Origin: Sphaerodactylus townsendi
Lineage: Eukaryota
DNA: 64,000 nt
Direction: 5' to 3'
Assembly (NCBI RefSeq): GCF_021028975.2
Contig: NC_059429.1
Span: 22,196,001-22,260,000 of the forward strand
The notes beneath the pieces are model-generated. The model was not told where the DNA came from, ran no database searches, and saw nothing but the letters and a program-made list of their open reading frames with translations. Positions 1 through 64,000 of this stretch are shown piece by piece. A program made the position numbers and the translations under genes. Positions within the stretch are counted from its first letter, which is position 1, and each line of letters begins with the position of its first letter.

Positions 1-168
<168 letters not shown>

Positions 169-698
169 TAACAATAAACAAAAAACACTGCCAGTCTTGC
201 TGCTTAAGAACACAAACACACAAACTTCGATACTTACTACTAATTTACTAAGTGAATTGAAGAGTGAAAAGAAGTGCACTGTTGCCTACTGTCTAAAACA
301 GCTATGAACATACGTGAGTGCAGAAAGTTACAAAAATACTAACCACTAGCAATACATATATACAGAAAATATAACTGTATACATATGGACAATTACAATC
401 TATGAGTTCTTTTTGTTTTGTAATGAAACAGATTGAATTTAAAGATACAGTCCTTTACTGTCAGCATACATGAAGGACTTAGTGGTTATAATATCTGTAC
501 ACCTTCTTTAGGAATGCCAAAATACCCAGAATGAGGCATGCTAAAACACCATTCGCAATGAGACAGTTTTCACGAGCTCTTCCTCAGTAGAATGCTGTGA
601 CCATTAGGTACTGTAGTAATTCTCTGCGATTAGGTCATTCAGTGCCATATCAATGCAGCAACTTTCACAGTTCCTGAAGCACTGAATACAGGACATGA

Positions 699-920
<222 letters not shown>

Positions 921-1520
921 TAGGCATTATGACATCCACAGTGTATTTTTAGAAAGGGAGTGGGGACTTTTGCTTAGCAGTTGGCTGTTGGAGATCTGGT
1001 TGGCTGTGTAGATTTTTAAAAAGCTGCTTCAGAGGCAGCTGCCACTACAGCACAAGGATGCGTGACCTAAGGCATATGCCAGGAAACACTTTTGAAGGAT
1101 GTTTCATTTTAAAAGACATCCTGTTAAGCAGAGCTTCTGCCTGAAGATGTTGAAGAGTTCCTGTTAGAGTTGTAGATAACCTCGCTCCAAAACTTTGTGG
1201 TCTCCCTGTTGCGGCAGCCATTTTGTGGTTGCACCCAACACCCTGGCTCGCAAAGGTTAAAGACGCCAGCTCTTAGCCAGCTGTCCTTTGGCTGCAACGC
1301 TCTAGTTGGGGAATCACGTGTCGGGAGAATCTGTACGGTTGCAGGCACACTTGATTTGCAAAGACAGAAAATGTTATTTTGAGCTTCACTTTGACCCTTT
1401 TAGTAAATTCAATTCAATTTGTTTGATAGGTCCTATCAAATATCAACGTAGGGATTGGCTCAAAGCTGAAACCGATAGACACTTCTCTGAAACATATTCT
1501 CTGTTCTGTTTGGGCCCTAG

Positions 1521-1781
<261 letters not shown>

Positions 1782-3029
1782 TAGCCTTCAGCTTCTACGG
1801 CATCCAAGTTTCTAGTCCTCCTTGCTTTTTTCTTTAAAAAATGCCATTTTGATACTCAGCAGTATTGTCTACCGTGCTTGTCCAAATCGCCACACGCCTG
1901 GGCATATTTCAGTCCATAGTTGATAGATTTCCACTTGTAGTATCAGAAGGTAAATCTCTAATCTCTGAAATGAAATCTAGTGAGGCACCAGGACCTGCCT
2001 CTATAGTTATTCAAGTAAATGCCAGTTGGTCTCCAGAGCCGTCGCTCTGGCCAGGGGTGTGTGTCCCCTGGCCTCCACAACGCGACGGAAGCCAGTAGGA
2101 GAAGGTAAGCCGGTTGGGAAAGGCGGGAGGGAAATGCCACCTTCCATCTGCGGGTGGAAGGCACCCATCTCCCTTTAAAAACCTTGCTCTCGTGGGAGCG
2201 CAGGTCTCAAAAGTGCGACATTTCCACTGGGCTCTCTAAGCAAGCTGCAGCAACGCTTCTCGCTATGCGACGCCTCCCCTAGGGACGGTGTAAGCTTGCC
2301 GGGCCCCTGGGGCGCTGTATTCCACCCATGATTCTATGCATGGTTGACCTACATAAATTTATGGCCCCTTTTCAAAGTCTGGCACCAAAGAGGGCCTATC
2401 TATTAATCTTTCTAAGTCAAAGGCCCTCCTAGGAGTTGTGTGGACAGCAGCAGGTCAATCTGTGGAGCAACAATTTAAGCATTTAGGAGTTAAATTTCAA
2501 GTGAATCTTTCTTAGAAGGTTCATTTGAATTCTTGTTATAAGAACAGCCATGAGTACTAGGAAGGCTATTTTGAGATTTTATTATTGCTCTGGGAGACAA
2601 TAGGTTCCTGCACTAAGGAGTTATCCTGTGCTGTAGGTGTTATTGTGCTGAGTGTGTGTGAAGTGCTGAATCACAAGGTCATCCAAAATGTCCTATTATT
2701 AACAGCTTTGCTCAGGTCTTGCAAACTCAGGGCCATGTCTTCCTTTATAAAGTCAATCCATTTTGCTGGATGATTGTGGAAACATAATATTGGTAACATA
2801 ATAATTGATGTACCATTCCTAAGTTTTTCCATGCTCTCCTGAGAACTCCAAGATATGCGGCGGAAATGGTTTTAAGAGCTGAAATGTTTTTTGAAGCAAT
2901 GGCTTGGCAGAGCATTTATTCTAAAAATTAGGATGTTTAAATTGAATGTAGAGTCAGATGTGATGCTATAGATTATACTGTTTTGGATCACCCTGAATTT
3001 TCAGATTCAAGAGCTGAATGGATTTTTCC

Positions 3030-3895
3030 TTTGTTTAGGCAGGACTCTTATCTTTTTAGAAGCGCCCACCTTCTTGGTTACTAAGAGATGAAGACAAACA
3101 AATAACTTTGCATGTAGCCAAATTTTTGGCAGTGGTAGTAAAATCATGTTGTAACTTGTCATTTTAGACATCCTTTTTGTGTGAGATATGAAAAAGTCTT
3201 TGGCAACCTTACAGGCCAAGTTTTTAAAACCCAAATCATAGCAATTCTTTAAAAGGAATTATTTATTTCCAAATAATAAGTATATTCTCTTGCATTCTCA
3301 TTCTTGTGTCTCCATACATCCAATCTACCCAAATTCTCCACTATATCAAAAAATATTTTGATGCCATAGTTTGCCTTTTATGTTTTAAATAGTTTTTCCT
3401 GAAGTTCTATTTGTGGTAATATCACACCATTTCAGTTCCCCGTCACACAACTTTCATGTGCCAGTTCTGATAATTTCTCTAAAAGATGTTTATAAAAATG
3501 ATCTATCTTCATATGGTGCGTAAACTCCAAACACCGTAGTTTTGATACCCATAAATCTACCATGTTCATAATCTAATATCAATTTAGGTACAAAACTAGG
3601 GGTAATACCACCATCCAGTGGTGGGATTCAGCAGGTTCACACCACTTCAGCAGAACCAGTTGTTAAAATGGTGCTTGTAATCAACCAGTTGTTAAATTAT
3701 TTGAATCCCACTACTGACACCATCCCTTTTTTAAATTTGGACTCATTGAAATTAACTCTTTGCTCAAATATTTTATATCCTTTATCCAGATGTGTTTCTT
3801 GTAGACAAATTATATCTTGTTTTAATTTCCTCAAACAGCAATATTTTTCTTTTCTTTTGTGGAGCATTAACTCCATTTATATTCCACATCAAGCA
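3030..3895 (-). mobile_element. Decayed L1-clade LINE ORF2 endonuclease fragment in a KANK3 intron
   Basis: Minus strand gives the APE motifs WNINGVNAPQKKRKI, DIICLQETH, GVYAPY and GRLD in order, with frameshifts. Left end approximate. Confidence 0.75.
3616..3716. mobile_element. Short hAT-type MITE inserted in the L1 fragment
   Basis: Termini cagtggtgggattc...gaatcccactactg; near-perfect 8-bp flanks ccaccatc/acaccatc; termini related to 39776-40138. Confidence 0.6.
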
Positions 3896-3958
3896 TCTGC
3901 TGATTTAATAGCAGCCAGGGTCTTAGACAAGACCTAACATTTGTTTACGTTTTCACAG

Positions 3959-4057
3959 GACGGCAATGATGCAGTTTCGATTGCTCTGGAGGCTGGACAC
4001 CAAGACATAGCAACAATGATATCCACTCACCTCACAAAGTCAGCAACTCAGTCACCA
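3959..4057 (+). CDS. KANK3: KANK3 penultimate coding exon
   Basis: Acceptor ttttcacag; DGNDAVSIALEAGHQDIATMISTHLTKSATQSP (last ankyrin repeat); donor GTGAGT at 4058. Confidence 0.9.
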
Positions 4058-4709
4058 GTGAGTAAATCTCATTCTAAGAATAGTGATTTATCTTACACAA
4101 AAAACCCGTGTTAAGGAACAAGCTGCAGATCTCCCAGTGAAAAGGCAATGTTAACATTCTTTGGGCGTTCGAGGTAGACCTCACCTGCCGCAGTTTTTTC
4201 TGCCTAGGCATATTGCAATCCATACCCTTTAACTTTCCAATTAATGCTTGCATGCATTTTAAAAAGAAATTATCTTTGATTTACAATCATTCATACTTGC
4301 AATTCTTGTCATGTTGCGTTTTCCTTCTTTAAGAGCATTCATCTGTGACTGTATTGAAACCTGGTTGGTGGAGGGGAAATAGCCGTACTAAATTCAGATT
4401 TCACTGCCTTTAAAATACATCCACAAAACCACAGCGAATGCAAACAGCCATCTTTCTAGGCCTGTACTGAGGATGCTGATCTCCCCAATAGTAATTTCAA
4501 CTGTCCTGAAACAGTACTGTGTTGACTTATCTGGACTTCTTTAGCTCCACTGGCATAGAGTGACCTCCCTCTTGCGTACTTTGTCTTGAATCAGCCTTCA
4601 ATCTTGGCTGTGGGAAGGGGGAAGATTTCCTGCCCAAGTCCAGGCAAAAGCTTCCATCATAATGGATCCACAAGGATGGATTTTCAGCAGCTGTCTTCTC
4701 TATTCACAG

Positions 4710-4748
4710 GACCAGAACGGAAAGAAGAGCCCAAGAAAGCAACTCTAG
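4710..4748 (+). CDS. KANK3: KANK3 terminal coding exon (DQNGKKSPRKQL*)
   Basis: Acceptor tcttctctattcacag; in phase; TAG at 4746-4748; candidate AATAAA signals at 5578, ~6183 and 6437. Confidence 0.75.
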   Translation, partial: DQNGKKSPRKQL

Positions 4749-6424
4749 GACCTGGATTGCATGGAAGGACCCAGTCCACAGTAGTTCTACATGACAACCA
4801 CTCCTGTCCTACACTTCCTGTGTGCGTCGTCTATCTTGTACAGTTCAAGGGACCAGGTTTAAACTCTGGCATCTCGGTCAGTTTGATCCTTCCTTGGAAG
4901 GGGGAGACGTATAGTGACTAGAATCCTTGACCAAATTTGAGTATTGACTTCCAGAGCACTAGAGGTAATCATCATCAGCCTTGTTCTCACTAAAGTGGGT
5001 GGGGGTTGACTTTACGGCTGGGCCCTGCCAATTCACACAAGATTCCAGAGGGATTGCTGTGGTAAGCCTATTGCAGCAAAAATAAAGTCCTGTGGTACAT
5101 GCTTTTTGTGGACCAGAACCAACTTCCTCCAAAGAAATGGGCTGTAGACTACAAGTTACTTTGAAGATTTGAGTAATGTTCAAGGTGATCCAGAATTCCC
5201 CTACGAATGAGTGTATTTCCTCAACTTAAGATCAACATGCTGGACTTCTCTCAGACATTACTGATTTTCCATCTTAGTGAGAACTAGAAGCATGTCTGTA
5301 GTACTTTAAGGAGAGTTCTATCCTTTGACCCTCTCTTACTTTGCATGTATGATAGCTTTCTACCCCCTTCTCACATGGGAGGAGGGGTAAATCACTCCTA
5401 CCCCTTTTTACTCGCAGTATTGCTGTCTCGGGAAAGGGAGACAGACACCTCCCTTCGTAAGTGAAGGACCCTATTTCTCATCCACAGCCCTACACCATTT
5501 TGTTGTTTTTTATCCAGCCCAGGACTTTTGTGTACAACACTTGTTTTAATAATGGTATTAAAATGTTATCTTGGCAAAATAAAGAGCAAATCACTTCTAA
5601 GCGTCCTTTGCCTTGAAAACCTCCATGGGTTTGCCATGTCACCGGTGACTTTACAGCCAAAAACAATACGCAAACAAGTGGTTTTGGCATATCTAAAAGC
5701 AGAGTTGTCCAGGGAACTCCAGGAGATTTACTTATCCTTTGCATTTTTCATTTGGACATGAGAACATGGTAATTAGAAGAGAAAAACAGAAACATGTATA
5801 ACTGCTACTCATTGTAAGGATTAACTTTGTGTAATTTGAGCACCTGCTGTAAGTATTGGCATTTTTTATTTTTAAGCTAGGGAAATGGTTTCATAGCCCT
5901 AGGTATACACCAGCTGTTTCCCACAATTCTCTTCTTCATCCTCTACCAACCTCTTCTACATCTAGTTACAATCAGCCAGTTGTTCAACTGGTAGTCCATT
6001 TTCCCCCATACCACTACACTACTACGCCTGTTCTCATGTTTCAGATGTTGTAGTAAAAGTGTAAGCAAGCTATGTTTTTGATCTATTACAATTCTTAGAG
6101 ATAATAGTCAGAATGTCTATGCCTGGAAGGTTTATAAGCCAAGTCCTGCGTTTCAGGAGAAAAGCAGCATATAAATATGCTAAATAAATAAAACTTGACT
6201 ATCCTGAGGAAGGTCCTGTGACCTGCAGGTCAGCAGGGATCTGGAGAAGTGTGGGAGGATACAGAAGGGCAGGCTAAGGTCAAGAATCTAAAAAATAGGG
6301 TGCTTGGGAAAAGATTCAGTAAATATGCAAGTCCACATTTCACATATGCTGACTTCACCCCCTGCCCAACGTTTCCTTGCCACTGTATGCTGCTTCTTAA
6401 AAACTACCAACTACAGCACAAAAG

Positions 6425-6531
6425 CAATGGGAAGGGAATAAAAACTTTATTCAGTTGTATCTTGTCTCAAGCAGTCCTCATCTGGAAGGCACCACAGGCC
6501 TTGGGATCATGCTCAAGGATTCAGAGGCCAT
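6425..6531 (-). other. RPS28: RPS28 non-coding terminal exon (3' UTR)
   Basis: Minus-strand acceptor ttttttatctccag at 6532; donor GTAAG at 6685 closes the preceding exon; AATAAA at 6446-6451. The 3' end is approximate. Confidence 0.75.
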
Positions 6532-6716
6532 CTGGAGATAAAAAATTAAACACATGAAAATGGAGGTTTAGCTGGTGTTCTCAAGGCTGTGGAGAACATG
6601 AATTGTAGAACTGAACTTCTGATGGAAAACGAATTCAGACAGCTACAGTTCTCAGTGGAGGAGGGCAGAAGTCAACCACACTTACAGGGGTGGGGGATGC
6701 AACAGGCAGGGCCATA

Positions 6717-6875
<159 letters not shown>

Positions 6876-7082
6876 TTATTCTATGGGGCATATATGTGCA
6901 GAAGCTGGGTTAGCAGACACAATGGAAAAGGAGCATAAGGATTTACCCAGCTTGTTTAAACTTCCCCATAAGCATGTACAGAGTGATAACAGGAAGTCTG
7001 GGTTACCACCCCGACGGGATAATCCAAGCAAGGTTACCTCCTTGCCGTTTAAAAGAGCAGAGTTGTTTTTTGTACCCCAATT

Positions 7083-7349
7083 TTCCTACCAAAAACAGTC
7101 TGAAACATGAATACAATCACCTCCCCCACCCATACCACAACAGAAGGCTTGGTCCTTTAGGTGAGGCTGAGAGAGTTCTGAGAGAACCTTAACTGGTCCA
7201 AGATCACTCAGCAGGCTTTGTATGCAGCAGCAGGGAAACAAATCCAGTTTACCAGATAAGTGTTCCTCATGTGTTGAGGAGTGGGGAATCAAACACAGTT
7301 CTCCAGATTAAAATCCACCACTCTTAACCACTGCATCACACTGGCTCTC
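7083..7349 (-). mobile_element. tRNA-derived CORE-type SINE (Squam3-like)
   Basis: Minus strand starts gagagccagtgtgatgcagtggttaagagtg, the same head as other copies in the window. Confidence 0.7.
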
Positions 7350-9630
7350 TAATGCAATCTTCCAAAGCGGCCATTTTCTTCAGAGCAACTGACCTTTGTT
7401 ATATGGAAATCAGCTGAAATTTCAGAATATCTCCAGACTGCCCCTGGAAGCTGGTAGTACAAGCCCTTGGACAGATACGGGACACCAACACATTTGGAGA
7501 TTATGTTCCTGTTTGGTTTCTGGTGCTGAAAAAGGGACTCTGGATGATCAAGGGAGTTCTTTCCCAACATGAGAAAGGTTAAGAAGCATAAGGACTTTTT
7601 CAGTTCAGAGAAAACTTTTTCCGCCCCATCTTTGATGACTTTTTTTAATTAAAAAATTGATAGGCAGGAGTCTCAAGACCAAAAAAAAGGAAAAGCTTTT
7701 TTACACAAAGCATAGTTGGCTTGGGGAATTCACTGCTGCTGGATGCAGTGATAGCCACTGCTTCAAACGGTAATTATTATGTGGGGAATTGAATCTGGAG
7801 AATCAGAGTCAAATACTGTTCTCCCGATTTACCGCTTGACACATAAGAGAAAACAGGATGGGTACTTTCTCTGCCACGTTGGAGATTTTTAATAAAAATG
7901 AGCAATCCCCAAGTTTAACATAAGCACAACTAAAATAACAGCACTGTTCTGCATGAGATCTTTGAACACTTCTTTCCAAAATACAGTTTGAGCAACAGGG
8001 AGGGCTTTGTAGTTAAGGGGTAAATTAAGACACACCTAAGCATGTAACACTCTTCCTCTACAGTAAACATCAGGCAACATCTGGTCAGGCAGTCTTAGCA
8101 ACTGCACAACATATAACCTTAGTATACTACAACTAATATAATATCCTTTTGATTAATCTGTGATTAATTAGAAAGGTTTTCCTTATTGATCATGCAGCAC
8201 TTTTACAGCCAGAATATTTTCAGCACAGATACACAGAAAATCACACATGCAAGTTGCAAAGTTTCCTTTCTCACACCCAGGAACATTTTTATCTAAGAAT
8301 GTATTATTAAAAAGATATTAACTATGTGACATTCCTAACGCTTATGCAGAGGTGTTTTTATACCATGAAGGGGATGCCTACACATTTATGCCTTGGCAGG
8401 GATATGATTAGTGAGATTCAAATTTCAGAGCAGCTGCTACAAAAGATTGTGGCCAAAATAAACTTCATTTTTATTTACATATAATTCTGCCCACTCTGAT
8501 CCCACTGAGCCAGTTTAGTCACACGGGACAGCACAGCATTGTGATAAATTTGTCAATTTCACTGAACACATCACAGGTGATGTAGTGTGGTGTAATGGTG
8601 AAGAACCTAAGACTACACAAGTTCAAATTGCCACTCATGTGATGGAAGGTTGCTAGGTGACCTTGGATCAGTTCCACTCTGTCAGCTAAACCCATCTTAC
8701 ATTGTGGAGATTAAACAATGGAGTGAAGAATATCATAAGCTGCTCTGGCACCCCACTGGAGAGAAAGGCAAGATACAAATGAATGAAACTAAATAAAATA
8801 AAAATAAATAGCTTGCACTGTGACAAAAAATTTTTGACAGTGGTTTTATCCAGCAGAAGTATTCTGTATTCAAAGAGACTCTGCATCAGTCGATGCATGA
8901 TTCCTGATTTCCTGTCTCATATCCTGTTGGATTGTCAACTGCACAAAGATTTAAGGGAGAAATTATACAGACTGTAGCACCATTTTAACAAAGAATGAAT
9001 AAACGCAAGCTTCTTCAGCACTTATCAACGGACCGAAACTCAACAATTCCTTTTGAAGTGGTAATTTTTTATTAGCAATTTCTGATCAATTGTTATTTAG
9101 TCTTGCTAATGGTGGTAAGTCAAGACTATGATTAATGTCTAATAGAGTCTTCAATGGCTAAGTATTGTCAGTATTTTTGAAAACCAGAATTTGTGGAGGG
9201 GGCAACCATCAGTGGATGTTTGTAAAACAGCACAGTGATGCTGCAAGGAAGAGCCAATGGAACCAGGATGCTGATCTACATGAAGATTTAGTCTGCTCAT
9301 TTATAGTACTGTGTGGACATGGTCAAGGGATGGATGATGTAATCTGGAATCCTTTTGGAAAAACGTGTTTTCAAGGCAAGAGATGTACAGAGCTGGCTTG
9401 CCATTGACTGCCTTTGTGCAGCAATCCTAGTACTCCTTGGCTATATCCCATCCAAATACTAACCCTATTTGGTTTATGAGATCTAGCCATCGTGGACCAT
9501 CCAAGAACCAGAGTTCCTGTTATGATAACATGAGCAAAAGAAGAATAACACTGCAAGCTATTCTAGTTCTCTATTAAGCAGAAGAGCACATTATACCAAA
9601 ACACATGAAGAGGAACCGTGTTGGATTATG

Positions 9631-9763
9631 CATAGGTGTCAAACTCGCGGCCCTCCAGATATGGACTACAGTTCCCATCATCCCCTGCTAGCATCATGCT
9701 GGCAGGAGATAGTGGGAACTGTTGTCCATAACATCTGGAGGGTCGCGAGTTTAACACCCGTGG
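9631..9763. mobile_element. Palindromic hAT-type MITE
   Basis: Inverted arms ggtgtcaaactcgcggccctccagat / atctggagggtcgcgagtttaacacc around the ggactaca...cccatc core shared with other MITEs. Confidence 0.75.
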
Positions 9764-10056
9764 ATTACAGCAACACAAGCCCATTCATCGAAACATCCGG
9801 ATGATAAAACAGACGCTTCCCCAGAGATCAAAAGAGGCGCAAGAACGTCCCATTTTTTCTAGGTTCCAAGGTAGGCTGCCCCAGAACAAGGCGGATCTAT
9901 TCTTAACCTTCCTGGAGTTATTGACAAATAGCTATCCTTTTTCAACCGGAAACTCCTAAGTCTGACCTGCCAAATAATCATTCCCTCAGAGCAGCCAAAT
10001 ACCACATGAAATGGTGGAAGAACTCCGCCAACTTTTCTTCCCCTGTCCCTTCGCTA

Positions 10057-10772
<716 letters not shown>

Positions 10773-10823
10773 ATGGCGACTGCCACCGGTATCATCCAGC
10801 GCCTTCGTAACTTTATGGCGGGG
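10773..10823 (+). CDS. NDUFA7: NADH:ubiquinone oxidoreductase subunit A7, exon 1
   Basis: MATATGIIQRLRNFMAG; donor GTAAGA at 10824. Confidence 0.93.
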
Positions 10824-11508
10824 GTAAGAACCAGGACTGAGTCCAGTAGAAGAAATTATTTGGAGTTCAGTGCCATGCAAATTGATCTATGAGCAATTGA
10901 GCGAGGCTAAATCACATAAACCTAGCCTTTTCCCCTCAACCTTGCAAGGAACTCTGGGAGTTGTAGTTCTCGGAAAGCTTGTAGGGGACAGGGTGGTTCT
11001 CTTGTAAAGGTGTGCGGTTTGGTTTTATTATTAATGTATGTTTCGCTTCTATAGTTGGTTCTTTTATGTTTTTATTTGTAAGAAAGCTTTTTTGTTAACC
11101 ATAAAGGTTGGGCGTTACTTTTTAATAAATAAAGCATGCTGGTTGAAGTATTTGAAGTTATATATTTTTAATCCATCTAAAACTTTTATTTTGGGGAAAT
11201 GAAGAGATGGCATACAACGCAACACTATTAATTAGATTATTCCTATAAGCTCCTTTGGAGCAGAGTGTTCCCCAATGGTGTGATAATAATAGAGTACCAG
11301 AACTATAAATATTGCACAATTATCCCCAAAAGGCCTTACAGGGTTAATGCAGTCCTGTGACTCCTTGTAGATGTATCTCAGCAGGTTCACTAATTGAGAT
11401 ATCCATTTATCAGTTCGGGTTTTCAGGTTTGTAAATGAGGGCTAAACTGCCTGAAGGTGGCAAACTTGGAATATGCCCTCCTTGTCTGTTTTTTTCTTCT
11501 TTTGACAG

Positions 11509-11558
11509 CGAGACTTGCAAGCCAAACTACAACTGCGCTACACAGAGATCGCCAAGCG
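11509..11558 (+). CDS. NDUFA7: NDUFA7 exon 2
   Basis: Acceptor ttttgacag; RDLQAKLQLRYTEIAKR; donor GTAAGT at 11559. Confidence 0.94.
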
Positions 11559-12680
11559 GTAAGTTCCCTGAGCTGGTTGGCATCAGCTGTTTGATTCTCA
11601 AAAGCTAGCACTTGTATATTTTGTGTCAAAGAGAGGACTCACTTGGATGGATTTGAAAGAGTTAAACTGGTGGAGGAGGAAAGATGTAATAACATAACTG
11701 TAAAGGAAGCTCCATTTCTAAGGGAAAACGTCCTATTGAATACTAATTGCCTTTCTGGGCTTACCAGAAACATCGTTGACCGTCGGGGGAGGGGGGATAT
11801 TACAAGATACCAACATCAGTCTGATATAACAAAGTAATTCTTATGGATGAGAGGCTTATCGGTGGTATAATCCATCACAATATCCAAAACTTTCATTGGG
11901 GACTTCTGAGGATGTAAATCTCCATATTGCTCACTGTGGACAAAGGTTAATGTTACATGCATGTAATGAACGGTAAATGAGATGGTAAATGTCTGTGAGA
12001 TGATTCAAGTACTCTGGTACTTCCTTTAGTAGTTCAAAGCTGGTTTCATGTCCACAAACATTGCATTTGCAAAGATATAAGGCAACACAGTGCATTGTGG
12101 TGCTTGATCTGACTGATGTAGTGCAGTTGTTAACCAACTTTCAGCAAAGAAATGATCCCTCCTGAATAGCATCTGATTCCACAATGGCTAAACAAATACC
12201 TCTGGGTAGACCACAAGTAGAGCAGAGCTGGGTAGAGCAGGCCCTATTATACCTCTTGGTGTTAAGAGGTAGGCTGCCTCTACATTAGAAAGTTCCATTT
12301 AATTAATGTGGCTCATAGGCAATCAGAGACCTGCTCTCCTATTAATTTCTCTTATTCTCTTTTAAAAGCCATATACACTGCTAGCTGTGGCCACATTTTT
12401 GGGCAGCCCATTTACTCAGTTAATCCATGTTCAACGACCTTTAGCCATAACTCTACTTTGCAAGAAATAATTTCTCTGTCAAAATTAAAGAGATGACTTT
12501 CTGTGTGACTGCTGTAATACCAAGACAACTGAAAGGGATCAAGACAATTGAAAGCTGTCAAGGCTACCATTCAGTAGTGCCTCGGAGCCAGGAGTGGGAT
12601 GACACTAAAGCATAAGTTCCTCCTAGTTTCTTTTGGTGCTGGTGGACTCTTTTCTTAAATCCTTTCCATCCTTCCCCTAG

Positions 12681-12839
12681 GACTCCAGCCAGCCTCCAGC
12701 TCCCTTCCTCTCCTGTTGGCCCCAGCCACAAGCTTGCAGACAATTATTACTGTACTCGTGATGGGCGCCGGCTGACTTCCCCTCCGATTGTCATTGTCTC
12801 ATCACAGAAAACCTTGGCCCCAGGAGACCAGGCAGCCAG
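12681..12839 (+). CDS. NDUFA7: NDUFA7 exon 3
   Basis: Acceptor ttcccctag; ...[42 protein letters not shown]; donor at 12840. First 10 codons atypical (see findings). Confidence 0.9.
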
Positions 12840-13497
12840 GTAGTTTTCTGTTGCCTACAATCACATATCTGTTGTAACTGTGGAGAAAAAAAAATAGCTC
12901 TCCTTGTTTGATTTGAGATGTCAGGAAGCACCCCCTCCTGTGCTGACTGCACTGTGACAGCGTCTGGTCTGTTTCCTGAGCAATTTTCTTACAACAGCTG
13001 GTTTAATTTTATTGAAAGTAGTCAGTGGACTTTTAAAAGATCCTGGCTTTTAAGCATCTCTGATCTTTCAACAAGCTATCAAATTTTAACCTGTTAAGGC
13101 TTAAAGTGGGGGGGGGGGGGTTTCAGAGGGTGTTGAAATAGACAGCATGTTTTGAGTCATTCCCCTCCCCCAAATTTGAAAACAACTTTTGAGGAAGAAA
13201 ATCAGAATTGGAGAGTTAGGAGTGCTAGACACTCCCCCCACCATGCCACATATAGTATCTTCTTCCTCAGTTGCCACAGTCCAATACAATTTGCAGCTTG
13301 CAACAATTGTTTCTAAGTAAAAGCACAAATCCAAAATGTTAGTTCCCATCTTGCTCTGTTGTTTCCCTTAAAGCTTGCATTTAAGGATTCAGCTAATTGG
13401 GTGGGGAGGGGTCAGGCTTAGTGCTGCTTTTGGAGGGGGTGCATAGTATGCTGCTGCAGAATTCTTCATTTCCAAATCTTCCTGTCACTTTGCCCAG

Positions 13498-13594
13498 GTT
13501 GGAGTCTGCTGTGGCCGTAGCTGACAAACCACCAGTGACGCCAGGCCCTGTTCCTCGGAAACTGGAGCTGTCCAAAGATGAGCCCTATTTGTGA
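13498..13594 (+). CDS. NDUFA7: NDUFA7 exon 4 (terminal)
   Basis: Acceptor tttgcccag; LESAVAVADKPPVTPGPVPRKLELSKDEPYL*; ATTAAA at 13709-13714; protein 118 aa. Confidence 0.93.
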
Positions 13595-14415
13595 ATGAAC
13601 TGTAATCTCTCAAGGCTGGAGCTGCTTGCCAGGATAATGGCTGCAAGTGTGACCCTGTGTGGAAATAATTCAGGCTAGGAGACTTCTGGTTTGTTTGGTG
13701 CGTAACTGATTAAAGGGACTCAATCCTTAATGCAGGCTGAAACACTGCCCCTTGTGATTCATTTGATTTGGGGGAACAGATGTGGACAGATTTCTGCCAT
13801 TAGTTTGGTACAGCACCATTCTTTCACAGGATACTTTTAAGATCTATTCAGGTAAGTAGCCATGTTGGTTTGAAGAAGCAGGAAAAAAGTTTGAGTCCAG
13901 TGGCACCTTTAAGACTAACCAAGTTTTATTCTTGGTATAAGCTTTCATATGTTGGGATCTGAGGAAATGTGCACACACACAAAAACTTATATGAAAAATA
14001 AAACTTTGTTAGCCTTAAAGGTGCCACTAGATGCAAACTTTTTTCAGGATACTTTTAAGAATGTTAGAAGAGCCGTGTACATCCTGTCCAGCATCCTGTC
14101 TCCCACAGCAGCTGACCACATGCTCTGGAAAGTCTATAAGAAAAGCATGAAGAAAACAGCTCTCTTCAGCAGTGTGCAGCCCTAGTAACAGATATTCAGA
14201 AATAGAATGCCTCTGAGTGTGGAAGTTCCATTTAGTCAAGGCTAGTTCCATTTAGTCAAGGCTATTTATTTTTTTATTTGCCACAGCACTTACCAAACAC
14301 ATGCACAAAATACCATAGTTTAAACTCTCAAATGAGGACTGTCAATAATAAATGAAAACTACATTACTCAAATGCAGACCTAACTACAGCCATCTCCAAC
14401 TGCCTCCTGAAGATC

Positions 14416-14550
14416 ATAAGAACATAAGAACAAGCCTGCTGGATCAGACCAGAGTCCATCTAGTCCAGCACTCTGCTTCTCGCAGTGGCCCATCAGGTGC
14501 CTTTGGGTGCTCACATGCAGGATGTGAAAGCAATGGCCTTCTGCTGCTGC
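14416..14550 (-). mobile_element. CR1 LINE 3' end fragment
   Basis: cataagaacataagaac tail; near-identical to the reverse complement of 35215-35350. Confidence 0.8.
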
Positions 14551-17500
14551 TATACACACAAGCCTTTATTGGCATATAATTCTACTGCTGCTGCTTCTGA
14601 TCAAGTGAGGGGACCAGGTATACCACCATGAGGAGGGTGCTCCAGACAAGCTTATTTGATTGGTGAGACAGGAAGGCTGGTTCCTATAATCTAAATTCCT
14701 GGGCAGTAATTTTTGGGAGAAGATATCTCTGTGTTTAAGAAGTTATCTGACTGGAGGTAGAGCTTGGGGGTGGAGCCAGTAGGATAAAGCTGGAGCCGGT
14801 CAGCCCAACTGCTCAGTTCAACCCTGGGCTTGAAGCCTGCAGTTTAAACTGGACCAAGCCAAGCCCAGCATTTGAATAGGTCCACTCAACTCTGAACGCC
14901 AGATGGAGTTCAGGCAGGGGCACAGTTGTGGGGATGGGGGCAGCTCGGCTGCGCAGTGTCCATATGACCTGCCCAAGTGGCACCCAGGGCTCCAGCCCCT
15001 GCCCCTTGTTCCACTACTGCTTGAGCATATATCCAGAAACAGTAAATTCTGTGTGAGGAAGGATGTTTGGCTTCAAACCTTTCCATGCTTTATGAGTGCC
15101 ATGTAAGGGTAGCCATTTTGTGGTGGTGGCTGTTCTTTCTCAAAACTCCAAAAACGTCCACGTGCTTGTCTAGTTTGGGAAGCCCTGTCCAAGCAATAGC
15201 TAAAACCAGATGTTTGGTGAGATATATTCAGAGGGGCAATGGGTAGAGGTCTAGAAGAGTGAAGGATGCTGTCAGGCTTCTAAGAGTTCGAAGGACATAA
15301 TGGGGAAAATATTGGCAGCACACTTGGATTAGGTAAGGCTTTTGGGGGCTCTGAAAGGAACTTAAAGATAATTTTGCACTGTATGCAACAGAGGAGAAGA
15401 AACCAATGAAAGGGCCTGAGGAACAGCATCGCTTCTGAAGCAGGGCAATCAATGATTTGAGGAGCAGAAAGCACCAGGTGGATTTAATAATAACGTACAG
15501 CCTAGTAAAGGCCAAGTGACCTCAGCATTCAGATATGTCTTTGTTTTACGGTGTCAGAGAAAATAAAATCATCTTTTGCTCCGAGTGGAAGAAGTTAATG
15601 GTTAACAAGCCTGAGATGAAGTATAAGTACCTTAAGATATGTGGGTTTTTCAGGTGCTTCTGAATTCAAGAAAGTTTCGCTACGCGTGTCAAACAGACTT
15701 AGCAATTAAAACCTACACAAGGCTATCCAGTTAATTTCACTTTATAATTATCCTTAAAGGGTTTTCTCCCCCAGCAGCAGATGATAGCTGAACCAAGAGA
15801 TTTGAACAGGAGTAAAAATTATATATGGCGTACTCTGGTTTAAATGTCATAGGCGATATATCTATCTTTACTAGGAATATTCACTTGAAAAAAGATAACT
15901 CTGAATATGGCCAAATAGGCTTTGTATCCATTCATTATGCAACCATTTAAGTTTAGCCAGAGGCTATGCCTTTAATTGGCTGTCTTACTATATATCAATG
16001 GGAATTGCTTCTGAAAATCACTGAGGACTGGACTCTTGAAAAGTTCATTTTCTGCATGAGTGAAACTGGGGGATTGAAAAACAGCCAGCAACTGAGCGTT
16101 CTTGAGGCTGGCTGTTTCTAAATTTGTTCTAGGTGGCATTAAAGTCATTAAATAAACATTCATGGTGACACCAGCCCAATGAATTTGAGCCAAATTAACC
16201 CAGGGAAAGAACTCAGAAGAACTGAAGGTGTTGAGATCTATGGATAGGGAAGGTTCATTAATGATACCAATCGCAATCAAATTTTAATGGATTATTGGGA
16301 GGGGCGGGGGCTGAATGTTCTTTCCGATCTGAGGTTCACAAAAAGTTTATTTTGACATTGCTATAAACCTTTTACCTTGGTAGACTGGAGGCCAGGGCAC
16401 TTTCAAGTTCAGATCTGGAACGTAGGCCCAGTGCCAGTTCTCAAAAACCTGTGAAGTTTTTTTTAAAAAAAACACCTCTTTCCTAATTGCTTTCATGCAG
16501 AAAGAAAAGTTAAGGCTTAGTAGGAAAACCTCAAATCCTTTGGCTGACCTGGTTTCATAACGAGGATTAGGCCAGGGTGCAAAGAACTTGCAACTCAACC
16601 CGATATTTTCTGACTCTGAAGCATGGCCACTGGAAAAGCATATGAACCCTCCTGGACCAGACCAAAGTTATATCGAATCTAGCCGCTTTTTGCCCTCGTG
16701 ATTCCATGAAGTCTACAAGCAAGAAGTGGTCTTTTCCATAGTTGCTGCTCAAAATCATTATTCAGAAGTAGACTGCCTGTGCACTTGGAAGTTCATTCAG
16801 CAAGCCTGAGGCCCCCATTCTCCATGAACTGGTCTAATTCCTTTTTAAAGCTATCTAAACCAATGGAATCCCCTCATTGTGTGGTGATGCATCCTGCTAT
16901 TGAATACTAAATAAAGTTTTAAGAAGTCTTTATAAAAAGGTTTCTTGTAAAAAAGAGAAAACAGAAGGGAAAGGGGTGGGGGAAAGACAAAGCAAAAGAT
17001 AGGGAATACACACAGCAACAGAGATATTCAAATAAAAAGCACTAATTAAGTCAACCTGTTACCTATGCTATCATTGGTTCCTCAGCCACTGCAGACCTTG
17101 TAACAAGAAGTTGAAGGAGTCTTTAACCCCTTCCCAATTTTCTGTCAGTTTCCTTAGAAGGCTGAAAACTGAAGAGAAACTTGCAAATGTACAGGTATTC
17201 ATGCTAAATTTCTCTAATCCACGAATCCCCATCTCAGCTGTCAAGGGCTACTTTTACAAATCAGAGCCACCTCCATGAGGCACCTGGTAATGGCTCTGAC
17301 CTTCCATGACAAATTCCTGGTGTAGTCTAAACTGACTTGTCCTTTGTCCCAAAGGGATTCAGTTTGCCAGGATGGTCAATGTGGGATGGACTGGAGTCCC
17401 TTTACTGTAATGTAATCAAGGGTCCCAGATGCTGTAGGTGGAACGTCTGAGCCTCAGCAAGTTTTAGGATTTTTGTCACAGCATGTGACAATCTGGAGAA

Positions 17501-17824
17501 GGTAATTAACTATGCAATCCCAGGTGACAGTAAGATCATCTAATGCCTGGTAACTCAGTTATTTAGTCATGGTATGAAAGACATGCCACGGTGCCACAGA
17601 AGGAAACTCTATTGCTGGCACATTTCCTTGTGCCACACCCAGGCACACAAGAACATACGAGTGAAAAGAAAATGTTTACATTCCGCACCACATTTCTGGA
17701 CTGTAGTTGGAGATACTGCTTGTGTCACCTTGAGAAAGATATCAATACCAGTGGCCTCCCTCTGCAATGGGTCAGGTTACAAAATGATCAGTTGATCTTA
17801 ATTCTTAAAGTACAAAATCTATGT

Positions 17825-18312
17825 CAGTGATGGCGAACCTTTTTGAGACCGAGTGCCCAAATTGCAACCCCAACCTCACTTATTTATTGCAAAGTGCCAA
17901 CACAGCAATTTAATCTAAATGTTGAGGTTTTAGTTTAGAAAAAAACCGGTTGGCGCCCTCTTCCTCTGCCCCACGCGCTCGAGCAGGGGCCAGCCTGCTC
18001 TAGCCTCCAGCAAGTCCCACGCGCACTGCTCTGTGCCTCTCTAGCACCTCTGCCTCCTCTGTGCTCCCCCACCCCCTCGGGCATCAGCCACCCAGAGCAC
18101 AGGCACCAGGCCTGCCAGCTGAGTCCTCCCTGCTCACTGCGGTGCGCGCACCTTGTGCTCAGTGGCCCAGGTCAGCCTAGATGTTTGTGTGTGTGTGTGT
18201 GGGGGGGGGGGTGATTTTCCGCCCCCCACATGATGAATTCTGTGTGCACGTGCCCGCAGAGAGGGCTCCGAGTGCCACCTCTGGCACCCGTGCCATAGGT
18301 TCGCCATCACTG
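17825..18312. mobile_element. Non-autonomous hAT transposon
   Basis: TIRs cagtgatggcgaacct / aggttcgccatcactg; perfect 8-bp TSD ATCTATGT; related inverted copy at 52358-52869. Confidence 0.9.
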
Positions 18313-19119
18313 ATCTATGTCATTTTGTAAATTGTTCAGTGGACCAACAATGGCTACTTCCATTATGTATCTGAAGGCAGAAGTGATAAAAGTGCATATT
18401 CAAAAACATAAATTTAAATACACAAATGGTCAGTTATTACTCAAATACTACTGGTATATGTTTAGGTAAAGTTGCTACATACTTTCCTTAGTAGATGCCA
18501 CATGACAAGAGATGTGAGACTGTTTCTCTCCCCCCCCCCCCCAATTGTCTGGCCTGGGACCAGCTTCTTTTGATTTCTCCACTGCCAAAACAGTCTCTTG
18601 CCTGCTGCCAACCCATTAGCATAGAACAATTACTGTGCAACTCTATGTATGTTTGCTCAGAAGTAAATATTGAAGTGCGTTGTCAAAGGTTTTCATGGCT
18701 GGAATCAACTGGAAAATCCACAACAGCCAGTAAATCTTGCAATATTCAGTGACATTTATTCCAACCTATATACGTCAATTTCTTTTTCCATTGTACAGAT
18801 TCTGCATTACGAACTGTAATGCAGGAGAAGGGGCTTATTCCACTGTATTCTCTGCATGTATTACACTGTTTTCCACTGATGTGATACTATTTTTCTGCAT
18901 TACATTTGCATTCTGTGTCCTGTTCCATATGTTTCGTTTATTCAGATTTCTCTAGCCATACTACATTAGATGTCTCTTCAGATTAGCTATTTATAATGAC
19001 ACTGTAAATCACTTTGAGCCTCAGTAAGAGAGGCAGACACTCTTTCCTTATACATACATAAGTAAACAAATACATTTCAAAATATAAGAATGAAAATAAT
19101 AACTGACACTTCGGATTAT

Positions 19120-19730
19120 CAGACCCACGTGCAGAAGAAAAGTACCCGCTGCTCTGCGCATGCGCCTCGATTTGTCCTCTAGACGTGAACCAAGATTTTT
19201 TTAAGAGTCGCTCTGCACATGCTCATTTTCGTAAGTGAGGGAAAGTGTCCGTTCCTGTGACGTCACGCCACGCCTTCCGCGCACGCCTTCCGGACTTGGG
19301 AAGGTTTTTTTAACCCAAGCTCCGTGCCGCCTGTTAAATCCCATGCGCGCACAGTTGTCATCAGGACGGACGGCATGGAGCAACTCTTCTTCCTCGCTTT
19401 CTTCTTGACGGTCACGGGACATTTCTGCGCTTGGGCCTCCGAAGCCGGTGAGTGATTTGGAAAGGCGGCTATACATTAAAGCGATAACCTTTCCACGCGG
19501 GATCGTTAACTCGGTAGGGACGCGCCCCTCAACTGTGATTGGTCAATGCGCTGAAGCCGCGGCGTGGAACGGCGCCCGATTGGTTATCTGTCGGCTGCTC
19601 TTGGCACGCCTTCTCAACGTGCGCGTGGTGCAATTTCACCCCCTTATTGGTCGCATATGGTCCATTGGCTCTGCCTTTCCGAAAATGAGGTGGGGGGGTC
19701 ACTTTCGTGGTTACCATGGACACGGACGTG
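19120..19730 (+). promoter_or_regulatory. CD320 CpG-island promoter and first-intron regulatory region
   Basis: CpG-rich; NRF1 palindrome GCGCATGCGC (19156-19165), CRE GTGACGTCAC (19257-19266), ETS-type CTTCCG motifs, four ATTGG boxes and an X-box-like site in intron 1. Confidence 0.8.
19375..19447 (+). CDS. CD320: CD320/Tva exon 1 (signal peptide)
   Basis: ggcATGg Kozak; MEQLFFLAFFLTVTGHFCAWASEA hydrophobic leader; phase-1 donor G|GTGAGT. Confidence 0.82.
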
Positions 19731-22074
19731 AGCTCTAAAGGAGACCCTCTCTTTATCTCCTTTGTGCAAATGCCTTAATGGATTGGCATTGGATATTCAT
19801 TCAAAAAATTGGCATTGGACAAGGGAAGAAAGTAAAATGTTTAAAACATTTATATCAATTCGTTTTATGGAATTCAGTATTTTAATATTTTAAGCATGTG
19901 TGTATGTGTACACTCACAAATCACAAACACACACACACATATCAATGCATGAATCAACCATGAATAATAATATAGATCCATTATTAAAGCTCCACATTTT
20001 GAAATAGGTACCTATTTCAAATTGCGGGCCTTAAGATTACAATTAACCTATAATGTTATTACTAGTTGCAGTGATATTTATTTATTTTATTTAATACCCT
20101 GCCCTTGCAGAGCTCAGGGTGCCTAACACACATCATTTAGTAATTTAAATAATTAGCAATTAAAAATAAGTACTCCAGACAGCAATTTAAAATCAGTCTC
20201 ATTGCTCATATAACAATCCCATTTTCATCCCAATCTTGTAAATCCTATTTGGGCGAAATAGGAGGGGCACGATCTCAGGGGCACACATTATGCTTAGTAC
20301 GTTTTTTTAAAAGCAGAGATTACAAGTATGTGGACCCAAGGAAGTTATAATCTAGCAGCTCAGTCCCACACCATTTAAATCATTGCTCTCAGGTGTGCCT
20401 AACATTGCATAAAGTTGAGGGCAGCTTTAGGAGCAGTTCTGCTGAATCATATCAAGAACCCCACTAGTCCATTGTTCTGTTTCCCACAGTGGTCAAGCAG
20501 ATGCCCCTAGAAGGCCAACAAGTAGAGTATAAAGGCCACAAACACAGTCTAAGTGTTCCCCCCTCAGCACTGACATTCGCAGAAGTGCATCTGAACATGG
20601 GATCATAGTGGTTAGTAGCCACTAATGGATTTTCCCCCACTGTGAGTTTGTGCAATCCCCCTTTTAAGTCAACCTAACTACCATTGCTGCATCCTCAAGT
20701 TTCACAGCTCTTCTTTAAGGGAAGAGTTGACTCTGCCACCCATCAGCTTTGTTGAGCGTCTGCCAAAAGATGAAGACCACAGCTGCGTTGTTTAGCTCAG
20801 GAACCACTGAAGCTGCCTTCTAGTGACTCAGATCAGTGGTTCATTTAGCTCCGAACTTTTCATGGCTTAGGCACAGAGGGCATTTCCCAGGAGAAAATGT
20901 TGGGGATAGAACCTGGGATCTTTTGCGCAGAACTGTTAATCGGTGGCCCTTCTGATCCAACCACAATCCAGCAATCCCATTGATTTCAAGGGACCTTTGA
21001 AGTCAAGTGAAGCGCGTGACAATGTTTCTAGTAGTGACTGACTTACAAATTTTACTAGATATAATTTAATTCGCGTGTTTAATGATGGTTTCATTTCTGC
21101 GTGCTTATATTCCGTAAACTGCCTGGGACGTTGTGTAAAAGTGGGATAAAAATATTTTAAAGAAAGTAAATAAATGCATTTAAAAGCTCTTATCTTATAT
21201 AAGTGCCCTATCAGTTTTTCCTTTGTACTCTATATCTTTTCTTATACAGAAACGTGACGTAGTCCTTTTTCTCTCCAGCCTTTGTCTTACAACAGTCTGC
21301 TGACACTTTTGTTTCGTGCCAAGAATTCTTGGCATTTGCCCATTTTTGGCTATTTCTGAGTATATTTGGACGTTTGTGCAGCTTCGTGCTTTGGTGAGAG
21401 AATCAAGATCTGAAACCGACAGCAAACTGCCAAGGGTGATCTGTTGGCCCACTCAAAAAATTCCAAACAGGAACTGTAAAACAATATATTTTAATTAGGG
21501 CGGCTCCTTTGGAGTTTTGGGCTGGTCGTTATGTAGATTGTTTTACTGTCCCACTAAGGGTTTGAAATGCGGCTGGTTGGCAGGATATTGCTTACTTCCC
21601 AGGTTTCTTTGTGCTGCCCCAGGACTTGCTTTGTTAACAATCCAATCCTCTGTGCCTAAGTCCAACTTTCACTCAGACTTACTCTTAAATAAATAGTTTA
21701 GGATTGCAGATAAACCATCGGTTAGAGCATTATCAAACTGATTATTGATTATTTATTTATTACAACATTAATGCCTTGCCTTTTCTCATGGCGCAAGGCA
21801 GCTGAGAGTACTGTTCCCATTGCTACTAGGTGTGCCACCTCTGTGTACCATTCACATGCCCTTCCTCAGTGGCTCTGGGCAGTTGGGAGCATGGGTACAG
21901 ACAGGTGACAGGGAAGATGTGTGGGTGGGGATCAGTGACAGTAAGTCCTGGGCCCTAGTTGCTTTTCTACCTCAGGGTATATCGATGCCAGCCCTGGCTT
22001 AGAATCCTGGGTACTCCATAGCACAGTGGGTATTGGGTTGAGTGCAGGGATGAAAGTATTTTGCGCTCTTACTA

Positions 22075-22319
22075 CCCTGTTTCCCCGAAAATAAGACATC
22101 CCCTGAGAATAAGACGTAGTAGAGGTTTTGCTGAAGTGCTAAATATAAAACATCCCCCAAAAGTAAGACGTTTTTGTTTGGAAGCATGCCCGTCGACCAG
22201 AACACCAGAGCATGCAGCTGTGGAGCGGAAAAATAAGACATCCCCTGAAAATAAGACATAGTGCATCTTTGGGAGCAAAAATTAATATAAGACACTGTCT
22301 TATTTTCGGGGAAACACGG
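22075..22319. mobile_element. Tigger/pogo-like (Tc1-mariner) MITE
   Basis: TIRs ccctgtttccccgaaaataagaca / tgtcttattttcggggaaacacgg flanked by TA; internal aaataagac repeats. Confidence 0.85.
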
Positions 22320-22741
22320 TAGCACTGTCTCCCTGGGCGATCCCTAAGTAGAAGATGGAAGGTGGTGCTTTCTTGGATACTTTCTACCAGCTTTTATACA
22401 CCCGTGGTTTTGTGGTAATAACCTTCCTTGGCTATGGAGCTTTGTGGTAGAGGAGAGCTGGCATTCAAGAGGTCACCTGTGCAGAAGGCATTTTGGGAAC
22501 CAGAAAAAGTGAACTGCTTGAGGGAACCCGTCAATAAAAGAGTGGAACTGGGCCAAAACTCAGCCAGTCAAGAGATGTTTTTAGCACACAAGTATGTCAA
22601 ACTGTCCCCTTTTAATTTCTCAGCCTCTATTGAGATGAACCTGCTGCGATGCAACTTAGAGGTACCCCTCTGCTGTCTGCACTACTTTGATAATGACTCT
22701 TAACTGACTCAGCTGTTTATTCCCTATTTCTCTCTCGGCAG

Positions 22742-23182
22742 ATGTTTTCAATTGCGCTGCTCGTAGCTTCCCCTGCAAGGATGGGGGCCAGGTGCCGCTT
22801 TGCCTGAGATGTGATGGGAAGCCGGATTGCGCAGATGGCAGTGATGAGAGCAGTTGCGGTGCCGGAACTGCCTCGTGTGCACCTGGTGAATGGCAGTGTG
22901 GCGGTGGAGGCCCTTGCCTGCCCTTGGAGCAGCTCTGCGATGACTACCTGGACTGCCTGGACATTTCCTACGAACTGGCTGCGGCTTGTGAGAACCAGAC
23001 AGCCCAGGCCAAAGTGCCCCTCCCTTCCCCTGCCTGCTCTGAAGAGGAGTTCCAGTGTGCTCCAGGGGCTTACTGTTTCCCCCTGGAGTGGTGGTGTGAT
23101 GGCCATCCAGATTGTGTCAGCCAGCTGGATGAACAGAACTGCAGTTTGAATTTGCCGGCATCTTCAGTGGCAACTAAGATTG
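22742..23182 (+). CDS. CD320: CD320/Tva exon 2 encoding three LDL-receptor class A modules
   Basis: Acceptor tttctctctcggcag; modules ending CDGKPDCADGSDESSC, CDDYLDCLDISYELAAAC and CDGHPDCVSQLDEQNC; 441 nt, phase 1-1. The donor GTGGGG is weak, so the 3' end is less sure. Position next to NDUFA7 matches CD320. Confidence 0.85.
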
Positions 23183-23578
23183 GTGGGGCAAATGGCTGGC
23201 TGTTTTGGGGGAAGGGGCAGGGAGGTGTTCGGTGTGGGGGTCTTGGCTCATACTGCTGCAGTTTTTTTGCCTGTTCCAGAATGCCTTTGCTTTTTGTCTG
23301 CTCTGTACAGCTGCATCAGCCCTTCCCTTGAGGTACATCTTCCTTACATTTGGTTCTGTTGCCCTTCTTGGTGCCATCCTCTTTTCTCTGAGGCCCAGTT
23401 TACACATGCAAGAGGAACGATGTGGTAGAACAGACTGTCCTGCTTTGGATCACTGGTGGAAGATCACATGGTGGCACACTTCTGAATGTAGGAAGCTCCC
23501 TGTGCTTAGAAACCCAGCAGAGCAAGCAAAGAGATTTGGTAGAGCCATTCCCCTTGCTGTGATAGTCTGCTGTGATAG

Positions 23579-23870
23579 GAGCCAGCATGGTATAGTGGTT
23601 AAGAGCAGGTGCACTCTAATCTGGAGAACCAGGTTTGATTCCCTGCTCTGCCACTTGAGCTGCAGAGGCTTATCTGGGGAACCAGATTAACTTGTGCACT
23701 CCCAACGCATGCCAGCTGGGTGACCTTGGGCTAGTCAGAGTTCATCGGAGCTCTCTCAGCCTCACCCACCTCACAGGGTGTTTGTTGTGTGTGTGGAAGG
23801 GAAAGGAGAGTGTAAGTCCCTTTGAGTCTCCCTGCAGGAGAGAAAAGGGGGATATAAATCCAGACTCTTC
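23579..23870 (+). mobile_element. Squam3-like SINE, full length
   Basis: tRNA-like head (tggtatagtggttaagagc...ggtttgattccc), CORE-like ctgggtgaccttgggctagtca, tail gatataaatccagactcttc. Confidence 0.85.
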
Positions 23871-23899
23871 CTATATAGAGATTTTTTTTAATGCAAAAG

Positions 23900-24256
23900 A
23901 ACACTCAACTGGAATCTACCATCTTCATTCTGGAATTGGGCAGTTCTGATCACTGTCTCAAAGGCGATATTGTAGAGCTGGAAACAGTACAGAAGAGGGA
24001 AACCAGGACGATTATGGGGTTGGAACACTTTCTCTGTGAGGGAAGGCTGAAGAGTGGCGGAGGCTTATCTGGTGAACCAGATGTGTTTCCCCACTCCTAC
24101 ATTTCTCCTGGGTCCAGTCATACTTCTTTCAGAACTCTTTCAACCCCACCACCTCACAAGGTGTCTGTTGTGGGGAGAGAAAGGAGCTTGTAAGCCACTG
24201 TGAGTCTCCTTACAGGAGAGAAAGGTGGGGTATAAATCCAAACTCTTCTTCTTCTT
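23900..24256 (+). mobile_element. CR1 remnant joined to a 5'-truncated Squam3-like SINE
   Basis: 23900-24055 resembles the CR1 RT end at 34700-34860; 24060-24256 matches the SINE body and (ctt)n tail. Confidence 0.7.
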
Positions 24257-25090
24257 GGTCTCTATGCCCTGTTGTTGGTCTCCTACAATAAAGGGCTGCC
24301 CCCTGTGTGGACTAGATGGACCACTTGGTCTGATCTAGCAGAGCTCTTCTTGTGTTCTCCAATGCTGCAGCCCATTAGACTACCCTACTCCCAAGTTCCC
24401 ACCTCAATATGTTGCATGTTTGAACCTGGCCTGATGCCATTCTGTGCGCCTCATGAGCTGTACAAACTCTTTTGTACAAAACCTGTACAAACCTGGTCCT
24501 GCCACCCCCCCCAGCCAAGTGTACTAGAAGCCAAGGCAGAGCAACTCAGGCCTGCAGGAAATAAGATAATAGGGCGCTAAGTATATAAAGATGACCCGCC
24601 CTAGCTGTTGTAAGTCTGGAGGTTTTGGTTATAAACCATGTCTGTAGTGTGCAGTTTTGATTTTGTGCAACATAGATACTGTTGCTACCCATGGCAGTTC
24701 TGAACTGTCGCTTTTATGGGCCACAATATTGCTTTGCTCTAAAGCCAAAGTCATCTTTCCACACCCTTCCTCTGCCTCTTTCTGCCGGCTGCTGGCAGGA
24801 TTTTGCCTTGTTCTCCAGGTATGTCTTTGGCCCAGCCTCAAGGAACATCGGGCCGGCTAATACACTATTAGTCAATGGAATGAGTCACAGAATTGGGCTC
24901 CTATTGTGTTTTTATCACGGAACACCTTGATCAGCCTACGGTTATGAAATTTAAAAAGCAATTTGTTATAGAAACAATAGTAAGAACAGCTAAAAAGGCA
25001 GAATCTGTTTTTTTTCCCCAAGACTGTTGTACAAAACTGGCAGTGGGCCAGTGCTTTGTGTTTAGAGGTGCCTGTAGTTAACATCACATA

Positions 25091-25395
25091 GAAGAGGAAG
25101 AGGAAGAGGAGGAGGAGGAGGAGTTTGGATTTATATCCCCGCTTTCTCTCCTGCAGGAGACTCAAAGGGGCTGACAATCTCCTTGCCCTTCCCCCCTCAC
25201 AACAAACACCCTGTGAGGTAGGTGGGGCTGAGAGAGCTCCGAGAAGCTGTGACTAGCCCAAGGTCACCCAGCTGGCGTGTGTGGGAGTGCACAGGCTAAT
25301 CTGAATTCCCCAGATAAACCTCCACAGCTCAGGTGGCAGAGCGGAGAATCAAACCCGGTTCCTCCAGATTAGATATACAAGCTCTTAACCTCCTA
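25091..25395 (-). mobile_element. Squam3-like SINE with (CTC/CTT)n tail
   Basis: Reverse complement of the 23579-23870 family; highly similar to 28433-28729. Confidence 0.85.
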
Positions 25396-25727
25396 ATCGA
25401 GCCCAGGAGAGGCTTTGGTTTGCCCTGATTGCTGCAGGAGTGGGGGGCAAGCAGCTTTGCTAAGAAAGGGCAGCTGCCAGCTTATACAATGGCATTCTGG
25501 TCTTCAGAGGATATTTGATGGTTGCACTGGCAAATGATTTTTAACACATCTTATTAGCACTGTTTTCTTTGAGTTTCTTATTGGGTCACGATGATTATCT
25601 TGAAATCACCAGAAGATGTTGCATTGAGCTGATTTCGCAAAGGGCTGTAGATGTGGAGGAATGAGAAAAAATCTTCAGCATGTAGAGCTATCTTTGTCAA
25701 CCTGTTTTGTTTTTTTCCTCTTTTTAG

Positions 25728-25805
25728 AAAGCAAGAGGCCTACTGCAAAGGCTTATCGGGAGATTCTCAAGGATCCAGTCAATTTGGCAGCAATTGCTGT
25801 TGTGG
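25728..25805 (+). CDS. CD320: CD320/Tva exon 3 (stalk and start of TM helix)
   Basis: Long polypyrimidine acceptor; (E)SKRPTAKAYREILKDPVNLAAIAVV; donor G|GTAAG; phase 1-1. Confidence 0.8.
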
Positions 25806-27355
25806 GTAAGGACTGCAGCTCTCGTAGGCCCTGATCCAACTCAACTTGTGTCCTGTTGAAACCAGTGGAATGGGGGGGGGGGGCGCTGAATCTGAGCCTG
25901 TGTTCCTTCAGCTAACTTTTGCGGAGTCCTTTATTGGAGTTGGCTGCTTCTGTGCAAAAAGAGGCATGGACTAAATTTTTTAATCCAAAGGCTTGCACGG
26001 GCGTAACAGTTTTATGAAAGACTGTGGCATGCGAGGGGGAAAACGTGTGCAGAAGGATGGCAACAGATCGGTTGTATCTCTTGTCCTTCCAGCTCCTGTG
26101 CCGTTTTCTCAGTCCTCAGATCACTTTGCATCTGAAACTGACAAACTGAAGTCCAGTGCCTTGACTGGCAAATTCTGAGAGAGTGCAGTTGCCCAGTGGA
26201 ACTCCTTGCCACTGGGTGTTGCGATTGCAAGCAGCACGTATTTCTTTTTAAAAGAGTGTGTGTGTTCTGATAAGCATGTCACTCTGTTGCAACCCAATGC
26301 GATAGGGTTTCACACCGTCCTTACCAAGTTCCCCGCTTTGCTATTGCAAGACAAGGAGTTTAATGGTGCAGATAGCTTTGCTGAGCTTAAATGACAGTTT
26401 GCAGGTGTTCAATTTGCTCAGAGAGAGAAGGAGTTAACAAAAGCACATTTCTGTGCTGAGGTCACACAAATAAAGGGGTGTGTGGGGGAGGGAGAGAGAC
26501 TGGGGTGTGGGCCAAACAAGGCACCGCCAACTGATGCTCACTCTGTTTTCCTCATGTGCCTTTGTAGTGGCAGGCAAAAACGGTACATAAGAAGTTCACT
26601 TGCTGAACTTGTTTGTATCGGGTTGATGTTAACGATGCAGGAGCTGGGCCAAAATAGAAGCTGGCATTCCTGGGATGAAAGAGCCCTCCTGCGGAAATAC
26701 TGTCAGCCCGATGGAACAGGACCTGATTGGAATGAGGTGCCAAAGCAAGAGGGACGTGGCTCAGTGTCAGGTCTATGCTTCATTCAATGACAGACTCAGG
26801 ATTTTCTCAATCAGAAGCCTTTATTGAAACAAACATTGAACCCTTGGCTTTTGCAAAGCCAGTTCTGACTCGACCCCCAAGTGGCCTTAGCTTTATTAAC
26901 CTCTGTTGTTCACGCCTTCCCCTGCTCCCAACAATGCAAAGTGAAAAGCGGGAAAAGTAGAGGAAAGCGAAAGTCCCTTCCCTAGGTCTTGGGAAAGATA
27001 GAGAGCCATCTGGCTACCCTTCCCTTTGCAGAGAGACCCAGAGAAGCCACTGTTATCTACATTGCAAGCACAGCGAGTAAGAAGAAGTGAATGGAGAGAT
27101 TCAGTAACCCAAAGAGGCCCCAGACATTAAGCACACACTGACACTCAGTGGGAGAACATCTGCTTGGCATACAGAAAGTCCCAGGTTCAATCCCCTGCAT
27201 CTCCCATTAAAAAGGACCAGGAAGTAGGTGATTGTAAAGACTTCTGCCTTTGAGTCTGGAGAGCTGCTTCCAGTCTGAGTAGACAGCCCTGATGCTGATG
27301 GACCAGTGGTCTGGATCCATGTGTTCCTGAGCTCTCTGTCTTTCCGTCCTCTCAG

Positions 27356-27462
27356 CACTGCTGATTGCAACAGTGGTTGGTGTCGCTGTCGCCCTGTGGA
27401 AGCCCAGGGGAGCAAAGCGTGGCTCCTCCAGCTACAAGTTGGCAGAGCCATTCCCAGCATGA
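27356..27462 (+). CDS. CD320: CD320/Tva exon 4 (TM end and cytoplasmic tail)
   Basis: Acceptor tttccgtcctctcag; (A)LLIATVVGVAVALWKPRGAKRGSSSYKLAEPFPA*; completes a ~24-aa TM helix followed by basic residues; protein ~232 aa. Confidence 0.8.
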
Positions 27463-27761
27463 GTGGATGTGAAGATTCTCCTCCCAGAGTGGTACGTCCA
27501 AGCATGGATTTGGGGGTTATTAGTTTGGGTGACGGGGCTTCTTTCCCGGCGGTCTCAGCAAGAATCCAAATCCTGCCTCTCCCATTGCTGATCTCTCCCC
27601 CTCTCACTCACACAGAGAGTAGTACAGCCTGTAAGTTCTTTTGGGCAGAGTGTGGTCATCTCAATTCCTGCTGTCTTCAAGACACACCCATCAATGGCTG
27701 TGTCGAAATACAGTTCACACGTTTCCCGTGAAATTATGAGCCCACCTCCCATTTAATTCTG

Positions 27762-28056
27762 AGAACCAGTGTGGTATAGTGGTTAAGAGCAGATGCACTC
27801 TAATCTGACCGGGTTTGATTCCCCACTCTGCCCCTTGAGCTGTGGAGGCTTATTTGGTGAACCAGATTAGCTTGTGCACTCCAACACATGCCAGCTGGGT
27901 GACCTTGGGCTAGTCACAGTTCTTTGGAGCTCTCTCAGCTTCACCCACCTCACAGGGTATTTGGGGGGTTGGTGGGAGGGAAAGGAGATGCTAAGCCCCT
28001 TTCAGTCTCCTTACAGGAGAGAAAGGGAGAATGGATATCCAAACTCTTCTTCTTCT
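27762..28056 (+). mobile_element. Squam3-like SINE
   Basis: Same head, body and tail as 23579-23870. Confidence 0.85.
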
Positions 28057-28432
28057 ATCTTATAGGGGGAAAAGTCCACCAAGCACCGTATGGATGCAGG
28101 AGTCTATTGAAACAAGGGACTTATAGTGCTTGGAATTGCCCTCTAACTGGAAAAACCAGGCCAGCCTTGAGTTTATTTGAATCCCATGAGCTTAATCTTC
28201 CAAGCTGCCCCACCTCATCAGGAACATTTCCCCCCTCTTTAAGTGTCACAGAAATCTGTCACGGCCACAAACTTCATCCCTCAGGCTATTGGGATGTTGT
28301 AATTAGAATGTCAGGCCATGGACTGGGTTCAAATCCCGCCATGCCGTGAATCTCGCCGGATTACCTTGAGCCAGTCCTGCTCTACCTCGCAAGGTTTGTT
28401 TTGAAGATAAAATAGAAGAAGAGGATCTCCAT

Positions 28433-28729
28433 AAGAAGAAGAGTTTGGATTTATATCCCCCCTTTCTCTCCTATAGGAGGCTCAAAGGGGCTTACAATCT
28501 CCTTGCCCTTCCCCCCTCACAACAAACACCCTGTGAGGTAGGTGGGGCTGAGAGAGCTCTGGAAAGCTGTGACTAGCCCAAGGTCACCCAGCTGGTGTGT
28601 GTGGGAGTGCATAGGCTAATCTGAATTCCCCAGATAACCCTCCACAACTCAAGCGGCAGAGCTGGGAATCAAACCCGGTTCCTCCAGATCAGAGTGTACC
28701 TGCTCTTAGCCACTACTCCACTGCTGCTC
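28433..28729 (-). mobile_element. Squam3-like SINE
   Basis: Reverse-complement full-length copy, inverted relative to 27762-28056. Confidence 0.85.
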
Positions 28730-28840
28730 CTGGAGTCTGGATTACTAATTTTATACCTTTTATAATATTATTCCAGCTGTTAATTTGAGTTTACGTGAAG
28801 GTTTTAAATAACTGGCTACTGGAAATTTTGTTATGACGGT

Positions 28841-28868
<28 letters not shown>
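28841..28868. repeat. (TA)n microsatellite
   Basis: Perfect TA run. Confidence 0.95.
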
Positions 28869-28872
<4 letters not shown>

Positions 28873-30032
28873 TAAAATGGAGCAAGAGGATCTGTGTGTG
28901 CCACTTAGAAGAAGGGTGAGATAAAATTATGTAGATAGAGAAGGTTGACTGAGAAGGTGCCGTCTGCTGTTTCTCTTCCTGACAGTCTGATGCCGTTCCC
29001 TCACATGGAATGTCTTCCACCTGAATCACATGGAGTCTCCAGTCCTAGGTCTTCACTCTTGCTTCCCGAGCAACCGTCTCCACTGAAAATGTCTTTCCAC
29101 CCAGGGCAAACTACCCTGTTACCAGCTGTCTACACTAGAAGGGGCATTCAGAAGTTTCAAGGGAGTGGGAAATGGGGGAAGGGGGGACAGCAGGGGGAGG
29201 TGCCCAAGTGGACCCAATTCTCCTGCAGCGGGAACCCTCACCCCCCCTCTCCTTTTGATCCATAAATTCTGTGTTCCTTTCTCATTTCAGTTTTTGGTTC
29301 TAGCATTTCTTGGAAGAATCTCCTTGGAGTTATTTTTTTTAAGCATTCTTTTTTAAAATTTTCAGTAGCATTCCCATTTTTGCCCTCTCAGATGCCCAGT
29401 AAATGGAGGGTCTTAGCTCGCCTATGGCTAGACACCCCCTTCCCCGTGTAACGTTTTATTTATTATTTCTCAGCTAGCTGTGTGCCTTTGAATGTCTGAC
29501 TACTGTATCAGTGATGAACAGGAAGACATCACCTTGAGGTTTTCAAGGTGTTCGGGTTTTGATCTCAGCCAAGGTGAAACTCCAAGTCTTAAATGACTTC
29601 CAAGACTGCCCACCCTGGCCACGTTAAGCAGATCACGTCTGAGGTCCTACATCAGCCCCTCTTTATTGCACTCCAGGTTCCTTTTGGAGCCAGCTGTCCA
29701 CGGGAAAACGATTTGCCCCTTTTGCAGGTACAACGGCAGTGTGTCCTTTTTGCCTGTACGAAATAAACTTCCTTTTATTATCCATCGCCTTGGAGACCTG
29801 TGAATGTCACTACGGATATTTTAATATATCTTTCTCCTCTGCATGCAAGCTTTGGGCAGCAGGGGGAACTGTGATGACCTTTGGAAGCAATAAAAATACA
29901 CGACTGAATGGTGTGTGTTTTTCCTGGCCTGTGTCTCAGGGTGAGAAAGTGGCTGTTAATACTCACTGCACCCTCAGGATCCTGAGGATTTCATGAAGTT
30001 TTCAAGGCAAGAGGGTGACAGAGTATAAGGTG

Positions 30033-30053
30033 GTGTGTGTGTGTGTGTGTGTG
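30033..30053. repeat. (GT)n microsatellite
   Basis: Perfect GT run. Confidence 0.9.
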
Positions 30054-33000
30054 CTATCTGGCCTTGAGAAGCTTCTCGCTGGAGACTCTTGGCTTTACGC
30101 CTGGAAAGGGGAATTTCACTGTTTTGGTTATCTTTTGCTTGCTTGCTAGCCCGTGTGAAATACTGCCTTGTTTATTCTCTTTTGGCAGGAGCTTATCCCT
30201 GTAAAAACTGCTGTTCGAGATTTGGGTTTCAGTTCACGCGTTGCCTGTTTCTGACTAAGAATGCCATCTCAATGCCAGCACACCACCTTACACAGAGGTG
30301 GTTTGCCATTGTCTTCCTCTGCATAGCAACCCTGGCGTTCCTGGGTGGCCTCCCATCCAAATACTAACCAGGGCTGACCCTGCTTAGCTTCTGGGATCTG
30401 ATGAGGCCGTGCTAGCCTGGGTTATCCAGATCAAGGCCTGGAAAATATGGAAGCAGCCACAAAAGTCTTAATGCAGCAAAACTATCTTAGAGCTGGGAAG
30501 GGGAACTCCGTCCTTCAGACCCTGGAGTGCTACAGCCCATCTGCTTAAGCAACAGTTGGTGTTTTCCACTTGCAGACAGCATGTGTAGTTTCCCCATTGC
30601 TGCTGCTGATACAGCTCAACAGCCACAGTGCTTCTACATGTTAGGTTCACTCACAGTTTCCCTGCTGCAGTCTCCTGACAGTGGCCTTTTCCCACACCAC
30701 GCTGCATTTCTGGGCTTTTTTTTTTTAATTGGCAGCTGAATCTAGTTACACCAACATGACACTGTGTATGTTTTCTGTACACCGCCCTGAGCCCTTCGGG
30801 GATAGGGCAGTATACTAAATTTAATAAATAATAATAATAATAATATGTCAAGTTCTCTGAGTTGCCAGTTTTGATTTTTTATTTATTTTAAGTTAGTCAC
30901 TCCTGTCAGAGATATGCCTTTGGTCTTTTATCTCCACAACGAAAAGGGCTTGAGGCTTTTAAACATGAATGATGGGAACACAGACACGCATTCTATGGCC
31001 TCTATGGAGAGGTAATGGTAAGGGACAAGGGCATTTTGAACTTTTCCATCTGTGCAGCAGCCGTTCAGGCTTTGCTGTGATCTTTTCCAGAATTGTGTAG
31101 CATAGTGGGGTTGGGGGATAATTGGAGAGGTACACAAATGCACTACAATTCTTTGGGGGAGCTGGAAGGGAAGACCGCTTCCCAATATGTACTGAACCTG
31201 GGATAAATAACATTAGTGAGAGTAGCCATTGTTTAGAAGGGTCAGCAGTCTTACTCAATAGATGCTCCTAGCAACCTATGGGGTCCCCAGCTCACTAGCA
31301 GAGCACCTACTTTCTGTGCCCTGGAATGTCGTTAAATTATTTCAGGTGTTTGGAAGAATCCGAGTCCTTGGATATAGTCTTGTAGGCAGATGGGACCAGT
31401 GTTTTGACTCCTGTCTGTTCATTCCAGCTTGTCTTGGGGTCCCATTGGAAGTCACGCATAAAGCTGCTTTGTATTGAATCAGTCCATCGGTCCTTCAAGG
31501 TCAGTATTGTCTACTCAGGCAGCGGCTCTCCATGGAGTCAGGTAGATAGAGGTCTTCCTGGTCACCTGTCTCCTGGTTCCTTTAACTGGAGGTGCTGGGG
31601 AATGGACCTGAGACCCTCCATATGCAAAGCAGAGGCTTTTCCGCTGAGCTGCAGACCCTCCTGAAGTCAATCCCAACATGTCCTTCGTGTTGATTGGGGT
31701 TGGCACTGGGTGAAGGAGTAACGTCTCTTGGAGAGCAGCGTTTTTCTTCCTGCCGTGGAAAACGTATCCACTCCCTCATGTCTGTGGTGGCACCAAAAGT
31801 TGGTTAGCAGGTCTAAATTGCTGTGGTTATAAACAGGGTTCCAGTTACAGAAAGGGGTGCCTTTTGTGACCTCTTCCCACCACCAGCTATTGTTTTCAGA
31901 ATGTGCTAGCAGCAGGAAATGTGGAGTGGTGTACAGCCTGGTTTCACCAGAGCTTGAAAGCTAAGCAGGATCAGTACTTTGATGGGAGGCCACCAAGGAA
32001 GGCTGTGCAGGGGAAGGCAATGGCAAACCACCTCTGCCTTCCACTTTCCTGGAAAGTGGTTACCATAGGTGTGACTTGACAGCACTTTATATACATGCAC
32101 AGAGAGTGGAATTGGTGGTGCTCAGAGTATGGGACTTGTTTCACTCATTGAAGACCTTCTCATCTCTTCTCCCCAAATACACTTATAATTGGAACTGGGA
32201 GTCCCCACAACTGGGCTTTAAGCTGATTATATCTCAGCCATTCCTTGGAAGTTTCCCTTCCAAGAACCGATCCTGCTTAGCTTCCATGATGTGACAAGAT
32301 CAGGCTATACTGGGGTCCCCAACAAAGTGACCATGAGCATAGGGGCATCCACTGGCACATTTTCTGGTGCCTGCCTGCCAGTCATTTTTAGAAAGTTGGT
32401 GGGACCAGGTGGGGCTTTTGAGCAGCAAGGCTGTGTAGATGTTTTTAAACGTTGTTTTGGCAGCAGCTGCCGCCCAAGTGCAAAGATCTGCATTGTGCCA
32501 CTGAAGTTAAGTTGAGGCAATCATGTTGTGGCTGGCTCCGCCTCCTGTGGCATCCATTTTCTGGCAGCAGTGTTGATGCTTGTGTTTACTACATGGTGTC
32601 AGAATTTCCAAATGGGCCCATAGGTTCAGAACGGCTGGGGACTCCTGGGCTATCCTGCGCAGCCTTCCCTCCCTCTTGGTGTAACAGTCATTGATACTTG
32701 CAGTGACTCCCCATTAAAACGCTTACAGGTTTTTTTATACAAAGTGTGTAGGACGGAACAAAGTAGGTTACAAGTGATGCATTAATTTCCTAGTTTGAAT
32801 CCAATTGGTGAGAAAATATGCAGGGATCCCAGAGATGCTGTCCTCCAGTGAAACACTGTGAGATCTGTGCTGCTAGCTCAGCTTTTTCAACCCCCTGGGA
32901 TTCTCTTGCTGTACAAAAGTGCTTCTTTCTCTCCCCCATCCTGCCCCAGTTTATGGGCTTGTGTGCCGGCGGCTAAAGATGGGCAGGTCAGAAATGCAAG

Positions 33001-33301
33001 GAAGGCTCTCCTTTCTGAAATAGCTCCTCGACAAAAGGTTAACTCCATAATCTTATTAACGTTTTAAGAAGCTGCCGTCCAGTCTCTCCATCACAAGTTC
33101 CATGGCTTGGTTTGAGAAGCAGCCGGCTCGGGCATTTGCCAGCTGGCTGGGCATGCCCTTGCCAGCCCTTAGAGAACTTCTGGGATTCTTCTCCACGAAC
33201 ATACATCTCACGGGAACAGAATAGTGATTCTCCTGAACTGACCCCCACCCCAACTGGTGGCAGCAGCAGAAGGACTATTGGGTGAGGCAGCACTAGGTAC
33301 C

Positions 33302-34552
33302 ATGAGGCAAGCCACGAAGAGGCGCTTGAGCCTCTCGGCCAACATGAAAATCGGGGACATTTGCAAAGGTTGCCAGGACCCCGACAAGGAGGAAGTGTAC
33401 ATCCCCTTTGCCCAGGAACATCTGGTGAAGCGATGGGGTTCGCTAACCAACTTAGCCGATCAGAAGCAGGAGGGAATCAACATCCCACCCCGGCGGAACC
33501 GATTTGTCCTCAACCTCAACGTTGGGGGGAAATGTTTCCAGGTCGCCTGTAAGATGGCTGCTAAGTACCCAAAGACAAGGATTGGCCAGCTGGCCCTGTC
33601 CAAGGACCATACGAAGAAAATGGAACTTTGCGACGACTACTCGGTGCTGAAGAATGAATACTTCTTTGACCGTGACCCGCTCATGTTCCACTACGTCTTC
33701 CACTTCTACCGTAGTGGGGTTATGTGGGTCCTGGAAGAGTTCTGCCCATCCAACTTCGTCGACGAGATCGAGTACTGGGGCATCCACATCAAATACACCC
33801 AGAGGTGCTGCCGCATCCTCTTCGAGGAGAAACAGGACGAGCTGGCCGACTACCTCAAAATCCAACGGGAGTTGGAAGCGGAGCTGGAGCCGCTGAGAAA
33901 GGGGGAGCACTTTGATGGGAAATGCATGGGCAAGTTCCGCAAGGCAGTCTGGAACCTGATCGAGAACCCGTACTCCTCCATCCCTGCCAAGATCATTGCC
34001 GTCATGTCCAGCGTATTTGTCCTCATCTCCATCGTCGGGATGACACTGAGCACTGTCGAGGAGATGCAGCACAAGAGCAGCAAGAATTACTTGGAGCAAA
34101 CGGAGACCATCTGTGCCATCTTCTTCACCCTGGAGTACCTCATGCGCCTCATTTCCACCTCCAGCTTCCAGCAATTCCTGCGGGCGGCGTTCAGCGCCAT
34201 TGACCTGGTGGCCATCATGCCCTTCTATATCCAGATACTCTTTGAGAACCTGGGCGAGGGGGACACGGAGTACCACGAGGAGCTGCACAAGATGCGCAGC
34301 GTGGGCAAGCTGGGGAAGGTGCTCAAGCTGATCAAGCTGATGCGCATCTTTCGCATCCTCAAGCTGGCCCGCCACTCCACGGGCCTGAGGGCCTTCGGCT
34401 TCACCATCCGGCAGTGCTACCAGCAGGTCTGCTGCCTCTTCCTCTTCATTGCCATGGGCGTCTTCACCTTCTCTGCCCTGATGCATTCGGTGGAACACGA
34501 TGTCCCAGGCACGGACTTCACCAGCATCCCTGTGACCTGGTGGTGGGCTGCG
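33302..34552 (+). CDS. KCNV2L: KCNV2-like (Kv8.2-like) silent voltage-gated K+ channel subunit, exon 1 (T1, S1-S5, pore helix)
   Basis: accATG; T1 motifs LNLNVGG, EYFFDRDP, KYTQRCCRI; S4-S5 [29 protein letters not shown] is KCNV2-type; phase-0 donor WWWAA|GTAAGT. Confidence 0.92.
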
Positions 34553-34684
34553 GTAAGTCATTGTCCCCTCTTTTTATCTACGTACATCTAATCTATTTGT
34601 GATAGACAGCAGCTCCCCAGGGCTTGGTCAGAGAAGGGCATTTCCCTTCACTTCCTCTCTGAGATAATAAAACTGCAAGGATTG

Positions 34685-35350
34685 CCATGCCCTTATATAA
34701 AGCCGTGGTGCAACTGCACTTGGAGTACTGTGTTCAGTTCTGGTCGCCACATCTCAAAAAGGATATTGAAGAGATAGAAAAAGTGCAGAGAAGGGCAACG
34801 AGGATGATTGAGGGACTGGAGCACCTTCCTTATGAGGAGAGGCTGCAGCATTTGGGACTCTTTAGTTTGGAGAGGAGATGGCTGAGGGGGGATATGATTG
34901 AAGTCTATAAAATTATGCATGGGGTAGAAAATGTTGACATTTCTCTCTTTCTCACAATACTAGAACCAGGGGACATACATTGAAAATGCTGCGGGGAAGA
35001 ATAAGGACTAATAAAAGGAAACACTTCTTCACACAACGTGTGATTGGTGTTTGGAATATGCTGCCACAGAAGGTGGTGATGGCCACTAACCTGGATAGCT
35101 TTAAAAGGGGCTTGGACAGATTTATGGAGGAGAAGTCGATCTATGGCTACCAACCTTGATCCTCCTTGATCTCAGATTGCAAATGCCTTAGCAGACCAGG
35201 TGCTCAGGAGCAGCAGCAGCAGGCAGCCATTGCTTTCACATCCTGCACGTGAGCTCCCAAAGGCACCTGGTGGGCCACTGCGAGTAGCAGAGTGCTGGAC
35301 TAGATGGACTCTGGTCTGATCCAGCAGGCTAGTTCTTATGTTCTTATGAG
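34685..35350 (+). mobile_element. CR1 LINE 3' fragment (RT C-terminus and 3' UTR)
   Basis: LYKAVVQLHLEYCVQFWSPHLKKDIEEIEKVQRRATRMI...LGLFSLERRWLRGDMIEVYKI; ends in (ttcttatg)n. Confidence 0.95.
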
Positions 35351-36107
35351 ATCCTTTCACTGGGGGTGTTGCCAGGAAATCAACCTGGGGCCATCTGTGT
35401 TCAATGGCTACTGCTGCACAGAGCCGCTTTCCTCCGAGTGGATCATACATGAAGGTCCCATATACCAAGTTAGACCATTGGTCTATCTAGCCCAAATTGG
35501 CATCATCCTTTCCAAAGTCATAGGAAAGTCCTTCCCCATATCTGCAGCCAGCACACTTTTTTGTCTAGAAGTTGCTGTGCATTGAGCCTGGGGCATTCTG
35601 TGTGCCGGCTATTTGCTATTGACCTGCTCCGTGAGAGATATCTTCATGGTTGTGCTTGTAATGCCATTGTCATTTATGGGGAGATGCACGTCCGGGGAAA
35701 AGGCAGTGAGGTTTTCCCCACTTCAGATTCCTCAGCAACAAAAGTTGGACTCAATAAATCAACTAGTTCAGGCCTTTCCTGCTGTTGGCTCCATGTATGC
35801 TATGTGGTTTGAGAGGGGGAAGAGATTGGGAGGGAATCCTCTGTCTGGGTATGGACTTTGAAGGAAGAGTGAACACTTTTAGACCATATGTGATGCCTTG
35901 CATGTAAGGGGGGGGGGGTAGATTGAGACCTGGCTAGGAGGAACTGCAGATGGGAGGGGGAGGATGGCATTCTATGTCTCAGAAAAAGATGTTAGTAATT
36001 GTATATTCCTCCGCCACAGAACTCAACATGCTGGACTTCCTTTGTTATAGAATGTAAGTCGTGGTGCCTACCTAGTCCTGCTCCCACCATCCGTTTGAAA
36101 GTAAAAA

Positions 36108-36245
36108 TACATAGAATCATAGAGTTGGAAGAGACCGCAAGGACCATCAAGTCCAACCCCCCTGCAATGCAGGAACACACAATCAAAGCATCCCTGACAG
36201 ATTCAGCCTTTGTTTAAAAACCTCCAAAGAAGGAGACTCCACCAC
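36108..36245 (-). mobile_element. CR1 3' end fragment
   Basis: catagaatcatagagttggaagagacc tail; matches 37770-37905. Confidence 0.8.
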
Positions 36246-36534
36246 ATCTTGGCGTTCAGTTTAATTATACAACATCCACCCAACCTTATTCACACCTTGC
36301 ACGAAATAATGGTTTTGACAAAGGCACCATTCAAAAATGAATGAGAATTCTCATATTTGCTCGGGACTATATTCTAATGCAGAAGCATACAATTTTCTTG
36401 ACCGCTGCACCTCAACTGACCATACTAACATGTTTATCTGAGACAGAATATAGTGGAATTTACGGAGGTTTCTGATCATTATCCTAGCAGTATTCTTCTG
36501 ATCTAGCAGTATTCTTCTGATCATTATCCTAGCA

Positions 36535-36642
36535 CCGTGGTTGCGAACCTTTGGCACTCCAGATGTTGTGGACTACAATTCCCATCAGCCCCTGCCAGCA
36601 TGGCCAATTGGCATCTGGAGTGCCAAAGGTTCCCCACCACTG
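36535..36642. mobile_element. hAT-type MITE (internally deleted)
   Basis: Inverted termini; perfect 8-bp TSD TCCTAGCA. Confidence 0.85.
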
Positions 36643-37047
36643 TCCTAGCAGTATTCTTCACCGTCCTAGATAGACCTGATCTAACAGGGTTTTGCTAAGG
36701 TTCTTATTAAAAGAAGGCCAGCAATGTTCATGGAAGAGGGTAGAAAAATCTATCCAGGGTTCCTTGTCATGGTGGTTCAATGGAATCTGCATTTTCAGGA
36801 ATCAAGCTCCCTTTTTTGCCAGTTGCTAAGGGACAAATGACAGAAAATGGCTGTTTCCTCCATACCCTGTTTTCCCGACAACATCTCGTTGGGACCCACT
36901 GGAAAGAGAATGCTGGGTGAGATGGGCACACTTTGGCCTGATCCAGCATGCCTCTTCTCAGTGCTCACTCAGAAGAGTTTATTCTCTTGGTACAAACAAT
37001 AAAGCAAGTGGATCTCTCATTCTTCCCTTCTCCTTGTCCTCTCTCAG

Positions 37048-37596
37048 GTCAGCCTCTCCACCGTGGGCTACGGGGACACTGTGCCGGACACTGTGCTGGG
37101 CAGGATGGTGGCCTTTGCGTGCATCTCTTTTGGCATCATCCTCAATGGGATGCCCATCTCCATCCTCTACAACAAGTTCTCTGACTATTACGCCAAGCTC
37201 AAGTCCCACGAGTCTGAGGCCACCAAGTCGCTCAAGCTGACTCGGAAGCTCCGCCTGAAGGAAAGAGCTTGGCAGAAGTTCCTGGTGAGTTGCTGCCCAG
37301 AGGACTACCTCTCCTGCCCGCCGGCAGCAGGTCACCCCAGCGGCCAACATTTTGTGCCTCAGTCTGGCCACCTGGAATACCCGGTTATCCACCAGCCACA
37401 GCACGGTCACCAGCCACTGCGTTCTGCTCCTCATTCCCCCTGTTCTCATAGCTACCGCTGTCACCACTCTTCTTCCCCCTACAGGGGTCAGCATGCCCAC
37501 CTGGCAATTCCCCCCCTGCTCCTATCACGATCTGGCTCTCCTACCCCTCAGCCGTCACCCCGCCCATCGTCACAAGCAAGACACTCTGTCTTGTAA
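37048..37596 (+). CDS. KCNV2L: KCNV2-like subunit, exon 2 (selectivity filter, S6, C-terminus)
   Basis: Acceptor ttgtcctctctcag; [10 protein letters not shown] filter; S6 [21 protein letters not shown] as in KCNV2; TAA at 37594-37596; protein ~599 aa. Confidence 0.9.
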
Positions 37597-37769
37597 CTGG
37601 AAGCTTCCAAACGGCGACAGTTCTACGGGGTCTCGGGCAGAGAGGGGCGTTTTCCATTTCTGCTGACTGAGATTTTTCAGCTGGAGATTGAATCTGGGGG
37701 CTTTCTGCCTGCAAAGCTGCAGACTCCAAAGAGGAGAGAAGAAATGTAGATTTTTGCCAGGAAGATAAA

Positions 37770-38225
37770 ATCATAGAGTTGGAAGAGACCAGAAGGGCCA
37801 TCAAGTCCAACCTCCTGCCATGCAGGAACACACAATCAAAGCACTCCTGACATATGATCATCCAGCCTCTGTTTAAAAACCTCCAAAGGGGGAGACTCCA
37901 CCACTCTCCGAGGCAGTGAATTCTACTGTCGAACAGCCCTGACAGTCATAAAGTTCTTCTTAATGTTTAGGTGGAATCTCTTTTCCTGCACCTTGAATCC
38001 ATTACTCCTTGTCCTGGTCTCTGAGGCGCCAGAAAACAAGCTTGCTCCCTCTTCGACATGGCATCCCTTCAAATATTTAAACATAGCTATCATGTCCCCC
38101 CTTAACCTTCGCTTCTCCCGACTAAACAACCCCAGCTCCCTAAGCCTCTCTTCGTAGGGCATGGACTCGAGACCTTTTACCATTTTGTTTGCCCTCCTCT
38201 GGACACGTTCCAGCTTGTTAGTATC
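37770..38225 (-). mobile_element. CR1 LINE 3' fragment
   Basis: DTNKLERVQRRANKMVKGLESMPYEERLRELGLFSREKRRLRGDMIAMFKYLKG; CR1 tail at the left end. Confidence 0.95.
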
Positions 38226-38464
38226 AAGATGTGAATCTTCTTTCTGCTGCATCAGGCTGCTGGTCCATATAGCTCAGGTGCGTGACTGGTAGAAATTCCC
38301 CAGGCTTTTAGGTAGAGGAATGTCTTTCCCCTCTCCTGAGAGCCCAAGACTCTTTTAAGCAGACGGGATCACATCCTGGGCAGTCTTAGGGTCGCCTCCG
38401 CGGTGTGTATACCACGTTTTCCAAAAAGCAGTCCTCTTCAGTAGAAGCTCAGCATAAGTAGAAG

Positions 38465-38872
38465 CCCCTCCTCTTGCATGCCACCCCTCACTCACTCCCC
38501 TCCCTTGCATGCCACCCCTCTCCCTTTCCTCCCTCCACCAGGGTGGGTGGGCCAGGTCTAGATGCCAAACCCTCTCCCCTCCCCTGCATGCCACTCCTCA
38601 CTCCCTCCCTTGCATGCCACCCCTCCCCCTCCCACCACTAGGGTGGGTGGGCCAGGTCCAGATGTCATCCCCCTCCCCTCCCTTGCATGCCACCCCTCCC
38701 TCCCTTGCATGCTACCCCTCACTCACTCCCCTCCCTTATTCCCTTTCCCTTGCATGCCACCCCTCCCCCTCCCTCCCCTCCACTAGGGTGGGTGGGCCAT
38801 GTCCAGATGCCGGGGCCCCTCCCCCTCCCTTGCATGCCACCCCTCACTCCCTCCCCTCCCTCACTTCCCCCC
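38465..38872. repeat. C-rich compound minisatellite
   Basis: About eight copies of ccttgcatgccacccctc and three copies of ccac(c/t)agggtgggtgggcca(g/t)gt(c)cagatg. Confidence 0.9.
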
Positions 38873-39121
38873 TAATTATTTGATTAGGGTATCATAAGCT
38901 GTTACGCTTCCTGTCCCCCTTGACTTAAATCCGAGTCACCAGGTAACTAGTCCGCCTGCAAAGTATATGCTCCTGATCTTCAACTGAACCCGAGCCTTCC
39001 CTGTAACTCTGGGCAATTAGGGGCAATGTATTATATGAATTCTTAATTGTGGCCTGTAGGTCAATGCAGCTGAGTTGTTCAATGCTAGCAGAATACCTTT
39101 TAATTAATTCAACTTAAAACT

Positions 39122-39262
39122 GTCGTCGAAGGCTTTCACGGCTGGAATCACTGGAGTGTTGTGGGTACCATCAGATCCTCTGAAGATGCCAGCCACAGAT
39201 GTTGGCGAAATGTCAAGAGAAAATTCGAACACAGCCATACAACCCGGAAACCCCACAACACT
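39122..39262. mobile_element. Penelope-like element-derived remnant
   Basis: gtcgaaggctttcacggc head and ctgaagatgccagccacagat segment shared with 41915-42310, 50239-50400 and 53776-54083. Confidence 0.65.
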
Positions 39263-39775
39263 CCCAACTTAAAACTGTTTGTAATAGTTCTGGAGCAGCA
39301 AACATTCTCTTTGGGCTGAAAATCCCCTCTGTGCGAGTGCCATGATGGCTCTTCTCAGAGGGCAATTGCCTTTTGGGCATTTTACAAGTTTCCACATCAG
39401 TAGCAGTATTTTTTTTTTAACTTAAAGTGATCAGTTAAGCACAGTGTAATCAGAGGACAGTGCTCAAGTTCATCATAGGGGCAAAAAGAGCAACCTCTCT
39501 TTCTCCGAAACAAGAGTTTAAATCAACCAGGCAGCTGCGTTGTAGGAAACCAGCGGGAGCCAAGGTCCTTGAGAGCTCAGCTGGACGTTGATTGATAGCT
39601 CCTTGACATGAGCTTGGGAAGAAGATTGCAGTCATAATGAATGTTCTTGGCAGTGTCAAGGATAGTGGAGAATGCTTGGAAGCACACTAGTAAGGTTACC
39701 AGTGTTAGGAAATTCCTGGAAGTGGGGGGTGGGGAGTTAGAATCAGGGAAAGGTGGGGTTTGGACACCTCAGAAG

Positions 39776-40138
39776 CAGTGGTGGGATCCAAAAATTTTAG
39801 TAACAGGTTCCCATGGTGGTGGGATTCAAACTGTGGCGTAGCGCCAGTGGAGCTGGGCAGGGCACGACGGGGGCGTGGCCAGGCATTATGGGGGCGGGGC
39901 TGTGGCAAGGACGCAGCCGCTGCACCGGTCCTTGGGCGGGAAACGAATGCACGCAGGCGCAGGCTGCCACGCACGCCGGTGCACCTCCTGCTAGACTGCT
40001 TCAAGTTCTGCGCGCTACTGCTGAGAGGAGGGGCGTAACGAAGGCAAAAATCACGTGGCAAAATCACCAACTAGTAACCCCCTGTCGGCACACACAAATA
40101 CTCGGGAACCTGTGAGAACCTGCTGGATCCCACCTCTG
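39776..40138. mobile_element. Non-autonomous hAT transposon
   Basis: TIRs cagtggtgggatcca / tggatcccacctctg; perfect 8-bp TSD CTCAGAAG; CpG-rich interior. Confidence 0.88.
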
Positions 40139-40155
40139 CTCAGAAGGGTATACTG

Positions 40156-40412
40156 AAGAGTTTGGATTTGCCTTTCTGTCCCATAAGGAGACTCAAAGCA
40201 GCTTACAAACTCCTTCCCTTTCCCTCAACAGACACCTGGTGAGGTAGGCGGGGCTGCCACAGTTCTGAGAGACCCAAGGTCACCCAGCAGTCTCTATGTA
40301 TAGAAGTGGAAAAACAAATCCAGTTCACCAGATGAGAGTCTACCGCTGAAGTGAAGGAATCAAACCCAGTTCCCCAGATTAGAGTCCATCTTCTTTTAAT
40401 CACTACACCACA
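40156..40412 (-). mobile_element. Squam3-like SINE (diverged)
   Basis: gaagagtttggattt tail and ccactacacca-type head on the reverse strand. Confidence 0.75.
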
Positions 40413-41914
40413 CAGGATCTTTGACTGTACACAGTTCATCTTCCAAAAAGGCCATTTTCTCCTGGGGAGCTGTTCCTGTCAATGGTTTTCTGGCCACCAA
40501 TGCAGACCTTGTGATCTTGGCATCCTCAGTAGGAGTAATCATTTCCCTGGTGTTCCAAAAGGTTCTGTCCAAATTGGATGATCAGGTGAACGAGATGAGG
40601 TTCAGGATAGGTCAAGTATAAAGTAGTTTATTTTTCATTAATAACAATTATTATAACAGAAAAGGCTAAGAAAAAATCCTATTTTTGTTACAATTCCAAA
40701 TACTGAGAAACACCAATGTTCTGTGTATAGAACCATAACTTACTGATACGGTTTTTAAGTTAGATTCTGATAGCCCAAGAAATGTTAATCACTGATGCTT
40801 AATTCCTATTGTATAGATAAAGCAAGTATCATCAAATTATGACCATCTTAATATAATTATCCATTCATTTCCCCCTTTATCTCACAAGATAAAACTCAGA
40901 CAGTTTCAATATAATATAATCTATTTCATTAAAAATTAAACATTTACATCCATCATTTCATAAGTCAGGTACAAAGTAAACAGACAAATCCTTCTAGGAA
41001 TGCTGGGCCTACAGGTGCCAATCGAAACGGCAGAGGAAAAGGGGGTGATTGGCATCACTTGATGTATCAACATCACTTCTGGGTCTCTACCCTATTGGCA
41101 CATTGGACGAGGCTTTAGAAATCCACCAAATCCAGAGAGATTGGGGGAATTCCCAGAGAGCTGTATGACACAGTGACATCACTTCTCAGTCTCCACCTGG
41201 AAGTGAGGTCGACACTGAGCAACACTGTTTTCTTCTGTTTCTGTCCCTAAAACCTCCCACCTGTTGACAGCAAAGGATCAGCAATCCTACGAACTCCACG
41301 TGAACTTGACAGGTGAGGACTCTTGGCCTTGTGATGGACAATGCTGTGAAAACACTGACTTGGTGCATGGGCCCGTCATGAAAGGAACTGAAAATAAAGC
41401 AACTGATGCTAATGCAGTTCTACCTCCCACATCCCTGGGGTTAGGGGTGCCGTGCTCCCATCATCTGAAAATCTGCATAACATTTTTGGCATCCCTTCAT
41501 GCCAGAGAATAAAGTCTGATTTTTTTCTTTTAACTTTAAAAAGGAACTTATGTATATTTGTGGTATTAAAATATATGTTGGTATTCTATAATACTTGACA
41601 TATATTTTATGCAATTCAGGGTTTCTAAACTTTTTATGTGTTGTCTGCTGGTCTTTGTGTGTCGTCTGCAGCTTCTGCAGAACTCCCCCCAGATTCTCAT
41701 TTAATTTTTTTTCTGACCCACGATATATCAAAACCACATCAGGGAAAATTGTGATGTGGAAATCTGAGCATGGCATCATTTGAAATAGTGTCCTCCCTGA
41801 CAATTTTGGCACCTCTCTGCCCAACTGCCATGGTCCCAATTTGAATCAGACCACGGCACACATGTTGTCTTGTTTTCAATATGGTAAAGCTTGGCTGTAA
41901 ACTGATACAAGTGT

Positions 41915-42310
41915 ATTGTCGAAGGCTTTCACGGCCCGATTCAACTGGTTCTGGTGGGTTTTCTGGGCTGTGTGGCCATGGTCTGATCACGTGCAAGTGT
42001 CAAACTCGTGACCCTCCAGATGTTATGAACTACAGTTCCCATCATCCCCTGCCAGCATCTGGAGGGTCACGAGTTTGACACCTATGGATCTTGTTCCCAA
42101 CGTTTCACCTGCATCTGTGGCTGGCATCTTCAGAGATGTATCACAGAGAAAAGTCTGTTTCACACTGTGCCTAGTGTCTAGACACAATGTGAAACAGACT
42201 TTTCTCTGTGATACACCTCTGAAGATGCTAGCCACAGATGCAGGCGAAACGTTAGGAACAAGATCCACCAGACCACGGCCACGCAGCCCGGAAAACCCAC
42301 CAGAACCAGT
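41915..42310. mobile_element. Palindromic Penelope-derived element with a nested hAT MITE (~41994-42087)
   Basis: Long inverted repeat centred near 42175; flanked by a 12-bp direct repeat TGATACAAGTGT (41903-41914 and 42311-42322); hammerhead motif in each arm. Confidence 0.75.
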
Positions 42311-43399
42311 TGATACAAGTGTGTTCAGGTGACTTCCCCCCGCCCCGCCCCCAAGACCAGCACTAGATTGATGGTAAATGTCATGTCTAGTTCGGACCTA
42401 AGTGGAGCCTGCTTTGGTTACAGGGTTGCATTGCTGGCCAAATTATCTCCATCACAGTCATAAGCTGATTTGGTGGTGGTGGTTTTTTTTTTTTTTAAAT
42501 AACAGAATGGGTTTAAAACCAGGTCGAGGAAGAGGTGAAGAAATATTTTTCCTAACAGAACTGTACACAAGCCAGGGACAAGCCATTTTTGCAGCATTTT
42601 TGCATCATTTTGCAGTTTCTGAGATCTTGCCTGAATGTAGGAAGCTGATTTACACTGCAGTCCTAAGAAAAATTCTGGCCTTCTAAGCTCATCGACTTCA
42701 TCGGACTAAGATGGTTGTAACTCCCCTGAGTACAGCACTGTTAGAAAGCCCACAGACAACCCCCACAGAGTGGCTTATGTACCTGGGGAGGGAGAGTTTC
42801 CCAGGCAAAATGACAGATTGCTTCCCTTTCTAATCCCAAGTGCCACCCCAGGAGTCAGAGCACTGGATTCAGGACAACAGGAGGTTTTAAACTGACATCC
42901 TCTTAAGGAAAACAGGAAAAGCTGTGCTGCTCTGCTAATCCTGGATTAAATATTTGGACAGGTCAAGATTTATGAATGGCACAGAACGACCAATGGCAGG
43001 ATAGCCAGGCTGTCCCAACAGGTGGGGTTCTCAGGCCCAAGACACCCAAAGTCCAGTGCCACCTTAAAGACAAACACCATTTATTTCTGTAGCTCTCTGC
43101 TTCGGGTACGTGATGATCAAATGGAATCTTAATCTATCCTAGGATTGACAGGTTCCCTCCGCCACTGGCAGTGGGTGGGTGGGTGGGTGGGGGGATTTCC
43201 AGATCTGGGTTGGAAAACTCCTAGAGATTTGGGGATTGAGTTTGGGGAGGACAGGCACCTCAGTGGGGTACAATTAGGGTTAATAGCCTGAGAAACAGCT
43301 CCAGCCAGTGCAAGTGTGTATTAAGCATGTAAATCTCTCACAAATCACCCCCTGCAAAACATTTACCAAACAAATGTCCGCATCATCTCTCACAAAACA

Positions 43400-44145
43400 C
43401 CTCCAGTGGAATCTACCCCCAAACAGCATCACTTTCAATGGTGTTTAAACTAGGGAGCCAAAATTCTTCTTTTAAATCAGGGGTAGGGAACCTGCGGATT
43501 TCCAGATGTTCAGGAACTACAATTCCCATCAGCCTCTATCAGCATGGCCAATTGGCCATGCTGGTTGAAAGCTGATAGAGGCTGGATTGTAATTCCTATC
43601 TAGGCACCGATTCCTATTTAAATCCACCTTAAAGGGAGGATCTGGGGTCCCCAGTTAAAACAACATTGAAAGTGATGCTGTTTTGGGGTGCAACAGCATC
43701 ACTTTCAATGTTTAAACTGAGGACCTCACATTCTCCCTTAAAGTCCATGCCAAAGGGGGTGGATTTAAAAGGAGAATCTGGGGAAATTTGGGGGGTGCCT
43801 GCTGTCAGGGGTGCAATTGTTAAGCTAGCAGCACCAAACTTTCAGGGGATCTTTAGGAGACTCTCCTGGTGATACCAGCCACGTTTGGTGAAGTTTGGTT
43901 CAGGGGGTCCAAAGTTATGGCCCCTCAAAGGTGTAGCCCCCATCTCCTATTAGCTCCCATTGGAAACAATGGGGGATGGGGCACCCCTTTTGGGAGTCCA
44001 TAACTTTGGACCCCCTGAACCAAACCTTACCAAATCTGGGTGGTATCATCAGGAGGGTCATCTGAAAAAATCCCTGAAATTTTGGTGTTGCTAGTCTAAA
44101 AACTGTGCCCCCTGCAGGCCAAAAACGGAAAAAACACTTTAAAAT
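43400..44145. mobile_element. Interspersed repeat, internal part of a probable non-autonomous DNA transposon, with a partial MITE at 43478-43597
   Basis: 43640-44125 is closely similar to 59797-60390. Confidence 0.7.
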
Positions 44146-44586
44146 TGCCATGAAATTTCCACTTTAATTTTCTCCTCACTGGAGCTACAACAGTGCCATC
44201 TGCTGTTCAGGAATTGACAAAGAAGAGGAACAATATTTCCCTGTTTCACAGCAATATTATGCTTTCTTCACAAGTATATCGTGATGTGAATTTTTAAAGA
44301 AAAAAACACCTTTTGAACATGTTCAGGAAGAAGCTTACTTGACCATTCACATTGCTGAAATCAGTGAAATACTGAGGATGAACTTTGCAGGGGGGGGGGG
44401 GGGCGAATGTTTCCCTACAGCACTGAACCCAGGGGAATAGCCCGTGTGGAAATGACCAAAGTCGTAATTCTTAGGTCTGATTTGAGGATAAAATATCTGG
44501 TTAAACCATAATAATTGGAAGAAGTCTCAAGCTCAGTCTACCCTCCAGCCTTGGTCCCTCACTTCCTGAAAGATGTTCATCTATAT

Positions 44587-44734
44587 CAGGGGTAGGGAAC
44601 CTGCGGCTCTCCAGATGTTCAGGAACTACAATTCCCATCAGCCTCTGTCAGCATGGCCAATTGGCCATGCTGGTAGGGGCTGATGGGAATTGTAGTTCCT
44701 GAACATCTGGAGAGCCGCAGGTTCCCTACCCCTG
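44587..44734. mobile_element. 148-bp palindromic hAT MITE
   Basis: Near-perfect palindrome; 8-bp TSD ATCTATAT; identical by eye to 48123-48270. Confidence 0.93.
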
Positions 44735-45806
44735 ATCTATATATAAGAGTTCCCTCTTATATGGACCGGGGCACAGGATCCCAGGTAGGCCTGCATTCAA
44801 ATAAATGCAGAAGGCTACTCTTGAATAAGGGGAATTGGTTCAAAGATTATGAAACCAAGATCAGAAACACTGAAGATTTGCTGCTGTTGTTGCTGCGTTC
44901 CACCCCCACCCCCTGGGAGCAGTTGAACCCCGTCTCCTTTCCGCTACAGCAGTTACCATTGAGGAAGACTTCCCTTCCCACAGGGGTACAGGCAGGGGGG
45001 CATGCTGCCTTACCTCAACCATTATAATTATCACTCAACCATTATAATTTTCACTTGAAAGGGGGGACACTTGATTCCTCCCCAATTCTAAGCCCAAACA
45101 AATGAGACCCAAGCACCCTTCAAACATTTGCCTGAGGAAAATGAAACCGAATGAAAGAGAAAGATGGCCTTTCTCTCGCTCAAACAGCCAACCACTAATT
45201 CTTATTTTGTGAAGGGCAAAAAAGGCCATAAAAGCACAACTGGATGGTTACAAACTTTTTATTCTTAAAACGACTCTTCAGCAGAAGGAACTACACATGC
45301 TTGAACTTAATTAACATAAGAAAATGGAGGGGGTAAAGTAGAAACAAGGAATGGTTTTACAGTGACTGTCAAGTACCTAAATAACCAACCTAAAGAAAGC
45401 AAGTATCATTTAGGGGAAGTAAGAAGTCCTAATACCCTACAAAAACATCACATTTACAGGAGCAAAGCTTTAGGAAGAAGTAATCACACATGCAACAAAA
45501 CAGGGCGGAAGAATGCCAAGGCTTTTGAAGGGATTGTGTCATTTCAGACTACACGTGGCCATCACAGTTTCAATGCCACCCGTTGCAAAACAACCATAAA
45601 AACAGAAAGAAGAAAACAAGGAGAGCAGCTACAACTTTTCTTCCATAAGAAGGTAGCTCTCATGAAATTGGAAATAGCACATTCCACCCTGTCATTTTGC
45701 AGCATTTGGCAGAATGATGCAATTCCCAACACAGTTTCTCAGTATTTTAAGACAGGTAAACACCATTATCACAAAACCCTATGACCAGCAATCTCCATAT
45801 CAAGTC

Positions 45807-46985
45807 CTATGGCTGAACTACTTTGTGAATTCCTTCATGCCTCCTTAAGGTGCCTGATTCAGCAAAAGACTGGCCACAGTAGGCACAAGAGTAAGGTTTT
45901 TCTCCTGTATGGGTACGCTGATGGCGGCGCAGTGAAGCAAGGCGCGCAAAGGCACTGCCACATTCTTTGCAGAGGAAAGGGCGCTCACCAGTGTGTGTCT
46001 GCTGATGCTTTTTCAGCCTCGCCAGTTGAACAAAAGTCATGCCGCATTGGTGACACTGGTTCGGCTTTTCCTTTTTGTGGCTTAGCTTGTGCCTGGAAAG
46101 CAAACTGGCTTTACTAAAAACTTTGCAGCATACTGGGCATTGGTAGTGCTTGGAACTACCTTCTCTGGGGTTTCGGGTGGCACCGCCCACCTGCCCAGGG
46201 TTGCGGCTTTGAACCTGGCTCTGATACAGAACAGACCAAGGGTTCTTGACATTAGCATCTCCCAGAACAACACCGGAGCGACTGATCTTGTGAAAGCTGT
46301 GGAGATGTCTCCAGACATCAGCGGTGCGGATGAAACCCTTGTCACATTCTGGGCACTTGTGTGGTCTGTCTGTGGAATGGGTCAGTCGGTGCATCCGTAA
46401 GTTAGCGGAGCGGAAAAACTCTTTGCCACAGACTGGGCACCAATACGAACATCCAGCGGCGTATTTCTTTTTGTGCTCCTCTAACCGACAGAGGTCTTGG
46501 AATGATTTCCCACACCTCTCACAGTGGTAAGGCAAAACTTGGCTCAGCCGAGGCGGCAGATTCTCATCATCAAGAGAGTCAACAAGGATGATGAAGTTCT
46601 CCTCCTCTTCCTTCAGACCTCCCTGAAGATGTGAGGAATGCCCAGATGACCAGAGTTCCAGATCCTTACATTCACAAAGGTAATTACAAGTGGTGCTTGG
46701 GACATAGACACCATTTCTGGCCAACCTCCATTTTCGGCAGTAGGTTGACATTTTTGCAGATGTGCTCACAGAATTTTCATCTTCTGAACAGGGCAGAACT
46801 AGAGGAAGATCCGGTTCATCTGAAGATGCAGGAAGGATGCCACTGAGATTGGAAGGGGGCGGGTTGACTTCCTCTATCTCTAGCAGTAGGATGGGCTTAT
46901 CATTTATACAATCAGCAGCTGAATTGGTTATTGTGGTACTGCAGGCATCCTTTTCAGCCACACGAACCCCATACATTTCCATCAT
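45807..46985 (-). CDS. C2H2 zinc-finger protein (392 aa; 3+4 fingers; no KRAB or SCAN domain visible)
   Basis: Six intact fingers plus one degenerate finger (HKKKY); linkers TGERPF, TGEKPY and STDRPH; acceptor ttctttccatag at 47038; in-frame TGA 9 nt before the ATG; AATAAA (-) at 45258-45263. Confidence 0.9.
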   Translation of the reverse strand: MMEMYGVRVAEKDACSTTITNSAADCINDKPILLLEIEEVNPPPSNLSGILPASSDEPDLPLVLPCSEDENSVSTSAKMSTYCRKWRLARNGVYVPSTTCNYLCECKDLELWSSGHSSHLQGGLKEEEENFIILVDSLDDENLPPRLSQVLPYHCERCGKSFQDLCRLEEHKKKYAAGCSYWCPVCGKEFFRSANLRMHRLTHSTDRPHKCPECDKGFIRTADVWRHLHSFHKISRSGVVLGDANVKNPWSVLYQSQVQSRNPGQVGGATRNPREGSSKHYQCPVCCKVFSKASLLSRHKLSHKKEKPNQCHQCGMTFVQLARLKKHQQTHTGERPFLCKECGSAFARLASLRRHQRTHTGEKPYSCAYCGQSFAESGTLRRHEGIHKVVQP

Positions 46986-47770
46986 GCAACCTCAATAGTC
47001 CTTTCCTGTAATCTTCCACACCAGGTCACTGCTCTCCCTATGGAAAGAATGGAGAAGGTTAGTGAACATTGTAGAATTCAGATCAGATCAAATGAAGGCC
47101 CCGTTCTGAGTTCAGAGCAAAATACAAGTAAGTAAGCAGTGACAATTTTAACAGCAAAATCCTAAGCAAAGTTACAACCTTCTACATCCATCAACTACAA
47201 AGAACTTAAACTCTGTTTAGGACTGCACGCAGAGGCACAGCTGCAATGGGGGCCGGGGGCGTGTCTGGAGTGGGGTGGGGTAGGGTGTGTTGGGGGAGGG
47301 GGCAGGAGAGGGTGCACGGACAGTTCATGTCCTGGGCACAGTTTCCCCTCCCTTTGTCACTGACTGCAAGGCAAGTGATTCTTAAAACTAATAATGCAAT
47401 TTGCAATCTACCAGATTAAACTGAGTTATCCTTCAAGGAAGGCAATTGCTAATTAAAGAGGATGGTATGAGAAGATGAAAATGAAAATTGTCTGAAATTC
47501 TCAGTAGAAAGTCTGCTGTAAAAAGCCTTCAGGTCTTTCATGAATTGCAAAAACAGAAAATGCAACTTTGGAAATTAAAAATAAATCAGAAATAAATTCA
47601 CTGAGAAACTATTTGATTTTCTGGGAGACCACTTAGTTGAACAATGTTTTGATGAAATAGTTATTTATGCTTGATTGAACAGTTATTTATGCTTTGATTA
47701 GACATCTAACTAAAGTCCCCTACTATTGTTAGCAGTAGATTTTACAATTTTTTACACATTAAGAAAGTCA

Positions 47771-47990
47771 ACATGGTGTGGTGGTGAAGAGCAGTGAACT
47801 CTAACCTGGAGAACTGGGTTTGATTCCCCTCTCCTCCAGATGAAGCCTGCTGGGTGACCTCGGGCCAGTCACAGTTCTTTCAGAACTCTCTCAGCTTCAC
47901 CTACCTCACGAGGTATCTTTTGTGGGGAGAGGAAGGGAAGGAGTTTGTAAGCTGTTTTGAGAAAAAGTGGGGCATAAATCCAAACTCTTT
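47771..47990 (+). mobile_element. Squam3-like SINE
   Basis: Same family head, body and tail. Confidence 0.8.
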
Positions 47991-48122
47991 TTTTACTTTT
48001 TATTTTGTGATAGCCACTAGCCATGGTGGCTAAAGGCAATCTTTCCCCTGAAGGCCAATGTTAAGTAGTGATGTTAGGGGAAGGTTATGACCTCTATTGT
48101 GCTGTTTGTTGTTCCTCCAGGG

Positions 48123-48270
48123 CAGGGGTAGGGAACCTGCGGCTCTCCAGATGTTCAGGAACTACAATTCCCATCAGCCTCTGTCAGCATGGCCAATTGG
48201 CCATGCTGGTAGGGGCTGATGGGAATTGTAGTTCCTGAACATCTGGAGAGCCGCAGGTTCCCTACCCCTG
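48123..48270. mobile_element. 148-bp palindromic hAT MITE
   Basis: 8-bp TSD CTCCAGGG; identical by eye to 44587-44734. Confidence 0.93.
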
Positions 48271-48744
48271 CTCCAGGGCAACTGATTGGCTTCAGGAAGA
48301 AAAAAGAAGCTGGTCAAAACAAGCTACAGATCTGATCCAACAGGGCTCTTCTTATCAGCACAGTTGTCAACCACCTGTAGGAAAAATTGACCCTGTGCAT
48401 TAAATACAGGTTTATTTCCATCCCATGAACTGCTTTAGCTGCACATTTCTACACACTAAGCTTCTATTAAAGGGGCAACACTACTACAGGCAAAGAAGTT
48501 GAACCCAGCAATATTTACTCAACATTCATCCTAAGCAAAATTTAACAGTGCGGTCCTATGCAGTTACTCTAATCTATCAAAAATATCATGTGAAAAGCAT
48601 GAAAAAGAAAACAAAACTGAATCCCAAGGTGTTGATATTCTGAAAGTGTCTCAGAAATCAGCAGAGCATGCAGCTCAATGCTGTGGTCTAGCTAAGAGGG
48701 CTACCGTATCCCTCCTCTTGACCACTACTCACAACGTTCTTAGA

Positions 48745-49040
48745 GAGATAGCATGGTGTAGTGGTTAAGAGCAGGTGGATTCTAATCTGGAGAACCGGAC
48801 TTGATTCCCCACTCCTCCACCTGAGTGGCAGAGGCTTATCTGGTGAATCAGATATGTTTCCACACTCCTACATTTCTGCTGGGTGACCTTGGGCTAGTCA
48901 CAGTTCTTCGGAACTCTCTCAGCCCCACCTACCTCACAAGGTGTCTGTTGTGGGGAAAGGAAGGGAAAGGAGCTTGTAAGCCACCTTGAGTCTCCTTACA
49001 GGAGAGAAAGGTGGGGTATAAATCCAAATTCTTATCTTCT
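48745..49040 (+). mobile_element. Squam3-like SINE, full length
   Basis: Head agcatggtgtagtggttaagagc; tail ggggtataaatccaaattctt. Confidence 0.85.
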
Positions 49041-50275
49041 TGTCCAACTTATTTAATCACCATGCTATGCTTCACTCTAAGCACGGATTCCCTTTATGGA
49101 ATCTTTCTGTTCACAAGGCCCGTGATGCTGGAATACAGTTCTGTTGGGTTTGTTTGTTTGTTTATTATTTTAATTTATAGACCGCCCCATCCCCGAGGGG
49201 CTCTGGGCAGTGCACAACAATATCAGTATGTATACAATGTGTAACAAGGGTTACAATAGTGACCATATTTACTAAAATCTATTAAAAACCATTAAAAACA
49301 GCGGTCAAAACAATAATAACGGATGGCCCCGTAACCCACCTATTGGCCAAAACCTTCCCCAGAAGGAGGGAGCTGCTGGACTCCTCCCTAAAAAGATAAA
49401 CAAATATATATACAAGAATGGAATTGTAAAAAATAAGGGAGCAAAGGAGCAAAGCAAAGGAGGGGGGCGCACCTCAGCGACTGGACACTCCAAAGGCCTG
49501 GCGGAACAGCTCAGTCTTACAGGCCCTGCGGAATTCACCAAGGTCCTGCAGGGCCTGGACAGCTGGAGGAAGAGTGTTTACCTCTTCATTCTCAGCTTCC
49601 ATAGAAAAAGTCTCTGGAAAAAATTCCCCGAACATGAGATGGAACCACAAAGAGCAGCACTCATCCACAGTGGAAATTTGCACTTGGGCACACAGTTGCT
49701 TCCAAAGTTGTGACCCAACAAGAGTTAAACCATTCCAAGCCCGTTAACTTCAACGGAGATAGAAAGACACAATTCTGCTTGCCATTTATCTAAATCTTGT
49801 ACATATCTACATGATATCTACTATAATTCTGCACTGTAATTTATCTAAATCTTGTGCATATCTACATGACAAACCTATACTGCTTTTTATATCACATCAG
49901 CTGCTGTGGCTTTTTAGAGAATCTTAGGACTTGCTATTTGACATAGTTCTGAGAATTCCTCTTAAAGATACCGAAACCCCGACTCACAGTCTCAGTGACA
50001 AAGACCAGCTATAAATAAATTAAAAATAAATTCTCAATCGGAGATGACTATTAAATCAGAAATTCTGTGATGCAAGCTACAACACTATGTATATTTCCTT
50101 GGGGGTTGATCCATTAAAAGTCACAGGAACTTCACTGCATGCTTTGGATGAAACATGTCCAGAAATCAGCAGAAACAAACTGGGGTGCTGTGTGGTTTCT
50201 GGGGAGTAAGGATGAAGAAAGATGCCTCGACAGTTGCTCTGCATCTGTGGCTGGCATCTTCAGAGGATCTTCATA

Positions 50276-50318
50276 TCCTCTGAAGATGCCAGCCACAGAT
50301 GCAGGCGAAACGTCAGGA
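50276..50318 (+). ncRNA. Minimal type I hammerhead ribozyme motif in a Penelope-derived repeat (50239-50400)
   Basis: Stem I TCCT/AGGA, core CTGAAGA, stem II GCC...GGC, GAAA, palindromic ACGT in place of stem III, cleavage triplet GTC. Confidence 0.7.
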
Positions 50319-50718
50319 GAGAATGCTGCTAGAACACGGCCATACAGCCCAGAAACCACACAGCACCCCGGTGATTCCGGCTGTGAAAGTCTTCGACAAT
50401 ACAAGAAACAAACTGCTTTGCATTTAGCTCTGACCAAAAGAGAAAACCACATGAAGGTGAAAGATGTTCTGCAGAATGTCTAAAACAGAAACACTCCACA
50501 GGTTATTTTTATAAAGGGTTGTTATGGTTAATATCTGTGGAGATTTAGCCAGTGGGCTGCTGTATGATTCCACTGTTCTTGACTACAGTGCCATGTAATT
50601 CACCTTGAACCCCAGTGAGAAAGGCTGGCATATATGAAAGGAGAGAGGGAGGGAGAGAGAGAGGAAAGAGATAATTTGAGATACAGAAAAGACAACTGAA
50701 CCATCACACACCTTACAG

Positions 50719-50863
50719 CTGCGGTGGCGAACCTTTGGCACTCCAGATGTTATGGACTATAATTCCCATCAGCCCTTCCAGCATGGCCAATTGGCCATGT
50801 TGGAAGGGGCTGATGGGAATTGTAGTCCATAACATCTGGAGTGCCAAAGGTTCGCCACCACGG
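50719..50863. mobile_element. Palindromic hAT MITE
   Basis: Inverted arms; perfect 8-bp TSD CCTTACAG. Confidence 0.9.
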
Positions 50864-52357
50864 CCTTACAGCATCCCAGGAAAAAGATTTGCTTCCTATT
50901 GGACTAGCTACTCAATGACCTATTTCTTCTTCTGAATGGACTTTTATTAGTCAGATTCTTAACCCCCCCCCCCCCCAATTTTTAAAAGTCTGTCATAGAT
51001 TCTGGCAATTCTTTTTTTTTTTCCTGCCTAATTTTGGGAGACAGAAGGATCTATTGTTCACTGTTCAAGCATCTCCCATTAACCTAACAATTAAGGGAAA
51101 TAGAAGCAGCTACATTTCTTTGTCACAGCACTTATGGGGAAAGCTCTATAATTGTCCACCTTGCTCATTCTTACTTTACATAATGACATTACTTGCAGCC
51201 TCTTTATAAACGCATTGCAATTTGGAAAAGAGGGCTCAATCACTTAGTTAAGGCCATTTGAGTATTTACCCTCCACTCCTTCCTTTGCATTTCTCCCAAG
51301 CATTGCCAGAAATAACAGCCAATTTGGATTAATATGAAACCTACCCAAGTAAGGCACAGTATAGCAAGCCTGAATTTCCATCTTCCTCTGAATGCCCATT
51401 TCACACTTGTATCTACAAGAACTCCAAGCACAGTAGGTTTGTCCTCTAATGGCTAAGGGTGCAGCCCAAAGCAACCCCTGAATGACCCAAAGGTTCTTCC
51501 CAGAGATCTGCATGTGTGTTAAGTGACGTTAAGATACAAAAATAAAGGAGTTCACAGCTGAGCTCTACAACCAGCATGATCATGGTGTTTGTCGAGGATC
51601 TGGGAGCTCCAGAAATGAATCCTGCACCCTGCTATGAAAGCTTACTGGGTGAGTGCGGGCCAGTCACACACACTTAGCCTAATCTGTTTTACAGGGAGGC
51701 TGTTGCAAGGATAGATATCATTAGAGAATGGGGGAATGCTGCCGTAAGCCACTTTGGGTGCCCATAATTCTTGAAATAAAACAAATCCACTGTTAAACCC
51801 AGATGAATACTAGATGCTGGCTCATGCCAAATGATATCTTTAGTCTAGGAAGATCGATATTGTGCAGTCCAACTAGAAGCTATTTTCCAGAGTCTCCAGT
51901 AGCAGTCTTCAGCATAACTTACTACCTGATCCTTTAAGCTAGACACACCAGTGATTGAACTGGGAACTTGTGCATACAAAATAAATTTTTTTAATCACTG
52001 AGTCACAGTCCCCTACTCCATGTATGTCTCCTTGGGCACACAGAACACCATTTTTTTTTTTGCAGAATCACCCTTTCAATAGTCTAGTATACAGTTCTAC
52101 ATTCTTTTCAGCGAGAAGAGCTGCCCATAGAGTAATCCCTCCTGAAGCATCAACACAAATCAGCATTGTTCTGCTGATGAAATTAATCCAATCATTTGAA
52201 TGGGCTATGTATGTATCCTCCTTGTAAATGAACACAGTCCTAGGGTTAATACAGAGATATGTATTGTCAAAGATTTTCAACTTGCTGTTGTAGGTTTCTG
52301 GGCTGTGTGGCTGTGGTCTGGTAGTTTCTGTTCCTAACGTTTCACCTGCATCTAGGT

Positions 52358-52869
52358 CAGTGGTGGCGAACCTATGGCACGGGTGCCAGAGGTGGCACTC
52401 AGAGCCCTCTCTGTGGGCACGCACAGAGTCCCCCCCCGCCCGCCCCACATCTATGCTGGCCTGGGCCGCTGGGCTCAATTATTAGCATTAAACCTGAGAC
52501 CTAGTTTTGGGGAAGCAGTGTAGGTAACCCTGATAAGCGCTGTTAAACCCCACTGATTTTCATGCAAAGAACTAAAGCGCAATCCTTTATCTGGAAGTAA
52601 GCTTGGTTGCTGGCAATGGGGCTTGCTTCTGAGTAAACCCTCCTCGGGTTGTGATTCACCCGTTGGAAGAGTTGCACGGTTGCTTCAAAGCAAAGCCACT
52701 GACTACCACCAAGCTTACTCCTGAGTAACGCACGCCTCAGAGCCAACTGCTTTTTCTAAACTTAAACCTCAGTATTCAGGTTAAGTTGCCATGTTGGCAC
52801 TTTGCAATAAATAAGTGGGTTTTGGGTTGCAATTTGGGCACTCGGTCTCAAAAAGGTTTGCCATCACTG
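52358..52869. mobile_element. Non-autonomous hAT transposon nested in a Penelope-derived palindrome (~52262-52980)
   Basis: TIRs cagtggtggcgaacct / aggtttgccatcactg; perfect TSD ATCTAGGT; ends match 17825-18312 in inverted orientation. Confidence 0.88.
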
Positions 52870-53775
52870 ATCTAGGTGAAACTTCTAGCTGACAACTTCA
52901 CAGCCACCCATAGATGCAAGTGAAACATTGGGAGCAAAAACTACCAGACCATAGAGGCTGGAAATCCTACAATAGCCAGCAGATCTGGAGCAATATGTGG
53001 CTCTGATGTGCCACCTAAAAGCCTTCTGATCTTTCCCCAAGCTCTCCAAAAGTGGGCTATTTATTCAGAAATACAAAAAAATGCATTACTTCTATGGTCC
53101 TCAAGATAAAATTTATTTTTAAATGGAAACCAGGTTGTTCAGGATTATAATAATCAAGGCTGTGCAGGTGTAGAGAGTTCTGTATATGAGGCTGTGTCAG
53201 CATATGTTATTGAATGGGATGGTGAAAATGAGGTGTACCACTGTTGAATGCTAGTCCTTACAACAAAACTCCCAGTAGAGGGGAAAGGCAACCCTATGGG
53301 GAAAAATACATGTTCAGAGGGACTCTCCTAATTATAAGGGTTATATTTTAATTGTATATTTTTGTGTGAGGTGATGTGGAGGTACATGCAAGAGTCACCT
53401 GGCTCTTTTGGCTGATGTGAATGTGGCTATCCACAAAGTGAATAGCACTAGCCTCACATAACTACTGCTTGACTGCCCCACTTTAGATGGGTCATATGTC
53501 TTTCCACCTACATTCTGAAATGGTTTTGCCCTGGAGAAAACTTTTGTCTCTCTTTAAAAGAGGCTGAATGTGTGGAAATGGGCAGTTTAAGCCCTGCAAG
53601 GCATGGAGGTAAATAACTCCCAATAAGCCTCTATGAAATGCAAATATTTTAAACAAACAAAATTAAAATATCAAAGGCCCTGGACATTCTTTCTCCAGAC
53701 AGTAAGGCAGGTGGGGTTGGGCCAGGTCAGCAGAATCTCATCAGCTCTCAACAGCCAAACATGGTTGGTTCTATG

Positions 53776-54083
53776 TATTGTTGAAGGCTTTCATGGCTGG
53801 TTGAATACTGGTGTGTTGTAGCTTCCCCGGGTTGGTATGAGCCGTTTCTTAGCAGCATTATTTCTTAAGACGTTTGGCTTGCATTTGTGGTTGAGAGTAT
53901 TCAGAGGATCTGATAGTAGGAAAGCAAGTGGAGTATACATGCTATCTTCATTGTTACTCACATTCTCCACTTGCTTTCCTACTATCAGATCCTCTGAAGA
54001 TGCCAGCCACAGATGCAGACGAAACGTCAGGAGAGAACGTTGCTAGACATGGCCATACAGCCCGAAAACGACACAGCACCCCG
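53776..54083. mobile_element. Palindromic Penelope-derived element
   Basis: Inverted repeat cagaggatctgatagtaggaaagcaagtggag / ctccacttgctttcctactatcagatcctctg; hammerhead motif at 53990-54032; flanking direct repeat atggttggttct. Confidence 0.7.
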
Positions 54084-55729
54084 ATGGTTGGTTCTGATTA
54101 GTACTTGGATGAAAGACCACCTGGGGAAATATAGAGTCACTATGCAGAGACAGACAGTGGCTTATAATCTCTGATGGTCTTCTGCAGTGTAAACCTTACA
54201 AGGCCACCCAAAGCCAATAACTCTTTCCACTACCCACAGTTAAGCAACTCTGATCTGTGATCATGCAGCCCAGCAAAAGTTGCACTGAGTCACGGCATCC
54301 CCATTTGCACATGAATACAAAAACAACCCAGGGCAGTATAATTTGCATGGGCTACACAAGACAAAACAGATTTCCACTAATAGCAAATCTAATTGTCTGA
54401 TTAATGGAAAGTAATTTATTGAAGCAAATAATTGTTGACACAGTGCATAAAAAAACACACTGAATGTCAAAAAGAAGCTATACCAATTCCAAGCTACTAC
54501 AACTGCGATAAGATAGTATTTGCACAATATTAGTTAATTTATTCTACATACTGTGAGAACTTGCTTAATATTCTTTTCAGGTATGCTAATCATGGGCTTT
54601 AACTGGATCATAGGGTATGCTCAGAATGGTACTGCTTTCTTCAAGTATCATCCATCGCTCCCAAGATTAAACGATTTCCTTTTACATTTGGATATATATC
54701 ACATTTCCTCTGCAAAACCGCTTTCAAATCATTCACCTTGAATTGAAAATGTGCATATTTGAAAGGCTGGAAGTAACCAGCTTGCTCACATAACCTGTTT
54801 TGTAATGCCTTGAGATATTTGGTGTAACTGAAGGGAATAAACCCTGCAAAAATACAGCTGTTGCCAGTGCCTAAATAAATCACAAATCAACACTACAGAG
54901 AGCACAAAACATAACCTGGGAAAGGTGATAGCATGAACCCGACCACAGTGAAATGTTTCTACCTACTTTATTAAGTGTCTGGTGACTTTCTTGTTTTCAT
55001 TCCTCTGCAGAGATCCCAGACAATGGGTAGGTCCCAGATGAGGACTCAGTTACAGACTCCTTGAGTGGTCCCAGGCAAAGCTCAGAACCTCAGCTCTTAC
55101 AATCTGTGCAATGGGAACAACAGCTCAGATCAAGATTTCTTTCCACAGACTCTGAGATTTCAGGGACACAGGTGCAAGGAACGATTCTAAGTAAATACAG
55201 ATCAAAATACTATATGAACAGTGCATTCCGCACATATTCAGACAACATTTACCAGTGTTTTCTGTCATCCCATCTGTTGTGTCGGCTTCCTTATTCTTCT
55301 CTACCTGCCTCCACACACTTGCACTTGTAATTACTACTTCCACAACATGCTGACTTCTACCCCTCCTCACCCTTGCCTGTGTAGAGGTCTTTATACTATT
55401 CTTGATGGGACTTTTTCCTGGATGAATTTAATTAATTATTTTTTGTCAGGAGTCTGGGACTTGATGGCGTGGTGATATTATACTGTTCTTACACCTTCAA
55501 TAGAACTTCTTTTCCGACATTTAATGACAGACAACCTCACTGTATACTACAGTCAGATGGAACAGCCAACTTCTCTCTCCTTTTCTAACAGATCCTACTC
55601 CAGGGCTTTGAAGAGCAGCCCAGAAAATGTTGACTGTTGGAACAGAGCCACGCCAAGGAAAATTGGGCATCAGGCTACTTAAGGCAAAACCACAGAAGCA
55701 AGGACAGTAGAGTAGCCCTACTTGCTCAT

Positions 55730-55878
55730 GCAGGGGTCTGCAACCTGCGGCTCTCCAGATGTTAATGGACTACAATTCCCATCAGCCCTTGCCCGCATGG
55801 TCAATTGGCCATGCGGGCAGGGGCTGACGGGATTTGTAGTCCATGAGCATCTGGAGAGCCGCAGGTTGCAGATCCCTG
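55730..55878. mobile_element. Palindromic hAT MITE
   Basis: caggggtctgcaacctgcggctctccagatg ... catctggagagccgcaggttgcagatccctg. Confidence 0.85.
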
Positions 55879-56249
55879 CGAGTCATGACCTTTTCAAGCT
55901 GCCTTGAGCAACGAAGAAAAGTAGCATATATTTTAATAAAGTCAACCCAGAGCTCTCCCCACCTGTAGCCCATCCTGTCCCCTTTCTCAGCAGAAGGAAA
56001 CTGTTCCACAGGGGAGAATGTCTGCCAGTGCAGCGTTTCTCCCCCACTGTCCGACTCACCACGCTCGCTTACATCCCCTCTTCTGTTGAATGCATTTTTA
56101 TTCAGCCCTCCCTCCCTCCCTCCCTCCAAGAAGCACCCTGTTCTCCTTTCCCCGTTTTACCTTCACAACAGTCCTGCAGTAGAAGACACTGAGGGGAAAA
56201 TGACTGAACTACGGGAGACCAACCCAACATTTATGGCCCGCCCCTTTCT

Positions 56250-57900
56250 GCCCTCAGGACGAACTCCAACCCAGCAGACCCGCCGACCCCGACAGTTGCC
56301 GCTTCTCCCCATTCCCCGGCTCCGACCCGGCCCTTTTTCTTTGGTGGGGGGGGGGCGCGCCAGTTTTCTCAACCCCCTCCTCGCGCTCCTTGCTCCGGGG
56401 CGTCAAGCAGTCGACCTCTTTCCCCACCTCCCCACCAGGCTCCCTTGGGCGACCGCCTGTGTGCTGCTCCCCACAGTTCTAAGGGGGCTGCCAGCTATCA
56501 ATGGTGCTCGCCCGCTGAACCTCCCCTCGGGGGCTCATTGTCTCCCGCAGCCTCCTGCGCATACCTGGTTTCAGCACGCGAGTCTTGAGTGCAAGAGGTG
56601 CCCAGGCGAGCGCAAAGCCCCGCGCGACCCGCCCTTGTGCCCACCCGCACCGGCGCGTCCAGGTGCTTCTGGGCAGAAAGGGCAGGTGGGCCGTCCCATC
56701 TCCGTCCAAGGGCGTGTCCACCCCTCCATGGGCAATCAGCCGTTCGGGTTGCCCTTGAAGCCACGCTCCCTGGTCCGCGGAATGAGAAGATTCGGCTCTG
56801 GGGAGGCCTGGTCTGCAACCGGGGGCGTATCTACGAAAAATGGAGGGGGAGGGGAAGCTGAGTTTTGCGCTTTTATAGTTATAGAACTATAGTTATAATT
56901 CTCATCGTGATAACCATTGTTATAACGTTCTCAGACAGCTGACACTGGCAGCAGCCCCTTCCCCGGTTCCACCCCCCCCCCCCCAAGGCCCCCTGAGCCT
57001 GCTGTGGTTAGCAGGGCCGTTGCGATCGGTATATCGATCGCTATACCGATCGGTATAATGATCGCTATACCGATCGGTATATCGATCGTTATACCGATAG
57101 ATATAACGATCGATATACTGATCAGTATAACGATCGATATAACGATCGGTATAGCGATCATTATACCGATCGGTATAGCGATCGATATAACGATCGTTAT
57201 ACTGATCGCAACGGCCCTGCTAACCACGGAAGGCTGAGGGGGCCGTGGTCCGGGGGAGGGGCGCTGGGAAAGGGGTCGGCTCTCCCGAGCACTGTGGGTT
57301 GGGTGCTGGGCGCCGATTGGCCGACGCGCGGGCATTGGCGCAGGAAGCCGCCCGGTGGTTGCCTGAGGCGCGCGGCGCCCTGCTCGGGGCCAGGGGGGCC
57401 GGCTGCTGGAGCTCAGAAGAGCGCGAGGGGAGCGGGGCGCCGGGCGCGCCTGCAGCGGGGCCGAGGGCAGAGGGGTTCGCGCACGGGCGGCGGGGGAGGT
57501 GGGCTCCCGGGCAGAGCGGGAGGGAGGGAGGGAGGCCCGCGGAGGTGGCGGCGCTGCGTCCTGGCCGAGCTGAACTTGAACTCTGGCCCCGCCAGAAGGG
57601 AGGGCAAGATCGCCGCCGCCGCTGGGCTCGGGCTGGCGGGATCCTAGCGCCGTTGCAGCCTGGCAGGGGGAGAGCCCCCAGGAAGCCTTGCAGAGCGCCA
57701 GGGAGGCGGGCGGAGCGGGGGGCTCGTGAATGGGGGCCAAGGTTGGCAGACGGGTGGTCACCGGGCAAGAGGGAGGGGTCGCCCGGCTTGCAGGAGGCGT
57801 GGGGTGAACTGGCCCCAGAGAGGGGGGAAGATGGGCCAAGGGGATGGAGGAGAAACCCTGCCGACTGTGTGCAAGGGGGCAGCCAGACATCTGGCTTGGT
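56250..57900. promoter_or_regulatory. CpG island, probable promoter of the minus-strand ZNF gene
   Basis: Very high GC and CpG content; ATTGG boxes at 57316 and 57334; minus-strand donors CAG|GTATGC at 56564 and GTG|GTGAGT at 56059. Confidence 0.6.
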
Positions 57901-58446
57901 GCAGCGGCTACTAGAGCGCCTGGCTAGCTAGGATCTGAGTTCAGATGCCCCACCCCACGTGGGGCTTGCAAGGGTGAGTCTGGGTCAGGCCTCCTCTCTC
58001 CGTCTAACCAGCCCCACAGAATAAAACAGGAGTCCAGTGGCACCCGAAAGGCTGACTGCATTTATTCCAGCATCAGCCGCTGCTGGCTTCCTGAGATGCA
58101 CTGAATTTTTTAAAAAGGGGGAGGGGGTTAACTCTTTGGGGCCAGCCCAAAACAAGAGCTGATTGGGTCAGATGTGAGACCCTCTCCACTATCTACTGGA
58201 CTTCCCCTCTGGTGCCTCTGCTGATCTGAAACTTCCTGATGGTTAGTCTCTAACAGGTTTGTTTTATTCTGCTGCTTGTCTCCAGCTGAGCTGCCTCATA
58301 GGTTTGTTGTGAGGCTAAAAGGGGGGACGGAGAACCAGGTGTGCCCGGTTCCCCATTTCCACCGAGAGATGTCCACTTCAAGAGGACATGGGGACAACTG
58401 GGCCACTCCGGGGGCATGTGGTGGGCCCAGATGAAACTGTTCTGGG
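56895..58446 (+). repeat. Local segmental duplication, copy A
   Basis: Colinear with 62256-64000 from ataattctcat to cccagatgaaactgttctggg; may extend further because copy B runs off the window. Confidence 0.93.
56983..57248. repeat. Fold-back A: 40-bp inverted arms enclosing a 12-bp palindromic array
   Basis: Sixteen CGATCG-type cores alternate with 15 NTATAN spacers (57023-57208); arms 56983-57022 and 57209-57248 are complementary with 4 mismatches. Confidence 0.95.
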
Positions 58447-58751
58447 GGGATGTGGGACAGGGAGGCCGTGTTGCCATGCACACAGCACACCTTCCTCCGC
58501 AGAAAAGTTCTCTGCCTTTCTCTTGGCCCCCTCCTTCACTGTAAGGAGTCCTGGCATCAGGGAGTCCTCGCAGCACCCTGGGAAGGCCATGAAGAGGGCG
58601 GTTGCTCTCTGACATCTTCAAGGCTCACCGGGGGTTTGACTTGCAGGTCCCCGTGTCCGCAGGGAGAGGTGAAGAGGGCACCTGTCTTCCGTGGAGGCTT
58701 GGCTGCCGCCTCCTCTTTGGCTTGGGATCAAAAATAAGCTGTGGTTGCTAC

Positions 58752-60499
58752 CAGAGGCGTACCTAGGCAAACTGGAGCTCTGGGCAAAACCTGAGCTTGA
58801 TGCCCCCCCAATGGGCAGCCCCCCTGCCCCACCGTGACCAAACAATGGTTTTTTACACCAGGTCGTTTCAAAGTCACCACCACATTATAGAGCATGCCCC
58901 AACTCACAAATCTGAACACAGCAATGGGCCATGCCACACAGCAGAAATAATTTTTGGAAAACATTTTCAAAAGGCTTTCAAAATGTTTTATTAGTGCTTT
59001 GAAAAAATTTCATGGTGTTGTATCCAGTCCCCCCAATTGGGGGAAACAGCATCACTTCCAAAGTTATTTAAACTGGGCACCCCAGATTCTCCCTTTAAGG
59101 TGGATTTAAAAGGAGAATCTGGGCTCCCTAGTTTAAACATGTGATGCTGAAATCCACCCCCCCAGAACAGCATCATTTTCAATGGTGTTTATACTAGGGA
59201 GCCCAGATTCTCCTTTTAAATCCACCTTAAAGGGAGAATCTGGGGTCTATCTGAATATGGACCGAAAAAATCACGTGACGCACGTGTGCTGCGCAGTGGC
59301 TTATGTGTTTTACAATTATAAATTACAATATCTAGACATACATAAAATGCAATTGCTATAATAAATGTTCTTTTTCATTACAGATATCTCCAATGGGAGA
59401 ACTTCAGTAACTCCGATGTATACAGTATCTTCCTTCGTTGTTGTTAACAAGGCTACTGCTTTAGCTGTTGTCTCTTTTCATGTGTATTGGATGTCGAATC
59501 GGTGACTCAATCTTTAAGTCTTTAAGCTCATGAATTGTTTTCCTCAAGGTGTAAACATAATCACCACTTTCATGAATGGATACAATGTTACCATCACAGC
59601 ATCTCCCTCTGGAGTATTGTTAAGAGGCGATTAAAGGAGCCATACATCTGAGTCAACATTGCAGAAGCTACATGCGTTTGTTAGCTTTTCGACTGCCTTC
59701 ATCAGTGCTCCATTCCTAGTCTTCTTCCCTGAATCGCTTCTCTCCAGAGTCTCTCCTCTGCTGAGTTTGTTCTCTTTCTTATTTACAACACACGTCACTG
59801 GGGTCCCCAGTTTAAACAACATTGAAAGTGATGCTATTTTGGGGTGGATTCTTCCCCATCCTGAAACAGCACCTCTTTCAATGTTAAAACTGGGGACCTC
59901 AGATTCTCCCTTTAAATCCATGCCAAAGGGGGTGGATTTAATAACAACAACAACAACAACCTTTATTAGGCATTGAGAGAATAAAAGAAAGAAAGAAAAC
60001 AAGCATTGGCAGTAAGGGAGTGGATTTAAAAAAGAGAATCTGGGGAAATTTAGGGGGTGCCTGTTGTCAGGGTGCAATTATTAAGATAGCAGCACGAAAA
60101 TTTCAGTGTACCTTTGTGAGACCCTACTGATGATACCGCCCATGTTTGGTGAGGTTTGGTTCAGGGGGTCCAAAGTTATGGACCCTCAAAGGTGTAGCCC
60201 CCATCTCCTATTAGCTCCCATTGGAAACAATGGGGGATGGGGGCACTCCCTTAGGGAGTCCATAACTTTGGACTCCGTAAACCAAACCTCACCAAACCTG
60301 GGTCATATCATCAGGAGAGTCTCCCAAAAATCCCTGAAATTTTGGTGCTGCTAGCCTACAATCTGCACCCCCTGCAAGCCAAAAACAAAACCCACTGAAA
60401 ATACAAAATCCCCCACAAATGAACCTGCAATTTTGTCGCCCACCACAAGGTGGCGCCCTGGGCAGCTGCCCACTTTGCCCAATGGGAGGAACGCCTCTG
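58752..60499. mobile_element. Probable hAT-type non-autonomous composite element
   Basis: Termini cagaggcgt / acgcctctg; interior shares blocks with 43400-44145; no TSD seen. Confidence 0.5.
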
Positions 60500-60504
60500 C
60501 CTTA

Positions 60505-60652
60505 GCCTACTCACAGTTCTTTGAAGCTCTCTCAGCTGCACCCACCTCACAGTGTATGTGCTGTGCAGGTGGGAAGGGAAAGGAGATGGTCAGCCCCTTT
60601 GAGTCTCCTTAGAGGAGAAAAAGGGGGGATGTAAATCCAACTCTTCTTCTTC
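60505..60652 (+). mobile_element. 5'-truncated Squam3-like SINE
   Basis: Body and (ctt)n tail match the family. Confidence 0.75.
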
Positions 60653-60850
60653 TAAGCTACTCAGACATCTATTCTCTTAAACAGTGACGTATACCTATCA
60701 AGTCTAAACACTTCCCCTTCGCTTCTTTCCATCTCTTCCCTCTTACCTGTGGATTCAGAATGACTAACCCAGTTTGGGGGATTTGCAACATTTTACCCTC
60801 TGACCGTTGCATTTATTTTGCAAGCCTACAACTTCCTCTTTTTTCCATTT

Positions 60851-61108
60851 TTTGGTGCACACAACAACACGCACTGGGATCTAACTTCAATGCAAGAGAA
60901 AGCATTGATATAATAAGAAATAAGTAATGTTGAGACATTACTTAACATTAATATATATTAGAGATGGAACAGGCATTTGGTGCACATGACAACACGCACT
61001 GGGATCTAACTTCAATGCTGTATGGAGTGATCCTTTGATAGATTTAGAGATAAGTAATGTTGAGACATTCCTCAACATTAATATATGTTAGAGCTGTAAC
61101 AGGCATTT
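60851..61108 (+). repeat. Two-copy ~130-bp tandem duplication
   Basis: tttggtgcaca...caacacgcactgggatctaacttcaatgc...taagtaatgttgagacatt...aacaggcattt at 60851-60975 and 60976-61108. Confidence 0.9.
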
Positions 61109-62255
61109 CTCCCTCACAGCTGATGGGTTCCTGTTCCTGGGAATGTATTTAAGTCATGAAGATTCTGCTGCCTTACTTACACTTTAGTGGCCTCTACACA
61201 GCACTCAAAGGAAAAGATTTCACATTACCAATATTTAATGACCTTTCCACTGGAAGCAATTACTTATTACCAATCGGTACATAAAGCCCACATTTTCTGG
61301 TTAAAAAATGGCTTATATGTATTTACAGCCAAAATAGCATTATTTTTGTCAGCGACAAGATATGTCCAGAAACCTCCTGGCCGTTCTACGGTAAGAATTC
61401 ATGCAAAAAAGCTTGCAGAGGTGTGTGTTATACTGACCCCAGAAGAAAAACCCCCGTTATGTTTTTTTCTGGTCCTCTCAACCGTTGAGTTCCTAGCGGA
61501 GAACACCCGTGCGACGCATCAAAATACAGGAACCACCATCACTTACCCCATTCTGTGCAGACGGGACACGGACAAAGCCAGATCTTCTTCTGTTTGCTGG
61601 GAATCTCTCTGGAACAGGTCTCAGCTGCAGAAGCCTCCTTTCCTTTTCCTCCTAAAAACACAAGGCCAAGGTGAAGGTGGCTAGAGATACTCTGGAAAAC
61701 TCCCCCCCCACCCCACCAGCATGTCCTTCTCTGGTTACTCTAGCCCAGGGATCTGCAACCTGTGGCTCTCTCTCCAGATGTTCATGGACTACAATTCCCA
61801 TTAGCCCCTGCCAGCATGGCCAATTGGTGCCACTGACCCCCCCCGGCCCGGAGAACAGGGCTGCTGCTTGGGGGGCTGGACTCGGGACGACATGCTGCTT
61901 TTCTCCCCCAAACGCCTCCCCCACCTGGCCTGGGTCCCCCGGGACCCCTGCCCCCCCACGTCCCTCCACCAGACCAGGCCACCCTGAAGGCCGTCTTCGC
62001 ACAAGACCGCAGGTGGATGTGATGGGGTGATTCCGCTAACTTCCCAAGCCTCGTTGAGCTGGCAGCCAGTTTGGCGATGGAGCCCAGAGCCCAGGGTGGC
62101 CTTTCCCAGGCGCCCCCTTCGTACGAGGCCGCACGTCCAGGTTGTGGCGTGTCATGGGAGTCTCTTTGGGCAGGGGGGGGCCGCTGCTGCCCTCCAGTGG
62201 CCAAAGTCATGAATGACAAGGGCCAACCTCCACCTCCCCTTGCATTTCTCAGGTG

Positions 62256-64000
62256 ATAATTCTCATGGTTTTAACCATTGTTATAAGGTTCTCAGACAGT
62301 GGATACTGTGCTGACATTGGCAGCAGCAGCAGCCCCTTCCCCGCTCCCCCCCCCCACCACGGCCCCTTGAGCCTGCCGTGGTTAAAAGGGCTGTTGCCAC
62401 CATTATAGCGATCGTTATAGCGATCACTATAGCGATCGTTATACCGATCGTTATAGCGATCGCTATATCGATCGGTATTACGATCCGTATTACGATCGTT
62501 ATAACGATCGTTATAACAGTGGCAACGGTCCTTCCAACTACGGCAGCCTCAGGGGGCCGTGGTCCGGGGGACGGGCGCCGGGAAAGGGATCGGCTCTCCC
62601 GAGCACTGTGGGTTGGGTGCTGGGCGCCGATTGGCCGACGCGCGGGATCTGGCGCAGGAAGCTGCCCGGTGGTCGGCTGATCGCGCGGCGCCCTGCTCGG
62701 AGCCAGGGAGGCCGGCTGCGGGAGCTCAGAAGAGCGCCAGGTGAGCGGGGAGCTGGGCGCGCCTGCTCGGGGCTGAGGGCAGAGGGGCTGGCGCGTGCGA
62801 TGGGGGAGGTGCGCGTGCTCGTGGGCTCCCGGGCAGAGCGGGAGGGAGGGAGGCCCGCGGAGGCGGCGGCGGCGGCGGCGCTGCGTCCTGGCCGAGCTGA
62901 ACTTGAACTCTGACCTCGCCAGAAGGGAGGGCAAGATCGCCGCCGCCGCTGGGCTCGGGCTGGCGGGATCCTAGCGCTGCTGCAGCCTGGCAGGGGGAGA
63001 GCCCCCAGGAAGCCTTGCAGAACGCGAGGGAGGCGGAAGGGGGGGTGAATGGGGGCCAAGGTTGGCAGACGGGTGGTCACCGGGCAAGAGGGAGGGGTCG
63101 CCCGACTTGCAGGAGGCGTGGGGTGAACTGGCCCCAGAGAGGGGGGGAAATGGGCCAAGGGGATGGAGGAGAACCCCTGCCGGCTGTGTGCAAGGGGGCA
63201 GCCAGCTATCTGGCTTGGGGCAGCGGCTACTGGAGTGTCTGGCTATCTAGGATCTGAGTTCAGATGCCCCACTGTGGGGCTTGCAAGGGTGAATCTGGGT
63301 CAGGCCTCCTCTCTCAGTCTAACCAGCCGCTCAGAATAAAACAGGAGTCCAGTGGTGCCCAAAAGGCTGACTGCATTTATTCCATCATCAGCCGCCACTG
63401 GCTTCCTGAGATGCATTGAATAAAGAAAAAAAGTGTGTGTGTGTGTGTGGGGGGGGGGGGTTAACTCTTTGGGATAGCCCAAAACAAGAGCTGATTGGGT
63501 CAGTCGTTAGATGTGAGACCCTCTCCGCTATCTATCAAGGTGTGCCTATAGATGAGCTGGATGGACTTCCCCTCCGGTGCCTCTGCTGAACTGAGTTCTG
63601 GCTCCCGAAACTTCCTGATGGTTAGTCTCTAACATTTGATTAGTCTCTGTTTTATTCTGCTGCTTGTCTCCAGCTGAGTTTGTTGTGAGGCTAAAATGGG
63701 GGACGGAGAACCAGGTGTGTCTCTCTGAGCTCCTTGCAGCGAGGGTGCGCTACACAGGCCTTCAAGGGGTGCGTGTTTGGCCCAAACAGCCAGGCTGGCA
63801 TCCGGGCAATGGGGCGGAGACAGAAGACACTGGAGGCAGCCAGGACACCGAGGTCGATCAGGCTGGAAGCACTGGTGGGGCAGGTGATGAGCACGTGCCT
63901 GGTTCCCCATTCCCACCGAGAGATGTCCACTTCAAGAGGACATGGGGACAACTGGGCCACTCCGGGGGCATGTGGTGGGCCCAGATGAAACTGTTCTGGG
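62256..64000 (+). repeat. Local segmental duplication, copy B (CpG island; runs off the window)
   Basis: Colinear with 56895-58446; several indels, including ~180 extra bp near 63720-63895. Confidence 0.93.
62357..62562. repeat. Fold-back B: 44-bp inverted arms enclosing a 12-bp palindromic array
   Basis: Nine CGATCG-type cores and 10 spacers (62403-62516); arms ccacggccccttgagcc...gttgccac / gtggcaac...cctcagggggccgtgg. Confidence 0.95.

What the first reader, a model, noticed from the sequence alone, without database searches (positions are those of the whole stretch)
56983..57248. 266-nt fold-back built from a 12-bp (CGATCG NTATAN)n palindromic array inside a CpG island
Seen: 16 CGATCG-type cores at exact 12-bp spacing, separated by NTATAN spacers and enclosed by 40-bp GC-rich non-repetitive inverted arms. 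Variant units mirror across core 8: spacers 2/13, 3/12, 4/11 and 6/9 are exact reverse complements, and core 4 (TGATCG) mirrors core 12 (CGATCA). The array was therefore shaped by arm-to-arm copying, not slippage alone. Most CpGs are intact. Inference: a cruciform-forming promoter element, or a >100-bp dsRNA rod (endo-siRNA or ADAR substrate) on transcripts from the island. I do not recognise it as a named repeat or RNA family.
Basis: partly seen in the sequence, partly recalled or inferred. Interest (0 to 1): 0.85.

Follow-up and report, generated by a model that had tools for sequence, protein, structure and literature searches.

The report
Palindromic 12-bp minisatellite beside a promoter
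A real, roughly 330-bp hairpin-capable palindrome built from a 12-bp repeat lies at the edge of a duplicated CpG-island segment in a dwarf gecko genome; it looks like an unstable DNA structure that copies one arm onto the other, and nothing here shows it to be an RNA gene or a common transposon.

Summary
Sixteen CGATCG-type cores sit at exact 12-bp spacing (57023-57208). GC-rich inverted arms flank them, and the palindrome spans 56949-57282. The order of variant units is mirror-symmetric about core 8, beyond chance (5 of 3000 unit shuffles).

New points:
- A shorter paralogue lies 5.3 kb downstream (62326-62590). Both belong to a tandemly duplicated module of about 1.55 kb (56893-58446 and 62254-64000+).
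- Comparing the four arms gives 4 columns where both arms of one copy changed together and none that separate left arms from right arms. The arms therefore co-evolve.
- The inner arms and the array diverge 2-3 times faster between the paralogues than their flanks do.
- Both strands fold equally well. Rfam has no match at gathering score. No RNA run was available.
- Read depth is single-copy scale, not that of a high-copy MITE.
- The array and the module are absent next to the orthologous ZNF648 CpG island in three other gecko genomes.

Best reading: a lineage-specific palindromic minisatellite acting at the DNA level, shaped by slippage plus arm-to-arm copying. It sits between divergent CpG-island halves. 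The cruciform is predicted, not shown. An unchecked note reports the same 12-bp array at a second divergent promoter, which keeps a foldback-transposon or protein-binding reading open.

The parts
56949..57022 (.). Left arm of fold-back A. It is C-rich and non-repetitive (27% AT). It carries a C-run plus AA insertion (about 56972-56985) that the right arm lacks.
57023..57208 (.). 12-bp array A: 16 CGATCG-type cores and 15 NTATAN spacers, 60% AT, 26 of 32 core CpGs intact. It contains five perfect 16-bp palindromes; TATACCGATCGGTATA occurs three times.
57107..57112 (.). Core 8, the symmetry centre of the array (57109.5). 65 predicted pairs are centred here. 5 of the 7 mismatches lie at 57095-57124.
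57188..57199 (.). Approximate position of the extra 12-bp unit on the right side. It offsets the array centre (57109.5) from the arm centre (57115.5). In the predicted fold it forms a small local hairpin centred at 57193.5.
57209..57282 (.). Right arm of fold-back A, G-rich. The reference has A at 57230. X3, X4 and X5 contigs and copy B have C there; X1 has one contig of each letter. C restores pairing with the left arm.
62326..62402 (.). Left arm of the paralogous fold-back B
62403..62515 (.). 12-bp array B: 9.4 units, mostly TTATAG or TTATAA spacers plus a GTATTA variant. Its mirror order does not exceed chance (2114 of 3000 shuffles reach it).
62516..62590 (.). Right arm of fold-back B. The whole of B is spanned without any difference by one 385-nt short-read contig.
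56893..58446 (+). Duplicated module A: fold-back, then a G-rich CpG-island half with two reverse CCAAT boxes (ATTGG at 57316-57320 and 57334-57338), then a stretch without an ORF that ends at a consensus-like splice donor (GTGAGT at 57974-57979), then old SINE fragments. The promoter and exon reading is inference.
62254..64000 (+). Duplicated module B. It runs off the window end. Outside the fold-back most segments are 92-98% identical to A (two are 84-89%).
56200..57800 (.). CpG island. GC skew is negative to the left of the fold-back and positive to the right, so the two halves look divergently oriented. The left half is single-copy and corresponds in position to the ZNF648-upstream island of other geckos.
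45807..46985 (-). ZNF648-like coding exon (392 aa). It is the nearest gene on the minus strand, about 10 kb from the fold-back.

Best explanation
This is a lineage-specific, low-copy palindromic minisatellite that acts at the DNA level.

Its 12-bp unit consists of two 6-bp palindromes, CGATCG and a TATA-centred hexamer. A tandem array of such units is self-complementary in every register, so it can slip and fold back easily.

Inferred mechanism: hairpins form on single strands during replication or repair, or cruciforms form under negative supercoiling. These serve as templates, so changes in one arm are copied into the other (arm-to-arm conversion). Slippage adds and removes 12-bp units.

Shown here:
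- The palindrome was close to perfect when the 1.55-kb module carrying it was tandemly duplicated.
- Since then the two copies have diverged in unit number (16 versus about 9.4).
- Their inner arms and arrays have changed 2-3 times faster than the flanks.
- Some changes were concerted between the arms of a copy, while other mismatches arose in single arms.

Location: the element sits between the two oppositely skewed halves of a CpG island, 56 bp inside the left edge of DNA that other gecko families lack at this locus. I infer that it lies in the untranscribed or weakly transcribed gap between divergent promoters. Its most likely effects are structural: a cruciform-prone, break-prone site that stays unmethylated. 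A dedicated function is less likely. It may have supplied the breakpoint of the insertion or duplication, but that rests on a single case.
For: The structure is real and far beyond chance.

The mirror order of variant units in copy A exceeds shuffles: 5 of 3000 and 49-123 of 5000.

The four-arm comparison covers 58 aligned columns: 40 invariant, 12 single-arm changes, 4 columns where both arms of one copy differ from both arms of the other, and 0 columns separating left arms from right arms. My estimate for independent parallel change is about 0.1 such concerted column.

Identity between copies A and B is 92-98% in most flanking segments, but 81-84% in the inner arms and 78% with 60 gap columns in the array.

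The two strands have equal folding energy in both copies, as expected for DNA symmetry rather than a strand-specific RNA.

No Rfam family reaches its gathering score.

Short-read contigs support both copies. Depth at the fold-back is tens to hundreds, against 1e5-1e6 in neighbouring transposon-derived bins. At 57230 the depth in run X1 equals two single-copy contigs.

The island, the skew flip and the CpG retention are shown.

The orthologous ZNF648-upstream CpG island in Eublepharis, Paroedura and Gekko kuhli has no such array and no homology to the module.

Contigs of two other coded organisms cover the right arm at 90% likeness or more.
Against: No experiment or read-level data show a hairpin or cruciform in vivo.

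The central 30 nt of copy A hold 5 of the 7 mismatches, which disfavours extrusion from the centre.

Copy B shows no mirror order beyond what the unit consensus gives, so arm-to-arm copying inside the array is documented in only one copy.

Three of the four concerted columns lie in the first array unit, where orthology between copies is uncertain.

An unchecked first-reader note (s1-740236) reports a fold-back with the same 12-bp CGATCG periodicity in the DNAJC8/ATP5IF1 divergent intergenic region on another chromosome piece. A purely local, passive origin does not explain that. It needs either a duplication between the loci or mobility.

Retention of 26 of 32 and 16 of 18 core CpGs could also reflect selection on binding sites.
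Confidence: 0.55

Rival explanations
1. Relic of a non-autonomous foldback-type DNA transposon, in which the 12-bp subrepeats are multiple transposase-binding sites as in Galileo or Foldback-like elements. It would have inserted into open chromatin of CpG-island promoters and was later carried along by the segmental duplication.
For: The architecture matches in form: unique outer arm ends with internally repetitive inner arms and almost no loop. Multiple transposase THAP-domain sites lie in the tandem repeats of Galileo TIRs (PMC3688188). Foldback transposons with internally repetitive arms are known (PMC3573991 and PMC4079207). An unchecked note reports the same 12-bp array at a second, unlinked divergent promoter (s1-740236). 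The module carrying it is absent at the orthologous site in other geckos.
Against: No target-site duplication or sharp element boundary was found at either copy (by inspection). The two copies in the window share 1.5 kb of flank, so they arose by segmental duplication and not by transposition. Depth is at single-copy scale. The array pattern has no match in the viral, prokaryotic or metagenome collections. No transposase gene was seen nearby.
Confidence: 0.2
2. An array of binding sites for a dimeric DNA-binding protein, acting as a promoter-proximal or insulator-like element between divergent promoters. The palindromic 16-mers such as TATACCGATCGGTATA would be the sites, and the fold-back symmetry would be a by-product.
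For: The perfect 16-bp palindrome recurs three times in A, and related ones occur in A and B. Core CpGs are largely retained. The element lies at the point where GC skew flips in a CpG island. An unchecked note reports a second occurrence in another divergent intergenic region.
Against: Unit number and variant repertoire are not conserved between the two paralogues, and the array is the fastest-evolving part of the module. The orthologous ZNF648 promoter island of three other geckos works without it. No factor with this motif is known to me, and none could be tested with these tools. The 12-bp spacing does not match the helical repeat.
Confidence: 0.12
3. A transcribed long hairpin: a perfect-stem dsRNA of more than 100 bp that is processed into endo-siRNAs or miRNA-like RNAs, or edited by ADAR.
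For: Very stable RNA folds: -255 kcal/mol with z = -27.7 for A and -191 with z = -19 for B. Sub-threshold matches to generic miRNA-precursor models, best 76.7 bits against a gathering score of 110.
Against: The same models match both strands about equally, and none reaches its gathering score. Fold energies of the two strands are equal, with only 5-6 G-U pairs, so there is no strand-specific signature. The fold-back lies upstream of the conserved CCAAT-box region and between oppositely skewed island halves. No RNA run holds the region. Arm mismatches accumulate at about the flank rate.
Confidence: 0.08
4. Assembly artefact: a chimeric or fold-back read was turned into a false palindrome.
For: No single short-read contig spans the whole of copy A. 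Long-read data could not be examined.
Against: Copy B is spanned exactly by an independent 385-nt short-read contig. Both arm/array junctions of A are covered by contigs from two samples. The arms are only 82% complementary and carry an indel, which is not what a read-through artefact would give. Two diverged paralogues share the structure.
Confidence: 0.03

Closest known systems
Palindromic AT-rich repeats (PATRR11, PATRR22, PATRR17) at human translocation breakpoints
   Same: A palindrome of a few hundred base pairs with essentially no spacer. It is predicted to form a hairpin or cruciform. Length changes arise by events inside the palindrome, and symmetric and asymmetric forms both exist (PMC4940405; PMC1851657). 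Here one copy has a 12-bp asymmetry, the paralogues differ in length, and the element lies 56 bp from a rearrangement boundary.
   Different: PATRR11 and PATRR22 are more than 90% AT and are not built from a short tandem unit. This array is 60% AT with 27%-AT arms, has a strict 12-bp period and is CpG-dense. No translocation or polymorphism data exist here.
Foldback-like DNA transposons with internally repetitive inverted arms (Drosophila Foldback, Galileo, Tetris)
   Same: Inverted arms made largely of short tandem subrepeats, with unique sequence at the outer ends and little or no loop. In Galileo the subrepeats carry multiple transposase-binding sites (PMC3688188; PMC3573991 and PMC4079207).
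   Different: Those elements are kilobase-scale, dispersed, and flanked by target-site duplications. Here the size is 265-334 bp, no TSD was found, and the two copies seen share their flanks. Copy number is low.
Arm-to-arm gene conversion in large genomic palindromes such as the sex-chromosome ampliconic palindromes (from my own knowledge, not tested against a paper here)
   Same: The two arms of one palindrome stay more alike than orthologous or paralogous arms, because changes are copied between arms. Here there are 4 concerted columns and 0 arm-specific columns.
   Different: Those palindromes have arms of 10 kb to over 1 Mb with a unique spacer, and they carry genes. This one is a sub-kilobase minisatellite without a spacer.

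Membership tests
PATRR-type palindrome | Several hundred bp, nearly perfect palindrome without a spacer | tested here: inconclusive
   334 bp with no unique spacer. Overall arm complementarity is 82%, 92% within the array at its best centre. Five mismatches cluster at the centre and there is a 12-bp asymmetry.
PATRR-type palindrome | More than 90% AT (PMC4940405) | tested here: not met
   The array is 60% AT and the arms are 27% AT.
PATRR-type palindrome | Allelic size polymorphism and rearrangement breakpoints inside the palindrome | not testable with these tools
   Only paralogue differences (16 versus 9.4 units) and proximity to a duplication edge were seen. No population data were available.
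Foldback / Galileo-like transposon | Long inverted arms with internal tandem subrepeats | tested here: met
   A 12-bp array fills the inner arms and unique GC-rich sequence forms the outer arms.
Foldback / Galileo-like transposon | Target-site duplication at sharp element ends | tested here: not met
   No direct repeat flanks 56949/57282 or 62326/62590. The arm ends fade into C-rich and G-rich sequence (by inspection).
Foldback / Galileo-like transposon | Dispersed copies with unrelated flanks | tested here: inconclusive
   The two copies in the window share 1.5 kb of flank, and depth is at single-copy scale. One further copy at an unlinked locus is reported only by an unchecked note (s1-740236).
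MITE | High copy number (hundreds to thousands) | tested here: not met
   Summed contig depth over the fold-back is 7-350, against 1e5-7e6 in transposon-derived bins of the same stretch. The window holds only two copies.
Rfam RNA family (miRNA precursor or other) | Score at or above the family's gathering threshold | tested here: not met
   No match at gathering score in the whole window. The best sub-threshold match is 76.7 bits against 110, and it occurs on both strands.
Minisatellite | Head-to-tail array of a 10-100 bp unit | tested here: met
   TRF reports period 12 with 15.5 copies for A and 9.4 copies for B.
CpG island | GC above about 0.55 and CpG observed/expected above about 0.6 over several hundred bp | tested here: met
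   In 56200-57800 all but the two 200-bp bins over the fold-back (56800-57199) have GC 0.63-0.78, and all but the 56800-56999 bin (0.47) have o/e of 0.56 or more. The array-bearing bin 57000-57199 has o/e 2.97 at GC 0.42.

The most novel reading that the evidence does not exclude
The fold-back is one member of a small family of elements with the same 12-bp CGATCG/TATA array. These elements home to, or are selected in, the gap between divergent CpG-island promoters in Sphaerodactylus: here beside ZNF648 and, per an unchecked note, between DNAJC8 and ATP5IF1. It would be either a promoter-targeting foldback element or a lineage-specific array that binds a protein or forms a cruciform and acts as a boundary between head-to-head genes.
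Probability: 0.15. Interest if true: 0.65.

Novelty: new variant of a known kind. Interest (0 to 1): 0.4.

Why it matters
Small palindromes are usually seen only as single snapshots. Here two paralogous copies of one palindrome allow the modes of change to be counted directly: concerted two-arm changes, single-arm decay, and gain or loss of units. The counts show that arm-to-arm copying, well known for very large palindromes, also operates on a 300-bp minisatellite. They also show that such a structure can persist in an unmethylated promoter island.

If the reported second occurrence at another divergent promoter is confirmed, the element becomes a tractable case for one of two questions: promoter-targeted insertion, or a structural DNA element between head-to-head genes. 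If it is not confirmed, this is an ordinary though neat unstable repeat.

Tried and rejected
RNA family: Rfam at gathering score gave nothing for the window. At E-value threshold only generic miRNA-hairpin models matched, on both strands and below their cut-offs.

Coding: ORFs run through the array on both strands (Ile-rich repeats). I rejected them. The ORFs through the array on the plus strand open with GTG, they occur on both strands because of the repeat, and they lie in promoter-like DNA.

Provirus or LTR reading of the two modules: rejected. I saw no recognisable retroviral coding ORF among those listed for the 3.8 kb between them; they were not searched against protein families. That stretch is largely high-copy repeats. 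No primer-binding-site-like or polypurine-like sequence was noticed by eye.

Whole-module transposon: no terminal inverted repeats or TSD for 56893-58446.

A larger decayed palindrome around the island: the self-BLAST finds inverted homology only at 56955-57275.

Foreign origin: the array pattern has no exact match in the metagenome, viral or prokaryotic genome collections.

Literature: full-text searches for the CGATCG motif with palindromic or minisatellite found only cyanobacterial HIP1 and unrelated papers.

Expression: no RNA run holds the stretch. All runs were contigs, so starts, strands and levels cannot be read.

Copy number: the binned depths initially suggested 5-11 copies. I distrust that figure, because overlapping short contigs are summed and at 57230 only two contigs are present in run X1.

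Second locus: I could not read the second locus (s1-740236), and the sequence look-up in earlier findings was blank. I did not type DNAJC8 or ATP5IF1 protein sequences from memory to fetch that locus, so that step was left out.

Gekko kuhli: an 80-nt inverted repeat next to its island (L004 2102-2527) is an unrelated MITE-like insertion.
Full report
**1. What is there**

From 57023 there are 16 hexamer cores at exact 12-bp spacing. Eleven are CGATCG, two are TGATCG, and there is one each of CGATCA, CGATAG and TGATCA. Fifteen NTATAN spacers separate them. Tandem Repeats Finder reports period 12 (15.5 copies, 78% matches) and period 24 (7.8 copies, 83%).

The consensus unit is two 6-bp palindromes in a row, so the array is self-complementary in every 6-bp register. 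This explains the many overlapping inverted pairs and the five perfect 16-bp palindromes.

GC-rich non-repetitive arms enclose the array. The innermost 19 nt are perfectly complementary. Inverted homology extends over 56955-57275 at 82%, and by alignment over 56949-57282, with a C-run insertion in the left arm.

**2. Is it more than chance?**

As a structure, clearly. The DNA fold is -141 kcal/mol against -50 +/- 4 for shuffles (z = -23), and the array pattern is never found in shuffles.

The finer claim is that the order of variant units is mirrored. It needs its own test, because any array of this unit is about 86-88% self-complementary.
- The best centre is core 8 (57109.5), with 80 of 87 pairs.
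- Shuffling the 12-mers reaches this in 5 of 3000 trials when at least 80 pairs are required.
- With a laxer statistic, 49-123 of 5000 trials reach it.

So the mirror order is real but only moderately significant.

Five of the 7 mismatches lie within 15 nt of the centre. The arms define a centre 6 bp to the right (57115.5), so the right side carries one extra unit. In the predicted fold, 65 pairs are centred on 57109.5 and 49 on 57115.5, with a small local hairpin taking up the extra 12 nt.

**3. A second copy and a duplicated module**

The array pattern and a diverged arm recur at 62378-62510. Reading that region shows a second fold-back at 62326-62590, with a 9.4-unit array.

It is part of a tandem duplication. 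56893-58446 matches 62254-64000, where the window ends, at 5.3-kb spacing.

Identity between the copies varies along the module:
- 92-98% in most flanking segments;
- 81-84% in the inner arms;
- 78% with 60 gap columns in the array.

The fold-back is therefore the fastest-evolving part of the module. Copy B shows no mirror order beyond what its consensus gives (2114 of 3000 shuffles).

**4. Arm-to-arm co-evolution**

I aligned the four arms over 58 columns: left arm of A, reverse complement of the right arm of A, and the same two for B. The result was:
- 40 invariant columns;
- 12 changes confined to one arm (A 2+2, B 3+5);
- 4 columns where both arms of A differ from both arms of B;
- no column where the left arms agree against the right arms;
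- 1 cross column and 1 other.

Two things follow. The zero arm-specific count means the inner palindrome was essentially perfect at the time of the duplication. Four concerted columns are far more than the roughly 0.1 expected if arms changed independently (my estimate from the single-arm rate).

Changes are therefore copied between arms, or pairing is selected. Three of the four concerted columns lie in the first array unit (CGATCG in A, CCACCA/CCACTG in B), where orthology is less sure. Even so, a symmetric replacement on both sides is itself an arm-to-arm event.

Single-arm changes run at about 3-9% per arm. That is of the order of the flank divergence per lineage, so perfect pairing has not been strictly maintained.

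**5. DNA or RNA?**

The two strands fold equally well as RNA: -255.2 versus -256.7 kcal/mol for A, and -191.1 versus -187.1 for B. The predicted folds contain only 5-6 G-U pairs. An RNA-level constraint on one strand would tolerate G-U on that strand only, and nothing of the kind is seen.

Rfam has no match at gathering score in the window. The sub-threshold matches are generic miRNA-hairpin models hitting both strands.

Transcription therefore remains untested.

**6. Setting**

The window is GCA_021028975.2, CM037618.2, positions 22196001-22260000. A paper gives that assembly as Sphaerodactylus townsendi (PMC11797025).

The fold-back lies in a CpG island at 56200-57800. GC skew is negative to its left and positive to its right. 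This is what two divergently oriented promoter halves would give. An inverted repeat with a C-rich left arm also contributes to it locally.

To the left, about 10 kb away on the minus strand, is a ZNF648-like coding exon. It is 66-70% identical to the gecko proteins, two of which are annotated as ZNF648 or ZNF625-like.

I fetched the ZNF648 loci of four other geckos:
- Non-coding homology is collinear with the window up to about 55300.
- It is followed by a CpG island whose skew is positive in the direction of ZNF648. That island corresponds in position to the single-copy left half here.
- In Eublepharis, Paroedura and Gekko kuhli, at least 2 kb beyond that island is available. It contains no CGATCG array, no comparable palindrome, and no homology to 56893-58446.
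- The Heteronotia locus ends at the island and is uninformative.

The module with its fold-back is thus an addition in the Sphaerodactylus lineage. The fold-back begins only 56 bp inside the module's left edge.

To the right of the fold-back, both copies conserve a GC-rich stretch with reverse CCAAT boxes (57316-57320, plus 57334-57338 in A only), a region without an ORF, and a consensus-like splice donor at 57974-57979. I read this as a plus-strand promoter and non-coding first exon. That reading is inference only.

**7. Copy number and other samples**

Summed contig depth over the fold-back is 7-350 depending on the run. Neighbouring transposon-derived bins reach 1e5-7e6. At 57230, run X1 shows exactly two contigs of single-copy depth, one with the reference A and one with C, which is the base in copy B. 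This is not a high-copy MITE or satellite.

A 385-nt contig of X1 spans copy B without any difference. Contigs at 56873-57059 (X1) and 57062-57295 (X3) cover both junctions of copy A. Runs of two other coded organisms have contigs over the right arm at 90% likeness or more, all with C at 57230. At least that arm is therefore shared with relatives.

**8. The lead that complicates the picture**

Earlier notes of this scan include an unchecked first-reader finding, s1-740236: a fold-back palindrome with a 12-bp-periodic CGATCG array in the DNAJC8/ATP5IF1 divergent intergenic region, on another piece of the same genome.

I could not read that locus. The look-up by sequence was blank.

Either the module here is a segmental duplicate of part of that region, or the fold-back is or was mobile, or it is selected at such sites. 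This is why I keep the transposon and binding-array readings at 0.20 and 0.12.

**9. Comparison with known kinds**

PATRRs share the size, the lack of a spacer, the structure-prone nature and internal length change. PATRR11 and PATRR22, however, are more than 90% AT and are not periodic (PMC4940405). The array here is 60% AT and the arms 27% AT, so it is not a PATRR.

Foldback-like transposons share the arm architecture, and in Galileo the subrepeats bind the transposase (PMC3688188). The defining TSDs and dispersed copies were not found here.

The arm-to-arm conversion resembles that of very large palindromes, at a scale about a thousand times smaller. That comparison is from my own knowledge.

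**10. Verdict**

The functional inferences are not supported by anything I could test. The dsRNA reading is the weakest. The cruciform reading is plausible but unproven.

I rate it a new variant of a known kind: a palindromic, fold-back minisatellite. Interest is moderate (0.4). It would rise if the second locus is confirmed as an independent insertion.

Noticed in passing
window 55730-55879; also 48122-48271, 44587-44734, 50730-50852, 61746-61827, 36539-36612, 43478-43561: A 150-nt self-complementary, MITE-like element (90.7% self-inverted) with several copies in the window. Contig depth over the 61746-61827 copy is extremely high (about 3e6), so this is a true high-copy fold-back repeat. It is unrelated to the CGATCG array.
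   Followed up: partly
window 56873-56899: A patch of spacer-like hexamers without CGATCG cores (TTATAG TTATAG AA CTATAG TTATAA) lies exactly at the left edge of the homology between modules A and B (56893). It may be a remnant of the array or a templated insertion at the rearrangement junction.
   Followed up: no
window 56893-58446 and 62254-64000: A tandem duplication with 5.3-kb spacing of a module of about 1.55 kb (fold-back, G-rich CpG-island half, ORF-free exon-like stretch, old SINE fragments). Copy B has extra insertions (265 gap columns around 58111-58340) and runs off the window, so further copies may follow.
   Followed up: partly
window 57230: The reference has A. X3, X4 and X5 contigs and copy B have C; X1 has one contig of each letter. 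C pairs with the left arm, so the reference allele is a derived single-arm mismatch or an error.
   Followed up: partly
window 45807-46985 (-), 33257-34591 and 37063-37596 (+), 22792-23331 (+): A ZNF648-like single-exon gene; two ORFs of a voltage-gated potassium channel (called in the source annotation as a 599-aa product with BTB_2 and Ion_trans domains); and an ORF rich in spaced cysteines and acidic residues that looks like LDL-receptor class A repeats by eye (not searched against protein families).
   Followed up: partly
window 38465-38880 and 60851-61108: A C-rich tandem repeat with nested periods of 22-26, 100 and 145 bp inside a region of GC skew -0.38, and a 130-bp two-copy tandem repeat.
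   Followed up: no
L004 2102-2527 (Gekko kuhli, upstream of ZNF648): An inverted repeat with 80-nt arms (76% complementary, 266 nt apart) abuts the orthologous CpG island. It is AT-rich, MITE-like and unrelated in sequence to the fold-back studied here.
   Followed up: partly

Follow-up and report, generated by a model that had tools for sequence, protein, structure and literature searches.

The locus and its duplicated segment

The window, by which we mean the whole 64-kb stretch of DNA analyzed here, carries a two-exon KCNV2-like channel gene at 33257-37596, and a KCNV2-like protein of Sphaerodactylus townsendi is 100% identical over the query to its channel ORF (33257-34591). An LDL-receptor class A exon lies upstream of this gene in coordinates, at 22792-23331, with LDL-receptor class A repeats recognized by Pfam near 22.8 kb, and we take the order of the two to be reminiscent of the VLDLR-KCNV2 neighborhood. 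Pfam also identifies a single-exon C2H2 zinc-finger ORF on the minus strand (45807-46985), just upstream of which is an acceptor-like site. Twelve ORFs were scanned, and none over or near the palindromes described below matched a Pfam family; the four with matches all lie elsewhere in the window.

A segment of ~1.45 kb, GC- and CpG-rich, is present twice on the plus strand, at 62253-63719 and, as its paralogue, at 56892-58343. Each segment contains a palindromic element, called copy B and copy A, respectively, and both flanks are common to the two, with 88 of 1073 aligned bases (8.2%) differing in the right flanks. About 175 bases of the B side (63720-63894) are absent from the copy A segment, which ends at 58343, and because the missing stretch contains an exon-like sequence (63740-63883), the plus-strand unit of A may be truncated. 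When the stretch downstream of B that may be a second exon (63737-63883) was searched in one of its three frames, none of 6 candidates was a homologue.

The surrounding sequence suggests that the palindromes lie upstream of transcription starts. A likely promoter and first exon, with function assigned from motifs, occupies 62630-62745 (+) downstream of B, where we take ATTGG at 62630 to be an inverted CCAAT, followed by GGAAG at 62657 and a presumably splice-donor-like CAG/GTGAG at 62738-62745. Beside copy A, a likely first exon on the minus strand (56560-56860) has a donor, CAG/GTATG, at 56567 and faces the zinc-finger ORF, to whose acceptor-like site it may be spliced. With this exon on its minus-strand side, copy A would sit between two divergent promoters, that is, within a bidirectional promoter.

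Inverted repeats around arrays of a self-complementary 12-mer

In each copy, which lies inside the duplicated segment, inverted repeats flank an array of self-complementary 12-mers. The 40-bp arms of copy B lie at 62361-62400 and 62519-62558, with 4 extra pairs outward to 62357/62562, beyond which pairing fades over ~30 further bases; those of copy A lie at 56987-57026 and 57205-57244. The inverted repeats fade outward without a sharp end, and the 40-bp arms present as terminal inverted repeats. The array of B (62394-62525) has 11 units of 12 bp of the form TA-N-CGATCG-N-TA, 9 with GATC cores (62410-62509), and its two outer variant units form a CCAC/GTGG junction. Of the 16 units in the array of A (57020-57211), all have GATC except one, which has GATA. 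The preliminary description had noted that the array of B is shorter, with 9 cores against 16 units in A, yet the arms still pair, and this is correct. A decayed 12-mer remnant also lies upstream of B at 62263-62290, with its paralogue near 56901-56928.

The consensus over 23 inner units is TA-N-CGATCG-N-TA, and departures from the majority fall largely on the two N positions (30 of 46, compared to 9 of 230 at the other ten positions; P = 9e-21, a value that overstates independence, as the units are related by descent). The free half-site position takes all four bases (16, 13, 10, and 7), and the CpGs are intact in 39 of 46 cases. Part of this pattern could stem from a handful of old variants that slippage and inversion have spread. 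We regard the constraint pattern of the unit as a more curious feature than the both-arm changes to which we now turn.

Differences between the arms of the two copies

Comparison of the 40 arm pairs between A and B reveals 3 both-arm differences and 10 one-arm differences, 3 of the latter in A and 7 in B. The both-arm differences are at arm position 26, where a C-G pair of A (GCAGGG/CCCTGC) is A-T in B, and at positions 38 and 40 of the junction, TTG-CGAT/ATCG-CAA in A and TTG-CCAC/GTGG-CAA in B, all as first described. The tally of seven non-Watson-Crick positions in B is likewise accurate, with four G.U on the plus strand (7, 20, 30, and 32), two G.U on the minus strand (24 and 25), and one C.C (12), although it covers the arms only, and the inner array of B adds 9 mismatches in 54 pairs. 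Left/right mismatches common to A and B number zero in the 40-bp arms, implying that the arms were identical at duplication or have been re-equalized since. The comparison that had been proposed, of arm-to-arm with copy-to-copy divergence, gives 3/40 for the arms of copy A versus 7-9/40 for arms compared between copies.

The excess of both-arm differences in the arms over chance is real. Under independent mutation, the P value for three such sites is 0/40,000 with a per-arm rate of 4%, 0.0002 with 6.25%, and 0.002 with 10%. As the junction positions 38 and 40 may be a single event, the signal amounts to two or three events, and for two sites the corresponding values are P = 0.001, 0.006, and 0.028. 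That the both-arm changes are coincident independent mutations in a fast-changing region is thus most comfortable with two events and the 10% rate, where P reaches 0.028, but coincidence would leave unexplained the 47-bp mirror in the array of A, with its mirrored CpG-decayed core (see below), and we give it only a very slight chance.

The one-arm changes tell a different story for the two copies. In copy A, the perfect pairing of positions 18-41, a run of 24 pairs in the inner arm, holds all three both-arm sites, and the three breaks of A lie outside it (P = 0.064). One-arm changes affect 3 of 80 arm bases in A and 7 of 80 in B, against the 4.1% per lineage expected from the flanks (P = 0.046 for B). 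Pair-breaking changes in the arms are therefore not rarer than neutral changes. The expectation that the arms of B would be less diverged than the flanks fails, its one-arm changes being at or above the flank rate, and the claim that pairing is maintained in copy B is unsupported: in addition to the seven changes, the longest mirror in the array is just 11 bp, and at three of the breaks the pairing letter prevails in other organisms, 62539 in organism D excepted (see below). Copy B is a decaying copy, gathering unpaired changes.

Mirror symmetry of the arrays

The array of copy A contains a 47-bp perfect mirror, 57030-57076 with its partner at 57143-57189. Within this tract, the mirroring extends to seven free positions and to a core with a decayed CpG (TGATCG/CGATCA). 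Shuffles of the array have mean mirrors of 23-29 bp, with P = 0.0007, 0.002, and 0.015, the last for shuffles that keep the 24-bp period; this statistic was picked after the data were seen. When the test is centered on the arms, pairing of array A is no better than in shuffles (P = 0.98). A scan places the best mirror center at 57109.5, which is 6 bp, or half a unit, off the arm center at 57115.5, so that a stem needs a one-unit bulge. About 57109.5, the first 76 positions contain only 3 mismatches, and the free letters agree in 10 of 15 pairs (P ~0.015). In the predicted DNA fold of A, a single stem with a 12-nt bulge runs through arm and array.

The array of B has no mirror symmetry beyond the self-complementary unit itself. 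Its longest perfect mirror is attained by every shuffle, and its pairing is no better than that of unit shuffles (P = 0.33). Copy A thus has clustered both-arm changes inside a perfect mirrored tract, the pattern by which template switching or conversion is recognized. A point against arm copying is that A would look no different if selection had kept a hairpin with a 12-nt bulge.

Related copies in other samples and organisms

Four contig sets, from organisms A, B, C, and D, were compared with the window; the depths given here are aligned contig depths rather than copy numbers. A contig of a second sample, from the same organism, agrees with the array and right arm of B (62403-62569) at all but one of 167 letters. 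At three breaks of B, 62529, 62535, and 62539, the pairing letter accounts for all or most of the aligned depth in organisms B and C, and in organism D for 68, 68, and 37.2 of 88.7, counts that are among the best 40 of 229 variant rows and that mix paralogues and possibly both arms. As part of the depth in organism D lacks the pairing letter, not all of the breaks of B need be recent. The B-type junction was found in organism B with its CpG intact, at a loose contig end at 62530, which fits copy A as the derived copy; the variant rows listed do not polarize position 26.

A contig of organism D (record 26) is 12 letters shorter over 62406-62580, a shift of array length by a whole unit. Arrays A and B have no free-letter register in common, the best being 7/16. 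Together, these observations indicate that array turnover is fast. At least 1 further copy is present in organism A: second-sample record 1 matches 62183-62316 with 9 other letters, a region that extends left of 62253, where copy A has no similarity. In record 4 of the same sample, arm and array are interrupted by 23 other letters. The array is joined to other spacers or flanks in 12 of the 12 joints listed (the best 12 of 17; organisms A, C, and D), and so it is not confined to this locus. No matches to the array or arm patterns were found in viral contigs, prokaryote genomes, or metagenomes. A GC-rich repeat at 62080-62230 is matched by contigs of all four sets (22-36 at 62122), and one joint elsewhere connects the 12-mer array to it; a motif at 62189, within this repeat, is one that we take to be CTCF-like.

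These data bear on whether A and B derive from different older lineages of a repeat family, as palindromic subfamilies or through conversion by a third paralogue, such that the both-arm changes predate or bypass the duplication. A and B differ at 16/80 arm bases (20%) compared to 88/1073 in the flank (P = 0.002); simple decay would predict less, and input from a third copy also fits. With the further copy in organism A, third-paralogue conversion or an older split of the element becomes possible, and the presence of the array between other flanks in all joints listed is in keeping with either. Both flanks, however, are common to A and B, and no target-site duplication of 3-11 bp is found at the 45 symmetric boundaries of either copy; independent transposition of A and B is therefore unsupported. 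A pogo-type TA duplication with a CAG end gives 0 matches in the window at up to 3 mismatches (0.94 expected by chance). Arm-to-arm copying, moreover, would still be needed to account for the mirrored free letters of A. We consider descent from older lineages doubtful, though well short of negligible.

Palindromic MITE-like elements as a control

The window also contains a family of palindromic elements of ~150 bp (44585-44736, 48122-48271, 55730-55879, 50723-50859, 36539-36647, and 41997-42081), which, by their anatomy, we take to be MITEs. This family shows subfamily-specific both-arm differences, and the elements at 44585 and 48122 have the same three left/right mismatches. As a control, comparison of either of these two (44585-44736 or 48122-48271) with the element at 55730-55879 gives 6 both-arm differences in 72 sites. 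Both-arm changes in MITEs may be fixed by transposase selection, and hence the control shows only that RNA is unnecessary.

In architecture, copies A and B resemble MITEs that contain tandem repeats internally, for example Donax DTC84, for which the available text (PMC3879986) describes variable tandem palindromic units between inverted-repeat flanks. Unlike that element, as portrayed there, A and B have no target-site duplication or microsatellite and share their flanks.

Evidence on RNA structure

The preliminary description had attributed the retained pairing to selection on structure or to conversion. The former could mean that the palindrome is transcribed into a long-hairpin or small-RNA precursor whose long hairpin fold selection retains, with compensatory substitutions as the outcome. 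Several features are in line with a hairpin. The fold is very stable (z = -19.8 on the plus strand and -17.1 on the minus strand), and in copy B, the plus strand folds to -141.2 versus -128.7 kcal/mol for the minus strand. The real unit order folds as RNA somewhat better than unit shuffles, which are as good in 4% (A) and 7% (B) of 300. There are three both-side changes, 93.8% of cells in the A/B pair count are paired with G.U allowed on the plus strand, and the pairing letter is mostly kept at the three arm positions in contigs of other organisms.

Other results do not favor an RNA hairpin. At these small numbers, the split of G.U between strands is not significant, either for B by itself (4:2, P = 0.34) or when A is added (5:2, P = 0.23), and transitions are 7 of the 10 one-arm changes compared to 50/88 in the flanks (P = 0.51). 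The G.U tally is uninformative, since any transition in a palindrome leaves a G.U on one of the strands. A covariation pair count on A and B finds 3 both-side pairs, not above shuffles (67/500 as high), although two sequences give such a count little power. In the 64-kb window, Rfam returns 0 matches at the gathering score; 36 sub-threshold matches are to hairpin-shaped models on both strands, the best at 76.7 versus 110 bits, and the MITEs score likewise. To this can be added that the array of B has no mirror, that the one-arm change rate of B is no lower than the rate in the flanks, that ordinary MITEs show the both-arm pattern equally, and that the element lies upstream of a CCAAT-like site, with A between two likely divergent promoters. 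The RNA-structure claim for these palindromes is thus unsupported and selection on RNA structure unlikely; we leave the transcribed hairpin a slight chance. Of the two routes first proposed, conversion, in the form of copying between arms, is supported, mostly by evidence from copy A, and RNA-structure selection is not.

Probable copying between arms

We think it probable that the both-arm differences arose from arm-to-arm copying of DNA, mainly in copy A, as an ordinary mutation process. One arm would have been copied from the other at replication, either through intra-palindrome conversion or through template switching; this most likely happened recently in copy A, while B gathered unpaired changes. 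The self-complementary array may let a strand fold back, in which case a single switch could overwrite one arm with the other, new mutations included, and units would then be gained or lost by slippage, as in the one-unit bulge of A. The pattern seen in copy A would be explained if a single event had copied across its inner arm together with its first units and one unit had then been gained, with a standard unit having overrun the junction. The element, just upstream of a promoter, would then act, if at all, as DNA.

The both-arm pattern is of a known kind, that of template-switch or conversion tracts in quasi-palindromes. As set out in the portions available of two studies, template switching perfects near-inverted repeats (PMC8794818; PMC5453318) and creates multi-base compensatory changes without selection (PMC8794818). 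Copies A and B resemble the short-range events described there in that near-perfect inverted repeats are perfected, neighboring both-arm changes occur together, and no selection is needed; they differ in that the loop is a self-complementary 12-mer array that also changes by whole units and in that the event is not placed on a tree (PMC5453318; PMC8794818, as far as their accessible text goes). There is also a likeness, as partly sampled from accounts of such systems, to arm-to-arm conversion in large sex-chromosome palindromes, where the arms of one palindrome are closer to each other than is the same arm across copies. Those palindromes, by the same partial accounts, have arms of >10 kb with >99% identity and carry genes, whereas here the arms are ~40-130 bp and 82-93% identical. 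On this reading, these copies provide a clean natural example of apparent compensatory change made without RNA selection, a caution for covariation arguments on DNA palindromes. A parallel with palindromic promoter repeats of teleost fish was considered and dropped, as no supporting paper was found.

The array as a possible binding platform

Our literature search found no published description of the 12-mer repeat, which Repbase or Dfam may hold. The motif was not found in the supplements of PMC7325037, and the part of PMC10702118 available to us makes no mention of palindromes in the SINE-derived satellites of reptiles. Read in another phase, the unit is CG-N-TATA-N-CG, which occurs at 14 sites in the window, all within the two arrays. 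A similar sequence, CG-[T/A/C]-TATAACG, is present in at least 11 TIRs (pogoR, Tigger-like, and Lemi), all invertebrate or fungal, in the accessible rows of supplementary file 3 of PMC7386202, and it is absent from the 15 reptile TIR rows listed there. The array is, in effect, a chain of CG-N-TATA-N-CG and as such is like the inner half of pogo-superfamily TIRs as represented in those rows (PMC7386202), a resemblance in a short motif and nothing further. Unlike pogo-superfamily elements, it has no TA-CAG end and no transposase here.

JRK, a domesticated Tigger protein, is reported to retain its binding to Tigger terminal repeats (PMC13538051, in the text available), and in a bird a CENP-B-like binding role has been proposed for TIGD4 (10.1101/2025.10.14.682431, likewise from its available portion). 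The sequence pattern raises the thought that the array may be a selected multivalent protein-binding platform of pogo/CENP-B-type sites kept at CpG-island promoters of geckos as well as at other loci, in no fewer than 4 organisms, with its self-complementarity renewing it via template switching and a pogo-type DNA-binding protein, whether domesticated or still active, reading it. We give this a small chance, and a binding-site array would at present be a lead rather than a result. If true, it would explain why two positions are free and ten near-fixed, including both CpGs, and would represent a promoter-proximal, self-renewing array of transposon-like sites in a gecko.

Other repeats in the window include further long palindromes with 71-100-bp arms, of other repeat families (42085-42267, 60113-60328, 43859-44059, and 13882-14045), a two-copy 130-bp tandem duplication at 60851-61108, and a C-rich complex tandem array at 38465-38880.
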